A stretch of DNA of 64,000 nt from Bacilli bacterium (GTDB lineage: Bacteria; Bacillota_I; Bacilli_A; RF39; UBA660). The position numbers and the translations under genes are program-made. This document shows, piece by piece, positions 1 to 64,000 of the stretch; position 1 is the stretch's first letter, and each line of letters starts with the position of its first letter. The stretch spans positions 594 through 64,593 of the forward strand of contig JAZQBG010000045.1 of assembly GCA_045545595.1 (NCBI GenBank), written 5' to 3'. Under the pieces are notes generated by a model, which had not been told where the DNA came from, made no database searches, and saw nothing but the letters and a program-made list of their open reading frames with translations.

Positions 1-556
1 TATTAAATTAATAGATGATGCTGACATAATTATAATGCAGTTAGAAATTCCAATTGAAACAGTTACTTATGTTGCAAAAGTAGCTAAACAAAAAGGTAAA
101 CTGGTAATATTAGATCCAGCACCAGCTGTAGATAATTTACCAGATGAATTATTTAATAATGTTGATATAGTTAAACCAAATGAAACCGAAATTCAAATAT
201 TGAGTGGAATTAAAACAAACTCTAAAGATGATATTATAAGAGCTGCACATTCATTAATTGAAAAAGGTGTAAGTACAGTTATAGTTACACTAGGGTCAAA
301 TGGGTCTTTGTTAGTGACAAAAGAAAAGACAGAAAGTTTTTCAGCACTTGATGTTCAAGCAATTGATACAACAGCAGCAGGTGATAGTTTTACTGCTGCA
401 TTAGCTAAATCATTATTAGAAGGTAAAAGTATTGAAGAAGCAATAAAATTTGGACATTTAGTATCTTCCATTGTAGTAACTAAAAAAGGCGCTCAAACTT
501 CAATACCAAATCAGAAAGAAATAGATATTTTTCTAAAAGAATGGAGAGAAAAGTAA
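1..556 (+). CDS. rbsK: ribokinase (PfkB family), 5'-truncated at window edge
   Basis: Reading frame is open to the first base of the window. C-terminal PfkB/ribokinase signature DTTAAGDSFTAALA is present. Stop overlaps next start (TAATGG). Confidence 0.7.
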   Translation, partial: IKLIDDADIIIMQLEIPIETVTYVAKVAKQKGKLVILDPAPAVDNLPDELFNNVDIVKPNETEIQILSGIKTNSKDDIIRAAHSLIEKGVSTVIVTLGSNGSLLVTKEKTESFSALDVQAIDTTAAGDSFTAALAKSLLEGKSIEEAIKFGHLVSSIVVTKKGAQTSIPNQKEIDIFLKEWREK

Positions 557-1473
557 TGGAAAAAATTATTATAGATGCTGATCCTGGAGTTGATGATGCC
601 TTTGCGTTACTTTTAGCTGCTAATTCTAAAGAAATAGATATTCAAGCTATAACTACAGTTGCTGGTAATTGTAGTTTAGAAAATGCTACTAACAATACTT
701 TTAAAATATTAGATTTATTAAATAGACATGATATTCTAGTATACAAAGGAATGGATAGAGCTCTAAAAGCTGACAATGAGGATGCATCATACGTACACGG
801 TAACAATGGTATGGGTGGAATAGATTATGAACCTGTTAACCGCCAAGTAGAGAATATACATGCAGTTGATTACTTAATAAATACTGTACATGAAAATCCA
901 AATGAAATTACAATTGTTGCGATAGGACCTCTTACAAATATTGCTTGTGCAATAAATAAGGATGCAGAGTTTGCAAAAAATGTAAAAAGTTTAGTAATTA
1001 TGGGTGGCGCAATAGAAGAAGGAAATATTACTCCTTATGCAGAGTTTAATTTTTATAAAGATCCTGACGCTGCTAAGATTGTTTTTGAATCAGACTTTAA
1101 GGAAATAATAATGATGGGATTAGATGTTACAACTAAACTGCCATTAAATGAAAAGCTAGAAAATTTATTACAAAATATGAATAACGAACTTGCAGATTTC
1201 CTTTTTAGAATTACTAGAAAAGGTGCAGATTTTGATAGAAAAGCAGGACATGGTGGATTTATATTAAATGATCCTATAACAATCACCTATTTAATAGATT
1301 CCTCAATTGTAACATTAAAAGATGCAAAAGTTAGTATTGAAACAAGTGGAGAAAAGATGGGAAAATCTAATGTTATATTTACTAAAGAGTCTAATTGTAA
1401 AGTTGCATGTGATGTGGATTCTGAAAAATTTTATAAAATATTATTTAAAAGAATTCTTAATATAGATATATAA
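556..1473 (+). CDS. inosine-uridine preferring nucleoside hydrolase
   Basis: N-terminal IUNH signature IIIDADPGVDDAFALLLA. Start ATG at 556 sits behind GGAGAG SD. The ORF track's upstream M at 541 lacks a SD. Confidence 0.8.
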   Translation: MEKIIIDADPGVDDAFALLLAANSKEIDIQAITTVAGNCSLENATNNTFKILDLLNRHDILVYKGMDRALKADNEDASYVHGNNGMGGIDYEPVNRQVENIHAVDYLINTVHENPNEITIVAIGPLTNIACAINKDAEFAKNVKSLVIMGGAIEEGNITPYAEFNFYKDPDAAKIVFESDFKEIIMMGLDVTTKLPLNEKLENLLQNMNNELADFLFRITRKGADFDRKAGHGGFILNDPITITYLIDSSIVTLKDAKVSIETSGEKMGKSNVIFTKESNCKVACDVDSEKFYKILFKRILNIDI

Positions 1474-1477
1474 ACAA

Positions 1478-1516
1478 AACAGTGAGATATGTATTTAAAT
1501 CTCACTGTTTTTAATT
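1478..1516. terminator. bidirectional rho-independent terminator
   Basis: 11-bp perfect stem aacagtgagat/atctcactgtt followed by TTTT. Lies between convergent genes. Confidence 0.6.
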
Positions 1517-2328
1517 TATATATCTAAAAAGTCTATTTCAATACTACCTACTCCACCATCTATATCAATAGTATTTATTCCATTACCATAATAAGTATTA
1601 TCTTCCATATCACTATTGTCGATACGAGCAGAACCAATACCTTTATCTAATTTTATCTTATAATTATATATGGTTCCGACTAGATTTAAATCTACTTCAC
1701 CAACACCAGCATCAATTTCACTTTCACCAGTTATTTCTGAGGTTAAAGATATCTTACCTAATCCCATATCTAAATCTAAGTTATTTAAACTGCCATTTTC
1801 AACAATTATTTCTCCAGCTCCACCATCTATTTCAGCTTTATTTAATACTAATATATTATTTATGTTAACCTTTCCAGCTCCTAAATCCATATATAGTTTT
1901 TTACAAGATAATGAGTCAATATCAATTTTACCCGCACCATTTTCAATAGATACGCCATCAAGAATATAATCAGATGGGACATATACAATTAAGTCACTAC
2001 TATCTCTTTTACTAAACCAGCTATGACTTTTCTCAGTAATATATAATTTATTACCATTTTGTCTAGTCTTAATGTATTTATTATTAGTTTCAGCTTTGAA
2101 TTCGTTACCCTGTTTAATCACTATATCTACACTACTAACTTCTATATCTAAAACTAAAGTATCACTAGTAATGTTTAAATCTTCTAAATCTTTGTTAGTG
2201 TTTTCATTGTTACCAAATATATTACTTACTGACATAATTCCATACATTATCCCTGATAATATACTAAAGATAAGAAAAATTGCGAAAGCCATAGCTACAT
2301 ATTTAATAATTCTTTGGATATTTGTCAT
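1516..2328 (-). CDS. DUF4097-like putative adhesin / LiaG-YvlB-like envelope stress protein
   Basis: N-terminal TM segment, then repeated beta-helix-like D-G-G-A-G-E/K-I/V motifs (DGGAGEI, DLGAGKV, DMGLGKI, DAGVGEV, DGGVGSI). Confidence 0.55.
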   Translation of the reverse strand: MTNIQRIIKYVAMAFAIFLIFSILSGIMYGIMSVSNIFGNNENTNKDLEDLNITSDTLVLDIEVSSVDIVIKQGNEFKAETNNKYIKTRQNGNKLYITEKSHSWFSKRDSSDLIVYVPSDYILDGVSIENGAGKIDIDSLSCKKLYMDLGAGKVNINNILVLNKAEIDGGAGEIIVENGSLNNLDLDMGLGKISLTSEITGESEIDAGVGEVDLNLVGTIYNYKIKLDKGIGSARIDNSDMEDNTYYGNGINTIDIDGGVGSIEIDFLDI

Positions 2329-3002
2329 TTTATTTCAACACCTCCAAACATACATGTAGCTTTTATATAAATAGTTATTTTTGAATCTTTAGTTTTTTTC
2401 TTTCTTTCATCAGATACTCCACCAAATATAGGTGTTGAACTAATTTTAACATTTACATCATTTGGAACTCGTATAGTAATTCCGCCAAATATCGCACTAA
2501 CATTAATTATTGCATCTTCTTTTATAATTGCTTCTCTTAGGTCACATTTTGTTCCACCAAATACTGAGCTTATACTGCATCCTTCAAAGCTTTCATTAGA
2601 AAAATCAATAGTTTGTCCTCCAAAAGTAGAACAATATTCTTTTCCGTTAGCTTTATTTAGTTTTTCAATATATTTTTTAAAATTTAGTTTAATTGTATCT
2701 TTAAAAACAAGTGATACCCCAATTGCAACAAGTATAAATGGAATCATTAATTTCCAAATTAGTTCAAAACTAACTACATCTTGACATCCTAGGAATAATG
2801 CAATACCAATAACTAAACAAATTATGTCACCAGTTTTATCTTTTTCTTTAAATAAATTTATAAAACATGGAACAATAATAAACAAAGTCCACCATCCATC
2901 AAAAAAGACATTAATGTTTGTAATTCCTAATGAATTTAATCCAAATACGATACCTAAAATAATTAATACTAATCCCCATAATTGATTACTTAAGTTTTTC
3001 AT
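2325..3002 (-). CDS. LiaF-like membrane protein (DUF2154-type C-terminal domain)
   Basis: Four N-terminal TM helices. C-terminal repeated xFGG motifs (VFGGTKCDL, IFGGITIRV, IFGGVSDE, MFGGVEIK) typical of LiaF/YvqF family. Overlaps downstream gene by 4 nt. Confidence 0.5.
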   Translation of the reverse strand: MKNLSNQLWGLVLIILGIVFGLNSLGITNINVFFDGWWTLFIIVPCFINLFKEKDKTGDIICLVIGIALFLGCQDVVSFELIWKLMIPFILVAIGVSLVFKDTIKLNFKKYIEKLNKANGKEYCSTFGGQTIDFSNESFEGCSISSVFGGTKCDLREAIIKEDAIINVSAIFGGITIRVPNDVNVKISSTPIFGGVSDERKKKTKDSKITIYIKATCMFGGVEIK

Positions 3003-3027
3003 GTTACTACCTCATTTCTTATACTAG

Positions 3028-3216
3028 TTAATTTTTTTCTGGTATTATAAGTGCGGCAACGATGTAAGCAAGAATTCCTGTACCAACACATAATACTAAA
3101 AACACCCAAATTAATCTAACAATTGTTGGATCAATATCAAAGTAGTCAGCAAGTCCTCCACATACTCCACATAATTTTTTGTTTTTTTTACTTTTGTATA
3201 ATTTCTTTTTCTTCAT
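3028..3216 (-). CDS. PspC-domain membrane protein
   Basis: LCGVCGGLADYFDIDPTIVRLIWV matches the PspC domain core, followed by one TM helix. Confidence 0.6.
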   Translation of the reverse strand: MKKKKLYKSKKNKKLCGVCGGLADYFDIDPTIVRLIWVFLVLCVGTGILAYIVAALIIPEKN

Positions 3217-3275
3217 AATATCACCTCTTATTTAATTATATTATACTATATATCATATTGAACACAAATTAATAA

Positions 3276-3761
3276 TTATAAAATAAACTGAATAACAACT
3301 CCAATCACCAAACATATAATTGTTCCAATTGCTTGTCCAATTAATCCCTCTTTTATATGAAACCAATAATTTCGATATTCATGAATAATGTCCTCTGTAC
3401 CTTTAAAAATAAATTTTGGTGAATGGCAAAACCATGATATATCCATAACTAATACATCGTATATATTAACTATTGTCCATATTAAAAGTGAATAACCAAA
3501 ACCTTCTATAAAAGTTGTATAACCATTAATGTATCTTAATATCAAACTAACTATTGTAATAATAATGATTGAGACTAATGACTTTGTTATAACTTTATTT
3601 TGTGTAGTTGGTATTTTATCTTTATACTCTTTTAATGATTTTACTTTTTCTTGAACCTTTGGTGGATAATTGTATAATGTCGCAATTGGATTTTTGGACA
3701 TTATATATACCATCAAAGTAAATAACATACATAATAATACACATTCAATTACTACTATCAT
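3276..3761 (-). CDS. hypothetical membrane protein
   Basis: 161-aa ORF with about 4 predicted TM segments. No recognisable motif. Confidence 0.35.
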   Translation of the reverse strand: MIVVIECVLLCMLFTLMVYIMSKNPIATLYNYPPKVQEKVKSLKEYKDKIPTTQNKVITKSLVSIIIITIVSLILRYINGYTTFIEGFGYSLLIWTIVNIYDVLVMDISWFCHSPKFIFKGTEDIIHEYRNYWFHIKEGLIGQAIGTIICLVIGVVIQFIL

Positions 3762-3769
3762 TTTACACC

Positions 3770-4570
3770 TTATTTAAAGAAATCTCTTTTGTTAAATCCA
3801 GCAGTCATAAATCTCCATGCAGCTTTTTTGTTAGTTAACCATTCTATTTTGGCATTATTTTTAGTATTATTTAAAATTCCAGTTACTAAAAACTTTGCAA
3901 CTACATCAGGATAGTCACCAAGTATGTTGTAAACTTTTTTAGTTTTTTCAGATAAATTAATTTTATCCTTATCACCTAATGCTGTTTTAATAAAGTCTGT
4001 TATCATAATTCCAGGACTTAATTTACCTACTATGACCCCAGTATTTCTTTCTTCACTTTCTTTTGCTAAAGCTTCAGTAAAATAAGTGATTGCTCTTTTG
4101 CTAGTTCCATAAATTGAAAGACCTAACATTTTAGAATCATTACTGCCATATCCTTCTATATTATAAATAGCACCACTGTGATTTTTAGACATTTCTTCCA
4201 TAACTAATTTAGAACCCATAATTGCGCCTTTTAAATCAACATCTAATACTAAATCTATCTCTTCTTCTGTTAATTCCCATATTGCTTTATCGGGTTGATT
4301 AACCCCTGCATTGTTAATCCATATGTCAATACTATTAAATTTTTCTTTCGTAAATTTAATTAAGTTCAATATATCTTTTGATTTAGTAACATTACAAACG
4401 CAATATTCTACTTTAGAAGAACTGTCAATTTTATCAAGTTTCTTTTTTGCATTGTCTAATTTCTCTTCATTTAAATCGCTTATTACTACATTCAAATTAT
4501 TTTGTTTGAAAAGCTTTGCCATTTCAAATCCAAGACCTCTAGCGCTTCCTGTTATTACTACTGTTTTCAT
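3770..4570 (-). CDS. short-chain dehydrogenase/reductase (SDR) family oxidoreductase
   Basis: N-terminal Rossmann motif VVITGSARGLG and NNAG motif. Catalytic YxxxK-type region (YGTSK). Confidence 0.75.
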   Translation of the reverse strand: MKTVVITGSARGLGFEMAKLFKQNNLNVVISDLNEEKLDNAKKKLDKIDSSSKVEYCVCNVTKSKDILNLIKFTKEKFNSIDIWINNAGVNQPDKAIWELTEEEIDLVLDVDLKGAIMGSKLVMEEMSKNHSGAIYNIEGYGSNDSKMLGLSIYGTSKRAITYFTEALAKESEERNTGVIVGKLSPGIMITDFIKTALGDKDKINLSEKTKKVYNILGDYPDVVAKFLVTGILNNTKNNAKIEWLTNKKAAWRFMTAGFNKRDFFK

Positions 4571-4655
4571 ATATACCTCCTACATGTTAGTTATTAACTT
4601 AATTATATCAAAATAAAAAGCAGATTTGTATAAAACAAATCCACTTTCATTATTT

Positions 4656-7283
4656 TTATTCAGTTCTTAAAGCAATTACTGGGTCTTTTTTACTTGCAAG
4701 TCTTGATGGAATTAAACCACCTATAGTTGTTAATAAGATACTTATTAAAACTAAGATTATACCAGCAACAGCTGGAACACGTGTTACTATTTTAACTCCT
4801 GTCATCGAGTAAATAATACTATTAATTGGAAGAGTTAATAGTACAGTAACAGCAATACCTAAAACACCAGCGATGAAACCTACTATTAATGTTTCAGCAT
4901 TGAATATTCTTGAAACATCTTTTTTAGATACACCTATTGCTCTTAGGATACCTATTTCTTTAGTTCTTTCTAATACAGAAATGTAAGTTATTATTCCTAT
5001 CATAATAGAAGATACTACTAATGATATAGCAACAAACGCTATTAGTACATAACTGATAATATCTACTATATTACTTACGGAACTAATCATTGTTCCAACA
5101 ATATCAGTATAAGTTATTTTATTTTCTTCTTCTGTTTGTTTACTATTGTATTCTTCAATTGCTGCTTCTATATTTTCTTTTGATTCAAAATCTTTTGGAT
5201 AAATACTAATTGTTGATGGAGCATTTAAATCAATTGCCCCTAATTTTATCATGTTATTTTCATATGTTGCATTTGCATTTTCTGTATATGTTTGCATCAA
5301 TTCAGCAATTTGTTCATTATTAAGCATACTTAATTGCATTTTTTGTTCTGGGGATAATGCGTTAAAATCAAATTTACTTTCTTCTCCATCTTTAGAGAAC
5401 GCTAATCCTGAGAATACATTTATTTCTTCTTTTTCTCTTTGCTCTTTAACTATTTCTGCTTCATTTGATTTATTAATTATATGTTCTTTTAATTCTTTTG
5501 TATAACCAATCCCACCATTCATACCCATGGCAACCGATTGTTCATTTTGTCTAATGATACCTACTACTTTGATTTCTTCTGCATTATCTACTTTATTTTT
5601 TAAATATGATTCATCATCACTTTTGTCAATCCAGAATCCATTTTCTTTAGTATAGTAATCTGAATTTAGTAATACTTTATATCTTAAATCTAACAATTCT
5701 TCATAAGTATATGAAGTTTCTTCACTTTTTTCTACTTTTTCACCTTTTTGGATTTTGTCAATTTGTACTTTTAATTCTTTTTGGTCTTTTAATCCTAATG
5801 TGTATAAAGTATAATCACTAATTTCATTATTTTCTCCAACAATTAAAACTACTTCATTATAATTCTCAGGCCATGAACCAGCCAATAAGTCATATTGTGA
5901 TTTTAATAGTTTTTCATTGTCAAGCATTTCTATCCAAGCATTCATATTACTTGCCATGCTCATTGAACTATTCGCTACAGACATTATTCCAGTACTTTGA
6001 GTTTCTAACATACCACTCATACCTAATGAATCAAGTACAGTGCTTGGATTAACCCTAACTACACCATTTTCAGTATCTGACTTATATAAGTTAAGATTTA
6101 AATCATAACCATATTGAATAGCGTTACTATTATTTTTGATATCATTATCTGTCTCTTCAATATATTTTTTTAAATTAGTTAAATTATTTGTTTCAACTTG
6201 GTTTGATAATATTGATATCATTTGATCCATTATATCTATTGAATAGACTTTATCATCTTCTCTTTCTTTTTCAATAGTTACTTCACCCATCATAGTTTCC
6301 ATCATGCTTGTCATATCTATTGTAGAGTCTTCAATAGTAATTGGATATGATGATAAGGTGTCTTCTTCTATTTTATCTATATAACTTTGTACACCAGTTG
6401 ATATAGCAAGGATAAGCGCTATACCTATAATTCCAATACTACCCGCAAAAGCAGTTAATATTGTTCTTCCTTTTTTAGTTAATAAGTTATTTAAACTAAG
6501 TTGTAATGCAGTTAGATAATTCATTGAAGTTTTCTTGAAACTTGCTTTTTCCATTTTCTTTTTCTTATCTTTTTTTTCTTTGTTTTCTTTTATAGGATTA
6601 GAATCATCAATTAACTGTCCATCTAGTATTTTTATAATTCTGCTAGAATATTTTTCAGCAAGTTCACTATTATGAGTAACCATTATAATTAATTTATCTT
6701 TTGATATTTTCTTCAATATTTCCATTACTTGAACACTTGTCTTAGTATCTAGCGCCCCTGTTGGTTCATCAGCTAAGATAATATCTGGATTATTAACTAA
6801 AGCACGAGCGATTGCTACTCTTTGCATTTGTCCACCAGATAGTTGATTAGGTTTTTTATTTATTTGATTTTTAAGTCCAACACTATCAAGAGCTTTAATG
6901 GCTCTTTCTCTTCTTTCGGTTTTAGAAACACCTGATATTGTTAAGGCTAATTCTACATTTGAAAGTACTGTTTGATGACTTATTAAGTTGTAACTTTGGA
7001 ATACAAATCCAACAGAATAATTTCTATATGAATCCCAATCCCTATCTTTAAATTCTTTAGTAGATTTACCATTAATAATTAAGTTTCCACTAGTGTATCT
7101 ATCTAGTCCACCTATTATATTTAATAATGTTGTTTTACCACAACCACTTTGACCTAATATTGAAACAAACTCTGATTTTCTAAATTTTAAATCTATACCT
7201 TTTAAGGCTTCAACTTTTTCAGTATCTGTTATGTAAGTCTTTTTTATGTTTTTAAGTTCTAACATTTTATCACCTTTCTTCAT
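4656..7283 (-). CDS. MacB-type fused ABC transporter (ATPase + FtsX-like permease)
   Basis: Walker [13 protein letters not shown] signature [15 protein letters not shown], Walker [12 protein letters not shown]. Large extracytoplasmic domain and C-terminal FtsX/MacB 4-TM permease. 875 aa. Confidence 0.8.
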
Positions 7284-7324
7284 TCATGATTTAGAACCTT
7301 ACAAATATGCTTCATCTCACTATA

Positions 7325-7379
7325 AAATGACATTGTGTCATCGTCTTTTAATTATATGTGTCACAATGTCATTTGTCAA
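7325..7379 (-). promoter_or_regulatory. consensus sigma-A promoter (TTGACA-17-TATAAT) overlapped by a 13-bp inverted repeat, upstream of the ABC exporter
   Basis: On the minus strand TTGACA (plus 7374-7379) is followed by a 17-nt spacer and TATAAT (plus 7351-7356). Perfect IR arms aaatgacattgtg (7325-7337) and cacaatgtcattt (7362-7374) are separated by 24 nt. One arm lies in the promoter spacer and the other downstream of -10. Confidence 0.45.
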
Positions 7380-7419
7380 TATATTATATTAAATATATTA
7401 GTTATTATTCTGGTAATTT

Positions 7420-8178
7420 TTACTTATTAATACTTTTTAACTTATCGTAAAATTCATCCATACATTTTTTAAGTTTTATAAATTTATTATCATTTAATTT
7501 TGTATTATTATCTAAGTATATTCTTTTATTTATTTTGATCATAATTGATTTTACGCAAGAACTATTAGAATTAATAAATCTATTTGGTACAATAGTACCG
7601 CAATATGGATAATTTATCATAACTGAATAACCATACTTTTTAAAAACAATTTTAGCGATTTCTAAAATATTTTTATCTAAAAAACTATTATCTATTCCTA
7701 TACAAATATCTGGGCAATCTTTGTAATTAAATATTTTACTAACAAACTCATCTGAAAAACTGTGTAAATCTATAATATAGCAAACACCAAACTTTTTTAT
7801 TATTGCTTCAGAAATATCGTCTAATTTTTGATGATGGACATCATAATAATTCGTAATAACATTATTTTTATAATCAATATTTGGGTTAATAAATTCTATT
7901 CTGTTTTAATCTTTACTATAAATAACACCCATACCTAATTTTGACATTTCTTCAATATTATCATCTTTAAAACGTTCTACATCACAAAGTAATCTTGAAC
8001 AATCAAATTTCATAATATTAAATTCTTTTTTATTAGGTAAAAACTTGTCAATTAGATAGTCACTCATGAAAATATTTTCTTTATTAATATAGTCTTTATC
8101 TAAAATCGTTTGCTTCCAAAATTCATCAGTAAGTTTTATTGATGAATGTGGAATATGTATTATGAATTTATTTTTCAT
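7420..8178 (-). pseudogene. N-formylglutamate amidohydrolase (FGase) family protein interrupted by an in-frame TAA
   Basis: ORFs 7906..8178 (IHIPHSS motif) and 7420..7905 (IIDLHSF, YPYCGTIVP) are in the same frame. They are separated only by a TAA codon at 7906-7908. Combined length about 252 aa fits the family. Confidence 0.5.
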
Positions 8179-8716
8179 TTTTTCTAAATTTTAAATTTTT
8201 AACATTTTGAACTAGTTTTTTCTTTTTAATACTATTATTTTCATAAACATTATATTCCTTAGGTTGATAAGTTCCATTTAATACATCTAAAAAATATTCA
8301 AAATTATTATTATCTACAATGTAATTAATAAGCTCTTCTCCATATTCTTCTGATAACGCTTTCATAGTACCTGATACTTGATTTTTAAATAATGGATAAA
8401 TATCTTTTGATATTGGATTATCTTCGAAAACCGAAATATTGAATGCATTAGCAATTGTTAAAATATTAACATTTAAATCTCTATAAATATTTCCGTTATT
8501 TGGCTGAATAACGTATTGACCCAATGTACTGTCTTTTGAAATAGTCACTTCACCAATAGAACATTTAGTTTCTTTTTCATATTTTCTTATGGCAGAATGT
8601 ATTTTATTGGCTTCATTTTGTATTGTTTTTGGAACATTTCGATCCACCATTAACATATATAAACCAAACGTAGCAAAATTTAAATAATCTTTGTTTTCTT
8701 TATTAGTATTAAACAT
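8168..8716 (-). CDS. hypothetical protein
   Basis: 182-aa ORF overlapping the downstream FGase-like gene by 11 nt. No recognisable motif. Confidence 0.4.
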   Translation of the reverse strand: MFNTNKENKDYLNFATFGLYMLMVDRNVPKTIQNEANKIHSAIRKYEKETKCSIGEVTISKDSTLGQYVIQPNNGNIYRDLNVNILTIANAFNISVFEDNPISKDIYPLFKNQVSGTMKALSEEYGEELINYIVDNNNFEYFLDVLNGTYQPKEYNVYENNSIKKKKLVQNVKNLKFRKNEK

Positions 8717-8736
8717 TAATAATCACCCAGTAAGTA

Positions 8737-9252
8737 TTATAACATATGTGTTTTATTTTTTCTAGGTTTAAGAATTTTGACTGCTTCTTCTACATGTTCT
8801 TCATCTAATCCATTTTGATAAAAGTCAGTCTTAATTAATCTATTAATAATTAAATCATCATAATCATCAAATATCTCATCATCAATCACTATAAAATCAT
8901 TAATCATATTTTCTTCTATATATGTTTTAATTTCTTTTCCTCGTTCACTTTTAATATTTTTTGTAGTTCCAATAATTGGAATTCCTTTTTGTATTAAATA
9001 TTCCTCTACTAAAGGATAAAGTCTTAATTTTTTCCAAGATGAGGATATAACAATTTTTGCGTCTGTTATATCTACTATTTGTTTTAGTAGTTGTAACTTT
9101 TCAAAATCTATATCAAGTAGTAACCATTTTAAATCATTCATATATGTTCTATCTAAACATTTACTATATAAATTTTTAACTATTTTATTTTCAATAAATG
9201 TATTACAACTATTTAATACACCATCAATATCCAAAAATATTATTTTATCCAT
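8737..9252 (-). CDS. HAD-superfamily hydrolase/phosphatase
   Basis: HAD motif I FLDIDGVLN near the N-terminus, later VISSSW and IVIDDE motifs. Start chosen at internal ATG 9252 with GGGGTGA SD 8 nt upstream. The ORF track's longer start at 9318 lacks a SD. Confidence 0.5.
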   Translation of the reverse strand: MDKIIFLDIDGVLNSCNTFIENKIVKNLYSKCLDRTYMNDLKWLLLDIDFEKLQLLKQIVDITDAKIVISSSWKKLRLYPLVEEYLIQKGIPIIGTTKNIKSERGKEIKTYIEENMINDFIVIDDEIFDDYDDLIINRLIKTDFYQNGLDEEHVEEAVKILKPRKNKTHML

Positions 9253-9345
9253 ATATAGTTCACCCCAAAAACTAATTATGACTATATTATCATTTTTAGG
9301 TATAAAATACAAGTTCATAAAGAAAAAGACTTATCACTAAGTCTT

Positions 9346-10566
9346 TTAGTAAGCTGTAGTTCTATCATTGAATGTATTTCTTCCACTAGGGAAATTAACA
9401 AAATTTCTAGGATCATATGAGTCAATTTTCATTTCAGATGTACTTGATTTTAATCCTTTTGCTATCGCAAAGTGTAAATGTTGTCCAGTTGAACACCCAT
9501 CCCATGGAGTGTAACCAGGTAACCAAGAATATTTACCTCCACCCATAGTACCAATAACTGTATCTTTAGTAACAGTTTGACCAACACGAACATAAACATT
9601 TTTCATATGCATGTAAAGCGTTGAATAATTTGTACCTTTTATATTATGTTGAATTATTATGTAATTTCCTCCACATGAGTTTGAATTACTACTTTCAACA
9701 CCTACTACTTTTCCAGATGCTGAAGCGTAAATATTAAGTTCTCTTACATTCATTCCACCAATATCGACAGCTAAATGTACTGTTGAACATCCCTTACAAG
9801 GTGCAGCACGTGTTGAATATTCACTAGAAATATATCCGTAATCTGCTGGTCTCCAAAAGGATGTATCATATGGTAAACTTCCTTTTAAACATGTATCAAC
9901 ATTTTGTGTTGTACTTGGACATATTTTTTTGTAATAATCAATAGTTTTTTGTAATTGATCTAATTCTTTCTTTACATCAACTTGTACGTCATCTAATGCT
10001 GCTAAAGAGGCATTATATTGTTTAATATTGCTATTTAATTGAGCTATTTTATTTTGTAAAGTCACTTGTTTTTGTTCTAGTTCTTTTTGAAGTTTTTTAC
10101 TTTCTTCAGCCATTGTATTCATTTCTTTAATTTGTTGATCATTATACTCAGTAATCTCTTCAACTATTGAACTTCTATGAATTAAGTCAGTCATATCTGA
10201 AGCTCCAAAAATGTACTCTAAATAGGCAATGTCACCATCGGTAAGTTGTAACATTTTCATTAATTCATCAATTTCTTTACTCTTATTTTCTATTTCAGCA
10301 TTCAACTTTTGAATTTTATCTCCAGTAGCTTGAATATCTTTTTCTGCTTGTGCAATAGCTGCCTGTGAAGCCTTTATTTGTGAGTTTGAATAATCAATAT
10401 TATCATTAAGTTGTTCTTGTTTTTGTTTATTACTATTATACTCTGCTTTTTTAGCATCTAATTCTTTTTGCATATCATTAATACTTTTAGCTTTTGGACT
10501 ATAACTTGGTATGAATATAGGTAACACCATACATAGTACGAAAATAATATTAAATACTTTTTTCAT
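9346..10566 (-). CDS. M23-family peptidoglycan metalloendopeptidase with N-terminal coiled-coil (PcsB/CwlO/EnvC-like FtsEX partner)
   Basis: Signal peptide, about 200-aa heptad-rich coiled-coil. C-terminal M23 motifs HLAVDIGG and GQHLHF. Immediately follows ftsX. Confidence 0.8.
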   Translation of the reverse strand: MKKVFNIIFVLCMVLPIFIPSYSPKAKSINDMQKELDAKKAEYNSNKQKQEQLNDNIDYSNSQIKASQAAIAQAEKDIQATGDKIQKLNAEIENKSKEIDELMKMLQLTDGDIAYLEYIFGASDMTDLIHRSSIVEEITEYNDQQIKEMNTMAEESKKLQKELEQKQVTLQNKIAQLNSNIKQYNASLAALDDVQVDVKKELDQLQKTIDYYKKICPSTTQNVDTCLKGSLPYDTSFWRPADYGYISSEYSTRAAPCKGCSTVHLAVDIGGMNVRELNIYASASGKVVGVESSNSNSCGGNYIIIQHNIKGTNYSTLYMHMKNVYVRVGQTVTKDTVIGTMGGGKYSWLPGYTPWDGCSTGQHLHFAIAKGLKSSTSEMKIDSYDPRNFVNFPSGRNTFNDRTTAY

Positions 10567-19190: not shown

Positions 19191-19610
19191 CTATCTCTTA
19201 CTGAATTGAGGAGCTCTACGAGCTTTTTTAAGACCATATTTTTTACGTTCTTTAACTCTTGAATCTCTAGTTATAAATCCTTGTGCTTTTAAGATTTTTC
19301 TGAATGAGTTTTCAGAATCTGAATCAGTTGTTGAATCATATTCTAATAAAGCTCTAGTAATACCTAATCTAATTGCACCTGTTTGACCTGAGAATCCACC
19401 ACCATGAACATCAACAGTTACATCAAACATTTCATTAGTATTTGTATAAACTAATGGTTGAGTTAAATCCATAACTAAAGTTTCATATGGAAAATATTCA
19501 TGAACATCTCTACCGTTAACAGTAATTTTACCTTTACCTGGAGTTAGAGTAACTCTAGCTATAGAACGTTTTCTACGTCCTGTTCCATAATAAGATTTTT
19601 TATTAGCCAT
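19191..19610 (-). CDS. rpsI: 30S ribosomal protein S9
   Basis: Ends with conserved RRAPQFSKR. Full-length match to S9 pattern. Confidence 0.95.
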
Positions 19611-19622
19611 ACCTTTAACCTC

Positions 19623-20060
19623 CTAGTCAATATTCATTTCTACTGGTTTTTGAGCTTCGTGTTTATGTTCATTACCAGCATATACGAATAATTTTTTACC
19701 CATTTGACGTCCTAATCTTCCATTTGGAAGCATTCCTTTAACAGCTCTTTCAATCATTTCAGTTGGATAGTTTGCTCTCATTGTTCTAGCAGTTCTTTCT
19801 CTTAATCCTCCTGGATAACCACTATGGTTATAATACATTTTTTGATCTAATTTGTTTCCAGTTAAACTAACTTTTTCTGCATTAACAATGATTACGAAGT
19901 CACCACAATCAACATGTGGAGTAAATGTAGGTTTATGTTTACCACGTAATACTGTAGCAGCTTTAGTCGCAACACGTCCTAATGGCTTACCAGCAGCATC
20001 GATAACATACCATTTACGATTAACTTCTTCTTTTTTTTGCATAAATGTTGTCATTTTCAA
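19623..20060 (-). CDS. rplM: 50S ribosomal protein L13
   Basis: [28 protein letters not shown] matches L13 N-terminus. Start may be the ATG 6 nt downstream (MTTF...). Confidence 0.95.
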
Positions 20061-20338
20061 ATCTCCCTTTCGTTTATCAGTATTAAGTAAACTTTCCCAG
20101 GGCTTACTTAGTACGTGGGATAAAACTAAATGTACCAGCTAAAATTATACTAAAACATACTATGAAAGTCAATTAAATATGATGTAAAATGTAAAAAAAT
20201 TAGAACAAAATCTAATTTTTAACGTTAAATCACACTGATTATGTCTTAATACCTATTAATATTAATATTGTAACAATTGTTTTTTCATAGTGTGTTTTAT
20301 TATCCTCTTTTTCTCCTAAAATATTTTTATAAATAAAC

Positions 20339-20970
20339 TTAATTTTTTCTAATTGTTAATTTCATAGTCTTAAATAATATTTTTATGTCTAATAATAGAT
20401 TGTTATTTTTAACATAACTATAATCTAATTTCAAACGTTCAACAAACAATCTGTTACTTTTTTGATTTACTTGCCAAATACCAGTTATACCAGGTTTACA
20501 AGTTATTATGTGTTTATAATATTTTTTCATATCATTTTTTTCACGTTCTAAATATGGTCTTGGTCCAACCAAGCTCATATTTCCAATTAGTACATTTATA
20601 AATTGTGGAAATTCATCAATGTTAGTTTTTCTAATAAACTTTCCGATTTTTGTAATTCTAGGATCGTCATGTAATTTTTTATATTTGCTATATTTTCTTC
20701 AGACAGTTGTTTATTTTCGTTTAAAATTGTTTCTAATCTTTCATCGGCGTCAACTACCATTGATCTATATTTGTATATCTTGAATATTTTGCCATTTTTC
20801 CCTATTCTCTTTTGAGAGTAAAAAATAGGTCCCTTTTCTCTTAAAATTAATTTAGCAATTATAATAGATATAGTAATTGGTATTAATATTACAGGACCTA
20901 TTAAACCACCTATTATATCGATAATTCTTTTTATAAATTTTTCTAGATTTTTTACTACACATTTTGTCAT
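20339..20970 (-). pseudogene. polyprenyl glycosylphosphotransferase (bacterial sugar transferase, EPS/capsule initiating enzyme) split by frameshift
   Basis: ORF 20596..20970 carries the N-terminal TM segment and KYRSMVVDADERLE. ORF 20339..20578 carries the C-terminal MSLVGPRPYL. The conserved DPRITKIGKFIRKTNIDEFPQFINVLIGN motif is readable only in a third frame. The shift occurs at a T6/A6 homopolymer around 20684. Confidence 0.6.
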
Positions 20971-21138
20971 CTAAAACACCTACTACAATAGTTGAATATT
21001 TTATTTAGTGTTAATATTCTACTATCAAATAAATTTGTAACATCTTAGATAAGTATATCATTCTATGATTAAGCTTGTTAATAAATCTAATATTAATTTA
21101 GCCGTCAAACATTATTATATCGAATATATTTTTGAAAT

Positions 21139-22377
21139 TTAGTCCCTTTGAAAAATATCTCGTGTATAAACTTTATCACGTACGTCATCTAAACATGAAT
21201 TATAGTGATTTGCAAGAATTGTATTACTTCTCTTTTTAAATTCTTCTAAATCATTTATAACTTCGTTACCAAAAAATGTAGTTCCATTTTCTAATGTTGG
21301 TTCATAAATAATTACAGTTGCGCCTTTTTCTTTAATAAATCTCATAACATCTTGTATGCTGCTTTCTCGGAAGTTATCAGAATTATTTTTCATTGTCAAG
21401 CGATATATCCCTATTACACACAAATTTTCCTGTTCACTATAATTATAAAAACCAGATATTTTTAAAATACGCTCTGCAATGAAATCTTTTCTAGTTTTAT
21501 TTGAATCTACTATTGCTTCAATCAGGTTTTCTGGGACATCTTCATAATTTGCCAATAGTTGTTTTGTATCCTTAGGAAGACAATATCCGCCATATCCGAA
21601 ACTTGGATTATTGTAATGGAACCCTATTCGAGAATCTAAACATACCCCTTCAATAATCTTTTGTGTATCCAATCCCTTTATTTCTGCATAAGTATCTAAT
21701 TCATTGAAATAAGAAACACGAAGAGCAAGATATGTATTTGAAAATAACTCAACTGCTTCTGCCTCGGTAAAACCCATAATCAAAGTATCTATATCTTTTT
21801 TGATAGCACTTTCTTTTAAGATTTTTTCGAAAACGTGTGATTTTTCTACTAATCTTTCATCATCCAAATCTGTTCCGACAATTATGCGACTAGGATATAG
21901 ATTGTCATATAGTGCTTTTGTTTCACGTAGGAATTCTGGACTAAAAATTATATTCTTACTTCCAGTCTTCTCCCTGATTGTTTTTGTGTATCCAACTGGA
22001 ACTGTAGATTTAATTACCATAGTTGCATCTGGTGCATATTCCATTACTTGATGAACAACATTTTCCACTGCCAGTGTGTCAAAATAATTTTTATCTTCAT
22101 CATAATTTGTAGGAGTTGCAATTATTACAAAATCCGCATCAGTATATGCATCTTTTGCATTCATAGTAGCTATCAAATTTAATTCTTTTTCTCTAAAATA
22201 CTTTTCAATATAATCATCTTGAATTGGAGACTTTCTATTGTTGATCATATTTACTTTTTCTGGAATAATATCTACTATATATACTTGATTTTTCATAGCT
22301 AAAAGTGTGGCAATACTTAGACCTACATATCCTGCTCCTGCAACTGCTATTTTTAATTTGTTAGTATTATTTTTCAT
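21139..22377 (-). CDS. ugd: UDP-glucose 6-dehydrogenase (nucleotide-sugar dehydrogenase family)
   Basis: N-terminal NAD-binding motif [13 protein letters not shown]. Catalytic Cys motif [21 protein letters not shown] region. Confidence 0.8.
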
Positions 22378-22497
22378 ATTACCACTACTTCCTACAATAA
22401 ATATGTGCTATCATTATCAATTATAAATATCATATTTTATTAACAATAATTCCATCAATATCTATGTTAATATTTTCTAAAGCTTTTTTAGCCATAT

Positions 22498-23664
22498 TTA
22501 TCTCTGTTTCTTTCGTATAATCATTCGACTAACCACAAATACCTTATCTACTAAGCGGGACAAAACAAGTGGATCTGACTCATTATTTATGTGTGAAGTC
22601 ACAACTATTATATAATCGTATGTTTCTTTAAATCTACTAAAACACTCAGTAATTGAACTAGAATTAAATAAATTGTTTTTTTCTGTATCAGTACCTTTAG
22701 AAATAAAACATAAATTATCAATGTTAGTATTAGTCATATACTTTTTATAACCATCTTTATTATCACTTAGTAAATTAGAAAAACCATTTTTATTATTAGT
22801 GTTAAACACTTCATGTAATTTTCCTGTTTTAAAATCACAATCAATAATAAGTATCTTTTTACCTATATCCGAAAAAGCTAAAGCTAATTTGCTAGCAATA
22901 AAATTTTTACCTTCATTCTTTTTTGAACTAGTAATCATTATAATTTTAGAATTATCTAAACTACATTTACTTTCTATATTGGTTCTAAGAATTCTTATGC
23001 TTTCAGTCACATTCATATCATATTCACGTGAAGTTTTTTTATAGTCATTTATATATCCTATTACTGGTATATTAAATTTGTTTTCCAAGTTATTAATAGT
23101 TCGTATTTTTTCATCAATATAGAATATTACAAAAATAATGCCTAATCCTACAATACATCCTATTCCAAAACAAAATATTAAAATTTTACTAACACTAACG
23201 TCAGTAGTTTCAAGAGTGAAAGTTGCTTCTTCTAAAATAATAATGTTTCTATTATTATAATTGTTTTTAACTTCTTCCATTAAATAAGAAGCAATTTTAT
23301 TAGCGATATTTATTGAATTTTTACTGTCTATATCTTTTACCTCTATCTTAACTAAAAAACTAGCTTCTTCTGTAATAACGGTTATGTTATTTGATAATTT
23401 AACAGTATTCATGTTTAAGCCTAAATCGCTTATTACTTTAGTTAAAGTTTTGTTTGACTTGGCTGTTTCTCTGCAGAAAGAAAATATTTCAGCAAGTGAT
23501 GGCGCTACATCTTCAGTTTTGTTGATTCCTTCGTTAACAGGTACAAATAATTTAGCATTTGTTTTGTAATAAATGTTTTGGTTGTTTTTACAATATATAC
23601 CGCCAAAAATAGTACCTAGCACACAACACAAAAGTACAATCCAAATTCTTTTTACAAAAAACAT
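22498..23664 (-). CDS. fused Wzz-like chain-length determinant / BY-kinase-like P-loop ATPase; C-terminus probably frameshifted; no Tyr cluster
   Basis: N-terminal Wzz-type TM plus periplasmic domain. Second TM, then ParA/MinD-like Walker A ITSSKKNEGKN and Walker B ILIIDCD. The conserved C-terminal motif ALENINIDIDGIIVNKI is encoded in a different frame just downstream of the annotated stop (22384-22450). Confidence 0.5.
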   Translation of the reverse strand: MFFVKRIWIVLLCCVLGTIFGGIYCKNNQNIYYKTNAKLFVPVNEGINKTEDVAPSLAEIFSFCRETAKSNKTLTKVISDLGLNMNTVKLSNNITVITEEASFLVKIEVKDIDSKNSINIANKIASYLMEEVKNNYNNRNIIILEEATFTLETTDVSVSKILIFCFGIGCIVGLGIIFVIFYIDEKIRTINNLENKFNIPVIGYINDYKKTSREYDMNVTESIRILRTNIESKCSLDNSKIIMITSSKKNEGKNFIASKLALAFSDIGKKILIIDCDFKTGKLHEVFNTNNKNGFSNLLSDNKDGYKKYMTNTNIDNLCFISKGTDTEKNNLFNSSSITECFSRFKETYDYIIVVTSHINNESDPLVLSRLVDKVFVVSRMIIRKKQR

Positions 23665-23694
23665 AAATAAATCTTATATCTAATAGCATTTTAA

Positions 23695-23725
23695 TTATAA
23701 AAAAATAAGAGTTTTCACTCTTATT
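23695..23725 (-). terminator. rho-independent terminator
   Basis: aataagagt/actcttatt 9-bp stem with T-run on minus strand. Confidence 0.5.
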
Positions 23726-23847
23726 ATTTATAACTTGTGATGTAAATTTCAAATATTAATTTAATATTTTTTATAACATCTATTATTAAATTTAACACTA
23801 TAATCCCTCTTTACGGATAGATATTCTACCATAAAAAGGAATATATG

Positions 23848-24303
23848 TCAAAATTTGGTATTAATGATAGACTTTAAAACCAAGGATTTGTATCTTTCTG
23901 CAGTTTCTGGACGAGTAAAAAGATTATTCTTTTTATATACAATCATCATATTATTTTCATCTTTGCAATATTTTATTAATTTATAATCTACATCATTTGT
24001 AACATTTAAAAAATAGAATTTTTCAAGTTTTTTGCTAATAATGGATATTCTATCAACACCATATCTATTATTTTCAAAATAATAATAGTAGGAATTATTT
24101 TCATGTATGTCCAAATTTTCTGGAATATCAAATTCTATAGAATCATAACTGGCATTTTTAACACTAATATATAAATCATTTATATGTTGTCTAAATAGTT
24201 CTAAATTTTCATAGGTTTTAATTATTTCTTTGTTTTTTTCTAGAAAGCCAACCAAATTTCTAATACTTTTTCTTTTTTCAAAATCACTTAGTTCATTTTT
24301 CAT
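23848..24303 (-). CDS. hypothetical protein (immediately 3' of ssrA)
   Basis: 151-aa ORF with no recognisable motif. Confidence 0.3.
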   Translation of the reverse strand: MKNELSDFEKRKSIRNLVGFLEKNKEIIKTYENLELFRQHINDLYISVKNASYDSIEFDIPENLDIHENNSYYYYFENNRYGVDRISIISKKLEKFYFLNVTNDVDYKLIKYCKDENNMMIVYKKNNLFTRPETAERYKSLVLKSIINTKF

Positions 24304-24400
24304 TATATTTTCTCCTTCTCTAGACTATTAAATATATGTAGGAATATAATAAAAAATTCACAAAATAAAAAAACTATTTTTCAAGAGATTAAATCATAAT

Positions 24401-24761
24401 TGGTGGAGATGAGGGGTAGCGAACCCCTGTCCAAAAATAAATCATTAGTACATCTACAAGCTTAGTCAATTTTTAAATTTCCTAATAGATAAAACAAATT
24501 GACAAACCTATCTATTAGTAAGTCTTTAAATATTCGTTATTCTAGCAAGACAATAGAATAATATAGTTCACTAAATATGAGCCCCTAATATTCCCCGTGA
24601 ACAAAGGAATAAAAGAAGCTTACACCAACCCTAAATTAATTAGGCAAAAGAAGGTGCAAAGTTATAATTATTTTTTCCGTTTATTTTTCGGTTTTGGAAT
24701 TAACGCATACCTGCGACTTGCAGTAGTTAACTCATTATTTCTGTCGAATCAATTCATCCCC
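24401..24761 (-). ncRNA. ssrA: tmRNA (transfer-messenger RNA, SsrA)
   Basis: Minus-strand 5' end GGGGAUGAAUUGAUUCGACAG and 3' end GGACAGGGGUUCGCUACCCCUCAUCUCCACCA. Acceptor stem pairs with G3:U wobble (alanine identity element). T-arm GGUUCGCUACC and encoded CCA. Internal tag frame ends ...KNNYNFAPSFA then TAA. Downstream of smpB as expected. Confidence 0.9.
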
Positions 24762-24813
24762 ATGTACACACATTATATCATATTTTCACTAAAAAGTAAA
24801 AACCCTTCATAAA

Positions 24814-24842
24814 GTTTATGAAGGGTTTTATAGTTGAATCTT
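24814..24842 (-). terminator. rho-independent terminator between pilin-like gene and ssrA
   Basis: 10-bp perfect stem aacccttcat/atgaagggtt. Confidence 0.6.
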
Positions 24843-24843
24843 A

Positions 24844-26727
24844 TTATTCCTCAGCAATTCTAGCATAAATCCATTCTACAAATCCATCTCTAACTCCTTG
24901 TGACATTGTTGATGAAATTGTATTTGAACCATACAATGGCCATTTTTTAGACAATGTTATAATAATATCAACTTCATAATTTTCTTTTGTGAATTTGTAA
25001 ACTAGGTTACTAAATGCGCTTTTTGTTCCACTACTGCTACTTAAGACTGTATTTTTAAATGAAGTGAATCGGTTTTTATACGAACGTGTTGATAATCCTG
25101 TGTAATAATTCTCAAAAGCATCTGAAATTGATAGACTACTGTTTTGACTCAAATTATAGTATATTACCCATCCATCAGTATCAGCATACATATCATCCAT
25201 ATTAAAACTAGTATTACTATTACCTAACAAATTCATTGTTGCCTTTTTATATCCTGCAACTGTTTTATCGGTTACTGTTGATAATAAATTATCAACCATG
25301 AATGTTTGAAGATCTCCTGCCCAACTTGCTACTGAGTCAACAGTTATTTGATTAAGTAGATCATAAGGAGAACTAGCTGTTTGATACATTCTGGTATCAA
25401 TTACTGCAGCCATATGTATTAAGTCTATAGTATCATCATTTATTGTAAAACTTTTTTTATTATTAAAATATGTTTTTAAATTTAATGCGTTTGATTGAAC
25501 GTATTCACGAAATGAATAATCAGTTCTTGAAACCTTATCCCAATTTGAACCAGTATATGAAAATGTTCGAATATAATTAAATACTAACCACTTGCTGTAT
25601 GAGGGTTTATAATTTGCAGTTGTATAAGTGGCAGTTGTTGCATAGTTTTTCGCTAATAATTCTAGTCGTGCTATGTTTTTTAATAATGTTGCTACATCTC
25701 TCGGATATTTTAGTTTTTCTGTATATAGTATATTACTTCCATAATTATTTCTTATATTATTATCACCATCATACATTATTATTTCATATTTGTTATCAGC
25801 ATTTATTCTTAACTCTCCACTACCCTTTACATTTGAATTCATAGATATAGAGTTATCATTAATAATATTACCATATTGATCGATTTTGTTTATTGTTCCA
25901 TCATTAAATTCAAAATAAACCTCTGATGTGATATTGTTATTTTTAATATATTTTTTAGCAACAGCTTTTATTTCTTGATATAACACTATAATATTATCAT
26001 CATAACCACTATTTACATCATCTTCTTTTTCATAATTTCCGTTACTATCAATTATTACTACTTCATTGTTTGATAATTCTATTGAGTACTTAAAAGATAA
26101 TGATTCATCTAATATAATGTTTCCGTTTAATGATTTATTTGCGTTAGGATTTATTAATTTATACACTTCTATTTTTGAACCGTCATTTAAATATTCATAT
26201 ATTATTTCACCCTCAAATATAAATCTTTTGCTACCAGTAATTTCATTGTAGGTAGAATACATATCTATAAATAGAGCTAATTCGTTATATAATGACAATA
26301 CATCTCTCGACTCAATTAATGATTTAGTTACTATATTATTTGAATTATAGTCTTTAATTGCATCTATATTTTCACCCTCTAATAATACTGATATCTCTTT
26401 TTGGGGATTAATTTTAATTATACAAAAACTACAAGATTCACCTTTATATTTAAAATAATTTGTTTCTGTTTTTGTACCATCACTATTAATCATGTATTCA
26501 GTATCATTTTCGATTACATAAAATTGTGTTTTCTCTGGTTCCATTTCATTTAACTTAACATCTTCTATAACACTTTTTGCAAGTATTTTTGCGTTGTTAA
26601 CTACAATATCATTTTTTGATTTAGAAATAGCGTTACCAATAAATACATAGCTTATAACACTAATTATAGCTAATATTGTTATTGCAACTAATAACTCTAT
26701 TAGCGTAAACCCTTTTTCTTCTTTCAT
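24844..26727 (-). CDS. large (627 aa) protein with type IV prepilin N-terminal cleavage/methylation domain
   Basis: N-terminus MKEEKGFTLIELLVAITILAIISVISYVF is a class III prepilin signal peptide (G-F-T-L-I-E, then a hydrophobic helix). Remainder is N/Y/S-rich with no other recognisable domain. Confidence 0.6.
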   Translation of the reverse strand: MKEEKGFTLIELLVAITILAIISVISYVFIGNAISKSKNDIVVNNAKILAKSVIEDVKLNEMEPEKTQFYVIENDTEYMINSDGTKTETNYFKYKGESCSFCIIKINPQKEISVLLEGENIDAIKDYNSNNIVTKSLIESRDVLSLYNELALFIDMYSTYNEITGSKRFIFEGEIIYEYLNDGSKIEVYKLINPNANKSLNGNIILDESLSFKYSIELSNNEVVIIDSNGNYEKEDDVNSGYDDNIIVLYQEIKAVAKKYIKNNNITSEVYFEFNDGTINKIDQYGNIINDNSISMNSNVKGSGELRINADNKYEIIMYDGDNNIRNNYGSNILYTEKLKYPRDVATLLKNIARLELLAKNYATTATYTTANYKPSYSKWLVFNYIRTFSYTGSNWDKVSRTDYSFREYVQSNALNLKTYFNNKKSFTINDDTIDLIHMAAVIDTRMYQTASSPYDLLNQITVDSVASWAGDLQTFMVDNLLSTVTDKTVAGYKKATMNLLGNSNTSFNMDDMYADTDGWVIYYNLSQNSSLSISDAFENYYTGLSTRSYKNRFTSFKNTVLSSSSGTKSAFSNLVYKFTKENYEVDIIITLSKKWPLYGSNTISSTMSQGVRDGFVEWIYARIAEE

Positions 26728-26742
26728 AACATCACTGTCCTA

Positions 26743-27177
26743 TTAATATCTACAGATTTTATTTAGTTCTCTTTCTTGTTCTCTTTTTTTGATAGATTCT
26801 CTTTTGTCGTATAACTTCTTACCTTTTCCGATACCAAGCAATACTTTTGCTTTGCCCCTAGTTATATATACCTTAACAGGGAAAAGTGCATAACCCTCAA
26901 TATCTAACTTATTTTTAATCTTTAATATTTCTTTTTTATGAAGCAACAATTTTCTAGTTCTTGTTTCTTCATGATTAAATCTATTACCTTCTTTATATGG
27001 TGCGATATACATATTTAAAAGAAAAGCTTCACCATTTTTTATAATGGCATAACTATCTTTTAAGTTTGCGCTTCCGTTTCTTATAGATTTAATCTCTGTA
27101 CCTTGTAAAACAATACCAGCCTCATATTCTTCATCAATAAAATAATCAAATCTTGCTTTTTTATTTAATATCTCCAT
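26743..27177 (-). CDS. smpB: SsrA-binding protein SmpB
   Basis: [29 protein letters not shown] matches SmpB N-terminus. C-terminal basic tail. Confidence 0.9.
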
Positions 27178-27180
27178 GTT

Positions 27181-28341
27181 CTATCCCTCCAAGCTAACAA
27201 TTGGAATTGTATTATCATATTGTCTTATAATATTTGAAAATTTTTCATAATAACTCTTATAATTGTATAATTCGTTATCTGTTAACATTCTATATGGAAT
27301 AACTTTGTAGTTAGACCAATTTCTATAATAAGTATAAATTAATTCAGTATTTAAATTACTAAGTGTAATATTTGATGTTTGATCTTCTTCCACAGTTTTG
27401 TTGATATCTACTGAAACTAGTGCGCCAGTTAATCTTTCAACTCCAATTTGTGCGGAGATAAAATTTCCTAACGAATAGATTACTAATGTATTTCCAACAT
27501 ATTCAATAGGTTGTAATACATGTGGATGAGTTCCAATTATAATATCAACACCTAAATCTGATAGATAACGTGCTACTCTTTTTTGTTCGTCACTTGCACT
27601 ATGCCAATATTCATTTCCCCAATGCATAGATATTAATATAACATCAACTTGGTCTCTTACTCTTTCGATATCTTCTTTAACTTTTTCGTCTGAGTAGGTT
27701 ACTGCATAATAATTTTTACCACCTGGGTGAAGTAGTCCATTAGTACTAGTAGTATAAGCAAGTAATGTATATTTAATATTATTTTTTTCCATTATTCTAG
27801 GAGTAATTCTATCTTCTTCACTCTCATAAGAACCCGCAGTTAATACTCCTTCTTTTTGTTTCCAATAATTTAATGAGTGAAGTACTCCTTTTTCCCCTTT
27901 ATCAAGTGTATGATTACTAGCTAAGTTTACAAGATTAAATCCCATATTAACCATACAATCTCCTATTTCATCTGGAGAATTAAACAATGGATAAGAAGAC
28001 ATTCCTAAATCTTTACCACCTATTATTGTTTCTTGATTATAGAATGCTAAATCATAGTTTTGGACAATTGGTGCGATATAAGTCATTTGTTTAGTAAAGT
28101 CATAATTATTATTACCAAGGTGAGCATCTCCATAAACAGTTGTGTGGATAAGTGCATCACCCGTCATAATTAAACTTAATTTATAATTTTTAGGATATAT
28201 CTCTTTAGGTTCTTCTACCTTTTCCTCTACTTCTTTTTTAGGTTCTTCTTTTTCATTATTGTTTTTAACTATATACACATTAGTAGTAACAATTCCTATT
28301 GCAAAAAATATTAATAAAAGATTTTTAAATATTCTTCTCAT
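27181..28341 (-). CDS. CapA/PGA_cap-family metallophosphoesterase-like protein
   Basis: Signal-anchor. LIMTGDALIHTTVY and NLASNHTLDKG motifs typical of the CapA family. Confidence 0.55.
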   Translation of the reverse strand: MRRIFKNLLLIFFAIGIVTTNVYIVKNNNEKEEPKKEVEEKVEEPKEIYPKNYKLSLIMTGDALIHTTVYGDAHLGNNNYDFTKQMTYIAPIVQNYDLAFYNQETIIGGKDLGMSSYPLFNSPDEIGDCMVNMGFNLVNLASNHTLDKGEKGVLHSLNYWKQKEGVLTAGSYESEEDRITPRIMEKNNIKYTLLAYTTSTNGLLHPGGKNYYAVTYSDEKVKEDIERVRDQVDVILISMHWGNEYWHSASDEQKRVARYLSDLGVDIIIGTHPHVLQPIEYVGNTLVIYSLGNFISAQIGVERLTGALVSVDINKTVEEDQTSNITLSNLNTELIYTYYRNWSNYKVIPYRMLTDNELYNYKSYYEKFSNIIRQYDNTIPIVSLEG

Positions 28342-30451
28342 TTCTAGTCAACACCTTTTTCTTAACAATTTCAAAATCAATTGTTCTTTGTTCTGTAGAT
28401 GCTGCAATAACTTTTACATCAACTTCATCACCAAGCTTGTACATTTTTCCTGTTCTTTTACCAATTAATGTTTCAGTTACTTCATCATAGTTATAATAAT
28501 CATCTTTCATATCTGATATATGGACTAATCCTTCTATCATATTACTTAATTGAACGAACATACCAAAACTCATTATTGAAGAAATCATACCTGTATATTC
28601 TTCTCCAATATGATCTTGCATATATTCAGCCATTTTTAAATCATCTACTTCACGTTCAGCATCAATACTAGCTCTTTCCCTTTCAGAACTATGTTCTGAA
28701 ATATACATAAGCGCTTGATTCCAGTAAGCAATTTCTCTATTGTTCATTTCTCCATGTAATATTTGTTTTAATATAGTATGTAATGTTAAGTCTGGGTATC
28801 TTCTAATTGGTGAAGTAAAGTGTGAATAAATCTTACTAGCAAGTCCATAATGTCCTTTATTTTCTTTTGAATAAATAGCTTTTTTCATACATCTAAGTAA
28901 CTTACTAGAAAGTATTTTGTATTCTTTTTTGTCACTTAATTCTTCTAACATACGTTGTATATGTTTAGGGTGTAAATCTGTTCTTTTACCAGTTAATTTA
29001 TATCCTAGTAAACTAACATATTTTAAGAACTCACTTATTTTTCCTTCTTCAGGATACTCATGGATACGATATATTGATGGTAAATCCATATAGAAAACAT
29101 GAGACGCTACAGTTTCATTTGTAACTATCATAAAGTTTTCAATAATATTTTCACCAACACCACGTTCTCTTACTTTAACATCTATACATTTTCCAGTTTC
29201 ATCAGTTATGATTTTTGCTTCATCTTGATCAAAGTTCAAATATCCTCTATTATTCATGTTTTTTCTAAGAATATCTGAACATTCTAACATCAAACGTAGT
29301 GTATCAACATATTCCTCATAGCCTTCTGGAATAATATTTTCTTCTAAGATTTTATTAACATTTTTATAAGTCATTTGTTTTCTAGATTTAATTACACTTT
29401 CAAATAAGTCATAATTAACCACTTTACCAGTTTTATCAATTTCCATGATACATGATAGTGCAAGTCTATCCACATCAGGATTTAAAGAACAAATCCCATT
29501 AGATAAATAGTGAGGTAACATCGGAATAACAGTGTCAGCTAAATATGAACTTGTTCCTCTATCTCTAGCAGATTTATCTAATTCACTATTATGAGTTACA
29601 TAGTTACTAACATCTGCGATATGTACGCCTAAAAGATAATTACCATTTTCTAATTTTTCCAAACTAATTGCGTCATCAATATCTTTAGTATCATCACCAT
29701 CTATAGTAAATATCATTTTATCTCTTAAGTCATGATCCAGTCTTTTATTTACTTCTTCTTCTGAAACTTCACTAGGAATGTTTTTTAATTCTTCCATAGC
29801 TTCTTCTGGAAAGTCCATAACTATTCCATACTTGTATGCGATTGTTTTGATGTCTATTCTAGGATCATCTTTATGTCCTAAAATTTCTACAAGATTTCCT
29901 CTATAGTAGTTATTTTTAATTTTACTACCTACATTAACTGCAACCTTGTGCCCATTAACAGCTTCTTTGCACTCATCTTTAGGTATTTCTACTATTATGT
30001 TTAATTTATTATCATCTAATTTTACATAACCTTTATTATCTTCATAGTAAAACTCACCCACTAATTGGTTTAGTTCTCTTCTAAGTATTCTTAGAATTTT
30101 TCCTTCTTTTTTAAGTGCGTTTTTATCCATTAGTTCTAGAATAACAACATCACCATTTAATGCACCATTAATGTTTTTCTCATGAACATAAATATCGCCT
30201 TCACTAGTTCTAACAAATCCAAATCCTTTTTTATTTGTTTCAAGTTTTCCTTGAAGTAAATGACAATACGGAAAATACATGAATTTATCTCTTTTAGTTC
30301 TGTACACTGTTCCTTCATTTTCTAAATCATTAAGTGTCTTAATAACTTCTTGAATATCTTCGCTAGTTTTTATTTCTAATCTATCAAGAATATCTGTTAG
30401 TTCGTATGCTGTTTCTTCAGCTTTTAAAATTTCTAATAATTGTTCTTTCAT
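28325..30451 (-). CDS. rnr: ribonuclease R
   Basis: 708 aa. N-terminal HTH/cold-shock domains, RNB catalytic domain, and C-terminal S1 domain (MFVQLSNMIEGLVHISDM). Confidence 0.9.
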   Translation of the reverse strand: MKEQLLEILKAEETAYELTDILDRLEIKTSEDIQEVIKTLNDLENEGTVYRTKRDKFMYFPYCHLLQGKLETNKKGFGFVRTSEGDIYVHEKNINGALNGDVVILELMDKNALKKEGKILRILRRELNQLVGEFYYEDNKGYVKLDDNKLNIIVEIPKDECKEAVNGHKVAVNVGSKIKNNYYRGNLVEILGHKDDPRIDIKTIAYKYGIVMDFPEEAMEELKNIPSEVSEEEVNKRLDHDLRDKMIFTIDGDDTKDIDDAISLEKLENGNYLLGVHIADVSNYVTHNSELDKSARDRGTSSYLADTVIPMLPHYLSNGICSLNPDVDRLALSCIMEIDKTGKVVNYDLFESVIKSRKQMTYKNVNKILEENIIPEGYEEYVDTLRLMLECSDILRKNMNNRGYLNFDQDEAKIITDETGKCIDVKVRERGVGENIIENFMIVTNETVASHVFYMDLPSIYRIHEYPEEGKISEFLKYVSLLGYKLTGKRTDLHPKHIQRMLEELSDKKEYKILSSKLLRCMKKAIYSKENKGHYGLASKIYSHFTSPIRRYPDLTLHTILKQILHGEMNNREIAYWNQALMYISEHSSERERASIDAEREVDDLKMAEYMQDHIGEEYTGMISSIMSFGMFVQLSNMIEGLVHISDMKDDYYNYDEVTETLIGKRTGKMYKLGDEVDVKVIAASTEQRTIDFEIVKKKVLTRNEKNI

Positions 30452-30483
30452 AATCCACCATCACCTTAAATCTATTATAAAAT

Positions 30484-30514
30484 AAAAAAGACTAAATATA
30501 TAGTCTTTTTTTTA
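30484..30514 (-). terminator. rho-independent terminator after secG
   Basis: aaagacta/tagtcttt stem plus T8 run. Confidence 0.6.
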
Positions 30515-30524
30515 GTTTTCTTTA

Positions 30525-30752
30525 TTATTTTATTATTCCACTAGATAAAACAAATGATAATAGTAAGAATGCTACTCCTAATCCAAAAGTAATTCTACTT
30601 ATTAGTAATTCTCCACCACGTTCTTTTCTGTTAGAGAATAAGTCACTACCTCCACCAGAAATAACTCCAGATGCACTTTCTGCCTTACCACTTTGTAATA
30701 ACCCAAGTGCGATTAATAATATTGAGATAACCATTAATAATATTTCCATCAA
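30525..30752 (-). CDS. secG: preprotein translocase subunit SecG
   Basis: 75 aa with two TM helices and a Gly-rich loop. Position between eno and rnr. Confidence 0.75.
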   Translation of the reverse strand: MMEILLMVISILLIALGLLQSGKAESASGVISGGGSDLFSNRKERGGELLISRITFGLGVAFLLLSFVLSSGIIK

Positions 30753-31059
30753 AATCCCTCATTTCACGTAAATATACTTTATCATATTTATTAGAAAAAA
30801 TCAAACATTAACACGCATTATATTAGTATATATTTGTTAAAATTTATAATCATTATAGTAATTTTACTATGTATAATACAAATAAGAGTTGAAATAATGA
30901 TGTAAATATACATTTTTAGTGATGTAATGACATTAATAGATTAAATATATTACCTTTATCAACAGTTGTTGTTGATAGAATTTCCTAAATATTTGCTTTT
31001 CCACAATATTCTGGTGAAAATTAATTTTATAAAAAATATCTTGAACAATATATTTTTTA

Positions 31060-31416
31060 TTATGAACAAGTTGATGAAGATACTAATTCATATGTTACTT
31101 TACTATCTGCAATAGTAACTTTAACTTTATCTGTCAATGCAGTATTATCTCTTGGATCAATAATTGTAGTTCCATCCAAAAACTTATCATCGATATCATT
31201 TATTAGCTTATCAAGAGAAATACATTTTCCTTCATCTTTATGTTTTATATAATATTTACTTGCCGCACCTATTATTTGGTCTTCTAATATTTGATATTGT
31301 TGATTTTTACCCTTTTCGATAAACCTAATACTAGTAGGTACTGCAATAATAGTAATTAGAACCATTATTGTAACTGCAGACAATACTTCTACAAGCGTAA
31401 AACCCTTACTATTCAT
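31060..31416 (-). CDS. type IV pilin-like protein (prepilin-type N-terminal methylation domain)
   Basis: MNSKGFTLVEVLSAVTIMVLITIIAVP class III prepilin signal. 118 aa. Confidence 0.65.
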   Translation of the reverse strand: MNSKGFTLVEVLSAVTIMVLITIIAVPTSIRFIEKGKNQQYQILEDQIIGAASKYYIKHKDEGKCISLDKLINDIDDKFLDGTTIIDPRDNTALTDKVKVTIADSKVTYELVSSSTCS

Positions 31417-31427
31417 AAGACACCTCT

Positions 31428-34011
<2,584 letters not shown>

Positions 34012-34110
34012 TTTACCATCCCCTATTAATATAATTATACTACGAAAACTTTTAATTGTTAACTTTTTGTGCTATAATAGACTAATTTATTTCAAAGGAG
34101 GTGTTTTCTA

Positions 34111-35379
34111 ATGAGATTATACGAGGTGCCAAAAAGTATTTTTGATGAATTTTCTGCAAAAAATAAAATAAGAAATTTCTATCAAACCAGCGAATATGGT
34201 GATTGGATGGAAAAACGTGGATACAAGTGTATGTATTTAGCTTTTATGGATGAAGCACGAACTATTCATGCAGCAACTTTAATTATTTACAAAAACGTTT
34301 TTGGGGATTATAGATACGGGTACGCACCTAGAGGTTTTTTAGTTAACTACAATGATGAAGAACTATTTAAAGAGTTTACTAAACATATAAAAATGTTTTT
34401 AAAAGCTAAGAATTTTGCGTATTTGAAAATTGATCCACCACTTATCTATCGTTCTAGAAATAGAAAAGGTGAAATAATTGAAGGTGGAAAAGACAATACA
34501 CCTTTAATAAATAGAATGAAAGAATTAGGATATATTCATTTAGGATTTAATACTAATTTTGAGGCATTAAAACCTAGGTGGAATGCAGTTATTAAACTAG
34601 ATAAAAACGAGAATGATACATTTAACTCTTTCTCCAAAGATATTAGAAATAAGATTAATAATTCAATGAGAAAGGGATTAGAAGTATACAAAGGTACTGA
34701 AATGGATATTCAAATATTTTACGATTTTATCAAAAAAAATTATGATAGACCTATAAGCTATTATTATGATTATTATGAGATATTTAAAAAAAGAGAGATG
34801 ATTGATTTATATCTTGTTAAACTTGATCCAATTAAATATCTAGAAACATCTAAATATCTTTATGAAAATGAATTAGAAAATAATAATAACATTATAAAAG
34901 ATATGATGACCAAGACAAGAAGAAAAAATCTAATAAGTAAGAAAATGGAATCAGACAAATTATTAAATGTTTATAAAAAAGACGTAGTAAAAGCTACAGA
35001 GTTATCTGCTAAATATCCGGACGGTTTAATAATTGGTGGATCAATGGTTATAAAATACAATAAACAACTACAATTTTTGATGGATGGTATTGATGAAGAA
35101 TATAAATCATTTAATCCAAATCATTTATTAAAATGGACTGTTATAAAAGAATATTTGAATTCTAATTATTATTATATTGATTTAAATGGGATTGTTGGAA
35201 ATTTTGAAAAAGAAAATAATCCTTACTACGGTCTTAACAAATTTAAATTGGGTTTTGATAGTGATGTTATTGAATACATTGGTGAATTTAACCTACCTAT
35301 CAATAATGCAATCTATCACATAGTTCAGCAATCAAAGTTATTTGGATTTACGAACAATATTGGCACAAATAAAAAATAA
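34111..35379 (+). CDS. FemAB-family peptidoglycan aminoacyltransferase (FemX/MurM-like)
   Basis: 422 aa with FemAB-like N-terminal segments (YQTSEYGDWM, GYAPRGF) and a central coiled-coil insertion. Confidence 0.65.
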   Translation: MRLYEVPKSIFDEFSAKNKIRNFYQTSEYGDWMEKRGYKCMYLAFMDEARTIHAATLIIYKNVFGDYRYGYAPRGFLVNYNDEELFKEFTKHIKMFLKAKNFAYLKIDPPLIYRSRNRKGEIIEGGKDNTPLINRMKELGYIHLGFNTNFEALKPRWNAVIKLDKNENDTFNSFSKDIRNKINNSMRKGLEVYKGTEMDIQIFYDFIKKNYDRPISYYYDYYEIFKKREMIDLYLVKLDPIKYLETSKYLYENELENNNNIIKDMMTKTRRKNLISKKMESDKLLNVYKKDVVKATELSAKYPDGLIIGGSMVIKYNKQLQFLMDGIDEEYKSFNPNHLLKWTVIKEYLNSNYYYIDLNGIVGNFEKENNPYYGLNKFKLGFDSDVIEYIGEFNLPINNAIYHIVQQSKLFGFTNNIGTNKK

Positions 35380-35391
35380 ATAGAAACAACT

Positions 35392-36003
35392 CTATTTATT
35401 TTTATTTTTTTGTTCAACTTTTTTTAATTTTTTCTTTTTAGTGTTTTTTTGTGATGTCAATTTAACAATTTTAACGATGTCATATGATATAATCGCTAAA
35501 CATGGTATTAAAACTGCAATTAACCATCCGCCTTTTGAAGCTAGGAAGAATTGTAATCTACCTAATTGTGGTATTCTCATTACAACTTTACCAACAATAT
35601 TTTCTTTGATGGTTAATGCATCATCTTCTACGTTATTAGCATCCCCTCTTGTTCTAAAGATACCTTCTTTAGCATCTATTATTTCTACAATTCTATGTGT
35701 TATAGTTGTACCATAAAATCTACTATCATTAGAGTAGAAGGTAATAACATCTCCAACCTTTAGTTCAGTAGGTTCAGTCCTTTTGGAAACTATAACGTCA
35801 TATACATGAATATTAGGTTCCATACTTCCACTTATTATTACATACGCCCCAAATAGTGGTTTTGCCACACCACCTTTAGATTGTTGTATTTTTACATCCA
35901 CAACATATATTGTAAAAACAAGTCCAATTATAATTAATATTACAAGGCATGAATAGGAAATAATTGTAGATATTATTTTACTTATGTCTTTAAATTTTTT
36001 CAT
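35392..36003 (-). CDS. sipW: signal peptidase I, SipW-type (S26B)
   Basis: Catalytic-region motif VISGSMEPNIHVYDVIV is characteristic of SipW/archaeal-type SPase I. N-terminal TM plus C-terminal TM with K-rich tail. Confidence 0.75.
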   Translation of the reverse strand: MKKFKDISKIISTIISYSCLVILIIIGLVFTIYVVDVKIQQSKGGVAKPLFGAYVIISGSMEPNIHVYDVIVSKRTEPTELKVGDVITFYSNDSRFYGTTITHRIVEIIDAKEGIFRTRGDANNVEDDALTIKENIVGKVVMRIPQLGRLQFFLASKGGWLIAVLIPCLAIISYDIVKIVKLTSQKNTKKKKLKKVEQKNKNK

Positions 36004-36018
36004 ACTCTATTTTCCTTT

Positions 36019-36774
36019 CTAATCGTCATCTCTGTCATGGTCACGATCATCGTCATCGCAATCATGTCTATCGTCGTCATCATCACAATCGATATCTTCA
36101 TATACATTTAATACAATTCTGCCTGCATAAAATTTATTTTGATCTTCGTTTCCGACATTTTTATCAATCCAAAGTCTAAGTGCGTATGAATTCACTTTTG
36201 ATGACCTTAACTTTCCACTTAGTATTGTTTCATTTTTTAAATCAGATACAAATCCTTGTTTAACTATTTTATTATTATCTGTATTTATTAGAGAAAATTT
36301 AACTTTTGTATTGCTTATTCTTGTTTTACCAACAATTTCTTCTACATTATGTAATTCACTATCAGGTACATTTACTAATTTTAGAGTATAGTTAAGTGAA
36401 TATGTACCATTGTTATTTAACTTAAATTTAAAAGGTTTTAAAGTCATCGCCTTTTCATCACTCATTGGAGCGGTATTATATAATCTTATAGTTGTATCTG
36501 TTTGTTCAACTAATTCCAATGACATCTCACCCACTTCAACTTTATGATGGGGGATTTTGTTTTGGTTATATACAGTTGATATAGTAAAAGCGCTAGAAAT
36601 TATCAACATTAATAGTGTTATTGAGTATAATAGCAATAACAATAGCGATTTTTTTGTTTTTTCTTTTTCAACAAAATATTCACTATCAACTCCACATTCT
36701 GGACATTTATAATCTTCTGGTAATTTTCTAAATTCTACTTCGAATTTACAATTTTGACACTGAAAGATCTTCAT
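36019..36774 (-). CDS. membrane protein with N-terminal zinc-ribbon and C-terminal poly-Asp/Cys/His tail
   Basis: CQNCKF...CPECG zinc-ribbon, one TM helix, about 170-aa extracytoplasmic domain. C-terminus DIDCDDDDDRHDCDDDDRDHDRDDD. Confidence 0.5.
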   Translation of the reverse strand: MKIFQCQNCKFEVEFRKLPEDYKCPECGVDSEYFVEKEKTKKSLLLLLLYSITLLMLIISSAFTISTVYNQNKIPHHKVEVGEMSLELVEQTDTTIRLYNTAPMSDEKAMTLKPFKFKLNNNGTYSLNYTLKLVNVPDSELHNVEEIVGKTRISNTKVKFSLINTDNNKIVKQGFVSDLKNETILSGKLRSSKVNSYALRLWIDKNVGNEDQNKFYAGRIVLNVYEDIDCDDDDDRHDCDDDDRDHDRDDD

Positions 36775-36872
36775 GGCAACTCCTCCTATGATAAAATAAT
36801 TATATAATAAAAACTTGCATTATTCAATGCAAGTTTATTATTTTTTTTCGTTTTCAAACTTCAGTGTAAATA

Positions 36873-37463
36873 CTATTGGATAGCATCAACAGTAAGTTTA
36901 GCAGTAATATTTAAACCTTGTAATTGATCTTGTTTAGCACTTGTAGTATCTTCAATCCAAATATATAATGTATAAGTGTCAGTATTTGTACCAACAGGGA
37001 TTGAAATTTTATCAACGTTTATAACCTCATTAGTTAAGTTACCTGATGTAAAATCACCAGTGTTAACTTCACCTTCAGCATCATATAAAGCCCATTTTAC
37101 ATCTGCTAAGCTTCCACCTTCTTTAGTTGTGTCTAAATCGTCTGCAGTTAATCCAGTAGTAGTTAATTTGATATCATATTTACCAGTAGTTATAGTTGTT
37201 CCATCAGTAACAACAGTTAATCCTACTTTTGCGATATCTGCATCTTCATCAGCAGTTTCAGCATCTACCCATGTTGTTGGTTTAATACTAACATTATCAG
37301 CTACTGTTGATGTAGCAGAAACTTTTAATTCACCAGTTTTAACATTTTGTGTTACTGTTCCACCTGTCGCACTGAAATATGCGAATGTAGCACCTACTGT
37401 AGCAACGATTAATACAGCGATAGCAATAACAGTTAATAATACTTTATTTGCATTCCTTTCCAT
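36873..37463 (-). CDS. TasA/CalY (camelysin)-like secreted protein with SipW-cognate signal peptide
   Basis: LLTVIAIAVLIVATVGATFAYFSATGGTVTQNVKTGELKV matches the SipW-cognate signal class (GxTFAYFSD-like) and TasA/CalY N-terminal region. 196 aa, like CalY. Confidence 0.6.
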   Translation of the reverse strand: MERNANKVLLTVIAIAVLIVATVGATFAYFSATGGTVTQNVKTGELKVSATSTVADNVSIKPTTWVDAETADEDADIAKVGLTVVTDGTTITTGKYDIKLTTTGLTADDLDTTKEGGSLADVKWALYDAEGEVNTGDFTSGNLTNEVINVDKISIPVGTNTDTYTLYIWIEDTTSAKQDQLQGLNITAKLTVDAIQ

Positions 37464-37567
37464 TTTCCTTACCTCCTCTACTATTAGATAATATCATATT
37501 TTTTTTTAGAATACAACAATAAAAACAAAAAAATAACAAAATAAAATTTTTGTTACGTAAAACAAAA

Positions 37568-37600
37568 AAATATCGAAGCATAAACTTCGATATTTTATAG
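37568..37600 (-). terminator. rho-independent terminator after tuf
   Basis: atatcgaag/cttcgatat 9-bp stem plus T-run on minus strand. Confidence 0.65.
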
Positions 37601-37604
37601 ACTA

Positions 37605-38789
37605 TTATTCAACGATTTCAGAAACTTTACCAGCACCAACTGTTCTACCACCTTCACGGATTGAGAATTCAGTACCGTTTTCAACAGCGATTGGAGCGAT
37701 AAGTTCAACTGTCATGCTGATGTTGTCACCAGGCATAACCATTTCTACACCTTCTGGTAATGTAATTACACCAGTAACGTCTGTAGTTCTGAAATAGAAT
37801 TGAGGTCTGTAGTTTGAGAAGAATGGAGTATGTCTTCCACCTTCTTCTTTAGAAAGAACATAAACTTCTGCTTTGAATTTTTTGTGTGGATGAACACTTC
37901 CTGGTTTAGCAAGTACTTGCCCACGTTCAACTTCTTCACGAGAAATACCACGTAATAATACACCAGCATTGTCTCCTGCTTCAGCATAGTCTAATTGTTT
38001 TCTAAACATTTCGATACCTGTAACAACTGTTTTTTTAGTATCTTTAAGACCAACGATTTCAACTTCGTCATTTAATTTTAATTGTCCACGTTCTACACGT
38101 CCTGTAACAACTGTTCCACGACCTGTGATTGTAAATACGTCTTCAATTGACATTAAGAATGGTTTGTCAGTATCTCTTTCTGGAGTTGGAATCCATTCGT
38201 CAACTGCAGCCATTAATTCTTCAATTGCTTTTTCGTATTCAGCATCTCCTTCAAGAGCTTTTAAAGCTGAACCACGAATGATTGGAGTATTGTCTCCATC
38301 AAATCCATATTCGCTTAATAATTCACGAATTTCCATTTCTACTAAATCTAGTAATTCTGGATCATCAACTTGGTCACATTTATTCATAAATACAACCATT
38401 CTTGGAACACCAACTTGTCTTGATAATAAGATGTGTTCACGAGTTTGAGCCATAGGTCCATCACTTGCAGCGATAACTAAGATAGCTCCATCCATTTGAG
38501 CTGCACCAGTAATCATGTTTTTTACGTAGTCAGCATGCCCTGGACAGTCAACGTGTGCATAGTGACGAGCTTCTGTTTGGTACTCAACGTGAGAAGTATT
38601 AATTGTAATACCTCTTTCTCTTTCTTCAGGTGCTTTGTCGATATTTGCATAATCTGTAAATTCGGCATTACCTTTAGATGCTAACACTTTAGTAATAGCA
38701 GCTGTTAAAGTTGTTTTACCATGGTCAACGTGTCCGATTGTACCAATGTTAACATGTGTTTTTGAACGATCAAATTTTTGTTTTGCCAT
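37605..38789 (-). CDS. tuf: elongation factor Tu
   Basis: [21 protein letters not shown] motifs. 394 aa. Confidence 0.98.
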
Positions 38790-38871
38790 TTTAAATTTTC
38801 CTCCTTTTTCATATTTACACTAATATTTTATCAAACCTTGAAAATAATTCAAGTGTTTTTACTTATTTTAA

Positions 38872-40944
38872 TTAGTTTCCACCATTTTTCTTAATGATTT
38901 CTTCACTAATATTTTTAGGTACTTGTTCATAATGATCAAATGTCATTACGAAGTTACCTCTACCTTGTGTATTAGAACGTAAGCTTGTAGCATAACCGAA
39001 CATTTCTGATAGAGGTACCATTGCTGATAACATAATAGCATTTCCTCTAGTTTCTTGTCCTAATGGTTTACCACGTCTTGAAGTAATATCACCCATAACG
39101 TTACCAAAGTATTCATCAGGAGTTGTAACTTCAACTTTCATTATTGGTTCTAATAATACAGGGTTACATTTGTTTTTAGCTTCTTTTAAAGCCATAGATG
39201 CAGCAATTTTGAATGCCATTTCAGATGAGTCAACATCATGGTATGAACCATCAAATAGAGTTGCTTTAACATCTATCATTGGATAACCAGCTAATACACC
39301 AGTTTCTAATGCTTCTTGTAATCCTTTGTCTGTTACTGGAATATATTCACGAGGAACAACTCCACCAACGATTGCATCAACGAATTCATAACCTTTATCT
39401 GTGTTAGGTTCGAATTTAATCCATACGTGTCCGTATTGACCTCTACCACCAGATTGTTTAATGTATTTACCTTCACACTCAGCAGTTTGAGTTAAAGTTT
39501 CACGATAAGCAACTTGTGGTTGACCAATATTAGCTTCTACGTCAAATTCTCTTTTCATTCTGTCTACTAGTACATCAAGGTGAAGTTCACCCATACCAGC
39601 GATAACTGTTTGACCAGTTTCATGATCAGTATGAACTTTGAATGTTGGATCTTCTTCTGCTAATTTTTGTAATGCTATTCCCATTTTTTCTTGGTCAGCT
39701 TTTGATTTTGGTTCAACAGCTAATTGAATAACTGGTTCAGGGAATACCATAGACTCAAGAATAACAGGTTTCTTTTCATCACATAGAGTGTCTCCTGTAG
39801 TAGTATTTTTAAGACCTACAGCAGCTGCGATATCTCCTGTATAAACTTCCGAGATTTCAGTTCTGTTGTTAGCATGCATTTGTAGAATACGTCCAATTCT
39901 TTCTTTAGTGTTTTTAGTTGAATTTAGGATGTATGAACCACTTGTCATTTTTCCTGAATAAACTCTAAAGAATGTTAATCTACCAACATAAGGGTCAGTC
40001 ATAACTTTGAATGCTAATGCACTGAATGGTTCATTGTCAGACGGATGTCTTTCAGCTTCATTACCATTTATATCTGTACATTTAATTGCAGGGATATCTA
40101 ATGGTGATGGCATGTAATCAACAACTGCATCTAACATTGGTTTAACACCTTTGTTTCCTAAAGCAGTTCCACACATTACTGGGAAGAATTCTACAGCAAG
40201 AACACCTTTTCTGATAGCTTTTTTAATCATATCAACAGGTATTTCTTCACCTTCTAGATATTTTTCCATTAATTCATCATCGAATTCAGCAATTGCTTCT
40301 AATAATTCTGCTCTTTTTTCTTCTGCTGTTGCTTTTAAGTCTTCAGGTATTTCTATTTCTTTTGCGATTTCTTCAGGTTTACCATCAAATTCGTAAGCTT
40401 TCATTGTTACTAAATCGATTACCCCACGGAATTCACTTTCAGCACCGATAGGCCATTCGATTGGCTTAGCATTAACTCCAAGTCTACTTTCGATAGTTCC
40501 TAAACTGTATTCAAAGTTTGCACCCATTTTATCCATTTTGTTAATGAATATAATTCTAGGAACTTTAAATTCAGTTGCTTGACGCCATACTGTTTCTGTT
40601 TGAGGTTCAACACCAGCTTGTGCATCAAGAAGTGCAACTGCACCATCTAGCACACGTAAACTACGTGATACTTCAATAGTGAAGTCTACGTGCCCTGGAG
40701 TATCGATGATGTTAAATCTGTGATCTTTCCAGAAAGCAGTAGTTGCTGCTGAAGTGATTGTTATACCACGTTCTTGTTCTTGTGCCATCCAGTCCATTTG
40801 TGCAGCACCATCATGTGTTTCACCAATTTTATGGATTTTACCAGTGTGATATAATACACGTTCAGTAGTAGTAGTTTTACCAGCATCTATATGGGCCATA
40901 ATTCCTAGATTACGTGTTTTTTCTAATGAACTTGTACGAGCCAT
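38872..40944 (-). CDS. fusA: elongation factor G
   Basis: [21 protein letters not shown] motifs. 690 aa. Confidence 0.98.
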
Positions 40945-40973
40945 AATTCTTGTTTTCCTTTCCTAATATTTTA

Positions 40974-41441
40974 TTACCAACGGTAGTGAGCAAATGCTTT
41001 ATTTGCTTCTGCCATTTTGTGAGTATCTTCACGTTTTTTAACTGCTGCACCTACTCCGTTTGATGCATCAATTATTTCGTTTGCTAGATTTTCAGCCATA
41101 CCTTTACCATGTCTTAATCTAGCGTATTGTGTTAACCATCTGAATGCTAATGCTTGACTTCTGTCAGGTTTAACTTCAATTGGTACTTGATAGTTTGAAC
41201 CACCTACACGTCTTGATTTAACTTCAAGTTGTGGTTTGATGTTTTCCATAGCACGTTCAAAAACTGTCATAGCATCTTCATTTGTTTTTTCTTTAATCAT
41301 ATCAAATGCATCGTAAACAATTCTTTGAGCAGTACCTTTTTTACCATCGTTCATTACTTGGTTAATTAACTTTGTAACGATTTTAGAGTTATATATTGAA
41401 TCTGGTAATACATCTCTTTTAACTGCGGCTCTTTTACGCAT
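40974..41441 (-). CDS. rpsG: 30S ribosomal protein S7
   Basis: Full-length S7 (155 aa) ending HYRW. Confidence 0.95.
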
Positions 41442-41486
41442 ATTTATCCTCCTCTCGAATTCGAATATTATTTATTTTAGTTTTAA

Positions 41487-41900
41487 TTAATTTTTAGGTT
41501 TTTTTGCACCGTATTTACTACGACCTTGTGCACGGTTTTGAACTCCTTGAGTATCCATTGTTCCACGGATAATGTGATAACGAACCCCGATTAAGTCTTT
41601 AACACGTCCACCACGAATTAATACAGCACTGTGTTCTTGTAAGTTATGTCCGATTCCTGGAATATAAGCTGTAACTTCATATCCATTACTTAAACGTACA
41701 CGGGCATATTTACGTAATGCTGAGTTTGGTTTCTTAGGTGTCATTGTTCCAACACGAGTACATACTCCACGTTTTTGTGGTGAATTAGTTTTAGTTGTTT
41801 TTCTTTTTATAGTATCTAGACGAATTCCAAGTACTGGAGATTTACTTTTTCTAGTTTTTTTACTTCTGTTTTTTCTTACTAATTGATTAATTGTAGGCAT
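41487..41900 (-). CDS. rpsL: 30S ribosomal protein S12
   Basis: [10 protein letters not shown] canonical S12 start at internal ATG 41900. The ORF track's extension to 41930 is unlikely. Confidence 0.95.
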
Positions 41901-42100
41901 TGTAATTCTTCCTCCTTTCTTTGCACACATCCTGGTGTATCAAACACCCTATAAATATAAGTTCTATCCATCAGGATAAAACCTATAAAATTTATGCATA
42001 ATTACTATAACACTTTATTGTATGCATGTCAATTAAATTTAGACATTTTTGCCAATATATTAAGATTTAAAATATTTTAATATAATTTAACTATAAATCA

Positions 42101-42129
42101 TTGTGACACAAACAATTGTTTGTTATAAT
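42101..42129 (+). promoter_or_regulatory. sigma-A-type promoter of small-peptide locus 2
   Basis: TTGTGA -35, 17-nt spacer, extended -10 TGTTATAAT. The ttgtttgttataat block is shared with the promoter at 18083-18111. Confidence 0.4.
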
Positions 42130-42201
42130 GGTATTGGGTACATTTGAAATAAGATGCTTTCTCTTTCTTGATTTTAGAATCAATGAAAGGTGGTGATAAT
42201 T

Positions 42202-42279
42202 ATGACAAAAAGAGAAATCTATTTGTACACAATAATTATCCTATTATTCTTTATTGTAATAACATTACTTTATAGATAA
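42202..42279 (+). CDS. 25-aa hydrophobic peptide (type I toxin-like small membrane protein), paralog of 18175..18258
   Basis: AAAGGTGGTGA SD then ATG. Sequence MTKREIYLYTIIILLFFIVITLLYR. Leader acatttgaaataag is homologous to locus 1. Followed by imperfect hairpin 42286-42317 and terminator 42329-42371. Confidence 0.4.
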   Translation: MTKREIYLYTIIILLFFIVITLLYR

Positions 42280-42328
42280 TAAAAACATCTGATTTCAACA
42301 ACTGTTGATTTCAGATGCAACCCAATGA

Positions 42329-42371
42329 GGGAATGCATTTGATTCTGGCAATCAAATGTACCCTTTTTTTT
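42329..42371 (+). terminator. rho-independent terminator of small-peptide locus 2
   Basis: gggaatgcatttgatt...aatcaaatgtaccc stem followed by T8. Confidence 0.5.
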
Positions 42372-42433
42372 ATTTTATGCAAGTTTCCTTGACATATTCA
42401 GTTTAACACATATTTAATTATAATTCAATTACT

Positions 42434-42934
42434 TTAGTTTAAATAGTAATCTTTTACTCCTTCAGTTGAGTAGTTATCACATTTTAAATAAGGAGTAAAT
42501 TCTATACTTTCTCCATTTTTCTTAGCTTCTACATAACCATTACAATTATCTTTTGACATTTCTGTTTTTAAATTAGAATCTACTTCTAAAAGATGTGGAT
42601 AATCAACAATTGTTAGATTATTACTTATGTTATTTTTATATGCTTCTGCAATATATTTAATTGCATCATTAGTTAATTTCGCTTCTAAATCTTTATAATT
42701 AATTGAATCCGTAGTACTACTTTCATTATTATTAGTATTTGTTGTTACCTCTTGAGTGGCGTTAACATCTGTTTTTTCTTCAACCTTAGCTTTTTGTTCA
42801 TTGACTTTTAAATTTTCTTTTAACCCGTTTGATAGTCTTATTATCATGACTGAAGAAAATAATAGACAAATTATGATAAGTGATACTATAAGCAAGAAAT
42901 CAGATAACCCCCAACCTCTATTATTTAATTTCAA
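42434..42934 (-). CDS. hypothetical membrane-anchored protein with degenerate pilin-like N-terminus, in the position normally held by ybxF/L7Ae between rpoC and rpsL
   Basis: N-terminus NNRGWGLSDFLLIVSLIIICLL resembles a class III prepilin signal (G-W-G-L-S-D) followed by a hydrophobic helix. S/T/N-rich middle. Confidence 0.4.
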   Translation of the reverse strand: MKLNNRGWGLSDFLLIVSLIIICLLFSSVMIIRLSNGLKENLKVNEQKAKVEEKTDVNATQEVTTNTNNNESSTTDSINYKDLEAKLTNDAIKYIAEAYKNNISNNLTIVDYPHLLEVDSNLKTEMSKDNCNGYVEAKKNGESIEFTPYLKCDNYSTEGVKDYYLN

Positions 42935-42989
42935 AAGAATCCCCTCTTTTCACGTGTCATATTATAATATATATTGTAAATTTTTACAA

Positions 42990-43024
42990 GTATTAAAAAA
43001 GAAAATGCATTATTCTGCATTTTC
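42990..43024 (-). terminator. rho-independent terminator overlapping rpoC stop
   Basis: gaaaatgca/tgcattttc 9-bp stem spanning the TAA stop. T-run follows on the minus strand. Confidence 0.6.
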
Positions 43025-46000
43025 TTCTGTTTCTATTTTAATTTCATCTTCTACAGTATCTGCAAGTAATTGTTCTTCTAATGCTTCAATAGGTTCATCA
43101 TCGTTATAATTAGTAGTTAATTCGAAGTCAACATTTGAATATTGTCTTGCCCCAGTACCAGCTGGTATTAATTTACCAATTATTACGTTTTCTTTTAGAC
43201 CTTGTAATGGGTCAATTTTTCCTCTAATAGATGCATCAGTAAGGATTCTTGTTGTTTCTTGGAATGAAGCTGCTGATAAGAATGAATCAGTTTCTAATGA
43301 AGCTTTAGTAATACCTAGTAAGATAGGTCTACCAGTAGCTGGTTTTTTACCTTGTAAGATTACATCTTTATTAGCTTCAGTAAATTCATTAATTGAGATT
43401 AATGATCCTGGTAAAATTTCTGTATCTCCACCTTCTGAAATTCTTATCTTAGAAATCATTCTCTTAGCGATAATTTCGATATGTTTATCACTGATATCAA
43501 CACCTTGAGAACGGTATACTTTTTGGATTTCTTTAAGTATATATTCTTGAACAGTTATAGGGTCTGTTACTGCAAGTAATTCTTTAGGGCTTATTGCACC
43601 TTCAGTTAATCTGTCTCCTGCAGAAACCACATCTCCTTTTGCTACACGAAGTTTAGCACCATATAATGTAACATGTTCTCTAGTTTCAACATCGTTTTTA
43701 ATATATACTTTCCATTTACCATTTGCTTCATCAATTTTAGTAATTTTACCATTGATTTCAGCAATAGTAGCTTTACCTTTTGGATTTCTAGCTTCAAATA
43801 ATTCTTGAACACGTGGAAGCCCTTGTGTAATATCGTCTCCGGCAACCCCACCTGTGTGGAATGTTCTCATGGTTAACTGTGTACCAGGTTCACCAATTGA
43901 TTGAGCAGCCATAATACCTACTGCTTCACCAGTTTCAACTATATTACCTGTTGCAAGGTTTTTACCATAACATTTTCTACAAACACCATGTTTTGTTTTA
44001 CATGTTAATAGTGTTCTTATTTCTACTGAAGTAATACCAGCTTTGATAATTTTATCAGCGATATTTTCAGTAATTAGTTCATTTTTATCGATAATCATTT
44101 CTTTAGTTTCAGGATGTAATACTTTTTTGTTTGTATATCTTCCTAAAATTCTATCATATAATGTTTCGATTACTGTATTAGATTTTTCATCAACAAATTC
44201 TTTAACTGTTTGACCTTGGATAGTTCCACAGTCATCTTCTTTAACAATTACATCTTGTGCAACGTCTACTAGACGACGAGTTAAGTAACCAGAGTCTGCT
44301 GTTTTAAGGGCAGTATCGGCACTACCTTTTCTCGCACCGTGTGTAGATAAGAAGAATTCTGATACTGATAATCCTTCTCTAAATGAAGATGTAACTGGGA
44401 TTTCAACAGGTTCACCATTTGGTTTTTGCATCAATCCACGCATACCAGCAAGTTGGGTAAAGTTTGAAATGTTACCTCTCGCTTTAGAGTTCATCATCAT
44501 GAAGATTGAGTTATCAACGTTTTTAGGGTCTTTAGCGATTTCTTCAAGTTCATCAGAAACCACTTTTTTAGCGTCATTCCATGTTTGAATTACTTTATTA
44601 AATCTTTCTGATTCAGTAATTAAACCTCTTTGGAATTGTTTGTTAATTTTCTTAACCATGTCATTACTTGATTTTAATACATCTTCTTTTTTGCTACTAG
44701 TAACAATATCTGTTACAGCAATTGATATACCAGCTTTAGTAGAATATTTAAATCCTAAATCTTTAAGTTTATCAAGCATTACTGATGTTTCAGTAGTTTT
44801 ATATCTTTTATAAACTTGTGCGATTATACTTTCTAAAGTTCCTTTAACGAATGGTTTTGTAATAGGCATATTTTTAATTTCTTCAGGAATGTTTTTACCT
44901 TTTTCAATAAAGAATTTGTTTGGAGTGAATGTTTCGATGTTTTTATCAGATGGTTCATTTATGAACGCAAATGAATCAGGTAATATTTCATTGAAGATTA
45001 ATTTACCTACTGTTGTTACTAAGTATTTTCCTTTTTGTGATTCAGTAAATACTTTATGTTTAAATGAATCAACAGGAATAGCTATACGTGTATGTAGAGT
45101 TAATTCTCTTCTTTCGTAAGCCATTAATGCTTCATTAGCATTTCTAAATACTCTACCTTCTCCTTCTAATCCAGGTTTTTCAATACTTAAGTAGTAGTTA
45201 CCTAAGATCATATCTTGTGAAGGTGTAACAATTGGTTTTCCATCCTTAGGGTTAAGGATGTTATTAGCACCAAGCATTAATAATCTTGCTTCAGCTTTAG
45301 CTTCTTCTGATAGTGGTACATGGACAGCCATTTGGTCACCATCGAAGTCAGCGTTGAATGCCGGAGTAACAAGTGGGTGAAGTCTTATAGCTTTTCCACC
45401 TATTAAAACTGGTTCGAATGCTTGAATACCAAGTCTATGTAGAGTTGGTGCACGGTTAAGTAATACTGGATGTTCTTTGATTACTTCTTCAACAATGTCC
45501 CATACTCTTTCGTCTTTGTTTTCAATTAATTTTTTAGCAGCTTTGATATTGCTTGCGATTTCTTTTTCTACTAAACCATGAATAACATGTGGTTTGAATA
45601 GTTCAAGAGCCATATCTTTAGGAATACCACATTGGTACATTTTTAAACTTGGTCCTACAACGATAACACTACGTCCTGAATAGTCAACACGTTTACCAAG
45701 TAGGTTTTGTCTAAATCTACCTTGTTTACCTTTAAGCATACTACTTAAAGATTTAAGTGGTCTATTTCCTGCACCTGTAACGTTTCTTCCACGTCTACCA
45801 TTATCGAATAATGCGTCAACTGCTTCTTGAAGCATACGTTTTTCATTTTGAATAATGATTGTTGGTGCGCCTAATTCTATTAATTTCTTTAAACGATTAT
45901 TTCTGTTGATAATACGTCTATATAAGTCGTTTAAGTCACTAGTTGCGAATCTTCCACCATCTAATTGAATCATTGGTCTTAATTCTGGTGGAATTACTGG

Positions 46001-46693
46001 TAATGCTTCAATAATCATCCATTCTGGTCTATTTCCAGATTGACTGAATGCATCTAACACATCTAATCTTTTGATTAAACGAGTTCTTTTTTGTCCTTGA
46101 GCATCTTGTAATTCTTTTCTTAATTCTTCTAGTTCTTTATCAACATCAACTTCTTGTAATAATTTTTTAATGGCTTCCGCACCCATTCCAACTTCGAATC
46201 CATCTCCATATTTTTCATAATATGCTCTGTATTCTTTGTCAGAAAGTGTTTGTTTCTTTTCTAATGGTGCGATACCTGGATTAATTACTACGTAAGAAAC
46301 GAAATATAATACTTCTTCTAGATCTCTTGGTGACATATCTAGAACTAATCCCATACGAGATGGAACTCCTTTAAAGTACCAAATATGTGATACTGGAGTA
46401 GCTAGTTCAATATGTCCCATTCTTTCACGTCTAACTTTAGAACGTGTAACTTCTACACCACAACGGTCACAGATTATATTTTTGTAACGTAATCTTTTGT
46501 ATTTTCCACAAGAACATTCGAAATCTCTTGTTGGTCCAAAGATTTTTTCACAGAATAATCCATCACGTTCTGGTTTTAAAGTTCTGTAGTTAATTGTTTC
46601 TGGTTTTTTGATTTCCCCATAAGACCATGATCTGATTTTTTCAGGAGATGCAAGGGAAATTTTTAATGCTTCAAAATTATTAACTTCTAACAT
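43010..46693 (-). CDS. rpoC: DNA-directed RNA polymerase subunit beta'
   Basis: 1227 aa with zinc-binding CxxC motifs and NADFDGD catalytic motif. Confidence 0.98.
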
Positions 46694-49600
46694 TAAAAAT
46701 CACTCCCTTCTTCTTCTAACATAGATTCATCGAATTCTTCGTCATCGATGTCTCCATCATCATAATCATCTTCTAATGTGTCTTCTAAATCATCAACACT
46801 ATTATCTTTATCCTTTTTGTTTTCAATTGCTAATTTGTCTATTAAAGCTAATTTTTCTCTTAAATCACTATCTTCAAGTTCCTCAATAGACATATTATCT
46901 TCTTTTTCTTCCATTTCTTCTAAGTCTTTTAATTCTAATTCTTCGTTATCTTTATTGATAATTGAAATATCTAAACCTAGAGCTTGGAATTCTTTAATTA
47001 ATACTCTGAATGATTCTGGTACTCCTGCTTGGTCAACTGGTTTACCTTTTACGATTGCTTCATATACTTTAACACGTCCTACTACGTCGTCTGATTTAAC
47101 TGTAATAAGTTCTTGTAATGTATGTGCAGCACCATAAGCATAAAGTGCCCAAACTTCCATTTCCCCGAATCTTTGTCCACCGAATTGTGCTTTACCACCT
47201 AGTGGTTGTTGAGTAACTAATGAGTAAGGTCCAGTAGAACGTCCATGTAACTTATCATCAACCATGTGAGCAAGTTTAATCATGTACATTACACCAACGC
47301 TAATTCTATTATCGAATGGTTCACCTGTTCTACCATCATATAATACTGTTTTATAGTCATCATCAATCCCAGCTTCTTTCATCATTTCATCGATGTCTGA
47401 AGTTTTTGCTCCATCGAATACTGGAGTTGCTACATAACAATCAAGTTTTTTAGCAGCCATTCCTAAGTGTAATTCTAGGATTTGTCCAATGTTCATACGT
47501 GATGGAACCCCTTGTGGGTTAAGCATAATATCTACTGGTGTACCATCTGGTAAGTATGGCATGTCTTCTGATGGTAATATTAGAGAGATAACCCCTTTGT
47601 TACCATGACGTCCAGCCATTTTATCCCCAACTTGGATTTTACGTTTTTGAGCAATATATACTCTAACTACTTTACTTACACCAGCTGGTAATTCATCGTT
47701 GTCTTTTCTTGTATATACTTTAATATCGTGAACGATACCATCTCCACCATGTGGTACACGTAAAGATGTATCTCTAACTTCTCTTGTTTTTTCTCCGAAT
47801 ATTGCATGTAATAGTTTTTCTTCAGATGTTAATTCAGCCATACCTTTAGGTGTTACTTTACCAACTAAGATATCTCCTTCTTTAACTTCTGTACCTATTT
47901 TAACAATACCATCTGAATCTAGATTTTTTCTAGCATCTTCACCAACATTAGGAATATCTCTTGTGATTTCTTCTGGTCCTAATTTGGTTTCTCTACATTG
48001 AATTTCATAGTCTTCAATATGAATTGATGTATAAACATCATCTTTAACTAATCTTTCATTCATGATTACAGCATCTTCATAGTTATATCCATTAAATGTC
48101 ATGAACGCTACAACTACGTTTTTACCAAGTGCTAGTTCTCCACAGTTTGTACTTGGTCCATCTGCTATAGTCATTCCACGCGTAACTTTTTCACCTACAC
48201 TAACAAATGGTCTTTGATGGTAACATGTACCTTGGTTAGATCCTTCAAATGTTGATAAATAGTAAGTGTCTTTTCCACCTTTATTTTTAACAACAATTTT
48301 GTTAGCATCTACGTATTCAACAATACCATCTGCTTTTGCTACTACAACTGCTCCTGAGTCTCTTGCAGCAATATATTCAACACCAGTACCTACTCTTGGT
48401 GCTTCTGTTTTAATTAGTGGAACTGCTTGACGTTGCATGTTGGCACCCATTAGTGCACGAGTAGCATCATCGTGTTCTAGGAATGGGATACAACTTGTTG
48501 TAACTGATACAACTTGTTGTGGTGAAACGTCGATATAGTCGATTTGATCTTTATTAACTAAAACGTTTTCTCCTCTATAACGAGCAGTTAAGTTTTTATC
48601 TAATAGATTTCCATCTTCGTCAATATTAATTGTTGCTTGAGATATATAGAAATCTTTTTCTTCATCTGCAGTTAAGTAGTCTACTTGGTCTACTAATTTT
48701 GCATTTTCAACTTTTCTATATGGAGTCATAATAAATCCATAATCATTGATTTTTGCATAACTTGCAAGTGAAGTTATAAGCCCAATGTTTTGTCCTTCTG
48801 GTGATTCGATCGGACAAATTCTACCATAGTGACTTTCGTTAACGTCACGTACTTCCATACCAGCTCTATCTCTTGATAAACCACCTGGTCCTAATGCAGA
48901 TAAACGTCTTTTGTTAGTTAATTCTGCGATTGGGTTTTGTTGGTCCATGAATTGAGATAATTGGCTACTACCGAAGAATTCTTTGATAGCTGCAGTTACT
49001 GGTCTAATGTTAATTAATGTTTTAGGTGTAACTGTATCCATTTCTTGAGTTGTCATTCTTTCTCTGATAACTCTTTCCATACGTGCAACACCGATTCTGA
49101 ATTGGTTTTGTAATAATTCACCAACTTGTCTTACACGACGGTTTCCTAAATGGTCGATTTCATCAGTAAATCCTACACCATCTAAAAGGTTTAGATAGTA
49201 TGAAGTTGCTGCATAGAAATCTGAAATAGTTAATCTCTTAATTGTTAAAGTTTGGTCATTACCTAAAATAGAAACAATTTTTTCTTTATCAATTGGAGAA
49301 TAAATTTTAACTTCTTGAATTGTTCCATGTTGGTCTAATTCTTCGTTAATTAATACTTCGCGAGTATTATAACCAGCTTGGAATATTGGTTTAATTTCTT
49401 CTAATATTTCTTTTGTAATTAAAGTTCCTTTTTCTACTTTAACTTCACCATCAACTATTATGTCTTCAGCAATAACATTGTTGATTAATCTGTCACAAAC
49501 ATCTAATTTACGATTAAATTTGTAACGTCCAACTTTTGCTAAATCATAACGGAATTCATCAAAGAATCTAGTGATTAATTGGTTTTTAGAACTATCTAAT

Positions 49601-50340
49601 GTTGCAGGTTCTCCTGGTCTTAGTTTTTCATAAATTTCAATTAATGCTTCATCTGTATTCTTTGTAGAATCTTTAGCTAAAGTATTTAAAATGTATGGAT
49701 TTTCTCCAAATACTTTTGTGATTTCTTCTGATGTAGATAATCCAAAAGCACGTAATAATGTAGTTAACGGAACTTTTCTTGTTCTATCAATTCTTACATA
49801 TATTACATCTCTTGCATCTAATTCAAATTCTAACCATGTACCACGTGTTGGAATGATTTGAGATGCGAATACGCTTCTACCATTTTTGTCTATTGTTTTA
49901 GAAAAATAAACACTTGGAGAACGTACTAATTGTGATACGATAACTCTTTCCGCACCATTTATAATGAATGTACCACTATCAGTCATAACAGGCATGTCCC
50001 CAAGGAAGATTTCTTGTTCCTTAACTTCTCCTGTTTCATGGTTGAAAAGGCGTGCTTGTACCTTTAAAGGTGCTGCATATGTAGTTTCTCTATATTTTGC
50101 TTCTTTTATAGAGTATCTTGGTTCATCAAAAGAATAGTCTGTAAATTCTAATGATAAGTCACCTGAAAAGCTTTCAACTGGAAATAAATCGTTGAAAACT
50201 TCAGAAATCCCATCAGTTATAAACCATTGATAGGACTTTTTTTGGATTTCTAATAAATCCTGAAGCTCATAGGTGTTTTTAATTCTCGAAAAATTTCTTC
50301 TTTCTCTTTTACTGTTGATCTTTTTAATTTTATATGCCAC
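46693..50340 (-). CDS. rpoB: DNA-directed RNA polymerase subunit beta
   Basis: 1215 aa with conserved beta subunit blocks. Unusually long D/E-rich C-terminal extension. Confidence 0.98.
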
Positions 50341-50450
50341 TTATTTCACCCCTATAACTAAACATATTATTAAATTATTCAAAGAACATAAACTTGTATA
50401 AAAAAGAATATGCCGCCAATTTATAATGTTATCAGACAAAGTTCAAATTG

Positions 50451-51041
50451 TCAATTGTTTTTGGCTTTTATTACAAAAAAGTTTTTACTTTTGTTTATTA
50501 CTTCAACATTATATATATCGCTAATGTCTTTTGCTGTCGTTTTAGCGCCTTGGTGTTTATTTATTACAAATATCAACTCACCATTTGGTTTTAAATGTTT
50601 TTTTGCATCTCTTAATATTTTATAAAGTATTTCTTTACCAACCCTTATAGGTGGATTAGTAATTATATAGTCATATTCTTTTTTTACATTTTCATAGCAA
50701 TCACTTTCAAAAACATTAATATTTGATACTTTATTTAATTCTATATTTTTCTTTGTTAATGCGACCGCTCTATCATTGATATCTATCATATCAATATTTG
50801 AGTTTGTATTTTTTGATAATATGATACCTATTGGTCCATATCCACAACCGAAATCTAAAACTTCCCCTTTTATTGAATTGAAATCTAAAGACTCTAATAA
50901 CACCTTTGTTCCAATATCAAACCCGTCTTTAGAAAATACTCCATTATCTGTATAAAATTTATATTGTTTATTTTTGAATTCAAATTCTATTAGTTTTTCA
51001 TTGCTTTTTATTGTACTGTTTTTTGTAAAATAATGATTCAT
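50451..51041 (-). CDS. class I SAM-dependent methyltransferase (RsmC/YbxB-like)
   Basis: SAM motif VLDFGCGYGPIG and substrate motif ITNPPIRVG. Position between rplL and rpoB matches B. subtilis ybxB. Confidence 0.75.
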   Translation of the reverse strand: MNHYFTKNSTIKSNEKLIEFEFKNKQYKFYTDNGVFSKDGFDIGTKVLLESLDFNSIKGEVLDFGCGYGPIGIILSKNTNSNIDMIDINDRAVALTKKNIELNKVSNINVFESDCYENVKKEYDYIITNPPIRVGKEILYKILRDAKKHLKPNGELIFVINKHQGAKTTAKDISDIYNVEVINKSKNFFVIKAKNN

Positions 51042-51110
51042 TTAAATCCCCTTTATAAAACGACTATAAGCCCGTGTTAAAAACACGAGCTTAAATCTTT
51101 ATTTTTTTAA

Positions 51111-51479
51111 TTATTTAAATTCTACTGTTGCGCCAGCTTCTTCTAATTTAGCTTTGATTTCATTAGCTTCATCCATAGATGCGTTTTCTTTAACATTACC
51201 ACCATTGTCAGCGATATCTTTAGCTTCTTTTAATCCTAAACCAGTGATATCTCTAATTACTTTGATAACAGCGATTTTGTTAGCTCCACAGTTAGTTAAT
51301 ACTACTGTTGCAGATGATGGACCTTCTTCTGCTGCTCCACCAGCAACTGGTGCTGCAACTGCTACTGCAGATGGATCTACACCAAATTCTTCTTTCATTG
51401 CATCTACTAATTCTTTAATTTCTAATAATGTCATTTCTTTTAATGAAGCGATAAATTCATCTCTTGTTAATTTTGCCAT
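51111..51479 (-). CDS. rplL: 50S ribosomal protein L7/L12
   Basis: 122 aa with Ala/Gly-rich hinge. C-terminal domain ends VEFK. Confidence 0.95.
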   Translation of the reverse strand: MAKLTRDEFIASLKEMTLLEIKELVDAMKEEFGVDPSAVAVAAPVAGGAAEEGPSSATVVLTNCGANKIAVIKVIRDITGLGLKEAKDIADNGGNVKENASMDEANEIKAKLEEAGATVEFK

Positions 51480-51510
51480 TTTTATTTTCCTCCCTTATTT
51501 TAATTATTAA

Positions 51511-52011
51511 TTATTGTTCATTACCTTCTAGTTGTTGACTATATAAGTCTAAACAAATTGATAAATCTTTTGCGATTCCAATTAAACCGCCAGCAAGCAT
51601 TGTAAGTAATCCTTCTCTTGATGGGATTGTTGCAAGCTTATTAAGCATATCGATATCAGCGATTTCACCATCGATAATTCCAACTTTAAGTTGTAATGCT
51701 TCGTTTTCTTTAGCGAAGTCTGCTAATACTTTTACTGGTGCTACTGCATCAGTACCAAAAGCCATAGCTTTAGGACCAATTAATTGGTCATCAATTGAAA
51801 TATTAAGTGTATTTAATGCTCTTCTTGTTAAAGTGTTTTTATAAACTTTTAAATCAGAACCAGCATCTTTTAATTTTCTTCTTAAAGAAGTCATTGCTTC
51901 AACACTTAATCCTCTGTAATCAAAGAATACTACTGCACTTGAATTTTTAATACTTTCTTCTATTTCATTAATAGTTTGTTGTTTTTGTTCAAGTATTTTA
52001 GCACTTGCCAT
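51511..52011 (-). CDS. rplJ: 50S ribosomal protein L10
   Basis: 166 aa. Immediately upstream of rplL. Confidence 0.95.
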   Translation of the reverse strand: MASAKILEQKQQTINEIEESIKNSSAVVFFDYRGLSVEAMTSLRRKLKDAGSDLKVYKNTLTRRALNTLNISIDDQLIGPKAMAFGTDAVAPVKVLADFAKENEALQLKVGIIDGEIADIDMLNKLATIPSREGLLTMLAGGLIGIAKDLSICLDLYSQQLEGNEQ

Positions 52012-52178
52012 ACTACACCTCCTCTATTTATAAAATACCGTATTAAAAAACCTTTATATGCGTAGACATACAAAGGTTTTAAAGACTTTATCTTTAAGTT
52101 CCTCGGTAGGATTATTAAGCATTAGCCCCTACTGTCTACGGTACTTCGTTCACGTTGTTTATTATAATATATTTTTTA
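52012..52178 (-). promoter_or_regulatory. putative L10 (rplJ) leader autoregulatory RNA region
   Basis: About 165-nt structured, comparatively GC-richer untranslated spacer between rplA and rplJ, as in Firmicutes L10 leaders. Assigned by position only. Confidence 0.4.
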
Positions 52179-52877
52179 TTATTTGTCAAAGGAATTTGAA
52201 TCAACTTTAATTCCAGGACCCATTGTTGTAGAAACTGAAATATTTTTAACGTAAGTTCCTTTAACTACTGATGGTTTTGATTTGATAATTACATCAACGA
52301 AAGCTTTTAAGTTTTCTAGTAATTTATCATCATCAAATGAAACTTTACCAATGATACCATGTACATTACCATAACTATCTGTACGATATTCAACTCTACC
52401 TTTTTTAACATCATCGATTGCTTTTTTAACATCAGTTGTAACTGTTCCAGTTTTAGGGTTTGGCATTAATCCTTTAGGCCCTAATACTTTACCTAATTTA
52501 CCAAGGTGAGCCATCATATCAGGAGTTGCGATAATAACATCGAAATCAAACCAGTTTTCTTTTTCAATTTTTTCTAACATATCAGTATCACCAACATAGT
52601 CAGCACCAGCTTCAACAGCTACTTTTGCTTGATCTCCTTTAGTAAGTACTAATACTTTTTTACTTTTACCTGTTCCATTAGGTAGTACAACTGCACCACG
52701 TAATTGTTGATCAGATTTTTTAGTATCTAGGTTTAATCTCATTGCTACTTCAACAGAAGCGTCAAATTTAGATGTGCTAGTTTCTTTAGCTAACTTAACT
52801 GCTTCTTCTGCTGAGTATAGTTTACTTTTTTCAATTTTACTAACAGCGTCTTTATATTTTTTGCTTAGTTTTTTCAT
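52179..52877 (-). CDS. rplA: 50S ribosomal protein L1
   Basis: 232 aa with L1 motifs. Confidence 0.95.
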
Positions 52878-52969
52878 TTCTATACCTCCTTATGTGGTAA
52901 CAAGCGGACTTTTCCTCCCACATAGGTAAATACCTATATGATTAATTTTTATTTTGTGTTTCGTTTTTA

Positions 52970-53413
52970 TTAATTTTCTTCGTTGTTGTATCCTTCAACT
53001 ACAACACCCATGTTACGAGCTGTACCTTCAACTATTTTCATTGCTTCTTCTACAGTATATGCATTTAAGTCTGGTAATTTTGTTTCAGCAATTTGTCTTA
53101 ATTGATCTTTAGTAATTGTTGCAACTGTTTCACTAGATCCCTTAGCAGACCCTTTTTGAATTCCAGCTGTCTTTTTAATTAAGAATGCAGCAGGTGGAGT
53201 TTTTAATACGAAATCAAATGTACGGTCATCGTAAATTGTGATTTCTACTGGAAGAACATCTCCCATTTTATCTCTACTTGCATCATTGAATTTAGTACAA
53301 AATTCTTGTAAGTTAATTCCTGCTGGTCCTAACACTGTTCCTACTGGTGGAGCTGGTGTTGCTTTACCTGCTGGAATTTGTAATTTAATTTTCTTAGCGA
53401 TTTGTTTTGCCAC
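52970..53413 (-). CDS. rplK: 50S ribosomal protein L11
   Basis: [32 protein letters not shown] start at 53413 with GGAAGGAGAG SD. The ORF track's start at 53422 is too close to the SD. Confidence 0.9.
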
Positions 53414-53547
53414 GAAAAACACTCTCCTTCCTTTTTTCGTTGTGGTTCTAATAGCTTAAATCCGCGCCTCCCACTTGTCAATCTATATAAATAATATATA
53501 GCTGCGTTTAAAATAATAACACAATTTATTTAATATTTCAATAATTT

Positions 53548-54081
53548 TTATGCTTTTTCTATTTGTACTAATTCTACATCTACTGGTGTTTCTTGACCGA
53601 ATAGATCGATTAGTACTGTTAATTTTTGGTTTTCTAAATCTAATGCTTCAACTTTACCGTACATTCCTTTGAATGGACCTTCAATAATTTTAACTTTGTC
53701 ATCAACATTTAATTCATTACCAATTTCAAGTCTACTAAGTCCCATACTGTTTAGAACTTTGTCAACTTCATGTGGCATAAGTGGCGTTGGTTTTGCCCCT
53801 TTACCAGATGAACCAATAAACCCTGTAACCCCAGGTGTGTTTCTTACTATATACCATGCTTCATCTGACATATCCATTTCAACAAGAATATATCCTGGAA
53901 ACATTTTTTTAGTTTTTTCTTTTTTTACCCCATCTTTTACTTCAATCTCTTTTTGTTCTGGTACTACAACCCTAAATATATGTTGTTGCATATCCATCGA
54001 ATTAATACGCATGTCTAATTTTTCTTTTACCTTATTTTCATGACCCGAATAAGTATTAACTACATACCATTGTTTATCCAT
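53548..54081 (-). CDS. nusG: transcription termination/antitermination factor NusG
   Basis: NGN domain WYVVNTYSGHENKV and C-terminal KOW domain. Confidence 0.95.
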   Translation of the reverse strand: MDKQWYVVNTYSGHENKVKEKLDMRINSMDMQQHIFRVVVPEQKEIEVKDGVKKEKTKKMFPGYILVEMDMSDEAWYIVRNTPGVTGFIGSSGKGAKPTPLMPHEVDKVLNSMGLSRLEIGNELNVDDKVKIIEGPFKGMYGKVEALDLENQKLTVLIDLFGQETPVDVELVQIEKA

Positions 54082-54095
54082 TAGTATTCCTCCTA

Positions 54096-54272
54096 CTAAA
54101 ATAATTCCATTAATACTGCTGCTATTGTATCAAATAAATAAAAGAATGCCGAGAAAAATAAGATAAATACGATTGTTGCGATTGAATATTTAACCATTTC
54201 TTTCTTGTTTGGCCAACGAACACGTGAGATTTCTTTTTTTACACCTTTGAAAAATTTGATAATCTTTTTCAT
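54096..54272 (-). CDS. secE: preprotein translocase subunit SecE
   Basis: KGVKKEISRVRWPNKKE plus a single TM helix. Likely start at internal ATG 54272. Confidence 0.8.
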   Translation of the reverse strand: MKKIIKFFKGVKKEISRVRWPNKKEMVKYSIATIVFILFFSAFFYLFDTIAAVLMELF

Positions 54273-54357
54273 TTCACACCTCATTTTTAATCAAAATAAA
54301 AAACACTTCGTTGTGTTTACACCTATAAATTAACACAACTACAAATAAAAGTCAATT

Positions 54358-55013
<656 letters not shown>

Positions 55014-55022
55014 AGTATATCA

Positions 55023-64000: not shown

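Follow-up and report, generated by a model that had tools for sequence, protein, structure and literature searches.

TelC (SIR_1489) from Streptococcus intermedius is a lipid II phosphatase toxin that is exported by the type VII secretion system (LXG/T7SSb; PDB 5UKH; PMC5555719). When TelC is exported via the Sec pathway instead, it is toxic to its producer (PMC5555719). In experiments to date, lipid II phosphatases of the TelC type have been described only as T7SS/LXG effectors. Modular pilins are also an established class (PMC8179133), and the ones that have been characterised are adhesins or DNA binders.

In a 64-kb stretch of DNA (the window), we examined a gene that encodes a prepilin with a TelC-like domain at its C terminus. 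We propose that the protein is a modular minor type IV pilin that presents a TelC-family enzyme (probability roughly 70%). This suggests an enzyme that is displayed on a pilus and attacks the cell wall.

The gene and its pilin-like modules

An earlier note on this DNA described a 627-aa open reading frame with a class III signal between smpB and ssrA, and our ORF, PF07963, TIGR02532, and ARAGORN/Rfam results all agree with it. The gene (24844..26727, minus strand, with its stop codon at 24844-24846) lies downstream of smpB (26743..27177, minus strand; Pfam SmpB, E = 6e-58) and upstream of the tmRNA gene ssrA (24401..24761, minus strand; tag GKNNYNFAPSFA; found by ARAGORN and by Rfam RF00023, 142.5 bits). 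It sits inside an rnr-capA-smpB housekeeping block. The gene was also said to be flanked by its own terminator, which is true for the 3' side only. There, a terminator-like hairpin of 14 pairs with a T-run (24799..24829, minus strand) directly follows the stop codon, ahead of the promoter region of ssrA, and it is the sole such site in 23600..28500. On the upstream side, just 15 nt separate the stop codon of smpB from the ATG of the prepilin gene, without a terminator between them, so the two genes are likely on one transcript. A promoter scan around the prepilin gene was uninformative (38 sites versus 37.9 expected).

The protein begins with MKEEKG followed by FTLIELLVAITILAIISVISYVFIG, which is a canonical class III signal: a short basic leader that ends in Gly, with Phe at +1 and Glu at +5. 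Together with about 20 hydrophobic residues, these are the features of IPR012902-type prepilins. The protein matches Pfam N_methyl (PF07963; 35.5 bits with a cut-off of 21.2, E = 6e-9) and TIGR02532 (32.5 bits with a cut-off of 16.3). Below threshold, the best NCBIfam matches are ComGC, ComGE, ComGF, and Gsp minor pseudopilins. The predicted leader peptide is encoded by 26710..26727 (minus strand), and cleavage by prepilin peptidase, which we would expect after Gly6, would leave a mature N terminus of FTLIE with Glu at position 5. In type IV pilins, Glu5 is needed for filament assembly and not for anchoring. The entire Gly-1/Phe+1/Glu+5 signal is present in 10 of 10 pilin-type homologues. And when we searched all six frames of the 64 kb for GFxxxE with a regular expression, the motif turned up in just two real ORFs, of which this is one.

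AlphaFold2 modelled the whole protein with a pLDDT of 83.6 (from an alignment of only 11 sequences) as a helix (residues 9-59) that is followed by three modules of beta strands and helices. The model has the pilin fold, with a long N-terminal alpha-1 helix that packs on a beta sheet. The alpha-1 helix (residues 7-59; 26551..26709, minus strand) has a hydrophobic alpha1N part and then an amphipathic part, and this region has profile matches to alpha-1 of PilE1, PilA, and MshA from PDB. The first pilin-like beta module (residues 60-137; 26317..26550, minus strand) contains a nearly invariant CxxC (C99, C102). The second module (residues 138-240; 26008..26316, minus strand) has a 20-aa helix and a beta sheet. 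It is homologous to the third module (residues 241-340; 25708..26007, minus strand), with an hhalign probability of 96.8% and E = 2.5e-10. All three modules are homologous and in tandem. When the whole model was compared to PDB using Foldseek, the top matches were sliding clamps, but with TM scores under 0.15; these are an artefact of the repeated topology of the three beta modules. Overall, the evidence supports a protein of the prepilin type with a large non-pilin body.

A TelC-family domain at the C terminus

The earlier note found no recognisable domain in the body of the protein. Instead, the three pilin-like repeats are followed by an all-helical domain of the TelC family (residues 341-627; 24847..25707, minus strand), which corresponds to the prok-TelC Lipocone family and to Pfam PF27189 ("YkzU"). 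The Pfam assignment comes from the precomputed annotation of an identical protein (P0001); when we ran Pfam and NCBIfam locally, they detected the N-terminal motif but nothing in the body. All 11 matches from a full-length homologue search carry PF27189. The name "YkzU" did not lead us to any relevant literature.

We compared a profile of 25 diverse C-terminal domains to the sequences in PDB using hmmsearch. The best match was TelC (5ukh_A; E = 5.4e-13, 52.3 bits), and the next match had E = 0.085. The alignment to 5ukh has three collinear stretches, which contain the D..H, GW[AE]GD, and DDxxADxD motifs. In Lipocone proteins, helix H2 has an xD..H motif, helix H4 has an Asp with a second Asp at +6, and the C-terminal extension has a conserved Arg (PMC12419801). 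The aspartate-rich region of TelC is its calcium site (PMC5555719). In our protein, D435-L-I-H438 (25414..25425, minus strand) aligns with DFTH of TelC, which is the xD..H signature of H2; W469-A-G-D472 (25312..25323, minus strand) aligns with GWEGD; and D512-MYA-D516-T-D518 (25174..25194, minus strand) aligns with DDYKADLD. D518 is six residues past D512, as stated for the TelC families. (We placed these residues in helices H2 and H4 by the alignment to TelC, not by superposition.) Among 63-110 divergent members of the family, H438, W469, G471, D472, and D512 are invariant, in the case of H438 across 110 diverse members, and D516, D518, and R553 are nearly so. Thus, the Lipocone active-site signature (D435/H438, D512, D518, and R553) is complete, and its residues are invariant or nearly invariant. 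The domain is also predicted to have the all-helical, two-lobed fold of TelC, although Foldseek found no match in PDB for a separate model of the domain (pLDDT 69).

By these sequence comparisons, the C-terminal domain is homologous to the toxin domain of TelC, with all of the family-invariant motif residues intact. Its putative enzymatic activity and its substrate are predicted from homology at about 20% identity. With its suggestion of a "pseudopilin-anchored" enzyme, the earlier note came near to what the prepilin signal and the TelC-family domain indicate.

The C-terminal domain is found in 839 protein clusters, most of which are not pilins (RHS, lectin, vWA, CBM, or fimbrillin proteins). 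So, as in other modular pilins, an N-terminal pilin module is joined to a domain that also occurs outside of pilus biology. The domain forms the C-terminal tip after the RHS cores of P0017, P0020, and P0024, which match its profile with E values from 1e-40 to 1e-52. At one locus with an RHS-type relative (L014), the next gene encodes a protein with two transmembrane segments, which is a candidate immunity protein. Elsewhere, the domain is combined with RicinB, vWA, CBM, choline-binding, SH3_3, or dockerin modules. These architectures suggest that other proteins use it as a toxin or to target the wall. Fusions to Mfa_like_1 fimbrillins, which point to display on fibres, occur as well. A cassette of module 3 and the TelC-like domain is joined to other N-terminal carriers in P0013, P0015, and P0016. 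In P0016, the carrier is a different pilin, and another pilin gene is two genes away. Two of the simple Sec-type members (P0034 and P0123) are each encoded by an isolated gene, with housekeeping or amidase genes next to it. We also considered that P0011, P0019, and an ORF in the window (36873..37463) might resemble TasA or SipW substrates, but HMMs did not support this.

Relatives and neighbouring genes

In a related metagenome-assembled genome (locus L010), the genes are in the same order: smpB, the prepilin gene, ssrA, and a gene for a 150-aa protein. The flanking proteins are 86-94% identical to those in the window and the tmRNA is 96% identical, but the prepilin is only 56% identical. So at least two related genomes have inherited the gene chromosomally between smpB and ssrA, and it is diverging much faster than its neighbours. 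The pilin-type gene is represented by about 10 protein clusters from three GTDB species. A family scan of genome contigs found three loci, and a scan of metagenome contigs with the family alignment did not confirm any others.

The ssrA gene is a classic attachment site for genomic islands. The earlier note suggested that the prepilin gene might be the cargo of a mobile element that integrated at ssrA, and that the 151-aa gene just 3' of ssrA (23848..24303, minus strand) might belong to the same element. Synteny with L010 does stop just past the 151-aa gene, and the block of EPS genes beyond it includes a split sugar-transferase gene. However, islands use the 3' end of ssrA, and the prepilin gene is on the 5' side. 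We found no duplicate of the tmRNA's 3' end, which had been proposed as a sign of an att site, anywhere in the 64 kb; there is no integrase or recombinase in this region of the window; and the GC content at the gene is 24-30%, like its flanks, with no shift. PHROG had no match beyond the pilin N terminus. An island at ssrA would be expected to be patchy among close relatives. Instead, L010 has the same arrangement, with a prepilin of 56% identity inside a block that is about 90% identical. L010 also keeps the 151-aa gene in the same place (45% identity). The 151-aa protein has no relative in Pfam, NCBIfam, PHROG, or PDB, and no transmembrane segment or signal. The earlier note held that relatives with this gene between smpB and ssrA, in a conserved pilus operon, would argue against an island. 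L010 has the gene at this site, but the operon part did not hold: in other lineages, the orthologues are alone in unrelated housekeeping loci. Overall, the island explanation is largely refuted, and we give it almost no weight.

As the earlier note stated, genes for a prepilin peptidase, an assembly ATPase, or a platform protein are absent from the window: Pfam scans of most ORFs of at least 110 aa found none. (The ORFs outside of these scans are in blocks of ribosomal-protein genes.) We also found no pilus machinery within 10 kb of the gene in the relatives that we examined. The window does contain a second prepilin gene, which the earlier note missed (118 aa; 31060..31416, minus strand; between eno and secG), so the 627-aa protein is not the lone pilin-like gene. 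The 118-aa prepilin probably serves as a partner pilin, and the L010 orthologue bears a module of BspA-like repeats that is 460 aa long. Another ORF (42434..42934) was considered as a third pilin, but it has no similarity to the pilins.

We also looked for the cognate immunity gene that, in polymorphic toxin systems, directly follows the toxin gene (Zhang et al. 2012). Downstream of the prepilin gene are just ssrA and the 151-aa protein, which, lacking a transmembrane segment or signal, does not look like an adjacent immunity protein. Neither in the window nor at four other loci (L010, L004, L008, and L009) is there a gene for a membrane protein or lipoprotein beside it that might confer immunity. 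And the window encodes no homologues of the membrane proteins or candidate immunity proteins from L014 and from L015 (the P0016-type locus).

Proposed role and comparison with known systems

We propose that the precursor enters the membrane and that a prepilin peptidase, encoded elsewhere in the genome, cuts it after Gly6. Because the protein is bulky, it would be among the first subunits to be assembled, and so it would form the tip of the filament, which would be of the Com type or type IV. The filament would then push the enzyme module out across the producer's wall. There, the module might act as TelC does and hydrolyse lipid II-type envelope precursors at their polyprenyl-(pyro)phosphate linkage. 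Most probably, the protein would damage neighbouring Gram-positive cells upon contact (as antagonism or lysis), and the main alternative target would be the producer's own lipid-linked precursors. The missing pilus machinery, both in the window and within 10 kb in the relatives, counts against display on a filament. The lack of an immunity neighbour and the probable co-transcription with smpB also count against our proposal. In a bolder version of our proposal, which we consider speculative and unlikely, the filament of this monoderm gut bacterium is a spear: tipped with an enzyme that cleaves lipid II, it would kill or lyse other cells upon contact, by a route distinct from T7SS/LXG. Killing might even go together with DNA uptake, as pilus-borne fratricide. 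Without an adjacent immunity gene, the producer would be spared because the three-module stalk would hold the enzyme beyond its own wall. If so, then the fusions to Mfa-like fimbrillins would make a TelC domain at the tip of a fibre a recurrent strategy across phyla.

We also considered that the protein might be an envelope enzyme that acts on its own cell. The pilin N terminus would be just an anchor or stalk, with no filament and no target cell, and the enzyme would act on the cell's own undecaprenyl-linked intermediates of peptidoglycan, teichoic acid, or capsule, either recycling the carrier lipid or tuning wall synthesis. This would explain the five genomic contexts with no immunity-like neighbour, the location within the rnr-capA-smpB block with probable co-transcription, and the absence of pilus machinery from the window. 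It also fits with P0034 and P0123, which are lone genes among housekeeping genes, and with the proposal that VanZ and other related families have housekeeping roles of this kind (PMC12419801). However, a gene that is 56% identical among neighbours that are about 90% identical, and that is represented by about 10 clusters from three GTDB species, does not look like a core envelope function. Furthermore, the assembly residue Glu5 is kept, along with Gly-1 and Phe+1, in every pilin-type homologue; a stalk of 300 residues in three modules would keep the enzyme off of the membrane; and the same genomes encode another modular pilin, whose repeats are adhesin-like. We consider the self-directed role unlikely. 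As a pure adhesin, the protein would have a catalytically inactive TelC-like module that only binds at the pilus tip, as do the vWA module of PilB and the lectin module of PilC in Streptococcus sanguinis. This would match most of the known modular pilins (PMC8179133), and most of the TelC relatives from metazoans are predicted to be inactive (PMC12419801). But this seems very improbable, as the family-invariant residues that align with the aspartate-rich and His motifs of TelC are kept here and in all of the orthologues.

If the C-terminal domain of our proposed pilin is active, then type IV filaments would gain an enzymatic, wall-attacking function, and the domains of polymorphic toxins would have a new delivery route in Gram-positive gut bacteria. 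With no adjacent immunity gene, this raises the question of how the producer avoids intoxicating itself. Alternatively, this branch of the TelC family may serve in the physiological metabolism of carrier lipids. This gene also shows that the label [quoted passage not shown], when it is the only one, can mask effector modules.

Among the closest known systems, TelC differs in its N-terminal carrier: TelC has an LXG domain, and our protein has a prepilin of type IV with its three pilin-like modules. The two proteins are only about 20% identical. Also, our gene is not accompanied by T7SS genes, WXG partners, or an adjacent TipC-like immunity gene, and the activity of its product is a prediction. 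PilB (vWA) and PilC (lectin) of S. sanguinis combine a class III signal and a pilin module with an unrelated C-terminal module, as our protein does (PMC8179133, PMC9934059). They too are from a monoderm host, and a location at the tip is expected in both cases. However, their modules are adhesins, while ours is a predicted enzyme or toxin on a triplicated pilin module; and our gene, instead of being in a pil operon, is alone among housekeeping genes. The RHS or polymorphic toxins (P0017, P0020, and P0024) have the same PF27189/TelC-like tip, but on RHS cores, and at L014 a gene for a membrane protein follows; our gene has neither. Large minor pilins or pseudopilins at filament tips, such as GspK, CofB, TcpB, and ComZ, have extra domains that are structural or that bind, and their genes are in the operons for the machinery. 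To our knowledge, none of these has a TelC-like domain. Bacteriocins of the colicin M class are modular proteins that degrade lipid II at the outer face of the target's membrane. Although their catalytic fold is unrelated, their uptake by diderms depends on a receptor and on Ton, and they have no pilin part, they resemble our proposal in that the enzyme that cleaves lipid II is part of a modular protein, which delivers it to the membrane of the target.

A fast-diverging prepilin gene between smpB and ssrA

The window (28.5% GC) includes a minus-strand block that is conserved in Firmicutes, murD-eno-secG-rnr-(capA-like)-smpB-ssrA. A 627-aa ORF on the same strand (24844..26727) separates smpB (26743..27177) from ssrA, the tmRNA gene (24401..24761; identified by ARAGORN and by Rfam, 142.5 bits). 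Its N-terminus, MKEEKG|FTLIELLVAITILAIISVISYVFIG, passes the curated thresholds of both Pfam's N_methyl (35.5 bits versus a cut-off of 21.2) and TIGR02532, so the prepilin at this site reported in the earlier note is real. The ATG is just 15 nt from the stop codon of smpB, and the two genes are likely co-transcribed, we infer. A terminator of its own had been described as flanking the gene. There is one on the 3' side (a 14-pair hairpin and T-run at 24829..24799), but none on the 5' side, as this hairpin is the sole terminator-like site in 23600..28500.

AlphaFold2, run with a shallow alignment of 11 homologues, gave a model (pLDDT 83.6, pTM 0.75) with a 50-residue alpha-1 helix at the N-terminus; three consecutive modules, each a helix plus a 4–5-stranded sheet (residues about 60–137, 138–240, and 241–340); and an all-helical domain (about 341–627). 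In module 1, the CxxC pair C99/C102 (about 26422..26433) is conserved in 90% or more of the 11 homologues in the alignment and might form a disulfide or bind a metal.

The earlier note suggested that this gene might be the cargo of an island at ssrA. However, the related MAG "Bacillota bacterium SIG205" has the same gene order, femAB-murD-eno-pilin-secG-rnr-capA-smpB-[627-aa gene orthologue]-ssrA-orf150, and the same tmRNA tag peptide. The flanking proteins are 86–94% identical and the tmRNA is 96% identical, versus 56% for the 627-aa protein overall (39% for alpha-1; 45%, 47%, and 58% for modules 1–3; and 67% for the C-terminal domain). The gene is vertically inherited at the smpB-ssrA site and is diverging rapidly. 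Furthermore, there is no integrase nearby, the window has no second copy of the tmRNA 3' end (a potential att site), the GC content of the gene is like that of its flanks, phage-family profiles do not match the protein past its pilin N-terminus, and the gene is on the 5' side of ssrA, while islands use the 3' end. We therefore reject the island-cargo reading.

Directly 3' of ssrA is orf151 (23848..24303, minus strand), which encodes a cytoplasmic-looking 151-aa protein with no relative in Pfam, NCBIfam, PHROG, or PDB; its counterpart in SIG205 (12402..12854) has the same position and is 45% identical. Synteny with SIG205 stops just short of an EPS block, likewise 3' of ssrA, with Wzz/kinase (22498..23664) and UDP-glucose dehydrogenase (21139..22377) genes and a Bac_transf sugar transferase gene (20339..20970, minus strand) that is broken into two ORFs (124 + 79 aa); a frameshift or decay into a pseudogene is the probable cause. 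At 13354..16878, an Abi_2 (abortive-infection-like) gene overlaps an opposite-strand zinc phospholipase C-like ORF, with an Amidase_3 gene and a gene for a protein with collagen triple-helix repeats coming next; the patch may be variable or related to defence.

The C-terminal domain and its carriers

The body of the protein was thought to have no recognisable domain, but its C-terminal part is related to TelC, a lipid II phosphatase toxin from Streptococcus intermedius (PDB 5ukh). Foldseek ranked TelC with a probability of 0.92 for the helical domain of the whole-protein model, and did not recover it from a model of the isolated domain. A sequence profile built from 25 diverse family members, which needs no structure model, had 5ukh as its sole significant match among PDB sequences (E = 5.4e-13; the runner-up had E = 0.085). 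The match comprises three collinear stretches of TelC, with DFTH, NLAGWEGD, and EDDYKADLDSVNI; the corresponding motifs in the window's protein are DLIH (435–438), WAGD (469–472), and DMYADTD (512–518). Across 63–110 aligned divergent members, these positions and R553 vary little or not at all. They agree with the published signatures of the TelC families: xD..H in helix H2, a catalytic Asp in H4, and a second Asp six residues later, the partner of a conserved Arg (PMC12419801). In TelC, the aspartate-rich motif binds calcium and mutating it abolishes toxicity; the bond that TelC cuts in lipid II is the undecaprenyl-phosphate ester, and the toxin is active solely from the outer side of the membrane (PMC5555719). 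In precomputed annotation, the domain of the window's protein belongs to PF27189 ("YkzU"). Our local Pfam scan left the body blank because the copy that we scanned lacks this family. We are confident in the domain architecture and the homology to TelC; the domain is also somewhat more likely than not to be an active enzyme.

With an exhaustive profile search, we recovered 839 clusters (50% identity) at E ≤ 1e-3, of which 57 had E ≤ 1e-30. The domain, nearly always at the C-terminus, is carried by, among others, RHS cores that end in the usual DPxGL region (P0017, P0020, P0024), surface proteins of Sec or lipoprotein type (with RicinB in 14/63, TSP3 in 13/63, and vWA in 8/63, or with Big_2, CBM2/96, choline-binding, SH3_3, dockerin, or Peptidase_C1 modules), three-module type IV prepilins (P0001–P0010, P0012), and a different, Cys-rich type IV pilin (P0016, and also the N-terminus of P0010). 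Module 3 accompanies the domain on several carriers (P0013, P0015, P0016). The domain thus has the behaviour of an extracellular effector module that is shuffled between carriers. The RHS tips and the wall- or glycan-binding partners point to action on the envelopes of other cells. At the locus of an RHS-type relative, the gene for a 260-aa protein with two TM segments directly follows the RHS-type gene, which matches the layout expected of a toxin and its immunity protein.

Two Mfa_like_1 fimbrillin-type lipoproteins (P0018 and P0133; 30.9 and 30.3 bits versus a cut-off of 27) have a fimbrillin-like region at the N-terminus and the TelC-like domain at the C-terminus; here the domain is fused, in parallel, to the subunit of a different and unrelated kind of pilus. 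Five other members (P0097, P0104, P0123, P0135, P0151) begin with K-G-[IV]-S-L-I-V-L-[IV]-I-T-I, which is pilin-like but without Glu5; N_methyl did not match the three of these that were scanned (P0097, P0123, P0151).

Pilins and pilus machinery

Orthologues of the 627-aa gene at 40–62% identity are lone genes beside RNase J, M16 peptidases/RecG, argS, or an HD-domain gene, and the simple family members of Sec type also stand by themselves amid housekeeping genes. The 627-aa gene is outside any conserved pilus operon. The sole exception to the lone setting is P0016, the other pilin carrier of the same TelC-like cassette, which has a 160-aa prepilin gene two genes upstream. This cluster (L015, 8638..12638) also encodes a TM protein of 176 aa and two multi-TM proteins, one of 121 aa that overlaps the start codon of P0016 and one of 130 aa downstream; these are candidates for an immunity or accessory function, and the window has no counterpart of them.

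A second prepilin gene (118 aa, MNSKG|FTLVE) lies between eno and secG (31060..31416, minus strand). Its SIG205 orthologue (3995..5722) encodes 575 aa, with the shared pilin module (66% identity) followed by about 20 BspA-like leucine-rich repeats (DLSNFDTSNVT..M..MF.GCSSLTSL), a further case of a modular pilin encoded amid housekeeping genes. As the earlier note stated, the window has no prepilin peptidase, assembly ATPase, or platform genes (Pfam scans of most ORFs of at least 110 aa). Because at least two pilins of this lineage are able to carry large modules, a functional type IV filament system is likely encoded elsewhere in the genome.

At 35392..37463 (minus strand), two unassigned exported proteins are encoded next to a signal peptidase I of the SipW/archaeal type (TIGR02228, 102 bits). 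One (36019..36774) combines a TM segment with a zinc ribbon and a poly-Asp tail, and the other (36873..37463) has GATFAYFSATGG straight after its TM segment. This sequence recalls SipW-dependent TasA-type signals, with no HMM support. Between rpoC and rpsL, a 166-aa ORF with a TTG start and an N-terminal hydrophobic segment (42434..42934, minus strand) has no family match and no detectable similarity to pilins.

Proposed role and comparison with known systems

We propose that the prepilin is processed after Gly6 and that this bulky subunit would enter the filament at the start of assembly, giving it a position at the tip, as has been argued for modular pilins (PMC8179133). Extrusion of the filament would carry it through the producer's wall, and, on the outer surface of a membrane, the domain would hydrolyse precursors linked to polyprenyl-(pyro)phosphate. 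The main alternative is a self-directed carrier-lipid enzyme for which the pilin helix serves merely as an anchor. In its favour, no immunity-like gene adjoins the 627-aa gene, the gene sits in a housekeeping operon, and Sec-exported TelC is known to be toxic to its producer. We tentatively favour an outward-directed role, in antagonism or lysis of neighbours (probability roughly 0.4–0.45), because relatives occur as RHS tips or with wall-binding modules, Glu5 and the whole signal are strictly kept, the stalk is long, the gene evolves fast, and its distribution is patchy (about 10 clusters and 3 GTDB species).

The 627-aa protein is not an LXG/T7SS effector, and its gene is not an ssrA island; nor does the gene have beside it the immunity gene expected of a classical polymorphic toxin. 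The protein appears to work like the modular pilins PilB and PilC of S. sanguinis, with a domain of the prok-TelC family as its module. Lectin, vWA, and peptidase modules appear in a 2021 survey of modular pilins (PMC8179133). The Lipocone survey lists T4SS, T6SS, T7SS, T9SS, MuF, T1SS, GbpC, and TPM carriers but no pilin, a word that does not occur in its text (PMC12419801), and a full-text search of the literature, with incomplete coverage, for TelC together with pilin returned nothing relevant. Within that coverage, and with the domain itself already modelled by Pfam, we rate the pairing of a pilin with a TelC-family domain as apparently new.

Follow-up and report, generated by a model that had tools for sequence, protein, structure and literature searches.

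Within the window (the whole 64,000-nucleotide stretch of DNA that was analysed), three minus-strand open reading frames at 35392-37463 encode, in order along that strand, a 196-aa TasA/camelysin-like protein, a 251-aa membrane protein and the signal peptidase SipW, as the first-pass annotation had read them. sipW begins 15 nt past the middle gene's stop codon. Housekeeping genes make up the neighborhood (the str operon, murD, eno, secG, rnr and smpB), and among GTDB species representatives 'Bacillota bacterium SIG205' is the nearest. The nearest sigma-like gene, in the sigH position, is 17 kb from the module, which itself contains neither a sigma factor nor a regulator. Type IV pilin genes are also present in the window (31060-31416 and 24844-26727), as they are near a related locus, L023. 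The window further encodes a collagen-repeat protein (16219-16878) and an Amidase_3 protein.

A terminator-like hairpin after tuf sets the module apart from the str operon. A second hairpin, in the interval between the 196-aa gene and the middle gene, is a possible attenuator judging from its sequence; four terminator-like sites were observed, compared to 0.5 expected. A promoter-like site at 36827-36799 (10/12 positions match) overlaps this second hairpin, with promoter counts that were not above those of shuffled sequence. Upstream of the module, Rfam searches revealed neither a riboswitch nor a leader RNA, and the only Rfam matches elsewhere in the window were tmRNA and the L10 leader. We dismissed a long antisense ORF, 36976-37491(+), as a by-product of composition. 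We give even odds that the three genes, inserted downstream of tuf, are a compact fibre module of the TasA superfamily.

Table 1. Features of the three-gene module and its flanks (window positions).
Feature	Position	Strand	Basis
Terminator-like hairpin after tuf	37567-37596	-	13-pair stem, then T-run
196-aa TasA/camelysin-like gene, presumed major fibre subunit	36873-37463	-	ORF and homologues
SipW-type signal peptide, residues 1-28, predicted cut GATFA↓YF	37380-37463	-	Direct reading
Conserved mature N-terminal segment, residues 29-50, candidate donor strand	37314-37379	-	Many invariant or near-invariant columns
Hairpin and T-run between the 196-aa gene and the middle gene, candidate attenuator	36811-36836	-	Terminator-like site scan
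251-aa middle gene, putative membrane-anchored TasA-like paralog	36019-36774	-	ORF and profile comparison
Predicted cytoplasmic 4-Cys rubredoxin-like zinc ribbon, residues 1-37	36664-36774	-	Conserved Cys, AF2
Hydrophobic segment, residues 43-69, degenerate SipW motif SSAFT↓IS	36568-36648	-	AF2 helix 44-72
Predicted extracellular TasA-superfamily beta-sandwich, residues 79-226, motifs PMSD, NNNGT, RLWIDKNVGNEDQNKFY	36097-36540	-	
Asp/Cys/His-rich C-terminal tail DIDCDDDDDRHDCDDDDRDHDRDDD, residues 227-251	36022-36096	-	Direct reading
sipW, 203 aa, archaeal/ER-type signal peptidase I, C-terminal TM and Lys-rich tail	35392-36003	-	TIGR02228

The identification of sipW, made at first from its SGSMEP motif, held up in profile searches, as the 203-aa protein scored 102.6 bits against TIGR02228 (sigpep_I_arch; cutoff 51.85). 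Since it missed the cutoff of the Bacillus SipW equivalog NF046067 (102.2 bits vs 190), it is a member of the family and not a Bacillus-type equivalog. SGSMEP (S58-P63), THR (T102-R104) and GDANN (G120-N124) are invariant in six sipW orthologues. After SipW and Sec11, we take these to be the catalytic Ser box, the His box (which replaces the Lys of P-type enzymes) and the GDxN Asp box. The sequence strongly supports an archaeal/ER-type signal peptidase I of the short, two-TM SipW type.

The 196-aa protein reads GATFAYFSATGG at residues 24-35, and within this stretch GATFA↓YFSA conforms to the SipW-cognate signal pattern (small-small-aromatic-Ala↓x-Phe). In agreement with the SipW-cognate signal reported in the first-pass annotation, seven residues of this motif (G24, A25, F27, A28, F30, S31 and A32) are invariant in an alignment of 28 homologues, and hhalign of a wide profile aligned the motif with GGTWA↓AF of TasA. 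The predicted cleavage position is taken from TasA, whose mature form begins at A28, as checked against 8aur_A. No other ORF in the window carries a canonical SipW motif. By analogy with TasA and BsaA, residues 29-50 would act as a donor strand (PMC10151520, PMC11580942). AF2 predicted a beta-sandwich for the 196-aa protein with pLDDT 83, with residues 21-40 at only 54-56 in the monomer.

We found 49 homologues of the 196-aa protein. The protein itself scored 14 bits against Pfam PF12389 (Peptidase_M73), below the gathering threshold of 22.5. However, 14/28 aligned homologues matched PF12389 at E<=0.001, and one that is 39% identical (P0060) scored 28.9 bits over positions 3-191 of 196. Support from PF12389 is therefore transitive, and the sequence supports a SipW-type substrate of the TasA/camelysin lineage. 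The "metallo-endopeptidase" in the PF12389 name is historical, and our profile searches identified no protease family or catalytic motif.

The features that the first-pass annotation listed for the 251-aa protein are all present: a CxxC...CxxC ribbon, a hydrophobic segment (~43-69), a beta-rich ectodomain and a tail (227-251). The ribbon cysteines (C6/C9 and C24/C27) are kept in 15/15 ribbon-bearing relatives, down to 51% identity, and AF2 predicted three short strands with pLDDT 82-85. Scores against known ribbon families were sub-threshold (RUBY_RBDX, 21.8 bits vs a cutoff of 26.5; Rubredoxin, 21.5 vs 23). A match to TIGR04104 spans residues 5-63, but as its 21.3 bits fall below the cutoff of 45, the 251-aa protein is not a member of this family. 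The ribbon may bind metal.

The hydrophobic segment carries SSAFT↓IS in place of the canonical cleavage motif. While the P1 column is Ala in 130/146 wide-family sequences and the P2′ column is Phe or Leu in 119/146, the middle-protein clade has fixed Thr and Ser at these positions, with T64 and S66 near-invariant.

Profile comparisons strongly support the conclusion that the 251-aa ectodomain and the 196-aa protein are paralogs that have diverged but share one predicted beta-sandwich fold. Using hhalign, the middle-protein family (A2) aligned with A3 at 95.8% (E 7e-9) over 179 columns, and the A2 HMM matched the 196-aa protein at E 1e-10. A wide profile of 147 sequences aligned with verified B. 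subtilis TasA (84%, E 7e-6), while narrow profiles against the single TasA sequence were not significant (3-4% probability). Structure prediction, which the first-pass annotation had proposed, gave a beta-sandwich for both TasA-like proteins (from shallow alignments of 17 and 28 sequences), and the 251-aa ectodomain combines a predicted TasA-like fold with profile similarity to TasA. Searching PDB sequences with profiles of both families returned nothing. Family and profile searches also ruled out homology of the 251-aa protein to TapA. The earlier view that the middle protein is unrelated in architecture to TapA is therefore right in that it is no TapA homologue, but its ectodomain is paralogous to the adjacent TasA-like gene.

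The acidic tail, which the first-pass annotation called unusual, is not conserved. A Cys-pair acidic tail of variable length occurs in 9/15 ribbon-bearing relatives (10/16 counting the window protein) and is absent from 6/16 clade members, among them the only GTDB species representative. The tail has pLDDT <50, and its coding DNA is a weak (GACGAT)n-like codon repeat. We infer that this lineage acquired both the zinc ribbon and the acidic Cys tail as additions of its own and that the core role does not require the tail, which may bind divalent cations. The conserved and recurring features of the three genes (peptidase score, signal motif, four cysteines, tail) are not due to chance.

The zinc-ribbon form is rare, comprising 19 proteins from one syntenic lineage, and the ribbon is absent from all 148 best representatives of the ectodomain family. 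This family, defined by a TasA-like N-terminal domain, is unannotated and large, with 3258 or more clusters at 50% identity. Its domain can make up a small subunit or form the N-terminal part of a very large adhesin-like protein. The genomic loci examined derive mostly from uncultured Bacilli MAGs from gut samples. An anchored-type paralog directly adjoins sipW in three sublineages: the zinc clade (L001-L004, L006, L041), P0069 (L040) and L013/L023. Relatives that lack the ribbon likewise adjoin sipW directly. In a SipW-seeded metagenome scan, sipW relatives were recovered at 25-48% identity only, and the two nearest (L042, L043) adjoin a family member. Across the wide family, ~28 of 34 genome loci have no sipW within 10 kb. 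At one locus, L018, a relative of the ectodomain family is encoded with a polytopic S26 peptidase, DUF5305 and seven paralogs, and this combination of peptidase and DUF5305 has been described for AbpX/Tafi loci (bioRxiv 10.64898/2026.01.04.697558). Membership in a known, widespread family away from sipW would tell against the dedicated accessory role first proposed for the 251-aa protein. The ectodomain family is indeed widespread, but it is unannotated and lies repeatedly beside signal peptidase I genes; therefore, the idea of a dedicated accessory survives in modified form.

The model that we favor, with a probability of roughly 0.5, is that the locus encodes a TasA-type donor-strand fibre whose minor 251-aa paralog remains membrane-bound to anchor, nucleate or terminate the fibre, in the manner of TapA although it is not homologous to it. 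SipW would cut the signal from the 196-aa protein after GATFA, and the freed N-terminal segment would serve as the donor strand as subunits polymerise outside the cell, like TasA and BsaA. The 251-aa paralog would not be released, remaining a type II membrane protein with its TasA-like domain outside, because its cleavage motif is altered (P1 Thr, P2′ Ser) and a folded cytoplasmic zinc ribbon precedes it. Strand exchange with the major subunit would allow it to tether the fibre to the cell, either as the first subunit (a nucleator, like TapA) or as an uncleavable last one (an anchor and terminator, like a basal pilin or PapH). The hairpin between the subunit and middle genes would keep the anchor and the peptidase less abundant than the subunit.

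We count for an anchor the fixed Thr/Ser change, the adjacency to sipW in three sublineages and the hairpin that separates the major and minor genes. Such an arrangement has precedents. TapA, a low-abundance protein co-expressed with SipW, lends its N-terminus to TasA (PMC10151520), the oligomers of BsaA are anchored in the membrane (PMC11580942), and TasA-superfamily loci commonly include membrane anchors and minor subunits. A long N-region alone does not imply an anchor, because members with a canonical motif (P0100, P0135) also have long cytoplasmic ones. An ER-type peptidase could still cut at a P1 Thr. Our literature search on TasA plus zinc ribbon returned nothing relevant.

The 251-aa protein could instead be a secreted minor subunit cut by SipW, like BsaB or CalY beside the major subunit, with the ribbon and TM segment forming an elaborate signal peptide; the ribbon might then delay export, fix topology or remain as a small membrane peptide. 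The motif is spaced as in cleavable relatives (17 residues separate F63 and T64 from G82, compared to ~20 in the 196-aa protein), cytoplasmic N-regions of 70-140 aa occur in the canonical members named above, and BsaB, which sits beside the major BsaA, is itself a paralog that does not polymerise (PMC11580942). We nonetheless consider this explanation fairly unlikely, since the clade has a fixed Thr at P1 and a fixed Ser at P2′ where the family prefers other residues, P0011 and P0014 have Tyr at −3, and a leader destined to be discarded poorly explains purifying selection on a four-Cys fold. It is also conceivable, though unlikely, that the 251-aa protein is a dedicated transmembrane fibre subunit whose ribbon physically couples the fibre to a cytoplasmic partner or gates assembly and termination from inside; as far as we could find, such an uncleavable "signal-anchor" class of subunit has not been described for SipW systems. 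In a variant of this last reading, SipW does cleave the 251-aa protein and the freed zinc-ribbon-TM leader would be a functional membrane peptide.

Other explanations place the 251-aa protein outside the fibre. That it is a stand-alone surface protein, capturing divalent metals or mediating adhesion through its acidic Cys/His tail, with a merely historical adjacency to sipW, would fit the striking Asp/Cys/His content of the tail and the Cys pair shared by most clade members, the lack of a nearby sipW at most wide-family loci, and the many family members in which the domain heads large adhesin-like proteins. However, the clade members that lack the tail all keep the adjacency to sipW, as do the sublineages without zinc ribbons, and the two nearest metagenomic sipW relatives also adjoin a family member, making this explanation improbable. 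Zinc-binding anti-sigma factors have an N-terminal zinc-binding module, one TM segment and an ectodomain. The 251-aa protein recalls this layout and has the sub-threshold TIGR04104 and rubredoxin-like matches, suggesting a sensor whose ectodomain detects fibre subunits while the ribbon signals to a cytoplasmic partner. This is very unlikely, as the ribbon is only ~35 aa with no match to an anti-sigma domain, the only sigma-like candidate is distant from the module, and relatives without the ribbon hold the same place beside sipW. The slightest chance falls to the proposal that the genes encode spore-surface components, after the TasA/CotN idea. TasA was first described as spore-associated, PDB 5of1 is titled "Spore coat-associated protein N", and the window contains the collagen-repeat and Amidase_3 proteins. 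But the neighboring sporulation-type genes invoked in the first-pass annotation did not materialize: a scan of ~40 ORFs of the window turned up no sporulation-specific family and the neighborhood is one of housekeeping genes, and therefore the spore-surface idea has no support here.

Like the B. subtilis tapA-sipW-tasA operon, the module encodes a dedicated archaeal/ER-type signal peptidase with its substrates, a major-subunit signal of the form G-x-[FW]-A↓x-F and an accessory gene immediately upstream of sipW. It differs in gene order (subunit, accessory, sipW) and in the nature of the accessory: TapA is cleaved by SipW and has a V-set Ig fold, while the accessory here is a paralog of the subunit with an altered cleavage motif and a predicted cytoplasmic zinc ribbon, to which some clade members add an acidic Cys tail. 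The subunit is also shorter than TasA (196 aa vs 261 aa), to which it can be linked by profiles only. The C. perfringens sipW-bsaA-bsaB-bsaC locus likewise groups sipW with a pair of TasA-like paralogs, of which one is the major polymer and the other is minor and non-polymerising, and the type IV pilin genes in the window and near L023 echo the T4P link reported there (PMC11580942). In C. perfringens, the membrane and not peptidoglycan is reported to anchor the oligomers (PMC11580942); anchoring there is proposed to occur via uncleaved precursors instead of a dedicated zinc-ribbon paralog, and the present module lacks both a VWA protein (BsaC) and an adjacent sortase.

By their description, AbpX/Tafi loci, which encode tip proteins as well, also share major and paralogous minor subunits, a donor-strand anchor and a dedicated SPase I, with acidic, calcium-responsive chemistry a theme of that family (bioRxiv 10.64898/2026.01.04.697558), and the kit at L018 includes a relative of the 251-aa ectodomain family. 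In contrast, the peptidase here is of the short two-TM SipW type, DUF5305 is absent, and where AbpX/Tafi anchors are C-terminal (SLH or LPXTG), the putative anchor here consists of an N-terminal TM segment and a cytoplasmic zinc ribbon. The succession of two CxxC knuckles and a single TM segment is shared with zinc-ribbon/TM/ectodomain proteins of Bacillota (TIGR04104 cxxc_20_cxxc, zinc_ribbon_2-type).

The module, from an uncultured, low-GC bacterium of gut type, is a recognisable TasA/SipW variant with one unusual feature, a putative zinc-ribbon-tagged membrane anchor. Debate continues, for B. subtilis and C. perfringens as well, over how TasA-type matrix fibres start, stop and attach to cells. 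A paralog that lost the canonical motif, gained a cytoplasmic domain and always lies beside sipW would, if this is true, provide a clean model for anchoring or termination. Our results also bring to notice the large, unannotated family of TasA-like N-terminal domains. That one domain makes up small subunits and also begins giant adhesin-like proteins points to a fibre-and-tip-adhesin system widespread among little-studied gut bacteria.

Three minus-strand ORFs were found at the coordinates that the first-pass annotation had assigned to a sipW cluster, and every motif it quoted was present. Upstream of the module lie rpsL-rpsG-fusA-tuf. On its downstream side a convergent femAB-family gene comes first, ahead of murD, eno, a small prepilin-type gene, secG, and rnr; the window has ~28% G+C. 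A strong hairpin with a T-run lies 3′ of tuf, and the gap between the 196-aa and 251-aa genes contains another hairpin; 15 nt separate the end of the 251-aa gene from the sipW start. An antisense ORF overlaps the TasA-like gene entirely; nothing supports it as a gene, and base composition most likely accounts for it. An Rfam scan of the window at gathering score returned a tmRNA gene (adjoining smpB) and a ribosomal protein L10 leader, and nothing else.

Features of the module and of the surrounding window
Feature	Positions	Strand	Type
196-aa protein gene	36873-37463	(-)	ORF
251-aa protein gene	36019-36774	(-)	ORF
203-aa protein gene (sipW)	35392-36003	(-)	ORF
Antisense, 171 aa	36976-37491	(+)	ORF
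Prepilin-type (N_methyl), 118 aa	31060-31416	(-)	gene
Prepilin-type (N_methyl), unusually long, 627 aa	24844-26727	(-)	gene
PGA_cap (poly-gamma-glutamate capsule synthesis-type) protein	27181-28341	(-)	
tmRNA	24401-24761	(-)	gene
Small exopolysaccharide set	20596-23664	(-)	
Collagen triple-helix repeat protein, 219 aa	16219-16878	(+)	
Abi_2 (abortive-infection-like) protein	13354-14301	(-)	
Ribosomal protein L10 leader	52036-52159	(-)	

The sipW call was borne out, as the 203-aa protein matches TIGR02228 at 102.6 bits (cutoff 51.85). Six orthologues keep its SGSMEP, THR, and GDANN boxes without change, and by sequence it is an archaeal/ER-type signal peptidase I.

For the 196-aa protein, a search of 5.8 billion clusters detected 49 homologues. 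The signal motif G24-A25-x-F27-A28-x-F30-S31-A32 is invariant across the 28 that were aligned. The window protein scored 14 bits against PF12389 (camelysin/TasA), under the 22.5 threshold, while 14 of the 28 homologues matched at E<=0.001 and one (P0060) matched across the whole model at 28.9 bits. Thus, the family link is transitive, though by these profile matches real. An AF2 model (pLDDT 83) predicts a signal helix followed by a beta-sandwich, with low confidence in the conserved N-terminal segment.

The full architecture of the 251-aa protein is common to only 19 proteins and is confined to one lineage of uncultured low-GC Bacillota, with 'Bacillota bacterium SIG205' the sole GTDB species representative to carry it. 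Synteny is identical at every readable locus of this ribbon-bearing (Zn) clade (L001-L004, L006, and L041). All four ribbon cysteines are kept in 15/15 ribbon-bearing relatives, at identities down to 51%; zinc-ribbon matches in Pfam and NCBIfam were all sub-threshold. The Asp/Cys/His tail varies in length and is missing in 6/16 clade members, including SIG205, and cannot be essential. Ribbon and tail are lineage-specific additions.

The TM and ectodomain part belongs to a far wider family that is without a Pfam model. An exhaustive profile search found at least 3258 representative clusters (50% identity) at E<=1e-3, and 1175 at E<=1e-10. Among the 148 best representatives (P0069-P0216), none has the N-terminal CxxC pair, and a regular expression found a G-[TS]-[ST]-Y-A-[LVWF]-[FL]-type motif after the hydrophobic segment in most. 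The domain is N-terminal, and members are either small proteins of ~180-220 aa or heads of 300-2100-aa surface proteins (for example, P0076, P0087, P0100, and P0165) carrying Bact_surface_Ig-like, LRR_5 (BspA), DUF6273, or Listeria-Bacteroides repeat domains. These large proteins could act as adhesins at the fibre tip, with the head domain as their link to TasA-type fibres.

Alignment of the 196-aa and 251-aa families with hhalign (95.8%, E 7e-9) spanned 179 columns, starting at the signal and ending with the last strand, and the middle-protein HMM matched the 196-aa protein (E 1e-10) and nothing else in the window. Narrow profiles gave no significant match to the single B. subtilis TasA sequence (residues 28-261 confirmed identical to 8aur_A), but a 147-sequence domain profile aligned its signal and first strands (84%, E 7e-6). 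By eye, TasA NLKPGD, FQFENNGS, and QNKYQGNSIKLQF have counterparts in NTAPMSD, FKLNNNGT, and QNKFYAGRIVLNV. At the sequence level the two proteins are paralogs, both connected to TasA, and we consider this homology solid.

In the wide alignment, the P1 column (aligned with the TasA cleavage site) holds Ala in 130/146 sequences, Gly in 10, Ser in 5, and Thr in 1, and P2′ is Phe or Leu in 119/146 and Ser in 3/146. The middle-protein clade has near-invariant Thr at P1 and Ser at P2′, and two members have Tyr at -3. These substitutions point to altered, and probably lost, SipW processing of the 251-aa protein, which would then stay a type II membrane protein with its ribbon in the cytoplasm. Thr at P1 is acceptable to ER-type peptidases, and on a rival reading this protein is cleaved after all and is a minor subunit whose leader is elaborate.

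Beyond the Zn clade, two further groups lie directly upstream of sipW, both with non-canonical motifs. P0069, a zinc-less relative that retains SGAFTIST, directly precedes a sipW-like ORF. In a more distant group, from two uncultured Bacilli MAGs (L013 and L023), the gene overlaps the start of a sipW 65% identical to that of the window; the protein consists of a short acidic cytoplasmic N-terminus, TM, linker, and domain. A family member also adjoins each of the two nearest metagenomic sipW relatives. Since most other wide-family loci (~28/34) have no sipW within 10 kb, the tight sipW link is a trait of the anchored-type subgroup, not of the whole family.

In the L013 and L023 proteins (L013:6209-7601; L023:9061-10420), the Asp/Gly/Asn/Thr-rich low-complexity segment lies between TM and domain, where the Zn clade has its acidic tail at the C-terminus; such acidic low-complexity stretches thus recur in the subgroup at differing positions. 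Another uncultured Bacilli MAG, from rabbit gut, encodes at L018:941-12019 seven paralogs in tandem (211-218 aa), all bearing the canonical signal G[SV]TYAWL, together with a 388-aa polytopic S26 signal peptidase, a DUF5305 protein, a HerA/DUF87 ATPase, and a further protein of 200 aa. The peptidase and DUF5305 part resembles the recently described kit of AbpX/Tafi-type TasA-superfamily loci (bioRxiv 10.64898/2026.01.04.697558).

TasA and BsaA polymerise through N-terminal donor-strand exchange (PMC10151520, PMC11580942). TapA, a low-abundance protein co-expressed with SipW, gives its N-terminus to start the TasA filament (PMC10151520). BsaA oligomers are membrane-anchored, with SipW cleavage of new subunits proposed to follow joining (PMC11580942), and paralogous minor subunits and anchors are frequent in TasA-superfamily loci (bioRxiv 10.64898/2026.01.04.697558). 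A TasA-type fibre module is the interpretation best supported here. Analogy with these systems would make the 196-aa protein the major subunit and its 251-aa paralog an uncleavable, membrane-embedded subunit tethering the fibre, whether by nucleating it or by terminating and anchoring it; the intergenic hairpin would set stoichiometry. The zinc-ribbon paralog takes the position that TapA holds in the B. subtilis operon. Alternatively, the 251-aa protein could be a fibre-independent surface or metal-binding protein, or a sensor or regulator.

A spore-surface role, also raised by the first-pass annotation, has no support, as none of ~40 window ORFs scanned is sporulation-specific. The sporulation-type genes it mentioned may be the collagen-repeat gene (PF01391, E 3e-16) and the HTH_3 regulator and Amidase_3 genes that adjoin it. 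Taken as a whole, the interpretation in the first-pass annotation is supported in part.

A PGA_cap gene and exopolysaccharide genes (UDP-glucose dehydrogenase-family protein, sugar transferase fragment, and CbiA/MinD-like ATPase), all within 15 kb, make the region a cluster of several surface or matrix functions. A few kb beyond the module, on its downstream side, are the two prepilin-type genes, and at L023:3344-5892 ORFs judged by eye to be PilC-like and prepilin-peptidase-like adjoin family members, recalling the type IV pilus-dependent secretion reported for the C. perfringens sipW-bsa operon. The Abi_2 gene sits between htrA-like and phospholipase C-like genes.

We conclude that this sipW-linked TasA-superfamily locus is a putative fibre locus of a known kind. 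What appears new is its architecture, in which a subunit paralog has become a putative zinc-ribbon signal-anchor protein with a predicted anchoring role. A by-product of broader interest is the large family of TasA-like head domains, which is unannotated and was met here chiefly in MAGs of uncultured Bacilli from gut samples.

Follow-up and report, generated by a model that had tools for sequence, protein, structure and literature searches.

Locus 2 and its genomic setting

Locus 2 lies within a 64,000-nucleotide stretch of low-GC DNA from a Bacilli bacterium, referred to here as the window. It lies in a gap of 530 bp between rpsL and an ORF for a membrane-anchored protein of 166 aa, beyond which lies rpoC (Table 1); an exact look-up of the 166-aa protein gave no match. 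The initial annotation had described a promoter, a leader, a 25-aa ORF, a hairpin, and a terminator between positions 42101 and 42371, and we found all of these elements: a sigma-A promoter, a 66-nt leader, and, after a Shine-Dalgarno (SD) sequence, a 25-codon ORF followed by the hairpin and the terminator. The plus-strand gene and its product are referred to here as the putative toxin gene and the putative toxin (toxin unit). The annotated limits describe the toxin unit well but leave out the 3' part of the module, which covers approximately 42101-42428 once the promoter and the 5' hairpin of a predicted antisense RNA are counted. Likewise, the hairpin downstream of the ORF, annotated as imperfect, does exist, but its apparent role as the terminator of a convergent antisense RNA had gone unrecognized. 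The degenerate consensus proposed for promoter and leader fits positions 42116-42139 with three mismatches, although its register is slightly off. The locus was also said to adjoin the promoter region of the str operon, and we identified a divergent rpsL promoter there, placed back to back with the toxin promoter at approximately 70 bp from the toxin -35 element.

Table 1. Predicted features of locus 2, its neighbors, and locus 1 (positions in the window)
Feature	Position	Strand	Remarks
Neighbors of locus 2
rpoC	43010-46693	-	
166-aa ORF	42434-42934	-	membrane-anchored
rpsL	41487-41900	-	rpsG and fusA also in the window
rpsL promoter	42032..42004		TTGACA-17-TATAGT; divergent from toxin promoter
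Locus 2
Toxin promoter	42101-42129	+	TTGTGA-17-TGtTATAAT; sigma-A type
Toxin -35	42101-42106	+	TTGTGA
Toxin extended -10	42121-42122	+	TG
Toxin -10	42124-42129	+	TATAAT
Toxin transcription start	~42136	+	predicted
Toxin mRNA	~42136 to 42371	+	predicted
Long-distance 5' strand	42136..42157	+	GGGUACAUUUGA (42136-42147) pairs with 42352-42363
AGAUGC	~42152-42157	+	pairs with terminator 5' arm
SD-burying hairpin	42163..42195	+	anti-SD CUUUC 42163-42167 pairs with GAAAG 42185-42189
SD	42186-42195	+	AAAGGUGGUG; ORF preceded by AAAGGTGGTG
ORF	42202-42279	+	25 aa, MTKREIYLYTIIILLFFIVITLLYR; stop codon included; putative toxin
Hairpin	42286-42317		7+5 bp, 2x2 internal loop
Toxin mRNA terminator	42329-42371	+	stem GGGaaUGCAUUUGAUU / AAUCAAAUGUACCC, then U8 at 42364-42371; in DNA GGGaaTGCATTTGATT/AATCAAATGTACCC then T8
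Terminator 3' arm	42352-42363	+	3' strand of long-distance interaction
Antisense promoter	42428..42400	-	TTGAAT-17-TGtTAAACT; outside the limits first annotated
Antisense -35	42428-42423	-	TTGAAT; followed by 17-nt spacer
Antisense extended -10	42408-42407	-	TG
Antisense -10	42405-42400	-	TAAACT
Antisense RNA	~42393->42280	-	predicted, ~114 nt; predicted start ~42393
Antisense 5'-terminal hairpin	42380..42391	-	GAAA tetraloop; CAAGGAAACUUG
Antisense intrinsic terminator	42281..42317	-	hairpin 42317->42286, then UUUUU 42285-42281
Locus 1
Toxin unit	18083..18346	+	
Toxin promoter -35	18083-18088	+	
Toxin promoter -10	18106-18111	+	
Leader	18119-18130	+	GGAACAUUUAAU
SD	18162-18167	+	
ORF	18175-18258	+	MNKKDFLILSLVIIIFLLLFLLFIVLI
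Hairpin	18265-18294	+	
Long-distance 3' strand	18328-18339	+	
T-run	18340-18345	+	
Antisense unit	18257..18403	-	
Antisense promoter	-35 18403-18398; -10 18380-18375	-	TTGATA-17-TGaTATATT; TG; -10 TATATT
Antisense 5' hairpin	18366-18351	-	AUGAAGGAAACUUCAU
Antisense terminator hairpin	18294-18265	-	followed by AUUUCUUUU

A paralog in the window and orthologs at the rpsL site

Locus 1 lies outside the rpsL upstream region to which the initial annotation assigned locus 2; it occupies positions 18083-18350, 24 kb from rpsL. The homology noted between the promoters and leaders of the two loci holds, and it continues through the terminator and the block downstream of it, so that the loci align across promoter, leader, terminator, and approximately 60 nt past the terminator. 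Within the window an exact 14-mer (TTGTTTGTTATAAT) is present at loci 1 and 2 only. Since this 14-mer is confined to the two loci and their homology extends beyond the promoter, the alternative raised at the outset, that the conserved block is a common promoter type, fails. A profile built from 71 foreign copies, without any window sequence, matched the window end to end only at 18119-18350 (E = 7e-43) and 42136-42371 (E = 8.5e-32), and the window holds no third copy. Two "empty" intergenic regions of the window become four predicted genes in this way.

We searched for orthologs of the rpsL site in contigs that encode an identical RpsL. One such contig (L009) carries an intact ortholog with 86% identity and the peptide MTKREICLYTIIILLFFIVITLLYK. 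Nine others hold a remnant that lacks the promoter, the leader, and the first half of the ORF and has kept the 3' UTR; close relatives with the remnant also carry approximately 1.7 kb of inserted genes at this site.

Size and distribution of the family

The wider search for copies that the initial annotation had proposed recovered more than 230 further copies, mostly from more than 100 gut MAGs labelled Bacilli, Tenericutes, Mollicutes, or Erysipelotrichaceae. Together with the purifying selection described below, these copies bear out the view that the two loci belong to a gene family with conserved non-coding parts and are not chance ORFs. For a scan of 3' ends we used a block conserved between the two paralogs, TTTTATTTTATN(1-2)AAGTTTCCTT, which we found in at least 118 stretches among 185,579 species genomes. 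Nearly all of the matches listed are in gut MAGs of these taxa (labelled uncultured); the animals sampled were rabbit, goat, roe deer, mouse, and chicken, besides humans, and Mycoplasma sp. CAG:877 is among the matches. Applied to these listed matches, the family profile identified at least 155 copies at no fewer than 122 loci, and at least 25 loci contain two to four copies each, mostly as same-strand tandem arrays with a spacing of 350-480 bp. A second, independent scan, in which a leader (5') pattern was run against metagenome contigs, gave 79 more full-length copies. Since the exact 3' motif is present in only 35 of these 79, the family is larger than either scan shows. The metagenome scan also gave 15 "orphan leader" matches, which we attribute to chance as the sequence departs right after the pattern.

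Locus 1 is bordered by 37-nt direct repeats (family D20). We considered attachment sites or target duplications as their origin and rejected both, since across 102 copies an excess of such repeats was seen only inside tandem arrays; the repeats are best read as leftover array spacers.

Both conserved blocks were without a match in viral contigs, and a distant blastn search with locus 2 gave none in plasmids and phages; there is thus no sign of a plasmid or phage vehicle. At gathering thresholds, and also with E values of up to 10, no family in Pfam, NCBIfam, or Rfam matched the peptides or strands of either locus. An NCBIfam match to HokA is noise (E = 0.12, 12 bits against a cutoff of 89). 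Curated protein and RNA models recognized none of BsrE/BsrH, BsrG/TxpA, and YonT at either locus, and the peptides and RNAs of the two loci matched neither the Pfam Fst model nor any Rfam model. Full-text literature searches for such a family in this lineage were negative, and none of the 24 T1TAdb families named in the paper on that catalogue comes from this lineage (PMC8594479). Given that neither a Pfam, NCBIfam, or Rfam match nor a paper was found, we file these loci, judged by their sequence features, as a new family within the known kind of type I toxin-antitoxin modules.

Type I systems are thought to be phylogenetically narrow, in part because their peptides are too short for annotation (PMC12390103). 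The family ORFs of 25-30 codons were missed by gene callers, and none was called at the L009 ortholog. Several copies per genome occur in a large, uncultured gut lineage with small genomes. Its more than 200 variants of one RNA architecture, with clear covariation, form a natural mutational data set in which 5'-3' mRNA closure and antisense specificity could be studied, and they are possible parts for orthogonal RNA regulators.

The ORF encodes a small hydrophobic peptide and is under selection

The locus 2 peptide begins with a charged segment, MTKRE, after which comes a hydrophobic helix of approximately 20 residues. Among the matches listed, 84 of 116 copies encode peptides of 20-35 aa under a strict filter (i.e., an SD motif, an ATG start, and a stop codon at the expected distance). 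The peptides fall into subfamilies, including MTKRExSxFIIILLLFFIVITLLFK, MxKKDFLILSLVIIIFLLLFLLFIVLI, MKTKTFIIKVLKLIAIILFLLIIMIVVIKK, MRKSEKYLCTIIILLIIVILIILIKIVPTV, and MKKKDLLISFLIIIIILLIVSLMILSIKK, all of which have a basic/acidic N-terminus and then a single hydrophobic helix. Between closely related pairs, differences are distributed over the three codon positions as 500/267/763, and 62% of single-nucleotide codon changes are synonymous, compared to 22% expected at random. These substitution patterns indicate that the ORF is under purifying selection. Locus 2 combines a short dedicated mRNA (approximately 236 nt) with a hydrophobic, membrane-type peptide of fewer than 60 aa, as type I toxin genes do.

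The leader pairs with the terminator of the same mRNA

We found that GGGUACAUUUGA, at the start of the predicted locus 2 mRNA, is the perfect complement of UCAAAUGUACCC, the last 12 nt before the U-tract; the counterpart pair at locus 1 is GGAACAUUUAAU and AUUAAGUGUUCC. In minimum free energy folds of the predicted mRNAs of both loci the 5' end closes on the 3' end (locus 2, -69.2 kcal/mol, z = -8.07; locus 1, -65.4 kcal/mol, z = -6.36; both against shuffles), and at locus 2 roughly the first 22 nt of the mRNA bind the two arms of the terminator region of the same molecule. Family copies share the -10 box, and the 5' partner begins 5-9 nt past it, at the predicted transcription start; the two partners change together (GGAUACAUUUGA/UCAAAUGUAUCC, GGAUACGUUUGA/UCAAACGUAUCC, GGAAUAUUUAGU/ACUAGGUAUUCC, and GGAAGCAUUUUA/UGAAAUGCUUCC).

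In an RNAalifold analysis of 73 distinct mRNAs, the leader-terminator interaction was the only family-wide structure, with 16 pairs in two helices and compensatory double changes in 14 of them; helix 1 served to pick the sequences (at least 10 of 12 positions paired) and is hence biased, whereas helix 2, which joins the leader to the terminator 5' arm, had no part in the selection and is 94% paired, with five of its six pairs compensated. The proportion of paired cells was 95.6%, compared to 82.5% after shuffling and 30-42% after sliding by 1-3 columns. Double changes were found in 197 cells (66 shuffled, 9-29 slid), and the covariation score was 0.616 (0.353 shuffled, 0.082-0.150 slid); none of 500 shuffles reached the observed values. 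Our data indicate that the locus 2 mRNA is closed end to end by pairing of its leader with its terminator, as judged from covariation and predicted folds. Pairs other than Watson-Crick pairs are almost all G-U on the sense strand, and A-C is rare. The tolerance of G-U and the scarcity of A-C indicate that it is the sense RNA that is constrained, and neither the DNA nor the antisense strand. The initial annotation was correct that the leader is conserved, but it missed the pairing with the 3' end of the same mRNA, which accounts for that conservation.

The mean duplex energy of the leader with its own 3' end is -31.0 kcal/mol, compared to -16.8 kcal/mol for permuted partners, and the terminator region folded alone gives -8.4 kcal/mol. 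Since the terminator hairpin and the long-distance helix share nucleotides, they are alternatives and mutually exclusive. Consistent with this, 54 of 64 family copies have a terminator (central) hairpin that is less stable as sense than as antisense RNA; hairpin 1 had no significant strand difference in stability (p = 0.07).

The SD sequence is buried locally

The SD sequence of locus 2 is predicted to lie in a hairpin of its own within the leader (Table 1). The L009 ortholog keeps this hairpin by compensatory changes (CCUUC/GAAGG), with a different inner stem. By partition function, the unpaired probability of the SD core is 0.17 in the family versus 0.46 in 34 ordinary genes of the window (p = 8.6e-10). 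The nascent transcript, the full-length mRNA, and the mRNA with its 3' UTR blocked do not differ in this low accessibility, which the block changes from 0.18 to 0.17. A translational effect of the antisense RNA is therefore unsupported, and we reject on the same values an antisense RNA that tightens the SD stem in the manner of SR4. With its SD buried and its ends joined in the predicted folds, the mRNA appears folded to restrain translation, as is characteristic of type I toxin mRNAs.

A convergent antisense RNA is predicted at the 3' side

The minus strand carries a predicted antisense gene that converges on the toxin gene. The initial annotation had named toxicity and an antisense RNA as points to check, and in this it aimed in the right direction. 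Its RNA would be fully complementary to the toxin 3' UTR and would end at the hairpin beside the stop codon. The predicted antisense RNAs of locus 2 (approximately 114 nt) and locus 1 (approximately 112 nt) have fold z scores of -4.5 and -5.2, respectively. The locus 2 antisense promoter matches 8 of 12 consensus positions, with a -10 element, TAAACT, weaker than the family consensus; the L009 ortholog has TTGAAT-17-TGtTATAAT in the same place. Among the matches listed, 129 copies contain an invariant AAGGAAACUU with a covarying C/G pair at its flanks, and at a fixed distance from it lies an antisense promoter with the consensus TTG..A, 17 nt, TGnTAttAT. The weight matrix of these 129 listed copies (-35 TTG 64-74%, TG 70%, -10 T87 A87.. 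A72 T91) corresponds to a classical extended -10 promoter preceded by A-rich sequence, and the locus 2 promoter is in register with it. The closing pair of the 5'-terminal tetraloop hairpin covaries, as CAAG...CUUG versus GAAG...CUUC, the latter being the form at locus 1.

At the other end, a minus-strand hairpin with a U-tract was found in 56 of 64 family copies, at a median of 5 nt past the stop codon; the hairpin is preceded on the plus strand by a conserved A-tract that includes the stop codon. We also considered the leader as a second target of the antisense RNA, as in Fst and SprA1, and rejected it because the duplex of leader and antisense RNA (-17.1 kcal/mol) is no better than that with permuted partners (-16.8 kcal/mol).

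Copies decay from the toxin side

In the 3'-ascertained set, 22 of the 136 non-edge copies among the matches listed have lost the 5' part of the toxin gene and kept the antisense part. The 5'-ascertained set contains 79 complete copies and a single copy (1 of 80) without the antisense part, through an IS-like insertion in the hairpin. This asymmetry is significant (Fisher p = 3.6e-4), with the two samples differently ascertained, and the remnant in relatives ascertained through rpsL is an unbiased example of such decay. The contrast is what an addictive pair of toxin and antidote predicts.

Locus 2 is likely a type I toxin-antitoxin-like module

Taken together, these observations make it likely that locus 2 is a type I toxin-antitoxin-like module and a member of a large family. 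Sequence and predicted folds establish how the genes are laid out, that the coding region is constrained, that the SD is buried, that a long-distance helix forms, and that a convergent promoter and its terminator are conserved; from these we infer the toxicity of the peptide and the transcription of both RNAs.

The coding signal and the RNA architecture would be equally compatible with a small membrane protein that is regulated by antisense RNA and is not a toxin, e.g., a modulator of membrane proteins or a stress peptide whose level is tuned by the antisense RNA, and the putative toxin has no homology to proven toxins. We regard this as quite unlikely, given that genomes hold several copies, including tandem arrays of divergent copies, at scattered, non-syntenic sites, that remnants without the 5' half of the peptide are frequent and copies without the antisense part almost absent, and that the SD is constitutively buried. 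Copy number and arrays, scatter, decay, and a buried SD are typical of type I systems and unusual for a housekeeping small protein.

Locus 2 could also be a cis-regulatory or insulating element that terminates transcription of rpoC and the 166-aa gene and/or regulates the divergent str-operon promoter. On the minus strand, the 166-aa gene ends at 42434 and the next intrinsic terminator is the antisense terminator of locus 2 (42317-42281), and the short back-to-back spacing of the toxin and rpsL promoters would suit such a role. However, the paralog and the more than 230 other copies are not beside rpsL, and close relatives with an identical RpsL hold only a remnant here. These other copies and remnants lead us to reject a dedicated regulator of rpoC or the str operon as the primary role, and we consider it very improbable that the element exists for this purpose. 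A role as a terminator is possible as a by-product. More speculatively, where a copy has settled at the end of a gene, as locus 2 has between the str promoter and the rpoC/166-aa unit, it may have been recruited as a terminator or insulator. Since the family occupies many unrelated sites, its distribution indicates that the siting of locus 2 beside rpsL is incidental.

Least probable of all is a MITE-like element with the leader/terminator inverted repeat of approximately 25 nt as its terminal repeats and an incidental ORF: a unit of approximately 235 bp with inverted repeats at its ends, many copies per lineage, and the 37-nt direct repeats around locus 1 would fit it, but the repeat mismatches, almost all sense-strand G-U, point to selection on RNA and not DNA, two promoters outside the repeats are conserved too, purifying selection acts on the ORF, the copies are diverged and not near-identical, flanking direct repeats exceed chance for array members and locus 1 only, and plasmid, phage, and viral collections gave no match.

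Proposed mechanism

As a type I module, locus 2 would encode a peptide that, once made, damages the membrane. The end-to-end helix may shield the mRNA from 5' and 3' exonucleases and so keep it long-lived and poorly translated. The antisense RNA would pair with approximately 100 nt of the 3' UTR and strip the 3' strand off the leader; in the predicted folds, blocking the 3' UTR raises the unpaired probability of the mRNA 5' end from 0.05 to 0.51. The resulting duplex of approximately 100 bp would then be destroyed by RNase III-type cleavage and 5' exonucleolytic RNases. Control of this kind would promote decay and act at the mRNA 3' end, as in the systems of B. subtilis, where the antitoxins RatA, SR4, SR5, and SR6 bind the 3' ends of toxin mRNAs and promote RNase III decay (PMC6562991).

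A further idea, which we hold to be unlikely, is that the leader is a built-in mimic of the antitoxin core and competes for the antitoxin site. The leader binds both terminator arms more tightly than the terminator folds on itself, and three partners would compete for the 3' end, namely the terminator hairpin while transcription is under way, the leader once it is over, and the antisense RNA. If so, the ratio of antisense RNA to folded mRNA would set a sharp threshold, a new control logic for type I systems. The leader may also play a part in termination or read-through.

Comparison with known type I systems

In layout, the loci described here agree with those Gram-positive type I families whose antisense RNA lies on the 3' side (PMC8594479). 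The type I module that we propose for locus 2 is closest to bsrE/SR5 in size and to bsrG/SR4 in mRNA fold. The bsrE/SR5 and bsrH/as-bsrH systems encode a peptide of 29-30 aa with a single transmembrane helix on an mRNA of approximately 255-285 nt, with a convergent antisense RNA at the 3' side (PMC6562991). The family described here is similar, with peptides of 25-30 aa, mRNAs of approximately 230-245 nt, and a predicted 3' antisense RNA, yet it has no sequence or profile similarity to bsrE or bsrH in peptide or RNA. Its antisense RNA is shorter (predicted, approximately 114 nt versus 163-200 nt) and its overlap is confined to the 3' UTR and the stop codon, leaving the body of the ORF free, and the family copies are chromosomal in uncultured gut Bacilli, whereas bsrE and bsrH are found on prophage-like elements.

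In the bsrG mRNA, nt 1-35 pair with nt 232-262 (helix P1), the SD is held in a stem, and SR4 binds the 3' end (PMC3834814). Locus 2 shares this fold logic, i.e., 5'/3' closure and a stem-held SD. The difference is that P1 of bsrG lies beside a separate terminator stem-loop, while here the leader pairs with the terminator's own arms, which is an unusual twist. In addition, the binding of SR4 tightens the SD stem of bsrG, in contrast to the predicted SD accessibility here, which a 3' UTR block leaves unchanged, and the toxins of bsrG/SR4 and txpA/RatA (38-59 aa) are unrelated to the family peptide.

Fst/RNAII (par of pAD1) and SprA1/SprA1AS are also convergent, with a 3'-side antisense RNA that does not cover the ORF (PMC8594479). 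They resemble locus 2 in this layout and in a 5' structure that limits translation. Fst/RNAII and SprA1/SprA1AS act mainly via 5' complementary repeats that lie outside the overlap, whereas the complementarity of leader and antisense RNA here is no better than that of permuted controls; moreover, there are two separate terminators here, in contrast to the shared bidirectional terminator of Fst/RNAII and SprA1.

In hok/sok and AapA1/IsoA1 the full-length toxin mRNA is locked by a 5'-3' interaction, a recurring theme among type I systems (PMC8594479). A long-distance interaction of this kind is likewise predicted for the full-length mRNA of locus 2. The long-distance pairing of hok/sok and AapA1/IsoA1 hides the translation signals until 3' processing, and their antisense RNAs act at the 5' region; here, in contrast, a local hairpin buries the SD whether or not the 3' end is free to pair, and the predicted antisense RNA lies at the 3' side.

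Variable hairpins in mixed tandem arrays

Different toxin and hairpin subfamilies of the type I toxin–antitoxin-like module occur together in single tandem arrays on four contigs carrying family copies (L051, L019, L085 and L126); on L051, for example, a MNKKDF-type unit adjoins a MHKKDF...TLVK-type unit. Across the units of these mixed arrays, the antisense promoter and 5' hairpin are almost identical. This pattern suggests that specificity is located in the variable hairpins.

Locus 1, the paralogue in the window of the module upstream of rpsL (locus 2), has direct repeats on both sides. When 102 family copies were compared, flanking direct repeats exceeded chance solely inside tandem arrays, and the repeats at locus 1 are probably the remaining inter-unit spacers of an earlier array. 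The D1 direct repeats elsewhere in the window are probably coding sequence with internal repetition.

Features of the window and of related contigs
Feature	Location	Strand	Details
Mixed tandem array	L051 935-1645		
Mixed tandem array	L019 7063-7687		
Mixed tandem array	L085 6747-7820		
Mixed tandem array	L126 55-905		
Module remnant (example)	L001 2660-2816	minus	
Direct repeats	window 18034-18070, 18413-18449		37 nt, 86% identity; contain CTTAGTAATTTTTTACAC
Direct-repeat family D1	window 16433-16702		~135-nt units; offsets 63, 9, 54, 9 nt; 63-75% identity
185-aa protein	window 16983-17540	minus	N-terminal Cro/C1-type HTH, then transmembrane segment; Pfam HTH_3, E 5.5e-19
AUG with in-frame UAA at antisense 5' end, locus 1	window 18351-18368	minus	AUGAAGGAAACUUCAUAA, 5 codons
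AUG with in-frame UAA at antisense 5' end, locus 2	window 42380-42398	minus	AUGUCAAGGAAACUUGCAUAA, 6 codons
tmRNA	window 24401-24761	minus	Rfam, 142.5 bits
Ribosomal protein L10 leader	window 52036-52159	minus	Rfam, 82.5 bits

Truncated and interrupted modules

In close relatives whose RpsL is identical (L001-L008 and L010), the corresponding site holds a remnant of the module that is truncated on its 5' side: promoter, leader and the start of the ORF have been lost, and the 3' UTR is left together with the antisense part. An insertion of approximately 1.7 kb of additional genes, one with a GCHY-1 domain, separates this remnant from the 160-aa gene in these relatives. Among the copies recovered, the one on L233 (reverse strand, ~nt 95-520) is alone in lacking the antisense part while its toxin unit is intact; an insertion breaks the module within hairpin 1, and the ORF that opens this insertion resembles the N-terminus of an IS transposase (MRKKLTNKRKKELLNNKYILTFTKDH...).

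Transcription into the modules and the antisense 5' end

On the minus strand at locus 2 (window 42281-42436), no terminator separates the 166-aa gene, whose stop codon is at 42434-42436, from the antisense promoter, and the first terminator past this gene is that of the predicted antisense RNA itself (42317-42281). Transcripts that read through from the rpoC/166-aa unit would also run antisense to the 3' UTR of the locus 2 toxin. Locus 1 is similarly placed, immediately downstream of a Sel1-repeat ORF (18448-18828) and in the same direction as it.

At both loci, an AUG followed in frame by a UAA occurs in the conserved 5'-terminal part of the predicted antisense RNA. This short reading frame probably arises incidentally from the AUG...CAU stem; less probably, it is a leaderless mini-ORF.

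Other features of the window

The only gathering-level Rfam matches in the window were the tmRNA and the ribosomal protein L10 leader. The gene for the HTH_3 protein lies approximately 550 bp upstream of locus 1.
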